Shown here: in pieces, positions 1 to 64,000 of the stretch
Layout: each line of letters begins with the position of its first letter
Numbering within the stretch: position 1 is the first letter of the stretch
Assembly: GCA_024679065.1 (NCBI GenBank)
Contig: JAGIQG010000005.1
Location: 93,310,001 to 93,374,000 of the forward strand
Length of the DNA: 64,000 bases
Origin: Sphyrna mokarran
Taxonomy: Eukaryota
Direction of reading: 5' to 3'
Position numbers and translations under genes: made by a program
Notes under the pieces: generated by a model
Told to the model about the DNA's origin: nothing
The model's database searches: none
Seen by the model: the letters and a program-made list of their open reading frames with translations, nothing else

Positions 1-870
1 ACTTTCTATGGTGCATCTGTAGAAATTGATATGAGTTATAGTAGACAGCCTCTTGAGAAAGTAGAGGCATTGGTGGGCGTTCTTAATTATAGCATCCACA
101 AGGAGGGACAGGTTGTTGATGATCTGGACACCTAAAAATTTGAAACTCTTGACAATTTCTACATTGCCCTCAATGATATACAAGGGCATGCCCTCCACTA
201 TGCTTCTTGAAGTTGATGACTTTGTTTTGTTGACATTGAGGGAGAGATTATTGTTGTTGTACCAGTTCACCAGGTTCTCTATCTCTTTCGAGAACTTTGT
301 CTCGTCATTGTTTGAGATCTGACCCACTACGGTGGTGTCATCCGCAAATTTGAAAATTGTTTGTTGGGGACGCAGAGTCATAGGTGTATGCGGAGTATAG
401 TAGAGGGCTGAGAACACAGCCTTGTGGGGCACTGGTGTTGAGGATGATCATGGAGGGAGTTTTGTTACCTATCCTTTTTGATTGTGGTCTGTCAGTTAGA
501 AAGTTCAGAATCCAGTTGTAGTGGGAGGAGCCCAGACCCAGGCCATGAAGTTTTGGAGATGAATCTTGTAGGAATAATGATATTAAAGGCAGAGTTATAG
601 TCAATAAATAGGAGTCTGACATAGGTGTCTTTGTTATCTAGGTGTTCCAGGGTTGAGTGCAGGGACAGGGAAATGGCATCTGCTGTGGATCTGTTGGGGT
701 GAGAGGCCAACTGTAATGGATCCAAGCAGTCTGGGAGGCTGGAATTGATTCATGCCATGACTAACCTTTTGAAGCACTTCATAATGACGGATGTCAGAGC
801 CACTGGATGATAGTTGTTAAGGCACACTACCTGGCTTTTCTTTGGTACCAGAATGATGGCAGTCTTTTTG
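1..870 (-). mobile_element. Rex1/Babar-clade LINE, reverse transcriptase fragment (frameshifted)
   Basis: Minus-strand ORF pieces [51 protein letters not shown] and [18 protein letters not shown] match the Rex1 RT pattern (LDPLQFAY.pNRST.DAI...VRMLFIDFSSAFNTI; [13 protein letters not shown]). Runs off the window start. Confidence 0.9.
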
Positions 871-1584
871 ATGTCTCAGACAACAGTCCTACCTTAGATT
901 GTTGTAAGTGAAATGCTAAACAAAAATACCTTCCAATACTCACAAAATATGCACTCTGACTTCCTTCTCTTGTTGAAAAAAAAACAGGAAATTCCAAAAA
1001 GCAAATTACTGGCATTCCACAGAAAAGTGAACACACTACAAAGTCACCAAAATAATGTTACACCAGTCAACTTTGTTATTGCTATAGGGCATTGGATAGC
1101 TTCAATGAAAGTACATGAAAGTACCTTAGTATGAGTCACTTACCGGAGGATCATTTTGATTAATTCATGCCTGTCAGAAGCTGAAAGTACCCGATCAATG
1201 GTATTTGTTGAACTTCTATTACATCTAATCTCTTGGGTAATGGGGAACATTACTTGTCCCATTTTGCTGGGAGAGATAAACGATATTTTTAGGTGCATAA
1301 TAAGTATGCGTCAGCACTTAGAAGTCTGCCTTTATGTAAAAAACTAAGACAGTGATCTTTGACAAAATAATTTCTGTTATTAAGACAACAAGGCAAGTAT
1401 TTGAACCTGGCTAGAAATAGCAAGGGGAAAATAATTGTTTTACATGTCTAAATTGTGTTTTTGCATCAACCCTCATCTGAATTATTTCACTAAATACAAG
1501 TTTAATGATCAGTGGTTATAACTTATCAGTCAAAAAGCAATGCTTGACTTGAAAAACTTATGATGATATAAAGAAACAGAGTGA

Positions 1585-1800
1585 TGCAGTATGCAGAAGG
1601 AGGCCATTCAGCCCATTGTGCCTGTGTTGGCTTTTAGACAGAGTTATGCAAACAGTTCCAATCTCTTGTCCTTTCCCTACAGCCTTGCAAAATTTCCGCC
1701 TTCAATTATTTATTCAATTTCATTTTGAAGGTTACTATTGAATCTGTTTCCCCAACATTTCAGGCAGTGCAGATTATGGCAATTCATTGCATGTAAAAAA
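1585..1800 (-). mobile_element. Old CR1/HER1 LINE 3' fragment
   Basis: GCAGAAGGAGGCCATTCAGCCC is the reverse complement of the CR1 tail hairpin. A near-identical block occurs at ~22880-23130. Confidence 0.65.
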
Positions 1801-1861
1801 TCTCCGGGATTCCTCTTTGATTCTGTTTCAATTACTTTCTCCTCATGCAAACAGTCTTCAA

Positions 1862-2085
1862 AAAAAAAATGCTAGAAAATCTCAGCAATCTGGTAGCATC
1901 TGTAAGAAGAGAAAAGAGCTGATGTTTTGAGTCCAGATAACCCTTTGTCAGAGCTTCTTTTTCATCTGGATCTGAAATGTCAGCTATTTTCTCTTCTTAC
2001 AGATGCTGCCAGACCTGCTGAGGTTTTCCAGCATTTTCTCTTTTGGGTTTTAGATTCCAACATCTGCAGCAATTTGCTTTTATCT
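1862..2085. mobile_element. Penelope-like element terminal fold-back (family B) with decayed hammerhead motif
   Basis: Inverted repeat ~1866-1940 / ~1963-2037. The minus strand reads GCT-CTGACAA-AGGGTTATCTGGACTC-AAAACATC-AGC, a CpG-decayed CUGACGA...GAAACGUC hammerhead. Same family at 42370-42590 and 58170-58590. Confidence 0.75.
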
Positions 2086-2339
2086 TATGGAAACAGTCTC
2101 TCCTTATTTACTCCTACCAAAATCCCTCATGGTCTTGAGTATATCATTTAATCTCCCTTCAACCGTTTCTGCTTTAAGAGGCAACTTTCTACAATTTGGA
2201 GGTCACTTGTTTTATGGTCAGCTCTCTCATATCAGGCTGCATTTTAGAGAGGGGGTAATAAGTGAAGGGACTAGGATTAGCTTGCATGAGGCACTACCCA
2301 TGTGAGAAGACTTAAGTGAGATGTCGAGAAGCCCAGATA

Positions 2340-2525
2340 GAGTGGACAGAGAGATCAATAACCAGAGCTGACAGATTTATAATAATTAATTGAAAAATTA
2401 GAGGGGAGCTGAAGAAAAGTCTTTTCACCAGAGAAAAGTCGAGGGTTTGAAACCCACTGCATGAAAGGATGGTGGAGTCTGCAATTCTCATCACATTTAA
2501 AATGTCTGTGGATATGTACTTAAGG
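2340..2525 (+). mobile_element. Old CR1 3' fragment
   Basis: GATAGAGTGGACAGAGAG...TTTTCACCAGAG...GGTGGAGTCTGCAATTCTCATCACATTTAAAA resembles the CR1 ORF2 C-terminal region seen in other copies. Confidence 0.55.
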
Positions 2526-2643
2526 GACTGAATTTTACACTCCCCGTTGACAACGTTGAAGAAGGGGGGCACATAAAGTCCAAGGTAGAGGGGACTCCTT
2601 GTCACCTACCCATCTATCTCCCTGAACTGTCTGAAATTTTACG

Positions 2644-3082
2644 TGATATGGAGATGCCGGGGTTGGACTGGGAAATCTCACAATACCAGGTTAAAGTCCA
2701 ACAGGTTTATTTGGTAACAAACACCACTAGCTTTCGGAGCTCTGCTCCTTCATCAGATAAGTGGGAGTTCTGTTCACAAACAGGGCATATAAAGACACAA
2801 ACTCAATTTACAGAATAATGATTGGAATGTAAATCTTTACAGCTAATCAAGTCTTAAAGGTGCAGACAATGTAAGTGGAGAGAGCGTTAAGCACAGGTTA
2901 AAGAGATGTGTATTGCCCCAAGAGAGGACTATCCTGTTTGTAAATTGAGTTTGTGTCTTTATATATCCTGTTTGTGAACAGAACTCCCACTCACTTGATG
3001 AAGGAGCAGTGCTCCGAAAACTGGTGGCGTTTGCTACCAAATAAATCTGATGGACTTTAACTTGGTGTTGTGAGACTTCTTA
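2644..3082. mobile_element. Penelope-like element (family A), non-coding fold-back of two inverted pseudo-LTRs
   Basis: Inverted arms ~2674-2812 / ~2938-3080, each with a hammerhead motif. Unpaired tail TGATATGGAGATGCCGGGGTTGGACTGGG at the left end. Flanked by the direct repeat CTGAAATTTT (2631-2640 and 3083-3092). Confidence 0.9.
2725..2759 (-). ncRNA. Minimal (type I, PLE-type) hammerhead ribozyme motif, core intact
   Basis: Minus strand: UAU-CUGAUGA-A-GGAGC-AGA-GCUCC-GAAA-GCU-A-GUG. It has the conserved CUGANGA and GAAA boxes, a 5-bp stem II, palindromic AGCU in place of stem III, a UA cleavage site and a wobble stem I. Confidence 0.7.
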
Positions 3083-3149
3083 CTGAAATTTTGCAGGCAG
3101 TAGAGCAGTGCTAGCCCAATCACCTTGGCCTTATTGTAGTCCTTAAACT

Positions 3150-4350
3150 GAGAGAATAGGAACACCATTCAATATAATCATGACTGATCCTCTATCTCAA
3201 CATTATATTCCTACACTCTGCCTGTACCATTTGACACCATTGGAGTCTAGAAATCTATTTATTTCCTTTTTAAACATATTCAGTGATTTGGTCTCCACAA
3301 CCTCTTGTTGTGTGAAGAAATTGTCCTTAATCTCAGTCTTAAATGGCCTCTCCCACATTCTACGACTGTGACCTCTTGTTCCAAACCTTTCAACCTGAGG
3401 AAACAACATCTCTGCATCCAGTCTGTCAGAAATTTATACATTTCAATCAAATTTCCTCATTGTGCACAGTGGCACAGTGATTAGCATTGCTGCCTCACAG
3501 TGCCAGAAGCGCAGGTTCGATTCCTGGCTTGGGTCACTCTCTGTGTAGAGTTTGCACATTCTTCCTGTGCCTGCGTGAGTTTCCTCCAAGTGCTGCATTT
3601 TCCTCCCACAGTCAGAGATGTGTGGGTTAGGTTGATTGGCTATACTAAATTGCCTCTTAATGTCAGGGGGACTAGCTGGGTAATTGCATGGGATTACGGG
3701 GTAGGGCCTGAATGGAGTTATAGGAGTAAGGTCTGGGTGGGACTGTTGTCGGTGCAGGCTCGATGGGCCAAATTGCCTCCTTATGCACTGTAGGATTCTA
3801 TGGTTTTTCCAAATTCAAAAGAGTACAGGCCTAGGTGACCCAATCTCTCCTCATACAACAATCCTGCCATCTCAGGAATCAGTTTGGTGAAAGTTCACTA
3901 AACTCTCTGTATGGAAACTAGATTCTTTCTTAATTAGGAGAATAAAACTATACACAATACTCCAGGTGTGGTTTCACCAAGCTCTGTATAGCTGAGTTAT
4001 GACATCCTTGCTCCTGTACTCAAACCCTTTCACAATGAAGACCAACATACCATTTGTCTTCCGAACTGCTTGCTGTATCTGTATGCTTGCTTTCAGTGAC
4101 TGGTGTACCAGAATGCTTCATACGACAACATTTCTCAATCTATCACCATTTAAATAATATTCTGCCATTCTGTTTCTCTATCTGAAGTGGATAACTTCAT
4201 TCTTATCTGTATTGCTCAATCAACTTGTCTCTTAACATTGTGTTTGCCATTTATATTTCCACCAAGTTTTTGTTTCATCAACCTTTGGCCTCTTCAAATC
4301 ATTGATGCATATTGTGAATGGCTGCAGCCCAAGTACTGATCCCTGTATTG
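3150..4350 (-). mobile_element. CR1/HER1 LINE ORF2 3' part, interrupted by an HE1 SINE
   Basis: Minus-strand peptides QGSVLGLQPFTICINDL and ERPFKTEIKDNFFTQQ...LNMFKKEINRFL are typical of the CR1 RT and C-terminus. Confidence 0.85.
3463..3803 (+). mobile_element. HE1-type tRNA-derived V-SINE
   Basis: A box (TGGCACAGTGATTAGC), B box (GGTTCGATTCC), V-domain (GAGTTTGCACATTCT...TTCCTCCCACAGTC) and CR1-type tail (GGCTCGATGGGCCAAATTGCCTCC...GATTCTATG). Confidence 0.92.
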
Positions 4351-4849
4351 ATCTCTGTGGCATCTTACCATGATGTAGAGATGTCGGTGTTGGCATCTTA
4401 CCATGCCCTGGACATCTTACCATGTCCAGGGAGAGCTTTCCCACCCTCTTGCCAACTTAGATTGTTAAGTGGGCAATTAATGATATTAGCTTGTCAGGGA
4501 TGGGATGCTGACCGTGTGGGGAGCATGACAAGCAAACCCTCACATGTTTGCTTGCAGATTCTGGGGCTGGGTCTCATATTTAAAGGCTGATTGAGGGATC
4601 CAATATCAGGAAAGGAGGAGCCCACTCAAAGCCAACTCCCACTTTTGCAGCTAACCCCCTCCAATCCTCACCTTCTCTCCCACAACACCCTTGCACTATC
4701 GCTCACATACCCGGGTACCTCCTCAAATTAAAGGCCTTGGATGGGAGCCATATTGGTCTGAGCCACCGTCTCCTGGGTAATGGTGCTGAGTACGGAAGAG
4801 TTGTTGGCCTCTGATTGGTCGGCAACTTTCGATAGGCAAGATTTCCACT

Positions 4850-5145
4850 CTAGAATCATAGAATCGCTACAATGCAGAAGGAGGCCCTTTGGCCCATTGA
4901 GTCTGCACAGATCACAATCCCTCGCAGATCTTACTCCTGTAGCCCTACATATTTACCCTGCTAATCTCGCTAACAAAAGGGTCAATTTAGCATGGTCAAT
5001 CCACCTAACACACCTGCCCATCTATGGACTGTGAGAGGAAACCAGAGCACCCAAAGGAAACCATGGAGATACAGGGAGAATGTGGAGAAGCCACACTGAC
5101 AGTGACCCAAGGCCGGATTTGAACCCAGGTTCAACTGTGCGCCAC
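4850..5145 (-). mobile_element. HE1-type V-SINE
   Basis: Reverse complement of the HE1 tail (TAGAATCATAGAATC...GCAGAAGGAGGCCC), V-domain and B box (GATTTGAACCC). Confidence 0.88.
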
Positions 5146-5447
5146 TGGAATCTTTGATCTAGGCAATGGCTATGCCATTGATCTGTCAAATGTCTGAATT
5201 GCACACAATTTGGCGGGTCTTTTTAAAAAGAAGAAATGTGGCATCTCATTGGCTCTGTGTTGGGTGGCTGAGATTCCTTCACCTCAGGAGATTCAATTTA
5301 TTACTTCTGTTGCTCCTGTCACTCTGGTCAAAATACAGCAGCCAGGAAAAATCCTATCTTCTGAAGTAGGTAGCATTCTCTTGAGTTACCGTAAGGATTT
5401 TCAACAACTACACAAATGTGCAACTATTTTGCAGTAAAACAATGCAG

Positions 5448-5795
5448 TAAAAAATATACTTTATTCATATAAACTCTGAAAGACACATTACAAAACATTT
5501 CTGATTGTTACAACAATAAAGTACAACAATATTTACATTTTCTCCACAAATCAAAATGCATTCTGAAGTGCTTCAGTTCAGGAATGAGAATATTATACAT
5601 TTTTCAATATTCTCAACACAGAGAGCAAAATTCCTTTTAACCTATACACGGGGGTCATGTTGCACTCTGCGGTGCTTCAAAACATCAGCTTAGATTTAGG
5701 ATTAAACACACAGTGCAGGTTTTGCACTCATTAGCCACTTGGTGTACATTAGTTAAAAGCCTAAGCATTGGTCTTTTCCCATTGCTCCTTGGCAA
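5448..5795 (-). mobile_element. Tx1-like LINE 3' end (mostly 3' UTR)
   Basis: Ends in ATGAATAAAGTATATTTTT on the minus strand. 5755-5795 resembles the ORF2 end of the larger copy at ~8080-8125. Confidence 0.55.
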
Positions 5796-6419
5796 TGTAA
5801 TACAAGCAGGTCATCCACCTTGGCATTTCAGTGATAAGTACTGACAGGCAAGTTCTCTTTTAAATACCGTTGAAACAAACTATTTCTAACATCAACTGTC
5901 CATGATTAGTTGATGGTTTAATAGGGGGCATTTGTCTTGCTGACAAGAATGATATTTTTGCCCTAAATATGTGAATAGAAATAGACATTACAATTAAACA
6001 TAATTTATAATCCATTTAGCAGCTGGACCCTGATTTGTGTAGGGTAATGAGAATTTGGTCAGTTTTGGGTGAAGGTTGATTGCTTAAGTGTAGTCCAATC
6101 TGAAAATTACGTTGAACTCACGGTCATCTGATTTTACTCTGTAATATTGAGTAACTGAATGATGGAAATCTATCTCAATGGCAGATACAAAATCTATAAT
6201 GGCATTAGAAAGTGTAAAACTTCAAATGGAGAAAGTGAAAAGCATGTGGGAACATGGGCAGAGGAATGGACTGAGTATTTCATAGAGCTGGCACACCACT
6301 GATATTATATAATTTTGTTGTATTTCACCCATTCCAATGGGGTAGTCATGAGGAAGGACTCAGAGCCTTACCCATCTTACCAAACCATTTCTGTAACCCT
6401 GACTGATCTTTAGAATTCT

Positions 6420-6752
6420 TCAACAGGATGGCAAGGTTAGAATTTGTTGAACATCCCCAATTGCCCTTGAACTGATTGGCTTGTTAAGGCAGCTAAGAGA
6501 CAACCACATTGCTGTGGTTTTGGAGAAAGATGTAAAGCAGATCTGGTAAGGATGGCAGATTTCCGTGATGAAATGAATTGATGATGATTTCATTGCCACC
6601 AGTATTGAGACAAACTTTATATTCCAGATCTTTGTTAATTGAATTTAAATTCCACCCACTGCTGTGGTGGGATTTGAACCCATGTCCCCAGACGATTAGC
6701 TTGGGTCTCTGGATTATTAGTCCAACAACATTGCTACTAGGTCATCATCTCA
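6420..6752 (-). mobile_element. tRNA-derived SINE with a CR1 (AAGGGCAATT-GGGATG type) tail
   Basis: Minus-strand B box GGGTTCAAATCCCACC at ~6666-6681 in a tRNA-like head. The 3' part shares TCAAGGGCAATT(A/G)GGGATG with the CR1 tails at 16128 and 24095. Confidence 0.7.
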
Positions 6753-7544
6753 CCACACACCCCCCCCCCCCCCCCCCCCATTTCCCCCGTACCATATGAG
6801 CTCCTAGCAGGCTTCCAGCTACCACTGCCAAGAGGAAACTCCCGAGGGTGCTACAGTAAGAATGCCACACCAGCATCAGGAGGAGGAGGGATTATTTAAA
6901 GGGTCAAATATGCCTGAGGAAAAATTAAAGATTCCATCATTAAGCATCTGCACGAAGTCTAATTTGATGTGGAACCCTGTGCAAAGATTATGAGAAAAGG
7001 CTTTTTTTAAATTGCTATTGATCTGGTCAATTTAATCATTCAGAAAGCTTTCAATTTTATTAAAGGACTTTGGAATCATTAAGAATTTAATTTCTCTACA
7101 TATTGTGCACCATCCATGAAAGTCCCTGACCAAATCCCATTTGAAAACAAATTCTGCTGGAGTGTTTAATTAATCTAATTGCAATAATAAATTCAAATGT
7201 CTTCATTCATCATGTCTTGTTTTATACCATTATCTCACTTCAGCACTTGGCGTCACTTTATGCCAAAACCAACACTGGTGGATTCTGTCCATTGCTTTGC
7301 TCTTTCAATTTTTGCCTGAGACCCATAATAATAAATAACAGTGTGGGGAAAGCTAAAGAGAACAGGAGGAAGATTAAAACAGAGCCGCAGCTTACTTTGG
7401 TTTTAATTTATGCTGTCGCCTAATCTTGAAACTGCTGAGGGTGGCGTTGATTTTTGAAGGGGTGCAAAGACACCAATTATGAAACTTAAACTTGTTTTAC
7501 ACTCTGTCCGATGTTCTTTTGGATCAGAAAGGAAAATTGTTTCT

Positions 7545-8990
7545 GGCAATAAAACTTTATTCATTAAAATATCTACAAGGACATGACAAACATTTTATTA
7601 TATGTTAGAGAACTGACGCCAAGAACCACAAAGGATGAAAAATAGTATAGCTTTATTGACAAGGTGTATTTACTACATGGCTGCTTCTTCACTCTGGCTG
7701 TTTCCCATGCTAGCGACCAGTAATATCTCTTCTGATGAATACGTGAATATATGCATTCACAGTGCTTAATGCAGCTACCAAAATTCAGTATTAATACATG
7801 TTTCAAAATGGGCACCACAGTATATTGATATTCAGGTTTTCTATATAGACCATGTTTCACCCCGAGGTGCTTCAATACAATCAAAGGAATATTACATTCA
7901 TTTCAAAATAGTCATTATAAAAAGTTCAATGATATTTAATCTGTCTACACAGATCATGCTGCATGGTGAGATGCTTCAGTCCAATTGAAATAGATGTAAT
8001 ATTTACTGTCTACAGTCAGTGTGAACCATACAGCCCAAGGGGTTGTATATAATTACCCTCCCCTTAATGCACTATGTCTGAAAGGTTTTAGACAGCGATG
8101 TTTTACCATTGCACCTCTGTAGCAGCACTCCCAAGCTTTAGTGCATCCCTTAGTATGTCGTCCTGGGTTTTGGAATGAGCCAGTCTGCAACACTTGGTCA
8201 GCTGCAGTGAAGACCAACAAGTTTCAGAGAGACTGAAGAGCATCTTTCATTGAGTTGATGATCCTACAGCTGCAGGTAATGTTTGTCCTGATAGATGTCC
8301 CTGGGAACAGCAATAGAACACAGTGTCCTATGTTATGGAGCAGTTCAGGATGAACCTTGACAAAAACCATCGTATCTCTCTCCAGATCTTTGCAAAGACA
8401 CATTCCACAAGGAAGTGGACAATGGTCTCTTCCTCATCACAGTCATCTTGAGACTAACATGCAGATGGAGTAAGATTCTGGGCATGTTGGAAGATCTGAC
8501 AGGAAGGGCATTCCTCGCCATCAACCAAGCTATAATTTGGTGCTTGTTCAAAAGTTCTGGCAATGATGCAAATGACCTTTAACTCTGCTTACGGAATTAT
8601 CTGATAGGATCTACCTTTCCTAATGGGCCTCTAGGACATCATGTGCAGACCACCGCCTGAGAGACTTGTGGACAATGATGTTTCTTTCCATAAGTCTATC
8701 CATGCTGGACAGTTGATATAGCACAGTCCAACTACTTGAAGGGTTCCGCAGCTGCAATACCAGACCAATCCTTCGCAACACTGGGAACAAGTGAAACGTC
8801 AGTACCTAATGACACTTAGTCTTTGCGTACTGAGGGTGTATGCACAGCTTGATGCAGCCATCAGCAAAGACGTCATCAGGATTCAAGTGATATTAGTCAC
8901 TCCTTCCCACTTCATCTAGAGGTTTGCACATTATTTCTCTGCGTACTTGGTCAGTTTAATTCTTCTTGATAAATTGAAAAATGGCTCAGA
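7545..8990 (-). mobile_element. Tx1-clade LINE: ORF2 C-terminus (zinc-knuckle region) and 3' UTR, decayed
   Basis: PELLNKHQIIAWLMARNALPVRS followed by frameshifted Cys/His-rich zinc-finger sequence (EETIVHFLVECVFAK.WR), as in Tx1 ORF2. Ends in ATGAATAAAGTTTT on the minus strand at ~7550-7565. Confidence 0.8.
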
Positions 8991-9004
8991 TGATTGTCAC
9001 ATAC

Positions 9005-9680
9005 AGGGTGGGGAATGGGCCAGACCTGCGCCATGTACAGCACACTGAGAGCGCTTCACACCTGATGACCAGGTTCTTACCTCCCTCCTCTTCCCCCCAC
9101 TTCCCCCACCAGACACAGATTTGGCCTCCCTCCTCACTACCCCACATCCCCCCACATCAGAGAACAATCTGGCCTCCCTCCTTCTCTCCGCCCACCAGAG
9201 AATGATCATGCCCTCCCTCTTCCTTCCCCCAATTAGAGATACATCTGACCTGCCTCCTCTTCCTCCTCCTTCCCTTTCCCTCTCACCAGAGAATGATCTG
9301 GCCTGCCTCCCTTCTTCTTCACTACCAATCTGAGTCAGAGAGCCATTGGAACCTCTGGACAAACCTCTTCAGAAGCTGGAATGCCAGAAACAGATCTTTG
9401 CTGAGCATACCTGTTTCACGTTGAATCTGGACAGGTGAACGTAATGGTAAAGGGGGAAATGCTGACAAAGTTGGGTGGGCAGCCCATTAATTCAATTTAA
9501 ATGCGTGAAAATGCCATTGTATTCATTTTGGGGTGTGATGCAGATCGTGACCTTTTTTGGGTCTTGGCAAAATGGGCATCTGCATGGACACGGGCGCGGG
9601 TTGCATTAATGGCCTCATGCCCAACTTTACCAAGTTTTCGCACCCAAAATCAGGGGTAATGCAGTGGTAAAATTGGGCCC
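9005..9680. mobile_element. Harbinger-type MITE with internal pyrimidine-rich degenerate tandem repeat (~9060-9335)
   Basis: The right end GTAAAATTGGGCCC matches the GGGC-type termini of other MITEs here. Internal ~45-55 bp units of (GA)TCTGGCCTCCCTCC...CCCCACCAGAGAA. Confidence 0.55.
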
Positions 9681-9684
9681 AACA

Positions 9685-10018
9685 TGTCAGCTTTGCTCCC
9701 CAGTCTGGGCTTGATCTGATGCTTATCTTAGCCAAAAGGCTGACGCTGCTCCAGTTATAGTTGGGCCCCCCGTAGCGAAGATCAGGCTTGGTTCTGAAAA
9801 TCTTCAGATAAAAGGATTGGCCCACTTCTCTGCCTGTTAGTCAAAGTTCTCTCCTGCTGGGTTGGATCTCCTCACTGCATTATTCCTTTGTCTCCCAGAC
9901 TGTTTGACACAAGGCTATCACTATAAGATGTCTGTTAATAAATGTTTTTCTCACAAACTGGTTTGCCAAATGTCCGTAGAATCAGAGTTCCCACTGTCCA
10001 AACAAATGGCCCCTGACA
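9685..10018 (+). mobile_element. Putative solo LTR
   Basis: Begins TGTCAG and ends CTGACA (6-bp terminal inverted repeat, TG...CA). TATA-like GATAAAA at 9807 and AATAAA at 9937. No clear TSD. Confidence 0.5.
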
Positions 10019-10959
10019 TTGTTAGTTTTGAGTGACACACCATAGGGGTTGAACCTGGTGATAGAGTAGTTTTCCTTCACACTCCCCGCTGTGGGATTTC
10101 AATCTTCAACCACAAAATCTGTGTTGCTTTCTGTAGACGCTTAGACAATTGTAGCTGTTAACTCCACAGGAGAGATCTGTTACATTTTTAAAGTCTCATC
10201 AGTGGAATGAGACATTAAAGCCATTTACATTTTAACACCCTGATCAGACAAGACTTCCAGCCTTGGGCAGTTTCATGCAAATTTGCAGACAAGGGGAAGA
10301 AGTCACTTCATCTTACAATGTAGCAGTCTATTCTTTCTCTAAGCTTTTTATAAAGTTGTGGGCATAACTACGTGGATGTGACAAAATACTGTGGGCAATT
10401 TTGACTTTGAGTGACAATGTAACCTGGGTGATACTGATTCCAAAACCTGAACAATCCTAATATTCATTACCATTGAATTTGATAAAAACAAGTAAAGTGA
10501 TTGATGTGCAGCAAGCAACTGAATGACCATCACCATTTTATGCTATTGACCAAAGTCCAAATGACCTGCACTGATGTCACAATTCTTTATATCAGGCAGA
10601 GACACAAAGCAACACAAACCAGAGAAGGTTCACTGAATGTTAAATCTGAATGTGGAGATGCTGGCATTAGACTGGGGTAAACACGGTAAGAAGTCTGACA
10701 ACACCAGGTTTAAGTTCAACTGATTTATTTGATAGTACACCCACAAGCTTTCGGGGTTTGCCTCTTTGTCAGGTGAGTGTAGAGTTCTGGCCTCAGGCAG
10801 AGCATATAACAGCACAGACAGTTTACAGATTACTGATTAGAATGTGAGTCTTTACAACTAACCTACTATTCAAGTCTTAAAGAGGCCAACAATTTGAGTG
10901 GAAGGAGCATTAAGCACAGGTTAAAGAGATGTGTATTGTCTCCAGACAGTACAGTAAGT

Positions 10960-11210
10960 GATGCAGACATTACGACAGCGGATGAATGAACATCACTCGA
11001 CAATCACCAGGCAGGATTGTTCCCCTCCTGTTGGCGAACACTTCAGTGGTCATAGGCATTTGGCCTCTGACCTTCGGGTAAGCATTCTCCAAGGTGGCCT
11101 TCACGACACACGACAGCACAGAGTCACTGAGCAGAGACTGATAGCCAAGTTTCGCACACATGAGGACAGTCTCAATAGGAATCTTGAATTCATGTCACAC
11201 TATCTGTACC
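10960..11210 (+). pseudogene. PLE GIY-YIG endonuclease, C-terminal half (5'-truncated)
   Basis: QTLRQRMNEHHSTI...PVGEHFSGHRH...EQRLIAKFRTHEDSLNR contains the L..R..EH, HF..H, conserved E and LN motifs of Penelope GIY-YIG domains. Confidence 0.88.
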
Positions 11211-11425
11211 CTTCAATGCTTGGCTGCGTTTGCAAAACCTCACTTACTGTACAGTCTGGAGACAATACACATCTCTTTAACCTGTGCTTAATGCTCCTTC
11301 CACTCACATTGTTGGCCTCTTTAAGACTTGAATAGTAGGTTAGTAGTAAAGACTCACATTCTAATCAGTAATCTGTAAACTGCCTGTGCTGTTATATGCT
11401 CTGTCTGAGGCCAGAACTCTCCATT

Positions 11426-11459
11426 CACCTGATGAAGGGGCAAACCCCGAAAGCTTGTG
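11426..11459 (+). ncRNA. Minimal (type I, PLE-type) hammerhead ribozyme motif, fully paired
   Basis: CAC-CUGAUGA-A-GGGG-CAAA-CCCC-GAAA-GCU-U-GUG: stem I CAC/GUG, core CUGAUGA, stem II GGGG/CCCC, GAAA, palindromic AGCU, and a UU site. Confidence 0.8.
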
Positions 11460-11580
11460 TGTTTACTATCAAATAAATCAGTTGGACTTAAACCTGCTGT
11501 TGTCAGACACCTTACTGCGTTAAATCTGAAGCCACCTTTAAGACAGACATTATATTTTTTTCCAACCTTTCCTAAATATT

Positions 11581-11845
11581 GGGAGCACAGTGGCAAATGG
11601 CTAGCACTGTTGTCTCACAGTGTTAGGGATCTGGATTCGATTCCCAGCTTGGGTCACTATCTGTGCGGAGTCTGCACGTTCTCCCTATGTCTGTGTAGAC
11701 TTCCTCCCACAGTGAGCATGACAAGCTGGTAAGGTACTTTAGTCATGTTAAATTCTCCCTCAGTGTGGCCACTTGGGGATTTTCGCAGTTAGTTGGCTGC
11801 AGTGTTAATGTAAGCCTACTTGTGACACTAATAAATAAATAATTA
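11581..11845 (+). mobile_element. V-SINE variant: HE1 head with a non-CR1 tail
   Basis: A/B boxes and V-domain, then AAATTCTCCCTCAGTG...GCAGTGTTAATGTAAGCCTACTTGTGACACTAATAAATAAA. Confidence 0.88.
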
Positions 11846-12734
11846 TTTTATTTAACCATGAGGATATGAGCATCTATTAAATAATAAGGTCAGTGTGGGC
11901 TGGAGCATCATCGTAATTGCTGACTCATATTATAAAGGTAGATTTGAGAGATAATTTACTATAAGTCCCAAACTGTTTTCATTCACGACTTTCTTTAAGT
12001 TCGCCTCACCATTGTGTAATTATAATGTTATTTTTAGTGCCAACATGAGTTAGGGTTTGTTAAATGTCATTTGCCAATTGGATGCTCAGCTGCGAAATCT
12101 CTGCATCCTTTGGATAATATCAGCTTCAATAATGACATTCAGAATCCAGCGCCATTTCATATCATACGCAAACAATGAAAAATTCTCTTTCATTTACTTA
12201 ACTAATGAGTATTTTGGATAAAAGAGACATAAAGCTTGATCTGTGTAGAACTCTGCTTTATTCTCCATCAGAAAAAAGTCTTTTTATATTGTGCACACAA
12301 TTTTCTCTTCAAATTATGGCATCTCACACCATAATTGGATGATCTATAACCTTTCTCTAAAGATGAACTGTGTACTGGCTAGCACTAAAATGCCAGATGA
12401 TGTGCTGTTTCCTGTAAGTAACAGAATGAATGCGACAAGGGCAAGTAAAATTAATGGCTGTCCTTTTAACATGGAGTTGTGATCCCAGCAGGGAGGAAGG
12501 CTTGTTGACTATTTTGAAGTTGGGAAACCCAGGGAAATGGGTTTCCTGAATGTTCTGTAATTTCTGATTGTAAATTGATGAAGAATACCCATTAGATAAG
12601 CCAGGTAGCCGTCCCTGATGCCTGCCACTGCAGATTCAAAACTAGTTTGCAAGCGCCGCTAAAGGAGGATTCAGAATTTTACTCTGAAATGGGAAATTGT
12701 GCCTTTGCATGTCAATATCTTTGCACTGAATGCC

Positions 12735-12980
12735 TAAAGACATAAGAACAGATGCACGTCATTCATCCCCTTGAACTTGTTCTAATTAATTGCATTATGA
12801 CTGATACGTCTCTTCATTCAATTTTCCTGTCATTGGTCTATACTGCTTGAAAGTAGAAATATGTTGATCTAAGTCTCAAAAAATGCGATTGATTCTGCAT
12901 CTATAATTTTAAAGGGGACAGAATCCCATACTTGCATTATCCTTTACTTGAAAAAAAGTCCTCCTGATTTTATGTTGAAT
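12735..12980 (-). mobile_element. Old CR1 3' fragment
   Basis: Degenerate (CATAAGAA) tail and CCCCTTGAACTTGTTC hairpin remnant. Confidence 0.5.
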
Positions 12981-13039
12981 TAATTCGTTCACAATCTTCA
13001 CAGCACATGCGTTCTGCATGCCCCATCCATGCAAAGTTA

Positions 13040-13321
13040 TGTTAACATGCCATCTTATTCCTTACCCCCATAGCCTCTCATACCCTCTAAGGTAACTATA
13101 ATAACTCCATGGAGGTGAAAGTCCAATCACCCAGCTACTTTCTTTGCACCATACATCCGTGCACAGCCAGCTCTTCAGTTGCTCCCTGCTGAATGTAGGC
13201 TGGGAGTCTGACTCATCTCCTTTAAATAGGGAGCATGAACTCCCTGATTTAACCATCAATGAGAACTCATTAGTTAGTTCATATTTTAGCAAGCCTCATT
13301 AGCCTGGCTGTAGTCATCACA
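13040..13321 (-). mobile_element. Putative solo LTR (Gypsy-like)
   Basis: The minus strand starts TGTGATGAC, contains TATTTAAA and ends near ...TGTTAACA. No convincing TSD. Confidence 0.35.
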
Positions 13322-14447
13322 GTAACCTATGGAAACTACCATGCAAATTCACCCAATATACATTCTACAGAACAATTCACTCTCATATTAACAACAGCAT
13401 GTGCGAAAAAACATACATTCTTTCATGAAGCTACTTTTACTATAGCCCTATGTTATTATACAGACTCCTTAAAATATCAGTAGCAGAAACTGTAAACACT
13501 TGACATTTTTTCATCTCGTGGAAGCTATCACTGTATAATCGACAAATTAGGTCAGTTAGAAAGAACTGTCAAAGAACAACATTTTCTTTGGGCATAGCTT
13601 TTTTAAATAGATTGATGGATGCTTAGACTTTTAATCAAGAATACACAATGAGCTTTGACTGAGAGCCCAGACACTCATTGCTCAATTGAAACAGCAATGC
13701 CTCAGGGAAAACATCGCTTGATTGAAAGATTTTGCTATTTGATCTATTCTGCCAAACACAAAGTGTTTGTTTACACGAACCGAAAAGGTTACAAGTACTT
13801 GCAGTTTCTGCTACTGATACTTTACAGGGCCTGGATGATCAACACTTTTACAGGGCTATAAGTGAATTTTTACACAGAAATGTCTACTTATAAAATTTTA
13901 TTCAAATATGCTGTGGTTACAATTCTGTTCAATGGTTCTGCACACAGTATGTAGTGGATGAATGGCAATGGAATGATCATAGGTTGACATGAAGGGAATG
14001 AAGAGCTGGCTGGGGGACATAGGTGAGCAAGGGGTGGGTGTGAGAAGTTTTGAACTTACCTTTCAAAAGATTGCCTTATTCATACTATGTTTCATGTCAT
14101 TTCTGAGGGACCATAAATTCTTAAAAAGCTGGCCCAAATCTATGAAAATTCCAAAGGGCAGAAGATGGTTTCCCTGAAGTGGAACCAGCCAGGGTGGGTG
14201 TGCTGGATGTGTAATCACCATCCGTACCACTATGCACCCTTACCACATACTTGTGAAAATTAGGGGCACCAGGAATGGGATGAGAAATTCTGGAATTGTG
14301 CCCCGGACACCATCTTTAAAGGTCCATGGAGTTTCTCCAATTCTATGAAAATCCAGAACTCTCCTGCTGGTACCCCCCTGCCCTTATAGAGGAAAATGGC
14401 TTCTGCTTATTCTGTCAAACTGTTCAATAGCTGTGGCCACAATTCAT

Positions 14448-14758
14448 ACTGGCACAGGGGTTAGCACTGCTGCCTCATAGCACCAGGGACACAGGTTTGA
14501 TTCTGGCTGCGGGTCACTGTCTGTGTGGAATTTGCACATTCTTCTCGTGTCTGTGTGGTTTCCTCCGGGCACTCTGGTCTCCTCCCACAGTCCAAAGATG
14601 TGCAGGTTAGGTTGATTGGTAATTCTTGAATTGACTCTAGTGTTAGGGGATTAGCAGGGTAAATATGCGGGGTTACGGGAATAGGGTCTGGGTAGGATTG
14701 TGGTTAGTGCAGACTCAATGGGCCAAATGGCTTCCTTCTGCACTGAAGAGACTCTATG
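14448..14758 (+). mobile_element. HE1-type V-SINE
   Basis: GGCACAGGGGTTAGCACTGCTGCCTCA head, V-domain, and tail GCAGACTCAATGGGCCAAATGGCTTCCTTCTGCACTG...CTCTATG. Confidence 0.92.
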
Positions 14759-14789
14759 AAACACAAAACTTGAAACAACTTGAAAACTT

Positions 14790-15770
14790 GGGGGTGATTC
14801 TCCCAAAAGTGCTGAATTGGTGGGAAAACTGTTCTAAATCCCAACTGTTCTGTCAGCTCATCTTCTCACCAGAATCTCCGCGCTCTGTGCATTGCAGAGG
14901 GCCCAATGAATATCATTAAAAACCCAGGAGGTCAGGCCTATTCATGCTGGAGTTCTGACAGTTCTGGAGTTCTGTGCATGTGCAGTGGCCCCAAACTGTT
15001 AACTTCCTGTATGCTGGTCAGCTTGATTGCTGGCCAGCCTGGGAGCCCTGAAGTGCTGCCCTTACAGCAACCCCCCTCCATCCCCAGAGCCTGATTGGGC
15101 CCCTAGAACAATTCCTGGACAGTCCCAACCCTCTCTACCCTGGAGCATCCCAATGTCCATGTCCCACTCCCAGTGGTGGCGATCTCCCCATTCCCCTCAC
15201 CCTAGCAGACCACATGTCCTGCTGACCAACTCCAATCCCCTGGAGGCAGAGCTCCCCCCCCACCCCAGCAGATGCCCCACTCAGCTTGCTCCAATTGCTG
15301 CCAGACAGATTCCAATGCAGATTGGCAGCGAGACCCCCTCAACTCCCACTGATTGTTCCTAGGCCCCACCTGTAATAGGTTGCACTCCTTGGTACTGCCC
15401 AATGCCTGGTGGGCAGTGCCAAGGTGCTTCCCTGGGCATGGGCACTTTGCTCCTTTGCACTGTCAAGGTTCCCATCCCTAGGGGACACCAACCCCCTCCC
15501 CTGCTGTCCAACCCGTTGCGGCACCTTGATTGCCTCCCCACTTCATTCCGGCAGGGTCTCCTGATAGTTCCCCAAATTTGGGGAGCTAGTCTGAACCCCT
15601 GCCGGAATGAAGTGGGAGATTCAATCGGGACCTTTTCGATCCTGATAATTAGCATCAATACATATTTAAAATATGTGCAGAAATGATTTAAATTACCTAC
15701 CTGCCTGCCTGCAGTTTTTCAGTGTAGTCTGACTGGGTGACTGTTCACTGACTGTGAGAGATGTGCATGT
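14790..15770 (+). mobile_element. Large Harbinger-type MITE (C-rich interior family)
   Basis: Starts GGGGGTGATTCTCCC. Shares blocks (GCATGYGC-AGTGGCC; GGTGGGCAGTGCCAAGGTGC...GGCACTTTGC) with 53718-54798 and, inverted, with 35500-36640. Confidence 0.7.
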
Positions 15771-15844
15771 GCAAGTTCCTGTTCAAGGCCACAGATGATT
15801 CTCCGACCATGAAAAGTTGCGGGTATCAATGGAGAATTGCGGCC

Positions 15845-16200
15845 TTGTACAAGATGCATTGCAGCAACTCACCAAATCTCCTTCAATAACACCTCTCAAA
15901 TCTGCAACTCTAACACCTCGAAGGACAAGGGTAACAGATGTGTGGGAGCACCATCATCTGGAAGATCCTTCCATGAAAGCACACAGCATCCTAACCTGGA
16001 AATATACTGTCATTCCTTTACTATCACTTGGCCCAAATCCTGGAACACTCTTCCCAACATCAGTGTGGGAATACCCGTAACACATGGACTGCAGTGGTTC
16101 AAGAAGACATGCTCCCCACCACCTTCTCAAGGGCAATTAAGGATGGGCAACAAATGTTGGCATTGTTACTAACTCTTACATCCTAGAAAGGAATTTCAAA
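15845..16200 (+). mobile_element. CR1 (second subfamily) 3' end
   Basis: Peptide ..HSFTITWPKSWNTLPNISVG...GLQWFKK and tail TTCTCAAGGGCAATTAAGGATGGGCAACAAATG. Confidence 0.8.
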
Positions 16201-17254
16201 ATGATTGCACGGTGGGCAAGCCACCAGGAAGTGCAGGATCGAGACCTGAAAATGGCGCCGACTTGTGGTTACTGTTGAAATGCTCAAGTTTCTGCTATTG
16301 TTGGGAACGAGTAGAGGCAGCTTCACAGGTTTACGTATCCAGTAGCCTGAAATTTAAAGCCTCTTTGTCAACATGTTGCCTGGGGATACTCGGCAAGAGT
16401 ATGAAGCTTGCCAATCTCATTTAAGTAAAGCTCCAGGTCCAAAATTACTGGCACGTAGATAATTTCAAAATTTTTGTCACCATTATATTGGAAACATTAC
16501 CAAAAACACATTTTCAATCATACAAGTGCTAATTATTAGAACACTGGTTTTGAAACTGTGGATAACTGCATATTGTTTGATTGTGTTGGAGTAATGAGCA
16601 TTTTGGAGGTTTCAAATAAAAATATGAAGCTAATACAATAGAGGCTGTCATGTTCTTTTACCGGATTATTTCTACTCATTAGTTTTCACGCAACGTCTTT
16701 ATCTTTGCTTTACACAGGCTTCAGGAGCTGCAAGGTCAAATCAGAAAAGAATAAATACTTCTGCTTCTGCAATCAATTAATCTCTGTGATAGTGTATTTT
16801 CTATTTCGAACTGCTCGAATCCAATCCTGTACTTAAGACATCAAGTATAAATCAGTCTGCATTAAATGGATTAGTGAAAGCCATACAGGCTCTTCCCAGT
16901 TCTGGATGTCATTGCTCATTGCTGGCAGGTATTGTTGGTAATTATCAGTAAATAGCACATCCACTTTAATACATTTGGAATGAATTTCTGGTTTGCTAAG
17001 GTGTAGCTTTCGCCACATCTACAAGCAGATGGGATTTTGGCCCATAGGGACTTTCAATGTGTTTCTGTGACTATTTTCTGTAGCTTGCAAAACATTCATA
17101 TCATCAACAGCAATGTTCTCCTCTGAAAGGAGAACGTTGAGAAAAATCTCAGCCCATACTTCTGGAATGTGACAGAGGCATAATTATTATACATACAAGT
17201 CTTATCTACTGAGGCAGGGGTGAATCACAAGTATAAAGTGCAGCAAGAGAATTT

Positions 17255-18610
17255 GTTGCTGAAGAAAAGAAACATTGTTATCAAAGCTTTTAGTCTTGCA
17301 TTCATCTGGACAGTCTCAAGAATACAACGTAAGAGAAATCAACAGATTTATACTGTAGGAGAAGAAAATGCTAATTGGTTGGCAGATGGACTCTGAATGG
17401 TGGAGACTTTGCCATGGAGAATGCACCAGTTGATGACTGATAATTAACTTCCAAGCATTATTCAAAATTTGAACCCGGCAGCTTGACTGATTTGTCCAAG
17501 AATTGCTGTGAAGGATGAACCAGAAAATGGCTATCATTGCACAATACATGTATATGTTCTTTTTGTCTGCAAAGAGCAGGACCTCATATATTAATATATA
17601 AGGCCATAAAACCATAAGACATAGAAGTAGAATTAGGCCACTCGGCCCATCGAATCTGCTCTGCCACTTGATCATGACTTATATTTTTCTCATCCCCATT
17701 CTCCTGCCTTTTCCCCATAATTCTATTTAACTCAGTCTTAAAGACACTCAATGACCTGGCCTCCTCGGCCTTCTGCAGCAAAGAGTTCTACAGAATCACC
17801 ACTCCCTGGCTGAAGAAATTCCCCCTCATCTCTAATTTAAAGGATCGTCTCTTTAACCTGAGGTTTTGTCCTCTGGTTCTAGTTTTTCCTACTGATGGAA
17901 ACATTATCTCCACATCTACTCTATCCAGGCCTCACAGTATCCTGTAAGTTTCAATAAGATCCCTCCATCCTTCCAAATTCCAATGAATACAGACCCAGAG
18001 TCCTCAACTGTTCCTCAAGCAACAAGCTCTTCATTCCATAGATCATTCCTGTGAATCTCCTCTGGACCATTTTCAAGGCCAGCCCACTCTTCCTTAGAAA
18101 TGGGGCTCAAAACTGCTCACAAATAGGCTCTGACCAGAGCCTTATACTGACCTCAGAAATACATCCTGACTCTTGTATTCTAACCCCCTCGATATAAATG
18201 CATTGCATTTGCTTTCCTTACTTCTGACTGAACCTGCACATTAACCTTAAGAGAATTTTATACAAGGACTTCCAAGTCCCTTTGTGTTTCTGGTTTCCAA
18301 AATATTTTCCCATTTTGAAAATTTATTCCTCTATTTCTCCTTCCAAAATGCATAACCTCACACTTTTCTGCATTGTATTCCGTCTGCCGCTTCTTTGACC
18401 ACGCTGCTAATCTGTCCAACTCCTTCTATAACCCCATTGCTTCCTCAATACTACCTGCATGTCACACTGCAAACCTGACTGATGATCTTAAATTGGTTGT
18501 CAGCACAATTCCTAGCACACTGAGGATTGTTTAGCAAATCTGGTTGAATCATAGGATCACATCTAATATTGGACACTGTTTTGAGTTAATCAAGCATGAA
18601 CTTATTGGGT
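17255..18610 (-). mobile_element. Penelope-like element (family C): GIY-YIG C-terminus and 3' UTR with decayed hammerhead, split by a CR1
   Basis: The minus strand encodes LLNNPQCARNCADNQFKIISQVCSV (18460-18545), then YINI*GPALCRQKEHIH (17550-17600). Hammerhead remnant TGTC-CAGATGA-ATGCAAGACT-AAAAGCTTT-GATA at ~17279-17312. Confidence 0.75.
17602..18457 (-). mobile_element. CR1/HER1 LINE 3' fragment inserted into the PLE
   Basis: (CCATAAGA)n tail, TAGGCCACTCGGCCCATCGAATCTGC hairpin, and peptide QKAEEARSLSVFKTELNR. Confidence 0.92.
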
Positions 18611-18689
18611 ATAGTCTGTATCTTTCCTGTTACAAACAGTGGAAGGGACATGATACAATCAAGTACGGCCTAAATACTTAGCATCACTC

Positions 18690-19265
18690 TGGCAATCTAG
18701 TCCCATACCATTGCATGAATCATTATTCATTGAACTTATGAGCTCAGCAAGTCGTGCTGTTAAGTTCAGTTTTAACAACACCATGGATGTCTGCATAGAT
18801 GAAATCTCTACGGGATCCTCTCTAGGCCCAATTCTGAAAACATCTTTGTTGGGTTCCATGTGGAATGCATGATACCTAACGGAGTGATACCTAACCTCCT
18901 ACTCCTCACACATTTCTAGGACGTGGATGATTCATTATTGAAATTTGCAACAGTATGGAATAATAACCTTACATGTCTTAACTCACCTTTGAAATGGTGC
19001 AATCAAATGAATTCCCTTTCCTTGATGTACTAATTGAGAAATCGGCCAGGGAGTTCTCCACCATGGTCTACACATACCTGCATACGTGGTCAATACTCAC
19101 ACTGGGATTCTCACAGTTCCAGATGCTATCATATTGGCCTTATCGGCAAACTTGTAATAGATTCCAGGCCATTTGCCCATCATGATGCTGAAATAGGATG
19201 CATCAAAGACATTCTATGGGAGATTGGCCACATTTTATACTGTATATCATGCAAACCCCCACGAA
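18690..19265 (+). pseudogene. Penelope-like reverse transcriptase fragment (decayed)
   Basis: FIELMSSASRAVKFSFNNTM..IDEISTGSSLGPIL (from GVAMGSPLGP), F*DVDD (from YVDD), TFEMVQSNEFPFLDVLIEK and GQYSHWDS..SRCYHIGLIG. Confidence 0.85.
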
Positions 19266-20145
19266 TGGTCCTATTCTTTACGGACAGAAAGCACATGTAC
19301 ACGCACTTACCTGTTTCAGCAAAACAAAATAAGTGAAAACTAGTGTGTTTCTCTCCAGTGCTGAGAGCAGTGCCATGTCCCTCTTCCCCAGGGGCAATAG
19401 TCATCCCTGGAAGGATCCATGCCACAGGTTCACGTCTAGGTGAACCTCTTATAAACTTTGCCAAATGACATCATTTTGGCGAGCTTTGAAAAAATGGCAA
19501 AGGGGGAATGTAGGGAGAGGCAGATTGTTAATTATATTTGGATATATGAACATATATGTAAATGAGTTTCTTGCGCTCTTGTGAGGTGAGAACTCATCAC
19601 GTCGGGGGGTGGGGAATATTGCAGCATGCAATCTCTCTGGAGAAAATCGCGCGTAAATAATGCTGACTCATGACTTTTGCCAAAATGCAGATTGTTAACT
19701 TATAAATTTGTTCTCTTCACCCTTGTTATTGATACAAGAGCTAACAATAGAAAAGATTCTAATCTGAATGAAAATCAGTGATATGTATTTTTACTTTCAC
19801 CACTAGGTGGAAAACTGTTAGTGGGTGAACCACCAGTTGTACACCCACATGGTATAATTTCCCATTGCCTTCAGTGGGAAGGAAACCCAGAGAGTGTCAT
19901 CTGACCAGAATTTGGCAGAGTGTTGGTTCAGAGAGAAAAATGGAGTGAATCGCACCAATGGCGGCAGCGTAATTTGTGACCGAATTTTGAGCCTCATTGA
20001 TAAAAGTTTTTATGGCCACAAGAATAACTGCGATTGCAGCGACTTCCCTCTGATTCGCCCAACACAACTCCACTTAATTGCGCCAATCACTAGGGCGCTA
20101 CACATAAATGGTTCTCCAGCACTTGTTCCACAGTGATTACAGGGG

Positions 20146-20378
20146 ATGGCAGCGAGGAATCTGCACTGCGTTTCTCAGAGGGAACACTCACCGGACTCCT
20201 CGATGGAAAGTGGCACAGGCAGGATGCGCTCTTCCGCACTCCAGGAGAAGGATTCCCAACAAAGTCACAATCCCCGGCATGGGATGCAGTGGCAGCCCAG
20301 GTGAGGGCAAACACACTGGACAAGAAAATGGGGCAGCAGTGCCACAAAAGGATGAGCAATCTTCTGCACTCAGCCAGG
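20146..20378 (+). pseudogene. PIF/Harbinger transposon Myb/SANT-like DNA-binding protein, exon 1 remnant
   Basis: ATG at 20146 (MAAR, then a 1-nt frameshift) followed by SALRFSEGTLTGLLDG...QDALF...AWDAVAAQVRAN...QCHKRMSNLLHSAR, the PRFS..L..L...LF...AW..VA..V...QC.K..N.L trihelix pattern. Ends in a decayed donor AGG|ATAAGT. A basic C-terminal-like piece (PRLSGRVKKSKK*) ends at 20679. Confidence 0.8.
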
Positions 20379-21179
20379 ATAAGTGAGCCTCATGCAGTTT
20401 CTTTCTGGACCCCTTTGCACACCCCTCCCACTTTCACCTTCTTCTCTCACCCAGCCACTTCGGGCTTTACCAACAACCATAAGGAGACCCTTCACCTTAC
20501 TGCAATACCTGTGCTACCCAAAAGCTGACCAGGGCCTCAAGGTCCAGGACCCCCAGAGACTGCCCGCCAGGGTCATCTCTGGCACAGGGAATGGAGGTCA
20601 GCAGGCCCCCTCAACCTCAGCTGTAGATCCTGGGAAAGCACCCAGACTTAGTGGGAGGGTGAAGAAGAGTAAGAAGTGATGGATACCTAGTTGGTATGGG
20701 TGAAAGAAGACACTAAGATCATAAGAACACCAGAAATAGGAACAGGAGTAGACCATCTAGCCCCTCGCACCTGCCCCGCCATTCAGTAAGATCATGGCTG
20801 ATCTGAAGTGGATCAGTACCTGCTATGGATGATCCCTAAATAGAAGTTTGTCCTTAGGTCTTGAAAGTGAGAGAGAATTTCATAAGGATTTTCCTGAAAT
20901 TGGTCACAGGTTTTTTTCTTGTGTTTACAATTCCAGTTGTTGCTAATATTGATCAGGGAGATAGTGTGTATGAAGTTGCACTGCCTTGCTGTTAGTGTGA
21001 GAATGAATGATTTTAAGAACTTTTACCCATTCCTCTTTCCATATCTTGCTATTGTCATTTGATTATGTTCATTATGAAACATTGCCGACTGTATTCAAAT
21101 TTAGATGCAGCATGATAACAGGAATCTTTGGCATTTATACAGAGACTTTACAGTGCTTGAAATTCCTCGAACTAGCAGA

Positions 21180-21420
21180 TATCAAGCTAAGAAGGCAGTG
21201 ATTAGGTAGGATGACTGAAATCTTGGTTAAATGTCAAAAGGTGAACTTCAAAATGGTTTTTAAAGGGGGAAAGAGATGTACAGTCCTACTGCGGCCTAAG
21301 GATGCAGTCCAGTGATAAAGACCTAGACGGCTGAAGGTTCCATCACATGGACAAGACAAAGAAAAGGACGGATGCACAGAAGCCCAGAACTAGAAGAACA
21401 CAGGGAATTACTAGGGGATT
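21180..21420 (-). mobile_element. Old L2 3' fragment
   Basis: GACCTAGACGGCTGAAGG...GGATGCACAGAAGCCCAGAA is the reverse complement of the L2 block seen at 51140-51220 and 52640. Confidence 0.5.
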
Positions 21421-21851
21421 TGAATAGGAAGAGCTTGCACGAGGGGTTTGGGTGATTTTTAAAAATTTTTCTTTTGGGATGTCAGCGTTGCCAGCATTTA
21501 TTACCCATTATTGTTACTCTTGAGTGACATGCAACACTATTAAGTGTATGAGGGTGAGATTAAGCAGCTGAGTGAGAGATTTAAGACACGGTTGATATAG
21601 CTTGTAAGCAATTGAGTGAAATGGATGGATAATGAGCAGTGTTTAAAGCTGATGGTCATGTTAATAGAAAGTGGCATGTAATGATGCATTCACTGATCAT
21701 GACCACTGGTCGGAGGCCCTTAAACTTCTTCCAGTGCTGCATATAGATCCTCAACGCCAACTGTTAGTATTGACTGCCATTGTTATCTGCTCCCCTGCTG
21801 CCTTCAGAATTTCTGTCCATAGAGCCACTCTGCACTGGTGATCTCCTGTAC

Positions 21852-21943
21852 TGACAGTAAGAAGTCTCTCAACACTAGATTAAAGTTCAACAGGATTATT
21901 TGGAACCACAAGCTTTCGGAGCTGCTCCTTTTATCAGATAGGT
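21852..21943 (-). mobile_element. PLE family A pseudo-LTR fragment with decayed hammerhead
   Basis: ACAGTAAGAAGTCTCTCAACAC...CACAAGCTTTCGGAGCTGCTCCTTTTATCAG matches the left arms at 2674 and 10687. A shorter stub lies at ~48814-48842. Confidence 0.8.
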
Positions 21944-23964
21944 GTACTTGCACATTGTATTTAAAGCTATGAAAATTGTAACTCAAGAAAAACTAATTTG
22001 TTTAATTAATGGCTCAGGAAACATAATTATTGATAGCAGACTATCAAAAAAAAATCAGAGTTTCTACAAGGAGTTCTCCAGATCTCTGACCATAACTTTA
22101 GCAGTGGAAATCTTGGGAAAATGACAATAATGTTCATGCCGTTTTTCTCAGGGTTCCCAGGGACTTGTTACTGAAGTTATGGTGGTGAACAGGGAGAAGA
22201 AGGAAACTCAGAGTCATACTGTTTCATGTCTATTTTTGCCAAGGCATATAGGTTGTTAAGTAAACACATCTATATTAGAATAGTTCAAGGAGCAGGAACT
22301 GTCACTATATAAAGGATTGTGTGTGAAGTACTGTGTCCAATTACAGTTACCATACTTGGTAAAAAACAAAGAGAGAGCAGAACACGGTCAAGGAGAGGCA
22401 GCAAGAAATTTTAGATCATTGAGGTATGATGAATTTGAAGGAAACTTAATCTGTTTTCATTAGAAAAAAGATTAAGGCAAGCTTTTCTGCACCCATCCTG
22501 TTGTCTTCATCTTTGGCAAGGGGTTTATATTTGACTGATTGCATCTGCAAAGTGCCTTGGGACATTTCCTTTTGTTAAAAGTATTAGATGAATGCAAGTT
22601 GTTGTTGTTGTTTTTGTTACTGGGCAGTAAGGAAATTCACTCGACCTTTTGATTTTCACCAAGTAGCTTTTGGCTTTCTGAAATATTTGTCTAACTTCTT
22701 TTTTGTGTTTATTTTCTCTGGTTCAATTTATAGTTTTCAATTTATAGGTTTTGGAGAAAGAAGTGTTAAATTACCAAATGGTTAAAAAAGTTCCAGCTCA
22801 TAGTGTTCTAACTTCAAGAAAAAAATTTCCTGGTCTTTTATTAACATGATTTTATTCAAATACATTACTAAGTGATACAGTTCAGAAAGAGACCATTAAA
22901 TCTGTGATGCGGCTGCGATTGCTTTGAAGGAGTTATGCAATTAGTTCCACTTGTTCTCTTTTTGCCCGTAGTCCTACACATTTTTCCTTTTCAAGTATTT
23001 ATCCAATCCTCTTTTGAAGGTTACTATTAAATTTGCTTCCATCCACCCCTTCAGGCAGTGCATTCCAAATCATAATCACTCACTGCATGAAAAATATTCT
23101 CATCTCCCCTCTGCTAATTATCTTAATTTATTCGTCATGTCTGATTTTCAAAGCTATTCTGGTGCTAGCAAATATAATTGTGTGTAAATTCAAACCACGG
23201 TATTGAACTCAAAGAGCCATTTCATGCTTTGATTTAATAAATTTTCTGTCATTTTATTCACTTGATAGTAGGAAATGATGGTGTCTTGCGTTCAACTGGG
23301 CCTGTCCGTCTCAGCTATTATTTTTATTCATTGCATATGTCCTTGTCAGGTAGCAGCTGATATAATTTCCATATGAATTAACAGTTTTCTTACACTGTCA
23401 TGTAACGCCACTGGAATGGCACAAGTCTTTGTTAAGAACAGCAAACATAGCTTTATGTGAAGTATAAACCATGTGCCGCTAATTACTTTGAACTTTGTTG
23501 TATTGACAATGTTGAGTTGTCCTTTCCATTTCTACTGTACATCAAACAGCCAAGAAATTGGAACATGGCAAAATACATCAAGCAAATGTCAAGAATGGTT
23601 CAAGACCACAAATGGCATAAATTTTCTGTAAACTGGCACAAAATATTCAGGCTTACCTTTGCACTGCAGGTTGCTGAAGAAGTGAGATGGAATTCATGTG
23701 ACACACTCTGGTATTTGAAGACAAGCCACTGTGTATCTCTATAAGACTGAAAGATGGTGAAATTAACAACTGAGAAAGATGTGTAAAGTTTCCGTGAATT
23801 CAATATCAAAAATTAATAAAGTGAGGAAAGAAAGGCTGGAATAAGAAAAAATGGTAAAAGGAAGACAGAAAGGAAAAGTGAAATAAAATTGTTAATTGAT
23901 TTAAAAATATATATCTTTAACAACAATTAAAATCTGAAGGAATGAGACTTCATACTTGTATAGT

Positions 23965-24165
23965 ATGTGGAACTATGTCGCTATTACTTGGCTGTCGGCG
24001 ATCAAAATCCTGGAACTCCTTCCCTCACTGTGGGGAAACCTATGCCACATGGGCTGCAACAATTCATGAAGGCAACTGACTACTGTCGTCTCAAAGGCAA
24101 TAAGGGATGGACAATAAATGTTGGCCTCACCAGTGATGTCTATGTCCTACGTATGAGTATTAACA
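23965..24165 (+). mobile_element. CR1 (second subfamily) 3' end
   Basis: TCAAAATCCTGGAACTCC...CTCAAAGGCAATAAGGGATGGACAATAAATGTTGGCC. Confidence 0.75.
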
Positions 24166-24886
24166 AAAAAGTTCATTTTCACTGTTGGTGAGATTATCTG
24201 GCCGTGAGTAATATTATTGAAAGATAATTAGATTCGAAATGACTCAGTTTAACTTTTTGTTTCAAATTTACTTTGAACCTACAATGCAGATACAGGAACT
24301 TCATCTTGTTCAGTGCTTTCCAACATGGAGAAAAGCTAATAAGTGGCCGACCCATTATGGATAACATTGGAATAGTTTAGGTTAGAGGGTCATTAGATTG
24401 GTTCCACTGGTCGGTGCAACATCGAGGGTCGAAGGGCCTGTACTGCGCTGTAATGTTCTATGTTCTATCACCAACAACAACCGGCCTTTGCCTGAAATTG
24501 GTATAGTACTTGTGCATAAACAAACACTATTAGTCTCATCTTCATTTCAACAATGAACTTCGGCCAATGTTCCTAAATGGGGAACCATAGCAGCAAGAAG
24601 ACTTTGTTAGGTCTTATAAAACTGTTGCAGTAATATCACTGGATGTCATCACAAAAATGGTTAAAAATATTAAAATACAAAATTATTTCCTAAAACTGTT
24701 TTCAAATTAACATAACTGAAGAAAATCCATGGCACATGAATACAGAACATTGGAGCCTTCTTCAAGATGGAGTAAAAATCCAAGGAAGAGTCCCACAAAG
24801 CTCCACTCCTGCAGTTTCTAGTAATTTGTTCTGGTCATCTGCTCAGTGACAGTGGGTGTAGACCTGCAGAAAACAATAGAGGGAAG

Positions 24887-25375
24887 TCATAAGAATATAA
24901 GAACTAGGAGCAGGAGCAGGCTATTTGGCCCCTCAAACCTGTTCCGCCATTCAATAAGATCATGACTGAACTTTTTTTTGTGGACTCAGCTCCTCTTGCC
25001 TGCCTGTTCACCATAATCCTAAATTCCTTCACTGTTCAAAAATTTATCTATTTTTAACCTTAAAAACATTCAATGAGGTAGCCTCAACTGTTTCATTGGA
25101 CAGGGAATTCCACAGATTCACAATCCTTTGGTTGAAGTAGTTCTTCCTCAGCTCAGTCCTAAATCTGCTCCTCCTTATTTTGAGGCCATGCCCTCTAGTT
25201 CTAGTTTCACCTGCCGGTCGAAACAACTTCCCTGATTCTATCTTATCCATTCCCTTCATAATCTTATTTGTTTCTATACGATCTCTCCTCATTCTCTGAA
25301 TTCCAATGAGTATAGCCCCAATCTACTCAATCTCCCCTCATAAGCCAACGCTCTCAACTCCGGCATCAAACTAGT
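24887..25375 (-). mobile_element. CR1/HER1 LINE 3' fragment
   Basis: ORF 25044-25292 (RDRIETNKIMKGMDKI...TRTRGHGLKI...FRTELRKNYFNQRIVNLWNSL) and a CATAAGAA tail. Confidence 0.93.
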
Positions 25376-25610
25376 CATATTTTTTTAAAAAAATAACTTT
25401 TGTGGAACTGTCTGTTTTTTGTGCTGCTGGAATAAAACAAACAGCATGGCCTTTATAGTAGATACCCAAAATGTTCAAATCAGTAACTTTGATTTGTTTG
25501 AGTTTCGCAATAAAATGACTTTAAATGAAAATCATTTGATCAGAGATTTGATTCCTGTGCATCCAAGTTTGGGCTTGCCTTAGCAACTGTCTTGAGCACA
25601 CAGACATAAG

Positions 25611-27075
25611 AGGCGGAATTTTACTGGTTTCTCCCACCAATCGATAGGCCGAGCGAACCAGTAAAATTGCGCAAAAGCCGAGAAATCAGGATTGCACCCA
25701 ATTTCTCAGCTCTCGTGATCTTATGAAATCTGGATTTCAGATACGGTCCGCCTCTCGCTGGAAATAGGTGAGAGGCTGAATAAATTATGTTAATTTATTG
25801 AAATGTTAATTTATATGTCTTTAGCGAGCCTGATGCTGAATTGTCTGGGCTTGCTTGTATTTATGGCAAAAAAAATTTAACCGGACAAATGTGACATGAT
25901 GCGATTTGGAAGGTCTACTCCAGAAGGAAAATATACACTAAATGGCAGAGCCCTTAGAAATATTAGCATGCAGGGTGATCTAGACATGCAGATCCACAGT
26001 TCCCTGAATGTGGCAACTCAGGTGGACAAGGTGGTCAAGAAGGTGTATGGCCTTCATCGGTCAGGGCGTTGAGTACAGGAATTGGAAAATCATGTTGCAG
26101 TGGTATAAGACTTTGGTTAGGCCACATTTGGAGTATTATGTACAATTCTGGTTGCCACACCACTGGAAGGATGTTGATGCATTGGAAAGAGTGCAGAATA
26201 GATTTACTAGGATGTTGCCTGGTTTGGAGGATATGGACAATGAAGAAAAGTTGAACAAACTTGGATTGTTTTCACTGGAGCTTCAGAGGATGAGGATGAC
26301 CTGATAGAGGTTAACAAAATTATGACAGACTTGGATAGAGTGGATAGTCAGAGTCTTTTTCCCATGGTTGGAGGGTCAATTAAGTGGGGGCATAGATTGA
26401 GAGTGAGAGGGAGAAAGTTTAAAAGAGGGGCAAGGTTTTCATATAGAGTTTGGTGAATGCTTGGAATGCGCTGCCAGAGGTTGTGGTGGAAACAGAGATT
26501 CTATAACAATGTTCAAGAGGCAGTTGGATAGAAATATGAATAGACAGGGAATTGAGGGATATGGACCATGTAGAGGCAAGAAAATGTTAGATTAGAGAGG
26601 CATCTGTGTTGGCACAGAGGAGTCAGAGGTCCTCTAATTTGTCCAAAGCAAACAAAGAAAAGACCACATTGCAGTGCAGGAAAAAGATGAACAATCTGAT
26701 GCACTTTGCCAGGGTAAGTGAAACTCCTACTCAATCCAAACTCACATTCAAAAGGACATTAGGAAATCTAAGGATGAGAGTCCACAGGATGTTACACACT
26801 ACCAGCAGATGGGACATTAGCACTGAATGCCTGCCAGCCACGTTAAGCTCACCATTCCGTATAGGTTCCTGCACAAACTGCATCTTTATGCCTTATTTTG
26901 AGGGGTGATGGGGCATAGGCTGGGGGGAGAGGTCGGCTCAGCAGAGACAACAGGTAAACAAGCTTCTGAATTGCTGTTTCATTGAGAGTGCTCACAGCCT
27001 ACTTGTCTGATTTTTTGCAGGAAAAGATCACCTACAACGGAAGGGAAAGAGCCAAGGGAGAGTGTCTGAGGTTTA
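25611..27075 (+). mobile_element. PIF/Harbinger transposon remnant (left end and part of the Myb gene), interrupted by CR1 and truncated by a SINE
   Basis: Terminus AGGCGGAATTTTAC at 25611. Myb exon end LQCRKKMNNLMHFAR|GTAAGT (26713/26714). Next exon TTTTTTGCAG|EKITYNGRERAKG (27021). Confidence 0.7.
25875..26625 (+). mobile_element. CR1/HER1 LINE ORF2 3' fragment
   Basis: IMLQWYKTLVRPHLEYYVQFWLPH..KDVDALERVQNRFTRMLPGL. Confidence 0.95.
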
Positions 27076-27491
27076 AAGATGTGTGGGTTAGGTGGATTGG
27101 CCATACTATATTGCCCCTTAGTGTCAGGGGGACTAGCTGGGTGAATGCATGGGGTTGACTTGTCCTCAGTCTGTTCATAGTCTACTGAGGCCACCACTTG
27201 CAAGGTGATATCATCTTGAAGGATGAGAGGAAGCTGAGCATTGCCTTTAGATGTGGGTACACATTCACAATGAGGGCCTTAGTTAGGATCAAAATATCCA
27301 TGCTCTGTAACCCAAAGTCATGCTTCTGGTGGTTGGCATGACAACTGCCATGTAAAGAGAGTGCTGACTGTTTGGCAAGTGGACTTTGAATGGTAAAGGT
27401 CTTGTCATGCAAAGCAGTGTAATTTGTTGCTCTCTTTACAATTGGTATTCTTGCAAATTTTGTTTTGGTGATTAAAAGCTTTCACACAATG

Positions 27492-27812
27492 GGTGGTATG
27501 GTGGCACAATGGTTAACACTGCTGCCTCGCAGTGCCAGGGATCTGGGTTCAATTCTGACCTCGAGTAGTTGTCCATGCAGAGTTTGCACATTCTCCCTGT
27601 GTCTGGGTGGTTTCCTCCAGGTGCTCTGGCTTCCGCCCACAGTCTGAAAAATGTGCCTGTTAGGTGGATTGGCTGTGTTAAATTAACCCTAATTGTCAAG
27701 TGGATTAGCAAGGCACCTACTTGGGATATGGGGATAGGGCCTGGGTGGGATCATTGTCAGCAGAAGTTCAATGGGCCGAATGGCCTCCTTCTTTACTTTA
27801 GGGATTCTATGA
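27492..27812 (+). mobile_element. HE1-type V-SINE (a partial copy also lies at ~27076-27160)
   Basis: A/B boxes, V-domain and ATGGGCCGAATGGCCTCCT...GGGATTCTATG tail. Confidence 0.92.
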
Positions 27813-27829
27813 TTTAAAGTGGGTGATCT

Positions 27830-28516
27830 TGAACCCACGTTTGCTGTCTGTGTGAATGCTAGCAGGGATTTTGGATTTAACCCTGGTCCTTACTGGTGAC
27901 ATCACCAGGTTCATGTCCATTATGCTCCACAGACATTTGAATAGATTTTAGTACAATTAACCTCGCCAGACACTGACACATATATTGACATACCAATGGG
28001 GTTTCCCTGGGGATGCAAAGGTAAGAGTAGCTCCCAATGGAGAGGAACATGGCCAGTCAGGGGCCCCGCAATGCCCGCTGGCACAGGTTAGTGTTGCCAG
28101 GTTGGCACCATGCCAAGGGGCTGATAATCTGTGGAGGGTCAGTGGTTGTTGCGGAAAGGCCTGATGATCAGAGGGGAAAGGAAGAGGCTGATAATTGGAG
28201 ATGGGGTAAGAGAAATGCAGACTCTGATCAGAGGGAAGCCTCTGAGACCTCCTTGTTGGGCTAAGGGAGGTGGGTTGTTGAAGGAAGTGGGGAGGGGGGA
28301 TAGTTTACTCAGATTATGATGAAATTGCCTTTAGAGGTGGTGCCCCGATCTCTGTGCAGGCAGGTTTTGGCCTTCTCCCCTGTGTGATGCTGTAAAACTT
28401 GCCCCTTGAGTTTATTTGGTGGAGTGTCGTCAGATCTGGAGAGAAAGCCAGTCTGTTTCTCTCACCGCTTTTCTCGCCGGAAACAACACTTGTCATTTTT
28501 TGGTAAGATTTAGCCC
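27830..28516. mobile_element. Harbinger-type MITE
   Basis: Right end GGTAAGATTTAGCCC followed by AAT. G-rich interior and TGCCC/GGCA blocks shared with other MITEs. Confidence 0.55.
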
Positions 28517-29689
28517 AATGTCTCTTTTTTCAGTGATGTTTGCGTTCAGTGCTACCAAATGACTATATGTAAAATATTTATAAGTTGAGATATTTATAGC
28601 AGGAAAATGTACTTGGTTCAGAACTCACAGCCTACGTTCAGTTGAAAGGAAAGCATCTAATATAAACAACAAAAAATTTGCTCCAACTTGCTGCAGAAAT
28701 ATCTTCAGCTGTTAAATAATGCGAAAAAAAGGAGCAGATTTTTCTAACGATGTCAACTAATATAATCGGAGTCAGTTCTTTTCTTTTCAAATAGTCCACA
28801 AATGTCAATGAATCAATGACAAACTATCATTCTCTCGTAAAACGGACTGGTTACAAATGAGCTGGGATCATTCTTCAAGTACAGTTGGAAAAGAGCCAAA
28901 AGGCTAACCACTCATAGAGTCGAAAGATCAGAAAACCTCTTGCACATTTCAACAATTTAAAAGCTATTTTCTTTGTAAGTAAATTGGTCTACCCAATGTA
29001 ACTATGGAAACAGGGATCCAAAAAACCGTGTGACTTTTATCAGCTCCAAATATGAAATGCACTTTTATCAACAATTTGAATAGCAGGCAAACAACTAAAC
29101 ATGAAAAATTAAACCCGCATTAATTGCAGAAAATCATTTAAACCCCACAGATTATTACTGTTGAACAAATGAACAGGTAATACTGTTGAGAGCTAAATGC
29201 ACATAGAAAATTGCAGAGAGAAATATCAGATGCTATCTTGCCATCAAGAACAGGTTCCAGGGAAAGAGGAAGGATGAGAAGTGTTTCCCCACTGAGTGTT
29301 GTCAGCCTTGGCCAGATGGTAGACATCCGCAATTTCATGATTTCCTTTAAACTTCACTATTGATATGAGCTCACATAGATGTCTGCTCCAGCACTGGTGT
29401 ACCAATCAAGGCTGGTATATCTTTGTAGAATCGAAAAACTGCCAGCACCAGAATAGAAAATATAGTTGTGGAGAAAGAGGAAATCAAGAAAAACCTTATT
29501 CTGCACAACAAAGTCTAAGATCAAAGCAGCATATGTCAGTCTATAGGAAGACATGGATACCATCCCAACGAGGATTCACAAATAGTACTTAACATTGTAT
29601 TCCATAAATATCAGGTGATGACCTTGAGATAAATAATGCCCACCTATTTCAGCATCTCATTCCCAACTCTTTGTCATGATACTATTTTT

Positions 29690-29910
29690 GAGGTGACACA
29701 TGACATCAAGACTTTGTTTGCTCTCTTAGATAGAAATAAAAGACCCGGTGGGTCTTTTATTTTTTAGAAATAGTAGCAGTGTTCTCCTCTGTGCCCTGAG
29801 CAATAATTAATCTTAGGAGGCAGCACTAAAATAAATGATATGGTCAACGTCCTGTTACTTCTTATGGTTCCTGGCCGTCCACAAACTGGCTGCCTCATTT
29901 CTTATGTCAG
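29690..29910 (+). mobile_element. Old Deu-domain SINE fragment
   Basis: TAAAAGACCC...GTTCTCCTCTGTGCCCTG.GCAA...CACTAAAA...ACAAACTGGCTGCC is colinear with the copy at 36745-37160. Confidence 0.5.
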
Positions 29911-30715
29911 AACAAATGAAAGAGAATCCAGGAAATAACGCTGGAGTGAGAGTTTGGACCCTGGCTCCACTGAGGAGGACAGAGGTACACCACAAGAATT
30001 TACATGGTATTTTTCTAGACTGGCCACTGTAATCTTGACTGAAGAGCAACAACATTTCTGTTTATGTGTATAACTGAGGTTTCCAAGAAGTTTTACTGCC
30101 CTGTCAGGAGAAAGGGATTTCTAGCTAGAGACTTTAAGCAGCCTAACCTTCAAATGGAAAATGCTTTGTGTACTCCAGCATTTTCCAAATTAGTTGAATT
30201 GCTTGCCGTGGACCAGCTACAACACTGGTGGAGGTGGAGGAATTGGCTATGGTTAGCAGGTTACAATACATATTGTGCAGTCAAACCTAGACTTAAGGGA
30301 AGACTGTGATCTGCACAAATCTCAGAACCATATCCTCTGGTTGCCCATGGACCAAGTGATGAAAATGTTTACTCTGACAAACATGGTTTGTTGTAATGGG
30401 GAACTGAAAATTGACTGACATTAGTGATATCCTTTCACGAGAAAGTGCTGGAGGCAAAGAGTTCAGGGCTGTTAGTGACTTTGAACAAAACTGGCAGAGT
30501 TGCGAACTCTGGTCTTACTTCAGGGTTATTGATCACATGGGGTTAGCTGCATAGTTGCAAATGTTGTATGTTATAAAGGGTGCTCCTTTTGCAGGTTTTC
30601 ATGTCTCTGCTTCCAACTTAGCTCACCTGTTTTATGAATCTAGCTCATTTTCACAGTAGAGCTCATCCATCAGATATATTGGCAAGTAATGATCAATACC
30701 AAAGAAAGAACTTCG

Positions 30716-30838
30716 GGAGGAATTTTCTGAACGCACTTGCCTGAAAACTGCAGATTCCTGCCTGACTTCAATGGAACTTTGGTCCATCTGCCACCTGCTG
30801 GAATTCCAGTGCCGGGCAGGATGGGAGAATTCCCACCA
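30716..30838. mobile_element. Short (~125 bp) Harbinger-type MITE
   Basis: Termini GGAGGAATTTTCT / GGAGAATTCCCACC. An inverted relative of 55455-55582. Confidence 0.65.
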
Positions 30839-33389
30839 AGGTTGCATTTATAAAGTCTCTTTTAGGATGCCTGTAGGCTTTCTTTTTTAACTCTTTCTTC
30901 TTTAATCAGCCATGGTCTAGCTGAATGGTAGAACAGACTTGAAGGGTCGAACGTTCTTCTCCTGTTTTGTGTTCCTATGTAATCCAAATGTAAAATTAAG
31001 CATGGCTTTTAAGTTAGTAATTCTAATGCCCATTATATACTGTTGATCTTTATTTCAGACGCATGGATAGAACAGGACATAGCCACACTAACAGTCTCTG
31101 CATCACAGTGGTGTCTGGATTAGATAACAATGCAAGTAAAACCTTTACAAAAATGCAGTGAAATGAGACTGAACTAAATATAAAAATTGAACTGGATGAG
31201 AACATTGTAAGCATTGGGCAATGTAACATTTGTGACAACCATTCAATGGCACAACTAACCTCATCACTGCTAACTCACAGGAAGTGACAGATTGTTCTTA
31301 TCAGAGGCCTGTCTTATTGAGGTTTCTACTGTGGCTATAATCAGCTGCCAAGGAACGTTTGCATTTGGAAATGTATTTCTGACGTGTTATAATAAGATGT
31401 GACATTCCTGTACAAATTGTGCAAATAGATTTATATCCAAACTAAATGTCTGCATTTGGGAAATGTTTATTTCCTGTAAGGGCGCTACCAACAGTATTAA
31501 GGCTACTGGGATTTGACATTAACAAATTTGTCTATTTGCTATTTACTAACGGATGGTATTGGGGTCAATAATCCGAATGTGACCAGCCCCATTTTTGAAA
31601 ATAACCCCCTACCAGGCGTGTTAAGTACCTGTTTCAAGCAACAGGTCCCTTTTTCATATAAATATCTAGACCCTATCACATAAATGAAATTCTGATTGGC
31701 ATTTAAGGTTGGCCAAAGCAAGATCCAACCAATTTTACAGGCAATGGACCCAGAGAGGTCTGAAGAGATCTGACTAACCTAGACCACTGCTAGAATTGTC
31801 CCATTATAGTTTTGTGGAGCTCAGAGATATTCCTGCCTCACAATGATAAGTAAAACATTCCTTTTTTGACATCTCTTTAGTTGAACTACCTGGGCAGGTC
31901 ATGTGCAAATATTCTATCTGGTACTGCCCTAAAATGACAACTTAATTGTGTGAGTGGTAGAAACCCTGAATTGTATTTTTAATGTGCCTACAGCACAATC
32001 CAAGTAAGTATTCTATTTTCCCGGCAGTAGGTTAGGGATAACATTATGGCGACCACAGACATCATGGGAATGTGTTGTAATTCTCTACGCTCATTGGAAT
32101 ATTACTGTCCCATTTTTGCCAGACAGGAACCTAAAGCTTGATACCAACGTAAAGGAGAGAGCCAAGCCATCCAACTCAAATACATGAATTTGTGCAGTTT
32201 TCCTCATTTGTATTGCATCCACAACTCTTCTTTGGGCTCAGGGAAACATACTGACATTTTCTTAGTCTTAATGTTTTTTAAAAGTTATGGTCTGAGTTTC
32301 TTTTAAAATCAGAGGATAGTGGTGACAATGGTCATTACATGCAATGGACCAGCCTACAGCCGGCTGACCTGGATTCCTCTCTGCAGACCTGGCTAAGAGC
32401 CCTGCTGTCCAGCAGTTTGTGCGTCAGGGCAGGAGACAGTAGTATAAGGTTAAGGCTTAAAAACAACCTTTCCTTTGCTATTCAAGAATTTTCTGCCTCT
32501 TTGAAGTTCCTCATAGTGGATCCACTGCAGCAACACTGGATGTTCCTCAGTGGCACTTGACAGCCCTGTTTTGTTAGTGGGACCAGAACCTATTGTGTAT
32601 ACCTGTACTCCAAGGCAATGGGTCAAGATTATGGCAAAGTTACATGTCCTGCCCAATCAAAACACCACTGTGCAGAAAATTGTTCCATGGTCGTGCAGGT
32701 CTAGAAAGGGGCAGTGAGTGGGCCGAGCTAAATTGCTCTTACAGAGAGTTAGCATACAATATCAATTCAATAGTGGGCTGAATGACCTCATTTTGTACTA
32801 TAATCATTCTATGAAATTGTGTGTCTGATGAGAGCAGGGAGTAATCAGTAGGACAGGTTGTGTAATAAACAACAAATCACCCTATAAAGTTGATAGTCAG
32901 GGGCCTTGTCTTTTGCCCGTATACATTGCTATTTAACACAGCAAATGCCGATGTTTGTCTATTTCACCGATACAAAGAAGGTTAATTAAATCTGTAACCA
33001 CTGCAATGGAAAAGTCTTTAAATGAAAATGTTTAACTGGAGACTACTGTGACCCTCTTGCCCAGAGGGAATGAATGGGGAATAAGAAGATTTAGAATCCA
33101 TTTTCTAAATTGAGCTCACACTATTTTTGTTGGTGGCATTTTACTTTTTTATCTTAAATTCATGGCCTGAAGCTGTGGCAAACATTTCAGGTTCTGTGAA
33201 TGGAATCTTTAATGCGGCCAAGCCCAACAACTTTACTTTAGAGAAAAGCATATATGCCAGAAAAGGCCAAGGTAAATTTAAAAGGTGTCTTTAATATAGA
33301 TTTTCATGCGTTAAGAATAGCAGCATTCATGAGTAACTTGTGTTTCCCCTGCCCCAGATTTCCTTCTTCCTCCACTTATGAACATTTCC

Positions 33390-34030
33390 AATGCGGGAGA
33401 TTTTTTGCTCTAGTTTTCATTGGGCAGGATCAGCGACGGGAGCAAAAAATCTCACGAGACGCCCAAATTGTGTCTGATGCCAATGTTCAAGCATAGTGCG
33501 AATAGCCTCATGTAAACTCCCTGCCCCCCCACTCCTCCAGTGACATTAAAAGGAATAACAAAGTTCAATGTTGGGAACATCATAATACATATATTTATAT
33601 CTCATTATCAGCCCCCTACGTCTGAATCCTCTCCCTCATCCCATAAGAAAATTCATTCACATCGTATGAGCTCAGATGGGCATAAATTATGACTGGTCTT
33701 CCATTTTGTGCAACTGGCAGAGCTCAGGTAACTGTGTTGCTCAGGGACAAAGGATCATGCTTGGGCAGTCCCTGGGAGCAATGTTCAGGAGCAATGCTGG
33801 GGGCAGTGCCCAGGAGCTATACCAGGGTGCATTTCTGAGGTGGGGGGGGGGGTGCGGTTGTGTTGGGTGTGCCGAGGAGGCCGGATTCCATATGAGTTTT
33901 TGTTTATGGGTACGGCCTTTAGAAATGGTGCCCCAATCTTTAAAAAATGAAGTTGCTGGCAGCGCAGGTTCAATCAGAGCTTGCCCCACCGGTGTGACAT
34001 CATGAGACTCGCCCCTTGGCATTTTTTTCT
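33390..34030. mobile_element. Harbinger-type MITE
   Basis: Starts GCGGGAGATTTTTTGCTC with sub-terminal inverted GAGCAAAAAATCTCAC. GGGCAGTGCCC blocks and AAATGGTGCCCCAATCT are shared with other copies. Confidence 0.5.
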
Positions 34031-34269
34031 TAGGTTCCCAATGATATAGCTGAGAAAGCCATGTTCATTGCTGCTAGTGGCTTCAATGCTGCTTTTCTTG
34101 CCTGCTGTCACATTCTGCCAAATACAGGTAAACTTCCACTTGATATCACTACCTGCCTCATCTATCTTGCAAAAACATTTCTGTGGGTTTCTGGAAACAG
34201 TCTAACTCCCTGTGATTTTTCTACTGTTGCAAGTCATTGTTGATGCCGTTGCCTGCGGAAGTCATGAAT

Positions 34270-34567
34270 AAAGCCAACACATCACACAACCAGCCTCACA
34301 TCCATTGATTCTGTCCACATTCCTGCTGCCGTAAGAAGATAGAAAAGTCTGAGGTCACGTACCAACCAACTCAAGAACAGCTTCTTCCCGGCTGCCATCA
34401 GACTTTTGAATGGACTTACCTTGCATTAAGTTGAGTTTTCTCTACACTCTAGCTGTGACTGTAACACTACATTCTGCACTCTCTGTATGCTTTGTCTGCA
34501 TAGCGTGCAAGAAACAATACTTTTCACTGTATACTAATACATGTGACAATAATAAATCAAATCAAAC
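34270..34567 (+). mobile_element. Rex1/Babar LINE 3' end
   Basis: KSLRSRTNQLKNSFFPAAIRLLNG, the conserved Rex1 C-terminus, and tail ACATGTGACAATAATAAATCAAATCAAA. Confidence 0.88.
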
Positions 34568-34869
34568 TCCAAAGTCCCTGCATCCTACAATTCCATCCCT
34601 GAATTAAAACCAATTTCATTGCTCTTGTACATTAGTCTGAGTTTCTCTACCACATGAAATCTTCCTCTCTGCTATTTTAGCAGAATCATTAATCTGTTAA
34701 AAATAATCAGTTGACATACCTACAATAACACCAAGGAAATGGTTTAAATGTTTCTCTGGTAATATCTTTTTGAGTAGCACTGAGAGCAATGAGTTTCCAA
34801 AGTAGTGCTTCTTGCCTATTAGTAGTATAAGAAATGGAAGGAGCAAGATCTCTTTCAACCCTTTGAACG

Positions 34870-35335
34870 TGCTCTGTTTTTTCATCAATCATGGCTGACC
34901 TTCATTTTCCACCGGGATCACCATATTCCTTGAATTCCTTACTGTCCAAACACTTATTGATCTCCGCCCTGAGTGTGGTGGACATTTGAGCATTTGCAAC
35001 CTCCTGGCATAGAGAATTCCAAGTATCCATAACTTTTCCTCATCTCAATGCTAAATGTCCGGCCCTTTATTCTGCAATCATCGCTTCCGAGTTCTAAAAT
35101 CTTCAGACAAAAGAGTCATTTTCCCAACCACTAACTTGTCAACCCCTTGAAGATCTTGATATTTTTCAATGAAAGCATCACTCATTCTTCTTAATTTGAG
35201 GCAATATAATCTGAGTCTATTCAACATCTCCTCATAATACCAAACCCTCATCCTATTCCAGTCAACCTACGCTGCATTCCCTCCAAAGCAAGTATATCCT
35301 TCCTTAGGTAAGGAGACAAAACTATATGCAAAAGC
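34870..35335 (-). mobile_element. Old CR1 3' fragment
   Basis: ATCATGGCTGA tail element, GTAGAGAATTCCA-type block and ATATCCTTCCTTAGGTAAGGAGAC (minus strand: SPYLRKDI). Confidence 0.75.
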
Positions 35336-35499
35336 AATGCTAAATTGAGACATTTCACAGCAGAAAAACAGATTCCAATCTACGGATGTAATCTTCCATC
35401 ATGGTTTGTTAAACTATTGTTTTCAATGATAATCTGATATCAGATCAGGTTAATATTAGCCTTCTTCCGGCTTGTACAGAGAAAATGTTGGGGTGATGA

Positions 35500-36640
35500 G
35501 TGTGGTGGGCCAGGAGACTCAGGTGGAAGCTGTGTAGTGGGCTTCCCCTTGGGCGCCACGGCCTCAGTGTGTTTCCAGCTGCTAGATTTCTGGCTTTGTC
35601 AGCTCCACACCAGAAATTGGCATGGAGCTGCATAAATTATTTAAATGAAGATTTGCATGTTATTAGCAGATCCAGGATTTAAGTCTCCGGGCCCACTACC
35701 CCCCTGCCAGGAATGTTTCACTCCAGTAGGGTTTGTAATATCCCCTCACTAGTGGAGGGTTCATGGCCCAACCCCGCTGGATTGAGGTCGGGATAGGGAA
35801 GTGCCTCCTGGGCATTGCCATTCTGGCCTCCTGACATTGCGCAAGGGGCAAAGTGGCAATACCCTAGGGACACTTTGGCACTGCCCACCGGGTATCGGGC
35901 AGCGCAAAGGAGTGGGGCTAAAGCAGGGGCAGGGCCAGAGCGGTGCCAGGTCCTCTGGTGTGGAGATTGGTGGGAGTTATGGCATCATTTCTAAAAGTGG
36001 TGCCTGTGCACAGAAGTTCATACAGAACCTGGCCTCCTCCTCATACCCAATGCACACTCTCCATTTAGTGGTCACAAAGGAAGAGAGACCAGCAATCAGG
36101 ACTGTCCATTGGGTTGAGAGGAGTGGTTTCGGCCTGCTGGGGGTGTCAGCGCTGCGGGGGTAGGGGGCAGTGTTGTGATCGGGACTGCAGTGGCGGGGGA
36201 CCGGGCTGCCAATAGGGGTGATATCAGAAGATCAGGACTGCCAGAAGGGTTTGCGGGGGCAACGAAGTGGACTAGGGGGAGGGGCATCTGGGCTTACTTG
36301 CTTGGATGTGTCAGGGGGGAGCAGCGATTGGGTTGTGAGGGGAGAGGGGAGTGAGAGAGCTAGTGATGCTAGCTAATGATTGAGGTGGCCAGCAACTGGC
36401 GGGGAGGCACCAACATGGTGATCTCAGTGCTGATAGGTCAATGCATGCGCAGTGGCCCGCTCACGCTCTGCTACAGGTCTCTCCAGCAGGAATAGGTCCC
36501 ACCCACAGCTTTGTAATGTGATTCACATTCTGCAGTGCACAGTGTGGGAAATTCAGTTTGAAAATCCCACTGAAAATAACAGCGGGATTTACTCCAGATT
36601 TACATAAATTCAACACGAAGTTTTTTGGGAGAATTGTCCC
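35500..36640 (-). mobile_element. Large Harbinger-type MITE (same family as 14790 and 53718, opposite orientation)
   Basis: 36440-36640 is the reverse complement of ~53720-53925 (TTTTTTGGGAGAAT; TTTGAAAATCCCAYTG; GCATGCGCARTGGCC). Confidence 0.75.
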
Positions 36641-36744
36641 GGGGAGTGATTCTCACTTCTGACAATAATGTAAGATGGATAATATTGGATTTGCTGCTTT
36701 CGATACACCCAATTCTTTCCATCAGAGTTCATTTCCTTGGCTCT

Positions 36745-37160
36745 GCGATAGCAGCATGCCTTTGAGTCAGATGGTTGCTCAAGAGCTGCACTAGAGTCTT
36801 GAGAACATATTCTTAGTGTGTTACTGAGGAAGTGCTGTATTACTGAAGTGTCATCTCTCGGGATGTACCTTACACTAAGACCAAGATCTGAATCCTCAGG
36901 TGAATGTAAAAGATCCCCAAATTCCACTCAAAGAAGTGTGGAGGAGTTTTCCTTGCTGTACCCGCCAATTTTTTCCCCTTTATCAATCCCACTAAAATAT
37001 TGCCATCGATGGAAGCTTGTGCACTAATTGGATCCTGCGGTTTCCTCCATTACAAAGCAAGGACTACACTTTAAAAGTGACTTAGTTGGCTGTGAAGCAC
37101 TTCAGGACATCCTGGAAAAGTGGAAAGTGCTATTTCAATGAAAGTTTGTTCCTTTCTCTT
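36745..37160 (+). mobile_element. Deu-domain SINE (SacSINE1/AmnSINE-like) with L2-type tail
   Basis: GAGTCAGATGGTTG head, TACTGAGGAAGTGCTG, CTCAGGTGAATGTAAAAGATCCC, GACTACACTTTAAAAGT..TTGGCTGTGAAGCACTT and GAAAGTGCTAT..AATG tail. Another fragment lies at ~39628-39692. Confidence 0.75.
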
Positions 37161-37757
37161 GAAAGGAATTGACCTGTCTGGCACTAACACCCGTCTCATT
37201 TCTTAAATAGAGAACAAAATCATCTGTCAATTCTACTTGCTCAACCGAGAGTGAAATATGTGATTGAATGCTGCTTGATTTGCTGGGGAAAAGGATAAAT
37301 CCTCCACCACAAGCCACTTAATGGATGATGTTGAAAACGGAATCAATTTAAGACCTGGATTTACTGACAGTTTGACAAAGTGGGATGGGACATATTAGTT
37401 TTGCTGAAAGAAAGTGGGTGAAAATGTTGAGAGACGCAGAAAACTTTTTCTTTAGGAGAAAAAGAAAATGACATAGAGCCGAACAGACGTATTGCACAAG
37501 TCTGTGACATTGAATTTATATTCGAGTGCTAGCAGATAGAGCCTCCCTTTTCCAGTGGCAGTGTCAAGCATCTGTTGTACTGGCTGCTTGTTAGAGAGTC
37601 AAATATGACCTGTGCCACTGCTTAGGATCAGGAATCATGATGGCATATATAAACACTGGGAGCTCTCAGCAATCTGTTTATATAAGGTAATGGTACAATG
37701 TGTTGCCAGCTCTGTCCTGCTATTTACATACAGCTGTATTAATGGATGCTAAGTCTT

Positions 37758-38050
37758 CAAAGAACAAAGAACAAAGAACAAAACAGCACGGGAAACAGGC
37801 CCTTTGACCCAACGAGCCCATGCTGCCACCCCATTTTCACCCTTGATCCCTGTCTATGTTTATAGAAATCTGCATTGGTATAGAAACCTGCATTGGAACC
37901 AAATTAGCGAGATAATTTAGGGAGAATTTGTTTTGCCAATCAGCCTAAGAGCACGTCTTTGGGATGTGGGAGAAAATCGAAGCACTGGGAGAAAACCCAT
38001 GCAAGCACGGGGAAAATGTGCAAACTCCCACAGATACAGACCCAAATCCA
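37758..38050 (-). mobile_element. Headless V-domain plus CR1-type tail ending in (TTCTTTG)n; probably the 3' end of the adjacent CR1
   Basis: Minus strand GATTTGGGTCTGTATCTGTGGGAGTTTGCACATTTTCCCCG...CTCCCACATCCCAAAGACGTGC...GGGCTCGTTGGGTCAAAGGGCCTGTTTCCCGTGCTG(TTCTTTG)3. No A/B boxes upstream. Confidence 0.8.
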
Positions 38051-38319
38051 TGTATCTGCACAGCACTGCGATAGTCACTGAGCTGTTGTATTGCCCATCA
38101 ATTGGTCCAGTTCAAGCATACACTAACAACGTGAAGCACTGGGCTACTCTCGAGAAATCCAAGAGCAGCCCTCTCACGACCCATTGCTTCTATGCCCCTT
38201 GTTGGACAACAAAGCGGACTGAAGTACCTGTAGGATAAAACAGAAATACATCAATATCATGCACAACTTACGCAATTCCCAGGGAAGTCCGAACGCTCAT
38301 GATCGCTATTTTAAATCAG

Positions 38320-39480
38320 TCTTCTATATCCCTCCATTCCCATTCTGTTCATGTGCCCATCTAAGTATCTCTTAAATAACTCAGAGTCCCTGCCTCCACC
38401 ATTTTACTTGGCAGCGCGTTCCATATCCCCACTACCCATGTGTGAAAAAACTCCCTCTGGCATCCAAATTATACGTTACCCCCCTCACCCTAAGCCCCTG
38501 ACCCCTCGTGCTATTTGAGTCCATCCTAGGAAAAAGCTTAACCCTGTTTACTCTATCTATACCCCTCATAATCTTGTACGCCTCTATTAGATCTCTTCTC
38601 AGTCTATGCCTTTCTATAGAAAACAACCCCAATTTGCCAAACCTTTCTCGTAACCCAGACTTTCTATACCAGGCAACATCCTGGTAAACCTCCTCTGCAC
38701 TCTCTCCAGAGTCTCCACGTCCTTCTGGTAGTAAGGCGACCAGAACTGGACGCAGTATTCCAAATGAGGTCTAACCAACGTTCTATACAACTGCAACATT
38801 AAACGCCAGCTCTTGTACTCTATACCCCTTCCTATAAAGGCTAGTATACCATATGCTTTCCTCACAACCTTTTCCACCTGTTCTGCCACCTTCAAAGACT
38901 TGTGCATCTGCACCCCCAGGTCCCTCTGTGTTTCTTTTATTTTAATTTTGTCTACCCTTTATCAGATACCTCCCCCCTACATTCTTTCCCCCGAAATGCA
39001 TCACCTTGCATTTATCAGGATTGAATTCCATTTGCCGTCTATCTGCCCAATCTACCAGTCTATCTATGTCCTGCTGCATCGCCTAACAATGCTCCTCATT
39101 ATCTGCAAGTCCAGCCATCTTTGTATTGTCTGCAAACTTGCTGATCACACCACTTACTCCCTCTTCCAAGTCGTTTGTATGTATTACAAATAGAAGAGGT
39201 CCCAGTACCGAGCCCTGCGGCACACCACTAATGACCGACCTCCAGCTAGAAAAACACCCTTCCACTATTACTCTGTCTCCTATTACCAAGACAGTTACTT
39301 ATCCATCTAGCTACCTGTCCTTGTAATCTATTAGCCTTGACCTTTTCAACTTACCTCCCATAAGGGACTTTGTCAAACGCCATACTGAAATCCATATAGA
39401 CGACATCAATGGCTCACCCTTTGTCGACCATTTTCGTCACCTCCTCAAAAAATTCTACCAGATTCGTGAGGCACGACCTC
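38320..39480 (-). mobile_element. CpG-rich CR1 LINE ORF2 (RT and C-terminus), frameshifted
   Basis: WRSVISGVPQGSVLGPLLFVIHTNDL...ISKFADNTK; LMLQLYRTLVRPHLEYCVQFWSPYYQKDVETLERVQRRFTRMLPG; RLRRDLIEAYKIMRGIDRV. Confidence 0.97.
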
Positions 39481-39704
39481 TCATGACTTCTTCATGTCAG
39501 AGAGGCAACTACTCACAATCCTTGATATGAAGAACAACCTGATCATACTGAGCCAGCTGTTCAATAGATTTACTCCTCTTCACAAGAGAGAGTCATTTTA
39601 GACCCGCAACCAAGCAGTAATAATTCCATATCTGGTCATTATCACTTTGCTGCTTGTGGGACTTTGCTGAGGGCAAATTGCCTGCCATGTTGTCAAAGAT
39701 AATT

Positions 39705-40555
39705 ACCAAAAGCAAAATCTGAAATAAAAACAGAAAATGCTGGAAAGCGGCATTTGTGAGATGAGTTAAAAGGACTTGATCTGATCTCAGAGCTGGTCGG
39801 CAGTGGGGTACGGGAGAGTTTTGCAGTTAGGAAACCCTAGATAAATAAGTTTATCTCAACTCCTGCTGAATTTCAGGATAGGACTTTATGATCATTTATT
39901 TTGTCTTCATTTTTTGCTCACAGTCAGCTGACTGGACTCTTGGATGACTCTCAGACAAGTCAGCCTTTAGCACCAGGCCACAACCAGGGACTGGAAAGGA
40001 CAGAGTGGGGGATTGGGAAAGCCAGACGTGGGGCTAAGAAAGAAGACCAGAGGGGAGATCACAGGTCATACTGAGGGAAAATAGGGATCTGGAGGAGAGG
40101 GGGAGATTGGAGACCAACTTGAGGTGAGTGGGCTCTGGAGAAATGGAACACGGGAGGCTAGTTAGAGGGAAAATGGGGCTCTGGAGGAATGGAGAGTTTG
40201 CAAGTGTCAGGTAGTGTTCAATTGCAGCAGATGGATGGAACAAGTAAACTATATCCAGCAAGTTAATGGAAAAGTACATAACACCTGGATCCAAAAATCT
40301 TCACTTACATTTAGCTGGTGGCTTTCTTGAAGACCATGAAATCTGGTTGGCCTACTTTAATTTGACAATCTGCCTCCTGTGGGTGAGTTGGCTACTACTC
40401 GTATTCCACCTACATCAGAATTAGAAAAGAGTGGGTTGGAAGTGAACTTGGGTTGGATTTCAGATTTTCAACATTTTTACAGCCCGCCCAAAGCAAATCT
40501 AAAACTAACTAGTCTGTCCAATGTTTCAGGTCGATGACCCATCAGCAGAAACAGA
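39705..40555. mobile_element. PLE 3' end (minus strand; 39705-39770 and 40520-40555) split by a ~750-bp MITE-like insert
   Basis: ATCTGAAATAAAAACAGAAAATGCTGGAAA...GAGTTAA resumes as AATGTTTCAGGTCGATGACC at 40520. Confidence 0.6.
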
Positions 40556-41036
40556 GATTGTTCGAGCCAGACAGTTTTGAATCTAGTGTGGAGCCAGATG
40601 AGCTAAACATTACTGAGGGCATTATAATTGTGGATACTGATCAATAATACTTACTGACTGGTGTAGCTTTGATGCGTGAAGTGACTAAATGCTGCAAGTT
40701 TACAGCAGCCTCCTAGTTGATTTTCCCCAGTGGAGTTCCTTGATCACAGTGGCTGTCAGTGATTGTAGTGATGTTGATGACTGTAGGATGTATCTAATTG
40801 TAAGGAGAAATGTAGGTTAACTTGGGGCTGGGCGATTGCTGAGGGAAGCATGCTTTCTCCTCCAATATCACAAGTATTACTGGAATAGCATTTACCTCTT
40901 CCATACAGCACTGCATGCCTCCCTTTAGCGGTTGCATTTCCCAAGGCAAAAGAAACTCAGCTGACCAGCATTAAAACAGCTTCAAGTAAGATTAAATCTG
41001 AGGCTCGCAGAATCCTTAAAATATTTACATAAGTAT

Positions 41037-41360
41037 GGCAGCACAGTGGCACAGTGATTAGCACTGTTGCCTCACATCTCCAGGGACCTGTGTTCGATTC
41101 CTGGCTTGAGTCACTGTCTGTGAGAAGCTTGCATGTTCTCCTTGTTTGGAATTCCCTCTGATGCTCCGTTTTCCTACCACAGTCCAAAAATGTGCGGCTA
41201 ATGTGCATTGGCCATGCTAAATTGCCCCTTAGTGTCCTGGGATGCGTAGGTTAGAGGGATTAGCTGGGAAAATATGTGGGGTTGCAGGAATAGGTGGGAT
41301 TGTTGTCGGTGCAGATTCAAAGGGCTGAATGGCCTCCTTCTGCGCTATCAGGATTCTATT
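41037..41360 (+). mobile_element. HE1-type V-SINE
   Basis: GGCAGCACAGTGGCACAGTGATTAGCAC head, GTTCGATTCC, V-domain and CR1-type tail. Confidence 0.92.
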
Positions 41361-42214
41361 TTTGTAAGAGATCCATCACCTTGGAGCAATTTGGTTTCTT
41401 ACCATCACTATCTCCACTGTAGAGTTAGGAGGATCATTATTGCATGCAAGCTGTCTTTTCTAATAAGGTGGGAGGACATATTTCTGGCTCCTGATGGGTG
41501 TATGCTTCCTGTCTGCCTTATTGGATGTTTAGGAAGTAATTTAGTGGCAAGAAAATAGCACTGCATGTAAATATCTCTCAGCCACTTTGATGTCTTACCC
41601 TTGGATTGGCACTATTGGGCTACTTAAACAACCCAGTCATATCTGTTAGAAAGGCCAAAATGTGCACATTTTGCTAGAAGTAGGTATAAAATCTAGATAA
41701 TAACCATTACTGCACTGATTGTTAATCTCCCAAGCTTAATAAGGATATGATAACATGGAATATGATGCTGTAAATATTAATAACTGGGGACACATAATTT
41801 TCCTAATTTAAAATACATGCGTACATAACAGTCCAATGATTTGTTTTAATTTCTCCAGTATATAAAATTGAGCATTGTGAATATGAATCCTTTAATTTCT
41901 GTATGTTTTGTTTTACATTTCAAAACTTGGCTTCTGTGAGTTATAAATGATTAAGTTTTGGTCTAACTTCTAAATTTTTCGAACACTTTTTTTGCAGTAA
42001 TTGGTCTGTGCACACGCATGTAGCCACAGGCAGGCTTGTTCTTTCAGAAGCAGCAAAACACAACAGTTGCAGCCAATGATTTCAGTATTAGTCAGGTGGA
42101 AATGAAAGAGAAAATGCACAGAATTTTAAAGTTGCAGTGCAGAGGAGGCTATTCCGGTCTTCGTGCCTGCATCATCTCTCAAAATGGGCAATTCACCTTG
42201 AGCCATTCCCCAAA

Positions 42215-42590
42215 ATAAAAAGGAAAAACTGCAGATGCTGGAGATCTGAAAAAATAATAGGAAATACTGGGAAAACACAGCAGGTCTGGCAGCTTCTGTT
42301 GAGAGAAAAACAGAGTCAACATTTAGAATCCAATATGATTCCTCTTCAGAACTGAAGAGAAGCAGAAGCTAAAGGCAAAATACTGTGGATGCTGGAATCT
42401 GAAACAAAAACAGACAATGCTGGAAAATCTCAATAGGTCTGACAGCATCTGCAAAGAGAGAGTTTTGAGTATGGATGACCCTTTGTTAAAACTCCGATAA
42501 AGGGTCATCCTGACTCAAGACATCAGCTTTATTCTCTTTCTATAGTTGCTGTCAGACCCGCTGAAATTTTCCAACATTTTCTGTGTTTGC
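42215..42590. mobile_element. Two adjacent PLE termini: a minus-strand stub (42215-42360) and a family B fold-back (42370-42590)
   Basis: The stub carries a minus-strand hammerhead remnant CTGAAGA-GGAATC-ATATTG-GATTC-TAAATGTT-GAC. Fold-back arms ~42408-42490 / ~42493-42588 meet at GGATGACCCTTTG..AAAGGGTCATCC. Confidence 0.75.
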
Positions 42591-43064
42591 TGTAGAAGCA
42601 GAAACATGGTGGATTTTCTGCTGCTTAGAAACAAAGGGGCAGATGGAGAAAAACGGGAAGTCGGGGATAGGTTAGAGAGTGGAGGAGGTTCAACTACAAG
42701 GATGTCATTGAGCAAAAGGCAGGAATTCTTATGTCGCAACCATTAGCCTTATCTGCCTTGTGTGTTCTGCCCCTTCCATACACAGATTATCAATTCCCTT
42801 ATTGCTACCTTGCTCTCTTGTTTTGTCCTTTCTCTTTAATTTTTCACATTTTCTCTCACTTGATCCCAGTATTTAGTACAGAAATTCACACATATGCATA
42901 TGAAGAATAAATTAATGTGTTACAAAGTAAACTTTCATCCTTTATTAATACAACAGCCATAGATACAATTATACAAATTAGGAGCAGGAGTAGGCCCTTC
43001 AGTTCCTTGGATATCTGATCTGATTTTAGCATCAACTCCACATTCTGTCTACTCTGGACAGCGT

Positions 43065-43655
43065 AGAATATAAAACAGTACAACACAGGAACAGGCCCTT
43101 CGGCCCATATGTTGTGCTAAATATTATGTCAAATTGAACTAATCCCTTCTGCCTCCTCTTTGCCCATATCTCTCTATTCTTTGCATATTCATGTGCTTAT
43201 CTAAAAACCCCTTAAACTCCCCTATCATATCTGCCTGCACCACCACTCTGGCAGCATATTCCAGACCTATTACTCTCTGTAAAAAAAACTTGACCCTCAC
43301 ATCCCGTTTGAACTTTCCCCTCTAACCTTAACTGCATACTCCTTAGTATTAGACATTTCAATTCTGAGAAAAAGATTCTAACTATCAACCTGTAGTTTTA
43401 AACTCCCCTAACTTTGGGAAAAGATATTGACTATCTAGCTGATCTATGCCCTTCATTCTCTTATAGACCTCTATAAGATCACCCCAATGTTTGCTATGTT
43501 CCAGGAAATAAAGTCCCAGTCTATCCAGTATCTCCCTATAACTCAAACAATCAAGTCCCAGTAGCATTCTAGTAAATCTTTGCTGCATTCTTTCTAGTAT
43601 AATAATATTCTTTCTATAATAGGGTGACCAGGTGTACACACTATTCCAAGTGTTG
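43065..43655 (-). mobile_element. CR1 LINE 3' fragment
   Basis: WSPYYRKNIIILERMQQRFTRMLLGL...GDLIEVYKRMKGID and tail ACAGGCCCTTCGGCCCA. Confidence 0.92.
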
Positions 43656-43774
43656 GCTATGTGCTGGTGGGACGTAGGTTCATAGAGTTTGATTTCTCAT
43701 ATTTAGGAACTACAATGTAGTTCCAAGTCAAACCGTGTGATTGGTGGGGAACTTCCAGATTGCAGTCTACAACT

Positions 43775-44040
43775 ATAGGCCATAGGTTTAAGGTGAGAGG
43801 GGCGATCCTTTTCACACTGAGGGTGGTGAGTGTGGAATAAGCTGCCAGAGGTAGTAGTAGAGGCGGGTACAATTTGGTCTTTTAAGAAGCATTTAGACAG
43901 TTACATGGGTAAGATGGATATTAGAGGGATACGGGCCAAATGCAGGCAATTGGGATTAGCTTCAGGATTTAAAAAAAGGGCAGCATGGACATGGTGGACA
44001 ACAGGATCTGTTTCCATGCTGAAAACCCCTATGACTCTAT
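43775..44040 (+). mobile_element. CR1 LINE 3' fragment
   Basis: WNKLPEVVVEAGTIWSFKKHLDSYM and a CTATGACTCTAT tail. Confidence 0.9.
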
Positions 44041-44389
44041 AATGCACCTTCACCACAAAGACTGCAAAGGTTCAAGAAGATTGCTCACCACCACCTTATT
44101 AAGGGTATTTAGAGATGAACAATACATGCTGGCCTTGCCAATTATTTTATCATTCCAAGGACAAAGAATATAAAATATTGTGTTGTGTGGCACTGCTGCT
44201 GTGCTAAATAGGATTGATTCAGAGCACATTTAGCAACTCAGAACTGGACATCTTTGTGCCACAGTGGAGCTTCAGCAGCAGAAGAATTGTATTCAACAAT
44301 AATAAGCATCATCAAGATCCAGCATATTCCTCACTCCACCATTAATATCAAATCAGGGATTAACAAGTCAGGATTCATCTGTTCTCCTT

Positions 44390-44790
44390 GTTCTTCTAGG
44401 TGGTAGGAGTCAAAGTTTGGAAGATGATGTTGAAGGAGTTTTTGTGAGTTGCTGCAGAATCCTTTAGATGATATATTTTGCTGCTATTGTGTGTCTATGA
44501 TAGAGAGTGAATGTTTAAGTGATATATGGGATGCAAATCAAATGGGCTGTTGTGTCCTGGATAAGAAGTTAAGCTTCTTGATTGTTGTTGGAGTTTCACT
44601 CATCCAAGTAAATGAAGAGTATTCCATCACACTCCTGACCTGGCATTGTAAAGAGTATATATATTGACTTTGGGGAGTCAGGAGGTGGGCTACTCACCAA
44701 AGAATTCCCAGTTGATTTGCTCTTTTGGCCACAGTATTTACATGGCTGATCCAGTTAAGTTTCAGTCAATGATAACACCCAAAAAGTTGA
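44390..44790 (-). mobile_element. CR1 (second subfamily) ORF2 fragment
   Basis: GAGTATTCCATCACACTCCTGAC (minus strand: VRSVMEYS) and AAGCTTCTTGATTGTTGTTGGAG (PTTIKKL). Confidence 0.75.
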
Positions 44791-45746
44791 TCTTTCATAT
44801 AACAGTATTTCCTAATTTTATCCTTGAAAGACCTGACTCTGGTTTTTGCCTCTTGGCTCCTCAATCAGCAACAGTATTTTTGTCTCCATCTACCCTACCT
44901 CTTGACTTTAACATCCTGAAAACTTTGGAAAAATCACCGTTAATCTTCTAAATTCCCATGAATGCATCCTTAACTTCTTATAACTTAGCCTTTGGAATCT
45001 AGGTAATATTCCAATGATTGCACACTCTCCTTGCTCAGGTGTGGCGCCCAGATCTGCAAACAGTGTTTCAGTATAACTAGGATTATAGTTATACTAGTTA
45101 ACTTCTACTCTCTTGTATTCTCATCCTGTAGTTATAAAGGTCAGCATTCCATTAGAGCTATTTTGCACTATATTCATTTCCTCACCACAATGTGATAGAA
45201 GTTTTATGAGCCTGAAATTTCAAAAATTGCTGGAAATGATTATTGTTTGCCCAAATCTTCCCTGCAGTATGTGCCATTTGCAGTTACAGCAAAAAGGAGA
45301 AAATGTCATCAGGCAGAGTTTTTAACATTGATGGAGAGACAAAAGTGGCCATATTGGAGAACTGTCTGTGAATGGAACAGGAAAATGCCCCCAGTTTTAC
45401 CCCCTCTACCAGAGTTCAAAGTTCCACCCAGCATCTCTGGCTGAAAGATTCAAGCTTCACTTATTTGCCATCTCAGAGCAAAAATGAGATAGCAACCTGT
45501 GCAAAATCAACTGGAGCAAAGCAAACTATCCTAAATGCTGGAAATCTCAAATAAAAACAGGAAATATTGGAAATACTCAGCAGGTCTGGTAACATCTGTG
45601 AGAGAGATATGGAGTTAATGGGCAGGATTTGCTGACCCAACCTACCCCATGGTGCTGTCAATGTGTTTTCTTATTGTTTGCACCCTTCACTGCTAGGAAA
45701 TCCACGATGTAGTGGTCAGCAGAATCAAAGGATCCCGCTGGTGGGA

Positions 45747-46025
45747 TAGTTTAGATCAGAGTTGAGGAGGAACTTCTTCACTCAAAGGGTGGTGAATCTC
45801 TGGAATTCTCTGCCCATTAAAGTGGTGGAGGCTACCTTGCTGAATACATTTAAGTCATGGATAGATAAGTTTCTGATAGACAAGGGAATTAAGGGTTATG
45901 GGGAGAAAGCGGGAAAGTGGTACTGAACCATTACAGATCAGCCATGATCTTATTGAATGGCGGGGCAGGCTCAAGGGGCTGGATGGCCTACTCAAGTTCC
46001 TATTTCTTATATTCTTATGTTCTTA
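45747..46025 (+). mobile_element. CR1 3' fragment with 8-bp TSD
   Basis: GAGTTGAGGAGGAACTTCTTCACTCAAAGGGTGGTGAATCTCTGGAATTC...(TTCTTATG)n, flanked by TGGTGGGA at 45739-45746 and 46026-46033. Confidence 0.93.
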
Positions 46026-46251
46026 TGGTGGGAATGACTGGAAAGGTTTGGCTGATGTTTTAGCCCAATAACCTTCCTGTAGAACTAGAAGACGTTAAAG
46101 GTTTGAAACATGTATAGAAGTAGGAAAAGGCTGGGGTTCAAAAGGTAAAGTCTGTAATAAGATTGAGGGCAAGTTAAGTGTCAAATCAAATGACAGTGCA
46201 AAGCAAAAGATAGTGGTAATGTGACAAGTGAAAAAACAAGCGGTATGACTA

Positions 46252-46567
46252 GGTGACACTGTGGCATAGTGATTAGCACTGAGCCTCACAGCATCAGAAA
46301 TCCAGATTCAATTCTGTCGTCAGGTCACTCACTGTCTGTGTAGAGTTGTACATTCTCCCAGTGGGTTTCCTTTGTGTGCTCCGGTTTCCTCCTATAGCCC
46401 AAAGATGTGCAAGTTGATTGGCTATGTTGAATTAACCCTAGTGTCAGGGGGATTAGCAGGGGAAATGTGTAGGACGATAAGCATGGGACCAGGGTGGGAT
46501 TGAGGTCAGTACAGACACGATGAGCCGAATGGCCGCCCTCTCCATTGTAAAGTTTTTATAATTCTAC
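46252..46567 (+). mobile_element. HE1-type V-SINE
   Basis: Head GTGGCATAGTGATTAGCACTG, V-domain and GCCGAATGGCC tail. Confidence 0.88.
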
Positions 46568-47889
46568 GTCTGGAGAGACGTAAATGCAAAATCATCACTT
46601 ACACCAGAAACAATAACACACGTTACCAAGTGCAACAGGAAAAGAAAGTAATGGGAGCAGAGGTTGTGACAAGATTGTGACAAGAATCTGTTGAACTCAG
46701 CGTTGAATATAGAAAAGGCTGTGGCATGTCAAATGGAAAGATGAGGAGCTGTTTCTCGAGTTTATGTTGAGCTTTACTGCTGTAGGAGGCTGAGGGCAGA
46801 GAAATCAAAGTGGAAACGGAACAGAGAATTAAAGTGCCATTAAATTGGATATGGTTCCACAAACCTTGTGAATGCAAAGAGAACCTAGATTTTCAATCTC
46901 AGATAAAAAGTAGCCTGGATAGGATGAAATAATTTAGAAATAATCAGAATCTGAAGCAGCAAATGAAACCTGTATTTCTGCCGGTGGTCACTTTGTTCAT
47001 TTAAATTCTGAAATTCTTGTACAAGAGGCAATGATGTGATTCGAAATTGGAGGCTGAATCCATCACATTATCTCTGAATATTCAATTGGGATCAACTCAG
47101 TTATATAATGCTTCAGGCTATCTGCAGTGGAAAACACATTAAATAGCAAAGGTCATAACTCAGAACACTGAAGTAGTCAATTCTTGTTTGTAATTCAGTC
47201 TGCTGTTTATCTATGGCACTGTTGTCATCTATTTCCAATGACCTATTTAATTTCAAACTCATTTTTAGGTAATGCATTATTTCAATGGACTCATCTCAAT
47301 TTACTTCCATAATTTTGCAATGCCTCTTCCAACTGTCTGCCATTTTTAGGTCAATTTCATGCATATAAAATCAGACAGCTCAATGCTGTCCAAATATTGG
47401 GAGCAACTTAGAAGAAAAGCTATCAGGGATTATATTACTGCAGCAAAATAAAATCATTTTTGAAAGGTGAATAGTTAGGATAAAATAATTACAGAAATCT
47501 AAAATGAGACAGAATGATATTCATCAGCAAAGTCCATATAAGACCCGATGTTGGAACATGTTGGCAACATTTCTTGTTATCTTGTATGCTTCTTATGGGT
47601 TGGAAGCCAGGAATCAAATCAACTGAGCATGTAACAAAATGCTGCGGATACTGGTAATCTGAAATAAAAACAGGAAAGTACTTCAGCAGCTCAGGCAGCA
47701 TCTATAGAGAGAGAAAGGCAGGAGTAACATATCGCATCAATTGGTTTTTTGTTAGGACCAAAAGGTGCTTCCTGATCTCTACCATGTACTGCAACATAGC
47801 TGCTCCCAATCAGTTTCTTCAGCGATACCAACTCACTATAGTTCAAAGCTGTTCTGGTTCTCAGTTCCGAATGGGCACTGCCCATCAAA

Positions 47890-48518
47890 AATTCTGGGAC
47901 AGTGGGTGGAAGTCTCCCATCCAGGATTAAGTCCCATGCTGGGAGTGAGGACAGGGTATGTTTCTCACTGCAGAGACTGACAGGAAACCACACCATTCTA
48001 TAACTAACTATGCTTTTGGGGGATTTACGCCATATTCTGTGACAGTTTGATGGCTCACTTCCCACTGTCATGCCTTGTTCTCATACTGAAAAGTTACCTG
48101 ACATCATTGACCCACCATTGAAGAAAAAAGATAGATCTCCAGGAACACTCTGAGGCTGGAATTCAACCTGATAGCAGCTCTGCCCACCCCCTGCTGAGTT
48201 GTTCCAGTGTCCACGGTCACTGGTGGCCTCCATCCCAAACTTTGCAGCCAGTCTCAGACGTGGGACCTCTTCGAGTAATTCCTGACCTCTGCATAGCACG
48301 TTGGTCCAAGCGTGTTCTGGACCAACATGCTGCGTATTCTGTTAATTGGGATGACAATCAATTTTATGCCGGCCTTCAGTGAATTCCTGGTCCAGCATAG
48401 TGAGCACCATTGGAAGATCCCCCCATTGGAAATTCATGCCAGCATGAAACTGATTTTTGGGTCTCCTGCTGAGTATGCCCAGGCCACTCGTGATTAGAGT
48501 CATGGGAGAATTCCACCC
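47890..48518. mobile_element. Harbinger-type MITE
   Basis: Right terminus GGGAGAATTCCACCC followed by AAT. Confidence 0.5.
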
Positions 48519-49282
48519 AATACCTCTTATGAGGTTCCCTTGCTTACCTACAGTATAACTACCTGTTTTTCAGCCAATCAGACTGGTTGGATAGACCCAT
48601 CTGAGAGCTGTGACTCTCAAAGAAGCAAGTCTCAGTACAGTTATAGTTTAAGCATTCCAATTCTCGTTTGGAGGCATTATTGTTCCCCCTGCAGCTTCTT
48701 TTAAGGCAGTGGAGGGAGCCCGCCTTTGGCCAACAGCAGGATTATCTGATCCCACCACTGTAAATGGAGTTTCCCATTGTTCACAACCTCTGCCGCTGGT
48801 GAATTCTGGAAGACACAGTAAGAAGTCTCACAGCACCAGGTTTCAAATTCTGAAAGCACAGAGACAGTGATACAGGGAAATAAGAGATTTCTTTCAATGC
48901 AGGAAAGCTGCTGCTGGGTTTTTGCTTATCTCCCCTGATTTAACTTGAGTCTGGACATGCCAGGGAGCAGTACAATTGGCTTCAGTTAGTGTGGGCTAGA
49001 GAAGGAGAGTATCAAGCAGAGTTACATTGTTGATCACTATTCATTGATGACTGCTGATATAATAGATACTTACGTGTTTTTGAATTGCAGTTTAAGAATA
49101 CAATGATGTTCCACAATGATATCTCCACAACTGAATTACTTCCCCACACTCACTTTCTAGTCTCAAGAATATGAACTATCAGGACCTGAAAATAGAGACA
49201 ATACTCAGACACCCTTACAAGAACACATGATAGCTGGAGCCATGTTAAATACACTGCTGTCACTCAAATGCTAATGGTTCTT

Positions 49283-50597
49283 TTTTTTATTTATTAGTGC
49301 CTATAAGTAGGCTTGCATTAACACTGCAATGAAGTTAATAAAGGTGCACAGTGTTACGGGTAATGTATTAGCATGGATAGATAATTGATTAACTAACAGA
49401 AAGCAAAGCGTGGGGGTAAATAGGTGTTTTTTTGGTTGACGATCAATGTTGCAACCCCAATTGTTTATGATTTACACAGATGATTTGGAGTTAGGGACCA
49501 AGTGTAGTGTGTCAAAATTCACAGATGACACTAAGATGGGTGGAAAAGCAAAGTGTGGAGAGGATGCTGAAAGTCTGTAAAGGATATAGATAATCTAAGT
49601 GAGTGGGCTAGGGTCTGGCAGATGGAGTACAATATTGCTAAATGTCAGGTCATCCATTTTAGTAGGAATAACAGCAAAATGGATTATTGTTTAAATGATA
49701 AAAAATTGCAGCATGCAGAGGAACATGGGTGTCGTTGTGCAGGCATCTCAAAGAGTTGGTTTGCAGGTGCAGCAGGTAATTAAGAAAATAAATGGAATTT
49801 TGTCCTTCATTGCTGGAGGGATGGAGTCTAAAAACAGTGAGGTTATGTTGCAGCTGTATAAGGTGCTGGTGAGGCCACAAGTAGAGTACTGTGTATGCTT
49901 TTGGTCTCCTTACTTGAGAAAGGATATACTGGCACTGGATGGGGTGCAGAGGAGATTCACTAGGTTGATTTTGATGTTAAGAGGGTTGGCTTATGAGGAG
50001 AGACAGAGTAGATTGGGGCTATACTCATTGGAATTCAGCAGAATGAGGGGAGATCTTATAGAAACATAAGATTATGAAGGGAATAGATAAAATAGAAGCA
50101 GAGAAGTTGTTTTCACTGGCAGATGAAACTAGAACTAGGGGAATACCCTCAAAATAAGGGGAAGCAGATTAAGGACCGAGTTGAGAAGGAACTTCTTCAC
50201 TCAAAGAGTTGTGAATCTGTGGAATTCCCTGCCCAGTGAGGCTATCTCATCGAATGATTTTAAGGCAAGAATAGATAAATTTTTGAACAGTAAAGAAATT
50301 AAGGGTTATGGTGAGCAGGCGGGTAAGTGGAGCTGATCCACTGGCCTACTCCTGCTTTTAAGTTACTGCAAAAATTCCCTCCTGCACCTGTTTGGGTATA
50401 TTGAGAAGAAATTTAGCAAGGTCAAGTCACTTAACCAGCATGTCTTTCAGGCTGTGGGAGAAAACTGGAGCACCTGGAGGAAACCCATGCAGACATGGGG
50501 AGAATGTGCAAATTCTGCAGTGACAGTGACCCAAGCTGGGAATTGAACACGGGTCCCAACAACTGTGAGGCAGCGGTGCTAATCACTGTGCCACCCT
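49283..50597 (-). mobile_element. V-SINE variant (non-CR1 tail) split by a CR1 insertion
   Basis: Tail at 49283-49337 (TTTATTTATTAGTG..AAGTAGGCTTGCATTAACACTGCAATGAAGTTA). Body and head at 50360-50597. Confidence 0.88.
49338..50359 (+). mobile_element. CR1/HER1 LINE ORF2 3' fragment with 6-bp TSD
   Basis: VSKFTDDTK; EVMLQLYKVLVRPQVEYCVCFWSPYLRKDILALDGVQRRFTRLI. AAGTTA at 49332-49337 and 50360-50365. Confidence 0.95.
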
Positions 50598-51644
50598 GGT
50601 TCTTGCTTGAAAATTAGCATTTTTTTTCATCGTTCATGGTACAGTGATCATACCCACAAACTTCTCCTTGCAATTTTAAGCAAACTAACAATTACTACAT
50701 AGTTTATGCACGGAGGTATTCAGGGTCTCAAGACTAAATCTTGAAGACATCAACTAGAGTGTCTGAACAACATTCTTTTCAATAGCTATTATCTTGTCAC
50801 TTTGTGGAGAAATGTGTGTTTCCTTTATAAAATGTATCTCCTACTGTAAGTTGCTATATTCTCCCTCTTTTGTGTGAAGTGTCTTGTTGCAAGAAAATTA
50901 GTGCTTTCTAATTATTAATTACAGAAAACAGTCAGTAAAGGTGGTTGCAAATTGGGATTATATCGTTTGAGCAGTATGAGAACCATTTTTTAATATTTTA
51001 GAATAGAAAGTTTGCATTAACAAATGAATATTCAAACAATAAAAAAAACATGTTAACTGAAGAAGAGTAGGGAGCTAGAAACAAAATCACTATAAATGCC
51101 TTCAGCCCAACAACCAACAAAGAAATTGCATTCCTCCAATTTTGGTCTTTGTGCATTGTTCTATTTTCTTTGCCCCACCATCGGTGGCTATGCTTTAGGC
51201 TGTCAAGGCCTTAGCTCTGGAGTTACCTTCTTTTTCCTTCATACTGTTCCTTAAAATCTGCAATGTTGATTAAACTGTTTGACCAAATATTTTCTTCCTC
51301 TGCTCAACATCAATTTGTAACTGAATAATTTCCTGAGATTGTCCTTGGACTTATTGTGTTGAACGTGCTATATCAGTGTATGTTGTTGTTGTTCAAGTAC
51401 ATAACAAGTATGAATAGACCAGTTGGAGATGATGCTAAAATTACAGCACAGAAATAGCCATTCAGCACAACCCTTGTCTCATTATGTCCCTTCAACACTT
51501 TTTCCTTTATACAAGTTTTAATCTGAACTTCAATACTAACAATTTCAGGGCAGTGGAGCTGGGATTTAAATATCAAATTGGACAGGGAATCAGAGATCTG
51601 GTTTGGGGATTTTGAAGCTGGGAAATATGTCCAAGATCAGGTTT

Positions 51645-51921
51645 AGATTTGGGCCTGTGTCTGCGGGAGTTTGCGCGTTCTCCCTGTGGTTGCGTGGGTT
51701 TTCTCTGGGTGCTCCGGTTTCCTCCCACATCCCAAAAATGTGCTCTTAGGCTGATTGGGTAACAAATTGTCCCTATATTGGTCCCTATATGGGAATCTTC
51801 CACAATAGGCAGAGCTTAAAGTCATGGATATGTCATTAAGACGTTAGGACGGCAGCGCGGGCTCGTTGGGCTGAAGGGCCTGTTTCCCGTGCTGTGTTGC
51901 TCTTTGTTCTTTGTTCTTTGT
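51645..51921 (+). mobile_element. Headless V-domain plus CR1-type tail with (TTCTTTG)n, related to 37758-38050
   Basis: GATTTGGGCCTGTGTCTGCGGGAGTTTGCGCGTTCTCCC...CTCCCACATCCCAAAAATGTGCTCTTAGGCTGATTGG...GGGCTCGTTGGGCTGAAGGGCCTGTTTCCCGTGCTG..(TTCTTTG)n. Confidence 0.85.
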
Positions 51922-51964
51922 ATTAGGGTCACGGATTGAAGGATCAAGGGAAGGAGAATGATCG

Positions 51965-52200
51965 ATCAAACATAGAAACATAGAAGATAACAGCAGGAGA
52001 AGGCCATTTGCCCCTTCAAACCTGTTCTGCCATCCATCATGATAATGGATGATCATTCAACTCAGTAGCCTGCTTTCTTCCCATAATCTTTGATCCCATT
52101 CACCTCAAGTGTTATACCTCGTTGTCTCTTGAATACATTCAATGTTTTGGCATCGACTATTTCTTATGATAATGAATTCCACAAGCTCACTACTCCTTGG
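51965..52200 (-). mobile_element. CR1 3' fragment
   Basis: (AAACATAG)n tail, AGGCCATTTGCCCCTTC hairpin and GAATTCCACAAGCTCAC. Confidence 0.85.
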
Positions 52201-52279
52201 GCTAGGCTGTTTGCAGCTTTGATGCCACATTTGATCCTGAAATGAACTTTTGACCTCATCGGCATGCCATCTTTAAGAC

Positions 52280-52870
52280 CGTTTATTTCCACCTCAATAG
52301 CATCACTCAGCATTGCCCTTGACTGAGCAGATTTGCTGTGAAATCCTCACCATGTTTTCATTACCTCTAAAACTTGATTTTTCAAAACACTCCTCCCACG
52401 TTCGACCCTCCATAACCTTGAGGTCATCCAAAGCTCTCCTACACCATCTTAATACACAGCAACATCCGTTCCCTGTCATTCCCGTGCTCGTTCAGCTACA
52501 ATGGCTCCCAGTCAAGCAATGTTTTGATTTTAAAATTCTCATTCTTGTTTTCAAATCCCTTCATGGGGATTTACCCTTTCCTATCTCATGCCTATCTCAT
52601 TCCTAATCATGCACTCCAAATCATAATAAGTCCATCACTGGTGGCTGTGCCTTCAGTTGCTGAGGTCCCAACATCTGGGATCCCTTCCCTACATCTCTCC
52701 ACTTCACTTTCCTCTATTAAGACAGTTGAAACCTATCTCTTTGACCCAGCTTTTGGCCATCCAACATAACTAATCCTCATGTGGCTTGGTGTCATACATT
52801 GTTTTTGAACACTCCTGTACAGCACCTTGGGAATATTTAATTTCATTGAAGCTGTTATATAAAGATAAGT
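52280..52870 (+). mobile_element. L2 LINE ORF2 C-terminus and 3' end (another at ~51130-51385)
   Basis: PVIPVLVQLQWLPVKQCFDFKILILVFKSLHG (from HITPVL..LHWLPV..RI.FKIL) and a GCTGTTATATAAAGATAAGTTGTTG tail. Confidence 0.88.
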
Positions 52871-53029
52871 TGTTGTGGTTGAATGGGGATTACTGATGGG
52901 ATCAAGGATAAATCATTGTTGGTGGACGTTAGGGGACAGGTTGCTGTGCAATAGGGGGAGATGACTTTGGGAGAGGGGAAGAGTTGGCAATTCACTTGAG
53001 GATGGGCCATCTGATATGTTGTGGCTATC

Positions 53030-53272
53030 AGTTTATTTATTAGTGTCACAAGTACATCAACACCATAGTGAAGTTACTGTGAAAATACCTTAGTTGCCAC
53101 ACTCTGGCACCTGTTCGTTTATACTGAGGTGGAATTTAGCGTGGCCAATGCACCTAACCAGCTCCTCGGACTGTAAGAGAAAACTGGAGCACCCGGAGGA
53201 AACCCACGCAAACACGGGGAGAACGTGCAAACTCTGCATGGGTGGGAACCCAAGCCAGGAATCGATCCTGGG
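53030..53272 (-). mobile_element. V-SINE variant (non-CR1 tail)
   Basis: GTTTATTTATTAGTGTCACAAGTA...GAAGTTACTGTGAAAAT...GGAGAACGTGCAAACTC...GGAATCGATCC. Confidence 0.88.
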
Positions 53273-53717
53273 ATGAGAATAGGTTGTGTTGCACTATCAA
53301 ACGGCCTGTTAATTCTCAGTGCAAAGTCTCAGCCATAGAAGATGGCTAAACTATATCGCTATATGGTGGCGAATTCCTAGTTAATTAATATTGCTGGAGA
53401 GCTAAGCTTGGAACTGTTATATTTGTATCGGGAATGTGCAGACTGGATACAGATTTATTAGAAGAAATGATACACATAGTGATGCAAAGGCTGTGGGAGA
53501 TCTTGTGTTAACAGTTGCTGCACAAGCTGTCACATGGGTGATTAGGGTGGTTTTCATGACAATGAACTTGCTTTTATCCTCAGCTAAAATCATGCCCTGT
53601 GTTCCTTGACCTTTACTCTTGGTTTCCATTAATATAACTGCTTAGCATTCCAAAGACTTGTATGGTATCTGTGACATTAAGTATATGACCTCATTCATCT
53701 AGACTCCTGGTGCCATC

Positions 53718-54798
53718 AGACATTCTCCTAAAAAAAGTCTTAAGTGTAGAATTTGCATAAAAACTGCAGTAAATCACACTGGTTTTTGCAATGGGATTTT
53801 CAAAATGAATTTCCTACATGTTGTGAGTGCATTAGTGTGAGTCTTGTTGAAAATCAGTGGATGGGGCCCATTCCCGCTGGAGAGACTGGCAGCGTAGTGC
53901 TGATTAGGCCATTGCGCATGCGACAATCTGTCAATGCCGGGGTCAGTGTGTGTGCAGTAGCCCCAACACTGCTGGCCTCCTTATCGCTAGCCAGCCCTGT
54001 GAGCCCCATAATGCTTGTCCTCAGTTATCCCCTCCACGGCCCAATTGCTGGCCCCTCAGACATGCATGGGCCAGCTTCGACAACCACCACCCCCCCAAGG
54101 CTCCAGCCTGCTTTGATATCACCCTCTCTCCAGCTCCCCTCAGCCCCAATTTCCCAATCCCAATTCCACCGCCTCCCCCCACCCCCACCCACCTCCCACC
54201 CCTCCCACCCCACCCCCCACCCCCCGCCGATCCTTCTCTCCAGCCTGCACGACTCCCCCCACCACCCTCCCCACCTCTCCATCCCGGTGGTCAGCCCCTA
54301 TCACTGGTCCCCCTTACTCTGCCACACAGCCCAAATGCATCTCCTCACCCTCACCAATCAACTGTCATTAGGCCCTCCCCCCATCAAGTCCCACCCCCTT
54401 GAGACTGCCCTAAGGATGGTGGGCAATGCCAAAGTGCCGCCTGGCATTAGCACTTTGCACCTTAGGCAGTGCCAGAGGGTCTAGGGGCAGCTCCACCGGT
54501 GCCACGCCCTCTGGGGGTCTCGATAGAGGAGGGGGCTTGGTGGGTAGAGGCTAGTGAGCCCGGAGATTTCAGTCCCTGGCCTGCTAATGCTATTAAAAAT
54601 ATATTGAGATGTGTATTTACATAAATTATGCAGGTCCACACAAGGAACTGGCACAGAGTGGACAGCTTTGGAAATTTGGCTGCTAGGTCCATGCAGAGGC
54701 CATGGCGTCCAGTAGGGAGGCAGTGAAACAGCTTCTGCTCGAGTCTCCCAGCCTCCTGCACTATAAAAGTAGTGCACCAGGATGGGAGAATCACACCC
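53718..54798 (+). mobile_element. Large Harbinger-type MITE with C-rich interior
   Basis: Left end ATTCTCCTAAAAAAA; right end GGGAGAATCACACCC followed by AAT. Homologous to 14790-15770 and 35500-36640. Confidence 0.75.
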
Positions 54799-55334
54799 AA
54801 TCTGTGGTAAGTGTAGCATTCCGGGAGAAACAAGTGACTTTAAATTATGCTTCCAAAGATACTTATCACTGAGAATTCTCCTTGCATCCAGCCTAGGATC
54901 TATTGTAAACTAATTGATAGAGAATGATTGCCACGATTAGGCAACTATATTGTAACATTTGAGTATCAGTATTTGATGTTTAGAGATGGCACTCAGAATA
55001 CTCGATAAACTAAAGTAACTTTATTGTGGTGTCTTCTCTCTCATACCCGCTGCTACCTACATTAGCTCCCTCCATTTCCCACCCTCCATTACATTGCTTC
55101 TTTGCATACATTACTACTGCTCCACAGTCAGCCAAAAAGGAGAAATATATAACATTTCCTCCCCCCTTAATTTGAAAATGTTCAACATGAACAATAGTCA
55201 AAGGGTCACCTTAGAGTCCCCACAAATCCTCACAGAGCCATCTTTCCTGATAACTGGAACAAAAGGCGTGGCCTATTCGCTGACAGCTTCCAAAACGCCA
55301 GTCTTCACAGCCGCTCCAAGTCAGCCTTAACCAT

Positions 55335-56755
55335 AAGTCTAATTGTATATGGTATAGGCTCTGCCTTCAAAGATTTCATTTGCCTTCCATCTTTGATTTT
55401 TAGTTTGACTGTAATGTCCTTCATGCTCCTTAGTTCTCCTTCAAGAACAACAGTGGCTGGAATTTTCCCATCCTGTCTGCCTCTGGAATTTTAGCAGATG
55501 GGTGGCGGAAAATATGAAATGCCACTGATGGTCAGGTGGGAATTTCCAACTTATAGACCATCACAAACAGAGATTTCCACCCAGTGTGTTTCTTTAAAAT
55601 TTTCTTGAGTCCTGTATCTCCATTCATCATCATGTGGACTTCAGCCCAGTTCAGTTTAATCTTCTCCAGCCATGCACGACCCATCAATGCCGGGTCATTT
55701 CCCTTCATTACATGTACAAGCAAATCTGCTGCTTGTTCATTAAGCTGCTACTGCAATGCAGCCCTTCAAGGGGAACCACTTTGCTGTATGCTTTCAGCAC
55801 TATCTTTGATGGCTTTAAGAGAATGTGTTGGAACTTCTCATTTTAGATCATCTCTGGCACCAGCGAGACTGCTGTCCTAGTGTCAACTTCTACCCTTACT
55901 GGCTGTCCTTCCAACACTGGAGTGACCCAATATCCACATGTAATGCCAGCGATGACTAGCACATGTAATAACAGCTCTGCCTCTGACTGTGTGTCACATT
56001 GCTTTTCTCAACCCTATTGTACAGCAAGCACATTTCTCCTTTTACTTTGCTTAAATGTTATCTTGGTCTGATTCTGCTTTTTATTTTTATATATAGTTTG
56101 CTTCTTGTTCCTGCTAGCATGTTCTGTGGCCCTTTGTTGCAGAGCTTTGAAATTCCATATCTTTACAGCAGCTTTCAGCAGTGGAATATCCTGGCTTTGC
56201 ACAACGGTAATGGGTTCGAGTCCCAGTGTGTACCGATTCAGTGGACAGTTTGTGCACCTGAGTGGATGAATTCAATTGCTGGTCTTCCTTTGCATCCAAC
56301 TCCATAGTTATGGTGATTTCAGTGGCTTTCTGCAGAATGAGATTACTTTCAGTTTACAGACATTTTTTATGTTGGTTCACTGATAGCTCATAAATATGTC
56401 TGTCACAAATGGTGTCATTAAGCATATTTCCAAATTGACAATGGTCTTAAGCCTTTCAAGCATTGCAACAAATTATCAATCGACTCCCCCTCCTTTTTGT
56501 TTCTCTGAAATCACCAGGGGGTTAGGCAAAAAATGTGCTAGCAATATTTCCCCAATTTGCTTGTATGTTGTCGTGCCAGCTTATCACATTGCATAAGCTG
56601 AGAGGAGATTAAAAGTTTTACCTCTTGCCACACTCAGGAAAGTGGACACCGTAATGTCTTCATCTTTTTTCTTCACCAGCACAAAATAGTCAAAACGCTC
56701 AGTATAAGAGCTGCACTGCTTCACATTCTTATCATAAGCTCCAACACCACAAAAA
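55335..56755 (-). mobile_element. Ty3/Gypsy LTR-retrotransposon internal remnant: gag, zinc knuckle and aspartic protease (decayed)
   Basis: Minus strand VGAYDKNVKQCSSYTERFDYFVL...TFLSVARGKTFNLL (gag N-terminus), a decayed CCHC knuckle (HYRCAKPGY...KGH), GYWVTPVLEGQPVRVEVDT(R)TAVSL (DTG site) and PALMGRAWLEKIKLNWAEV. Confidence 0.88.
55455..55582. mobile_element. Short Harbinger-type MITE with 3-bp TSD
   Basis: Termini GGCTGGAATTTTC / GAGATTTCCACCC, with AGT on both sides (55452-55454, 55583-55585). Removing it restores the Gypsy reading frame. Confidence 0.85.
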
Positions 56756-57020
56756 GCAGCATGGTGTCACAGTGATTAGCACTGCTGCTTCACAATGCTA
56801 GGGATCTGGGTTCAATTCCCAGCTTCGATCATGTCTGTGTGGAATCTGCATGTTTTCCCTGTGTGTCTGTGTGATTTTCTCTGGATGCTCTGGTTTCCTC
56901 CCACATCCTGCTAAATTCTCCCTCAGTGTGCCTGGACAGACACCCGATTAAGGGACTTTCACAATAACTTCATTGCAGTGTTAATGTAAGCTTACTAGTG
57001 ATTAATTAATTGACTTTAAG
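56755..57020 (+). mobile_element. V-SINE variant (non-CR1 tail)
   Basis: HE1 head and V-domain, then CTAAATTCTCCCTCAGTG...AACTTCATTGCAGTGTTAATGTAAGCTTACTAGTGA. Confidence 0.88.
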
Positions 57021-58169
57021 CTCTCATCAATTTTACTCATGTAGGTTTGCCTTATGCATGTTTTGAAACCACTGTATAAGCAGCCACCTCAGTTTTCTTA
57101 TTGCACACAGCATTAATTTGAGCGTCTGTCAGTCATTTACAACAGCCAGCTCTAGAATCTGTTTTCCAGAGTATCTTTTACTCATGTCCGCATCAGCCAG
57201 CTGATTCTCCCTGTAGACAGCCATATGAAAAGCATGTGTGAAAAGTTTCCCTTTTTCTGCCTTTCCTTTGTTTAAACTTCTTATTTTGAGTGGGTTAGCA
57301 AGTGCATGTTTGTTATCCTTGTCGTCAGATTTGTTGTGTATTTGGAGAATGACACTCAGGAATACTTGATAAACGAACATAACTTTATCATGGCCTGCTC
57401 TCTCTCATACAAATATATAACAACCAGGTTGGTAGAAGGCAAACTAGATAGAGCTTGATCTTTTTTTGTCTAGTCAATTCTTGTGTTGCTACAACAGAGA
57501 TAAATATAAATTATGGAAGCTTCATGGCACCATCTATAGCAATCATGTAGACAGGAATTATCTGAACTGAATATTAGACATTTTCCAGAATGCTATTGCC
57601 AACAGATTGTGGAGAAGATATCTGTTTGTTGCACAATGCAGCCTTCAATATCAAGTAGGTTCTTTCATAAAACCTTCCCTACCCATGTTCCTAAATGCAG
57701 CAACAACTTCAAGAGAGGAAGAGATGTGAGGAGATTGTTGTATAAAAAAAATGTCTTTCTGCTTCTTGAGATGAGCAAAAATTTGTACAGCAATTGGGTT
57801 TATAAAGAAAGCAGTTCCAATAAAAACTGAAAACTAACTCTATCCATTATTGGTGATGTGAGAAGACATCACTCTGCACATAATGGCTGTTGACAGGAAC
57901 CATCTGTTTTCTTTCATCATTGTGGAAATGATTGTGCTTTGGCTTTTATTGAAGAAGCTCTCGATCCTAATTTTCATAATATAATGGTATTTATGAAAAA
58001 AAATGCTCAGAACATATCGAAAGATAGAGTGCTTCACATTAATTTTGCTTTATCTGTGGTTAGAGTATTTTTAAAGAGCCACAATGTGAAATTGAAACAA
58101 AATTAATTCAGAAAATGCCGGAAACAGTACAACTGGGCTTTCAACATCTTAACCACAAGTTAGGTTGGT

Positions 58170-58590
58170 GCTTCAGGTAGGATCATTCTTTATTGGCTCC
58201 TTTTCCCTGAAACAGTTACTTACCTTATCTTTTCTCTCCTTTTGGTTCCCCCTTTCCCTTTTTCCTCCATTTTATCTCTCTCCCCCCAACACCCCCATCT
58301 CCTCCTTCCCAATATCTTCATCTGTCACAGCTTACTCTCTGATTTCAGCTTCTCAGCCGTTTGGTCATTTACACCTTTTAGTCTCTCCAGGGACTGCCAT
58401 TAGCAGCCTTTCCCCTTATTTTTGTGGCTGTGACTCATCTTCCATTCCCTCACCCTGCAGTTTAAATATTTTTCATTTCTATGCCATTTAGCTTTGACAA
58501 AGGGTCATCTAGACTTGAAACATCAGCTTTTTTCTCTCCTTACAGATGCTGCCAAACTTGCTGAGATTTTTTGAGCATTTTCTCTTTTGG
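58170..58590 (+). mobile_element. PLE family B 3' UTR with decayed hammerhead
   Basis: GCT-TTGACAA-AGGGTCATCTAGACTT-GAAACATC-AGC at ~58491-58527, followed by the same terminus as 1975-2045. Confidence 0.75.
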
Positions 58591-58875
58591 TCTCACCTGC
58601 CTTCATAGTTCAGTTGCTAACTGGCCAGCTGTACATTTATTGCAGTTTCTATTTTTACTTCAGATTTTTCTCATTGTGTTTTCTTTTTAATTTGTGATGG
58701 ACCAGATTACAACAAGTTCATTTAGAATCTGTTATCTCTATAGCAACAACTATTTCCATTCAGATAGCACCTTTAACAGTGAAATATGAGCAATTATCAA
58801 AACAAATCTGACACATATACTGGAATATGAAATAATTGTATACAGACATTTTTGGATTATTTGGGGAAAAATACA

Positions 58876-59540
58876 GGGCAGAGTTTTGTGTCCAGAACCC
58901 AAGGTGGATTCTGAGTTGGAAAAACATAAAATTGAATGGACAGGATTCCCCCAAGAGCCAAACCCAGACGCAATTTCATGCTTGACAAGGCAGGGCCTAC
59001 GCCAGGGATGAGTGTGGGAAAATTCTCATTAAGACACTTAAGAGGCCACTTAATGCACACTTAAGGGCCTTATCCAGCCCAGCCTCAATTTTTATGTGTA
59101 TGGGTAGAATGGGAAAATGGCATTTGCACTTCTCTCCATCCCGGGTGGGAAGGGCCCCTCAGAGTTGGAGCAACCTTTTCCTGTGACATTGGACATCTTG
59201 GATCCCCTCCAAGCTTGGACTAACCTCCAATTCCTCCTTCACAACCTCTCTTGGCGTTCCCTACCATCCTGCACTCCCCCCCCCCCCCCCCTACCCCCAA
59301 CCCCCGGGGTCCCTTGGGACTTATCTTTTTAAAGGTCCTGGGTCTTAGTCCCAGGGACAACACTGCAGAACTGTGCTGGCTGGGCTGGCTGACAGCTGTC
59401 ATAGACTTCTTTCCAAGGTTGGATGGCAGTCCTACCCACTGACAGTCAATGCTTATATAAGCATTAAATAGCACTTGGAGTGGGAGAATCAGCACTTGTG
59501 CTTTAGGCACCAACAGCTTGCCATCTTCAAAATTCTACCC
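58876..59540. mobile_element. Harbinger-type MITE
   Basis: TIRs GGGCAGAGTTTTG / CAAAATTCTACCC and an internal poly-C tract. Confidence 0.7.
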
Positions 59541-59975
59541 ACGAAATTTTAGCCAATTTGAGCTCCTTAAGTTTGAGTCCATATTTAACCATTTCACATG
59601 AAGTATTACTGGACAAGATGAGTAAACTACTGAAGAAAAAAAAAACTCAAGCCTTACAGAATTATTCAAGAAATCTGAACACAACTTGACATTTTCCAGC
59701 ATGAATCTTTCCTGGGGAATATCCTGTTATGATAAAGCTGCACAAATGATCAGTCTAAGCCAGATGAGAATCATTCCACATGTGGCTGCAGCAAAATGGC
59801 TACCTCTGCACTGTCATTGTTTATTTAACTGCGATAATGACAATACTTTACCACTCGAGACAATCAAGGAGATTCTGGCAGCATGTATACCAACTCTTTT
59901 TACTAATTGGACTAGAATTTGCGGAAATTCTGATGGTGAACTACTGCCAATGTTTTTCAGCGTTACCATTTTGTC

Positions 59976-60285
59976 AGCACAATAACACAGCATTACTGCC
60001 TCACAGCGCTAGGAACCCTAGGGTTTGATTGAGTCTGTGTGGAGTTTGCACATTCTTCTCATGTCTGCATGGGTTTCCTCGGGTTTTCCGGTTTTCTTCC
60101 ACATTCCAAAGATGTGCAGGTAGGTGGATTGGCCATACTAGACTGCCCAAAATGTGTAGGTTAGATGGATTAGCCATGGTAAATGTGTGGAGCTACGGGG
60201 ATAGGCTGGAGAAAGGGCTTGGCAAAAGTACTCTGTCAGAGAGAGTTGGTTCAGACTTGATGGGCTGAGTGGCCTCCTTTTGTAC
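59976..60285 (+). mobile_element. HE1-type V-SINE
   Basis: Decayed head, V-domain and ATGGGCTGAGTGGCCTCCT tail. Confidence 0.88.
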
Positions 60286-60290
60286 ATAAT

Positions 60291-60310
60291 CACACACACA
60301 CACACACACA
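60291..60310. repeat. (CA)10 microsatellite
   Basis: Read directly from the sequence. Confidence 0.95.
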
Positions 60311-61710
60311 GGGCTGATTTTAATGGTGATCCAAATAATAGACTACTGCTGAATAGCCAATCTGGCCCTGAAAAAGTAATTTTATATTTGTGTGATGTTA
60401 TTAAATGTCTCCATTATGTTTAATTATTACATTTTCTAAATTAGATCCTTATAATTAGTCATTTTTTTAAAAATTGCTCATATTTCAACTTCTACCTTAA
60501 CCATATGTTTCTGTCACGATCTCTATTTTAGCGCTCTGTAAAATATTTTAAAAAGTAATGTAATTGCTGGTGCTTTTTATTTCCAGCTTGGTTGTCTGTA
60601 GAATTCTTTAATGCTGCTTGGATTGCTTAATGATATCATTGCAACTCAGTGCCAAGAATGCCCATTAAACATCACTACAATGGATTGTACATCAAAAGAG
60701 GTAAAGTTCTTGTTAACGAAATTGCTGTTGAGTGAAGCTTTCTTCGAGGTCAGTGGTGAGTGCCTTGGCTTTGCTCTGGATTGCAAAATCTGGATCAATA
60801 TAATGATATTGTCAAAAGTCTTTTGAGGGAGTGTTACGAGCGCACTGCTGTGCCCCCTATTTAACCAAAGGCATTATTCACATGTTTTTGTTTCCTACCT
60901 GCTGTTAATTAAATGAAGATTCTGGCAATAATTTCTAAGGATTTCTCATTTTAACGGACTATCTGAATGGAGGAGAAACTGCCCAAAGAAGGTTGGAGCA
61001 GATGAAATAACTGTGACGTTGGACATCTCAAAAGTTATGTGGATCTTTCCAGCAATTAAACACTCTATAAAGTTCGGTGTGACTGCAGCACCACATAACG
61101 CATTAATCACCATTTTATATTCCAACCTCCTTGGTTCAGAAATGCAGCAAGACATTTCGGGAAATAGTCTCAACAGCTGTTGATGGTATCTCATAGTATA
61201 TTTGTGAAAGTGACCTTGTAGCGCAGAACATGACTTGTTCAGAATCCTTTCTAGGATCGTTATTATTCTGCTTTAGAAAGAAAATGTATGGTCACGACAC
61301 GGCTATTTCTCAGCTGGAAGTATTAGCCACAAAAGGTGACCTTTAAAACCTAGAAATCGCTTGCAGATTTTAGATTGAGAAGCAAATAAACCTTTCACAA
61401 AATAATTGCCTAAAATTGATTTTGTGGCTTTGTGTGTGTGTTTTTTTTGCACTGCCAGGTTGTAATGGCTTCTCACTGACTATCGAGCTTGTCATTGCTT
61501 CAATACACAATAAAAACATTACAGTATTGATTAGTTACAAACCAAAAGAGGAATAAGTGTTTCCAGATAATTACAAGTTGATTTATGATGGACCATCTAA
61601 TGAAAATAAATGTTGCACAGAGGTTTACTTTCTGGTCTTTAAAACTTAGTTTGCAAAGTTTGGACGAAGAGCAAACCTGGGATATGAAGATTGACTTCAA
61701 CTTGCAAGTT

Positions 61711-62064
61711 GGCACAGTGGCAGAGTAGTTAGTGCTACTGCCTCACAGCTCCATGGACCTTAGTGCAATTCCAGCCTTAGGTGACTATCAGTGTGGAGTA
61801 TGCATGTTCTCCCCATGTCTGTATGGGTTTCCTCTGGGTACTCTGGGTTCCTCCCATACTCCAAAGATGTGCTGGTTAGGTAGATTGAACATGCTAAATT
61901 CCCCCTTGGTATCCCAAGATGTGTAGGTTAGATGGGATAAACCATGGGAAATGTCTGGGGTTGCAGAGATAAGGTGGGGAAGAAGGCCTGGATAAGACAC
62001 TGTCAGAGAGTTGGTGCAGATTCATTGGGCTGAATGGCTTCTTCTGCTCTGTAGGGTTACTATG
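61711..62064 (+). mobile_element. HE1-type V-SINE
   Basis: GGCACAGTGGCAGAGTAGTTAGTGC head, V-domain and TTGGGCTGAATGGCTTCTTCTGC tail. Confidence 0.9.
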
Positions 62065-62849
62065 ATAAGGTACAGACAGTTAATGAAGTGGTGGGCCAAA
62101 AATTTACATTGCTGGGGCAGACTTATGCCTGACCTGAAAGTGTGTGAATTTGTATGAGAAGACATTGGGTGTGTATCCAGACATCATGGAATACTCAATG
62201 CAATCTTTTGGTTGGTGGGTTTGCTTGACAGTTGGAAGAACGGCCACTGCAGACAATCAAACAGTCAATTTAATCCATTAAGCATCCAGTTCAAACCAAT
62301 TTGACATTGTCCATCTGCTTTTATAGTTGCTGGATGGACCAATCAGTCAACCAATCTTTACATTTCAGCTGCAACCTCAATCCAGGGTGAGATAAAATGT
62401 CAGGACTGAAATAAAAATTAATAAGAGTGTCTGCGATGGGGTTTGTGTTTAAATTTGCTGCCTCAATATTCCTTGAATAGTTTTTTTTTAATCACAATTT
62501 ATTTTGAAACAGCTTCCTGACACAGTTCCGCAGTGGCTGCCCTCTGCCCCCCCATTCCCCCAAAAGGAGCACAGTTGAAGAGTCAGCCCACATTTTCTAA
62601 CCAGCCGCCCTCCCCAGCATTACTGAATCTTTCGCAATGCACGTTTTGCCGGCCAGTGTGAAATTATGTTCCGGGGCCAACACAGGCGGATCTGCATTTT
62701 ACACCTGCCTCTGGGCACATTGAGCTTGCGCACCCGATTGGACAAAAAAATCCAGGCTGTAGTGTCTGTAGCTGGAGATTAACAGGGTGATTCAACATGT
62801 GACTTGATACTATTAGTAAGCAAATTCATTTCATACATTTAGCATAATG

Positions 62850-63760
62850 ACTATAATTTTACATTCCCTCTGGTTCTAAAGCCAAAAAGTGCACGGATGG
62901 AATTCCTTCCAGATTCCTGCCCGCCCTGACACTGGGATGGGCAAGCTGGAAATCTGCCCTTGCCCCAGTTAAGGCTTTTAAGAGACCTTTAGTGGCTGCT
63001 GAAGGGCCATTTCCCACCCAGTCTCTTTTTTTTGGCTGGTGAGCTGATGACAACTTGGGTGGGAAATGTGTAAGTAAAGATATTTGGATCTCTGTTGGAA
63101 CAGGGTGAGTGCCTTCATCAGAAGCCCCCTCTCTTTAAGGCCCAGTGAAATCTGGACCTCTCTCCCCCAATCCCTGTGTGCCTGATTGTCCCTTCCTTCT
63201 CTCATGAACCCCCCTCCCCAAAACATTCCCTACTTTCCTGACTTTAGGATCCCTGTTACTTATGTTATCCTTCAGTTCCCAAAAGGAAGAGGGGTGTCAT
63301 ATCTTTGTGAGGTGTTCATTGTGCATGAGGGAGTAAGGGGGAGGCAACTCTCTAAAGATAGTATATACCCTTCCTTCCTCTCTGCCTCTCCCATCCATCA
63401 GCCCACCTCCTCCTTAACTTGAGCAAATCCTTCCCCCCCAATACCTTGCATTTACCTCAATCCAGGATCCTTCTTCTTGGGACTGGACGCAGTTCCGGCA
63501 GTATCGACATTTGAGCTCTTAGTACTGCTGAGACTGCTGGGGCTGCTGGCCAGTCAGAATGGCTTGCAGCTCACCAGAATGGGACTTCCCTTTCCAGTGA
63601 GGCACAGAAGTTCCACTATTAACCAGTTTATCCCACCCACAGCGCACTATGGCAGTGAAGGGATATTGTGGGGTGAGGGGTAATTTTAACAGAGCAAGTT
63701 GATTTATAGCCAACGTTCCTTTTAGTGGGAGGGGTGCAACAGCAAACAGTTTTCTATTCC
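62850..63760. mobile_element. MITE-like repeat related to 58876-59540 and ~4440-4850
   Basis: Shares TTAAG-GC..TTAA, GGATCC..CTTGG, GTACTGCTGAG..GAGCTGCTGGCC..TGA blocks and a C-rich interior. Confidence 0.45.
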
Positions 63761-63814
63761 ATCCCCTCCACCCCCCCCACTCCATAAAATGCAGCTGAAT
63801 GATGAGCAAGAAGC

Positions 63815-64000
63815 CAGAACTGGATGAGCACAAAATAGGAGTATTGTGAACAGTATCAGAGATCAACTGGGGCAAGGTCATGAAGGGACTTGAAAGAACA
63901 AATGAGAATCTTAAGACTGAAATATTCCTCAATCGAGATTTAGTGTAGGTCAGCAAGCAGAGAGTCTATCGGCGACTGGGATGAGACGCCGGTAACAGAA
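63815..64000 (-). mobile_element. L2 fragment
   Basis: GGGGCAAGGTCATGAAGGGACTTGAAAGAACAAATGAGAATCTTAAG is the reverse complement of the LKILI..FKSLHDLAP block. Confidence 0.7.

Follow-up and report, generated by a model that had tools for sequence, protein, structure and literature searches.

A high-copy CR1 LINE variant of Sphyrna mokarran with a V-SINE relic in its 3' UTR

Introduction

Does a V domain lying between a CR1 reading frame and a CR1 tail mark a LINE-SINE chimaera that propagates as a single unit, in which direction did the domain move, and what keeps it there? CR1 LINEs carry a 3' hairpin followed by a short tandem-repeat tail, and are frequently truncated at their 5' ends. The question was raised by a minus-strand element in the window (the whole stretch of DNA analyzed, 64,000 nt of Sphyrna mokarran), for which the original prediction had a CR1 lineage either capturing the V domain or donating it to SINEs.

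Results

Layout of the element

The element (Table 1) is a dead, 5'-truncated copy of a CR1 LINE lineage, subfamily A1. The order of parts in its 3' UTR is a splice acceptor, a folded 125-nt domain (S), a decayed tRNA head, the V domain, a variable stretch and a CR1-type tail; the tail resembles those of CR1s with short UTRs and is unlike that of the V-SINE HE1. Translation of the ORF2 fragment meets many stops, and homologous copies extend upstream past 39480, which identifies the window copy as 5'-truncated.

Table 1. Coordinates in the window of the element, its parts and a related copy
Feature	Position	Strand	Details
CR1 ORF2 3' part (reverse transcriptase C-terminal half), inactivated, A1	38311..39480	-	stop codon 38313-38311
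Poorly conserved stretch ending in pyrimidine tract and CAG (3' splice acceptor)	38228..38310	-	AG 38229-38228
S domain, ~125 nt, start of second exon	38104..38227	-	predicted three-way-junction fold
Decayed tRNA-derived SINE head	38041..38096	-	HE1-head profile, in register
V domain and short HE1-homologous stretch behind it	37919..38040	-	V core 38035-37936
Variable stretch, not HE1-like	37831..37918	-	net divergence 0.43-0.65 between subfamilies
CR1-type tail	37758..37830	-	hairpin 37830-37779; three TTCTTTG units 37778-37758
Subfamily B copy, 5'-truncated just before the V domain	51644..51920	+	96-98% identity to relatives with spacer and ORF2

Most of the predicted architecture held: the ORF2 fragment 39480-38311 has no CR1 tail directly behind it and is followed by ~270 nt of non-ORF sequence (the spacer), then by the V domain, a hairpin and a TTCTTTG tail of three units ending at 37758. 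The V domain had, however, been described as headless, lacking A and B boxes, and this has to be corrected. A tRNA head of HE1 type, now decayed, occupies the final 55 nt of the spacer; an A-box-like motif is kept (38085-38075), the B box alone is deleted, and the 3' end of the remnant forms the junction motif with V. ARAGORN found no tRNA anywhere in the 64-kb window.

Copy number and family structure

The spacer is multicopy, with 6019 first-look candidates in the genome, and the best 40 of the 6019, which were scored, had 90-92% identity. Thirty loci were taken out of these 40 matches, and in the 29 other copies that they yielded, ORF2 lay directly upstream and V downstream in 29/29, with the tail present too in 28/29. 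The junction motif had 38,440 exact matches in the genome (reversed control, 0); all 30 of the 30 position-ordered matches had the spacer upstream and no intact tRNA head. When copies were picked by their 5' end instead, 18/20 reached V and 16 kept the whole spacer.

Full-length copies measure ~4.6-4.7 kb and comprise a 5' UTR of ~350 nt, an ORF1 of 303 aa, ORF2 and a 3' UTR of ~500 nt. The family, which we take to be CR1 from its structure, has the hairpin, the short-repeat tail and the frequent 5' truncation of that group. Both endonuclease and reverse transcriptase are present in the ORF2 of a relative, L224 (Exo_endo_phos_2, E 1e-7; RVT_1, E 1e-34). The 303-aa ORF1 matched Lipase_GDSL_2 and OSK at E ~1e-5, both below the Pfam cut-off; an esterase-type ORF1 is given as a CR1 feature in the excerpted text of PMC13343379.

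Subfamilies A1, A2, B, B-long and D were separated in an alignment of 180 copies (38 unclassified), and lie 7, 4, 3, 2 and 9% from their own majority, respectively. In a tree that covers CR1-like copies of the source genome only, 30/30 V-bearing ORF2 ends grouped apart from 26 short-tailed CR1s (FastTree support 0.999, midpoint root). These 30 were drawn from 91 V-bearing ends; a few low-identity chance neighbors occur among the 91 and none in the 30. A 400-kb sample taken at fixed steps contained 65 CR1 ORF2 ends, of which 3 had spacer and V, 43 had short tails, 17 had no tail seen and 2 lay at edges, so that V is on 3 of the 63 assessable ends. The same sample held 77 V domains (55 tRNA-headed, 19 headless, 3 LINE-type), and a TTCTTTG tail was found on 0/55 of the tRNA-headed elements.

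None of the three observations that the original prediction had named as fatal to it was made, neither a single-copy spacer, nor ordinary tails on other copies of the subfamily, nor tRNA heads on most TTCTTTG-tailed V elements; the predicted flanks of the spacer, ORF2 upstream and V plus tail downstream, were consistent across copies. The chimaera propagates as a single unit, as the copies found by spacer, junction and 5' end and the single clade indicate. A chance neighborhood of a truncated SINE and a CR1 might be suspected where repeats are this dense (77 V domains and 65 CR1 ends in 400 kb); given an arrangement common to 29/29 and 30/30 copies, and a tail never seen behind a tRNA-headed V, it is given virtually no weight. 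The element is a real, high-copy CR1 variant with a captured V-SINE relic, and chance arrangement is ruled out.

A search of sequencing runs with the element's 3' 2.8 kb and flank only as query returned 11 runs, from 4 organisms and one metagenome, with shares of 0.05-0.21; this gives no evidence on spread or expression.

The second element

The original prediction also reported a "different spacer" beside a second V element, at 51645-51921. This sequence is the unique flank of a truncated copy of a sister subfamily: the 246 nt upstream of the element at 51644 are single-copy, and 27/29 of its closest relatives have a homologous spacer, ORF2 being reached in 20/29 (BLAST). Of 29 ORF2-end matches, at least 15, all 15 of those listed, run on through the spacer to V and the tail.

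A second HE1-like V-SINE type was seen at 53234-53030 (minus strand) and 56841-57020 (plus strand) of the window and at many other loci. Its 3' part differs: an AATAAA-rich tail takes the place of the hairpin and ATTCTATG tail, which likely reflects a tail swap to another LINE partner.

Head remnant and direction of capture

A profile was built from 100 HE1 heads and applied to the 80 nt ending at the junction motif. Averages for 48 copies were 22.3-24.4 bits, vs. 0.1-1.2 bits for 1200 shuffles (maximum 16.0) and <1.5 bits for the upstream spacer, and 43/48 remnants ended at the same register. The lowest remnant score (13.5) is below that of the best shuffle, and was counted against the best explanation. 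In the profile alignment the A-box region survives, though decayed, and no B box is left. The V domain has 10-12 differences per 100 from the HE1 majority line, which itself matches the published V_HCD (PMC6887750, excerpted) at ~82/89 positions by eye. About 8 of the V differences from HE1 are common to all subfamilies, which fits a single capture.

V-SINE consensus sequences of frogs and bony fish have an intact head plus V (excerpted text of PMC6887750). As the LINE has a decayed tRNA head in register with V, the flow was from SINE to LINE; that a V-SINE was taken up by the LINE can be held with very little doubt, and of the two directions in the original prediction, capture stands. The LINE as donor of the domain is very improbable. 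RTE and Vingi 5' UTRs are known to have supplied SINE bodies (PMC5786205, in part), which lends that direction a precedent; against it are the decayed head within the LINE, the presence of an intact head plus V in V-SINEs of both frogs and fish, and the rarity of V among CR1 ends (3/63), with the V-bearing ends forming one clade. Neither the SINE subfamily that acted as donor nor the source of S was found, which was also counted against the best explanation.

Tandem arrays of the 5' part of the HE1 head, with a period of ~55 nt, occur at L092 (2576-3009) and L110 (2466-2847) and form a satellite derived from a SINE head.

Divergence and predicted folds

In pairs of A, B and D, net divergence in the remnant (0.04-0.07) and in V (0.04-0.05) was above that in the tail (0.02-0.03) and below that in S (0.10-0.22). 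For comparison, the same pairs gave 0.23-0.37 at ORF2 four-fold sites and 0.05-0.13 at codon positions 1+2. The variable stretch was above the four-fold sites; segment replacement therefore happens, and could also homogenize the module of S, remnant and V.

The predicted S fold had z scores of -4.4 to -4.7 in the majority lines of A1, A2, B and B-long, -2.05 in D and -2.37 in the window copy. Scores were -1.8 to -4.8 for the tail hairpin and -3.1 to -0.1 for remnant plus V; V alone folded no better than shuffles (-1.8 to +0.4). Covariation in S was weak (of 16 variable pairs 9 stay paired, 7 break and none changes on both sides), and compensatory changes were few, with one two-sided pair, across the B-box deletion. 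From these divergence and fold values, selection probably acts on the module.

The S domain of the window copy had 0 Rfam matches at E up to 10, and that of a B copy had one chance-level miRNA match (16 bits vs. a gathering threshold of 93). A 5S rRNA origin of S, considered from a resemblance, was dropped as it had no Rfam support. An ATG just before the junction opens a frame of 39-44 codons across V in all five majority lines (window 38050-37916, minus strand); this was rejected as coding because most changes are non-synonymous.

Splice sites and spliced retrocopies

A pyrimidine tract (75-94% pyrimidine) and CAG precede S in every subfamily, and the stretch ahead of them varies from ~16 to 158 nt by subfamily. 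Among the matches listed, the acceptor AG was present in 93/100 copies of D, an old subfamily; in A2 it is kept in 40/44, which was counted against the best explanation. A GTGAG-type donor lies ~47 nt downstream of the element start in the 5' UTRs of both A and B.

At least 13 genomic copies have the 5' UTR GT donor joined exactly to the 3' UTR acceptor, with both ORFs dropped and an intron of ~4.1 kb removed. Directed searches yielded 1 B-type and 12 A/D-type exact joins, and reversed controls yielded 0. Nine of the 12 A/D-type copies keep ~37 nt or more of the first exon; in the other 3 the truncation point falls inside that exon. When second-exon starts not preceded by the acceptor were searched for by pattern, with donors ending in AG left out, 96 rows were obtained, and 2 of these joined the first exon to the second. 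Within a gap window of 10-18 nt (9 lengths), 6/6 LINE-derived joins fell at the splice length, and 5 other rows were unrelated. Only two bases of microhomology flank the join, and 0/12 other internal-deletion junctions use these splice sites or GT..AG. Rather than forming a clade, the spliced copies are spread over A1, A/D intermediates and B, with none in A2. On these exact joins, GT-AG splicing of LINE RNA almost certainly left the retrocopies, and the 3' UTR acceptor works.

The donor is absent from 12/23 A-type 5' ends, through a 5-nt deletion, and weakened in some B-type ends. Of nine donor-less copies with a scorable 3' end, 6 were closest to A2 and 3 were near ties; of nine donor-bearing copies, 8 were closest to A1 and one (L373) to A2. 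L373, with a donor and an A2-type 3' end, was counted against the best explanation. Because amplification went on in a later sublineage after the donor had been lost, the donor is dispensable and splicing is likely a by-product. The ~12 spliced copies against 900 ORF1-start candidates (candidates, not copy numbers) are near the share of 1.8-2% reported for human L1 SpIREs (PMC5860796).

Two other introns were considered and rejected. An internal mini-intron just after the stop would need the GT at the spacer start, which is not kept in A2, B and D, and the second 5' UTR donor of subfamily B had no such join in the 96 pattern-search rows.

Several other rearranged copies were recorded. Five related D-type copies, L245-L249 (G000:C960), have an acceptor A->G change and a common downstream flank, and are probably segmental duplicates; in 3 of the five, an internal deletion has removed V together with the variable stretch. 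Many 5'-complete copies (L217, L228, L230, L194, L355, L359, L360, L368 and L371) have lost large internal segments, with breakpoints at scattered positions. In some full-length copies (L186, L210, L211, L296, L315 and L322) part of the 5' UTR is duplicated ahead of the element start. Around an acceptor-truncated copy, L243 and L244 have near-identical 300-nt flanks on two contigs; the pair was rejected as a splice product, as such flanks indicate duplication.

Discussion

Proposed explanation

The explanation that we regard as fairly probable is that this CR1 lineage has kept the head and V of a V-SINE, with the B box deleted, more constant than neutral sequence, likely because the RNA fold aids copying, and that the splice is used, likely as a by-product. 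One capture would have taken place in the ancestor of the lineage, either through a template switch or through insertion of a SINE in the UTR; a LINE-type tail would have persisted or been acquired anew. Deletion of the B box would have ended Pol III transcription from inside the LINE, and selection on the LINE RNA (for stability, export or RNP assembly) would hold S, remnant and V. The acceptor probably came with S, as an intron end and exon-like piece. Pairing of the 5' UTR donor with this acceptor would give an ORF-less RNA of ~530 nt that still has the tail and that would be copied in trans into dead-end insertions. A further-reaching version, in which the parasite was domesticated (S, remodelled head and V forming a selected, retrotransposition-promoting RNA element) and one splice across both ORFs yields a Pol II-transcribed SINE-like RNA, is tentative, and we hold it to be possible and on the doubtful side.

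Two rival readings bear on why the module looks conserved and why the splice sites persist. That the module is a neutral passenger, conserved in appearance through 3' swaps or conversion between subfamilies or with HE1 RNA, is unlikely. Weak covariation and the want of a significant fold for V alone agree with it, as does a variable stretch changed beyond neutral sites, which suggests replacement events. HE1 is not refreshing V, however, since some 8 differences from it are common to all subfamilies; the remnant is far from the HE1 head and yet as constant as V; and a divergent stretch between conserved V and tail would call for repeated double crossovers. Less probable still is a maintained function of the splice, in which the short ORF-less RNA (first exon, S, remnant, V and tail) regulates or competes with the full-length RNA. 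The donor does lie at the same place in the A and B 5' UTRs, the acceptor is kept where the sequence before it was deleted or replaced, and A1, A/D intermediates and B all include spliced copies. The donor losses and weakenings described above argue the other way, as do the 13 spliced copies found against tens of thousands unspliced, and L1 splice sites persist through overlap with other functions (PMC5860796, in part).

Relation to known elements

The nearest known pair is the V-SINE HE1 and its partner HER1 of sharks and rays (PMC3747384, in part), with the same kind of tRNA head and V, and a CR1-type LINE with hairpin and short-repeat tail; the HE1-like SINEs seen here likewise point to a shark or ray as host. 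Here, in contrast, remnant and V lie inside an autonomous LINE, the B box is gone and the tail is the LINE-like TTCTTTG. HER1 was compared by its excerpted description, and it or a Repbase/Dfam entry may already have such a 3' UTR. The element shares the V domain with V-SINEs; intact A and B boxes are absent, a remnant being all that is left. V-SINEs are short and non-autonomous, with their own 5' end at the head, whereas here 30/30 junction matches continue upstream into the spacer. The element behaves as a CR1 LINE; it harbors the relic of a V-SINE without being one. In the MER6/MER6A MITE (PMC6887750) a promoter-less V-SINE likewise spread inside another element. MER6, according to the excerpted text, belongs to the non-autonomous DNA transposons, and its copies evolve at a roughly neutral rate, whereas the carrier here is an autonomous-type retrotransposon, its RNA contains V, and V is constant between subfamilies.

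Human L1 SpIREs are likewise retrotransposed spliced LINE RNAs with a 5' UTR donor; they are rare, about 1-2% of 5'-complete copies, and dead ends (PMC5860796, in part). Their acceptors lie in the 5' UTR or ORF1 in that account, whereas here the acceptor is in the 3' UTR, both ORFs are removed and the host element is a CR1. SpIREs are recognized by the precise absence of a GT..AG segment that full-length copies contain, and the 13 copies show it. Persaeus SIDEs from CR1 Zenon (PMC6740152, in part) and bipartite non-autonomous LINEs (PMC5786205, in part) also join LINE 5' and 3' ends. Those were ascribed to microhomology deletions and amplified as families, whereas the joins here are GT-AG and form no clade.

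The string "splic" is absent from the excerpted text of PMC6740152, and in the main text of a 2026 CR1 survey, as excerpted, it occurs 0 times and "UTR" once. SINE bodies of LINE origin and an Ingi LINE whose 5' UTR includes a Ceph-like stretch are described in the excerpted part of PMC5786205, and V in a CR1 3' UTR is not. The excerpts of PMC5499810, PMC4824008, PMC6036668 and 10.1101/2025.02.02.635956 contained nothing on the element. It is undescribed in the literature searched; Repbase, Dfam and the 1999/2002 HE1/HER1 papers may have a family consensus. The spliced retrocopies of a CR1 variant appear to be new.

Significance

The spliced copies show that a working acceptor can reside in the 3' UTR of a CR1. 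The genome contains tens of thousands of these sites, and trapping of host transcripts by them could occur. Repeat annotation will score these LINE ends as SINEs.

The conservation of SINE central domains is an open question in the field. In this high-copy LINE, V changes less than protein-coding positions of ORF2, which would make an effect measurable on the RNA, with a clear read-out. If the kept piece helps the LINE RNA, as is likely, the long-unexplained V domain becomes testable. Were domestication true, it would be the first direct sign that V acts on its carrier RNA, and the splice across both ORFs would be a route from a LINE to a new non-autonomous element that needs no deletion.
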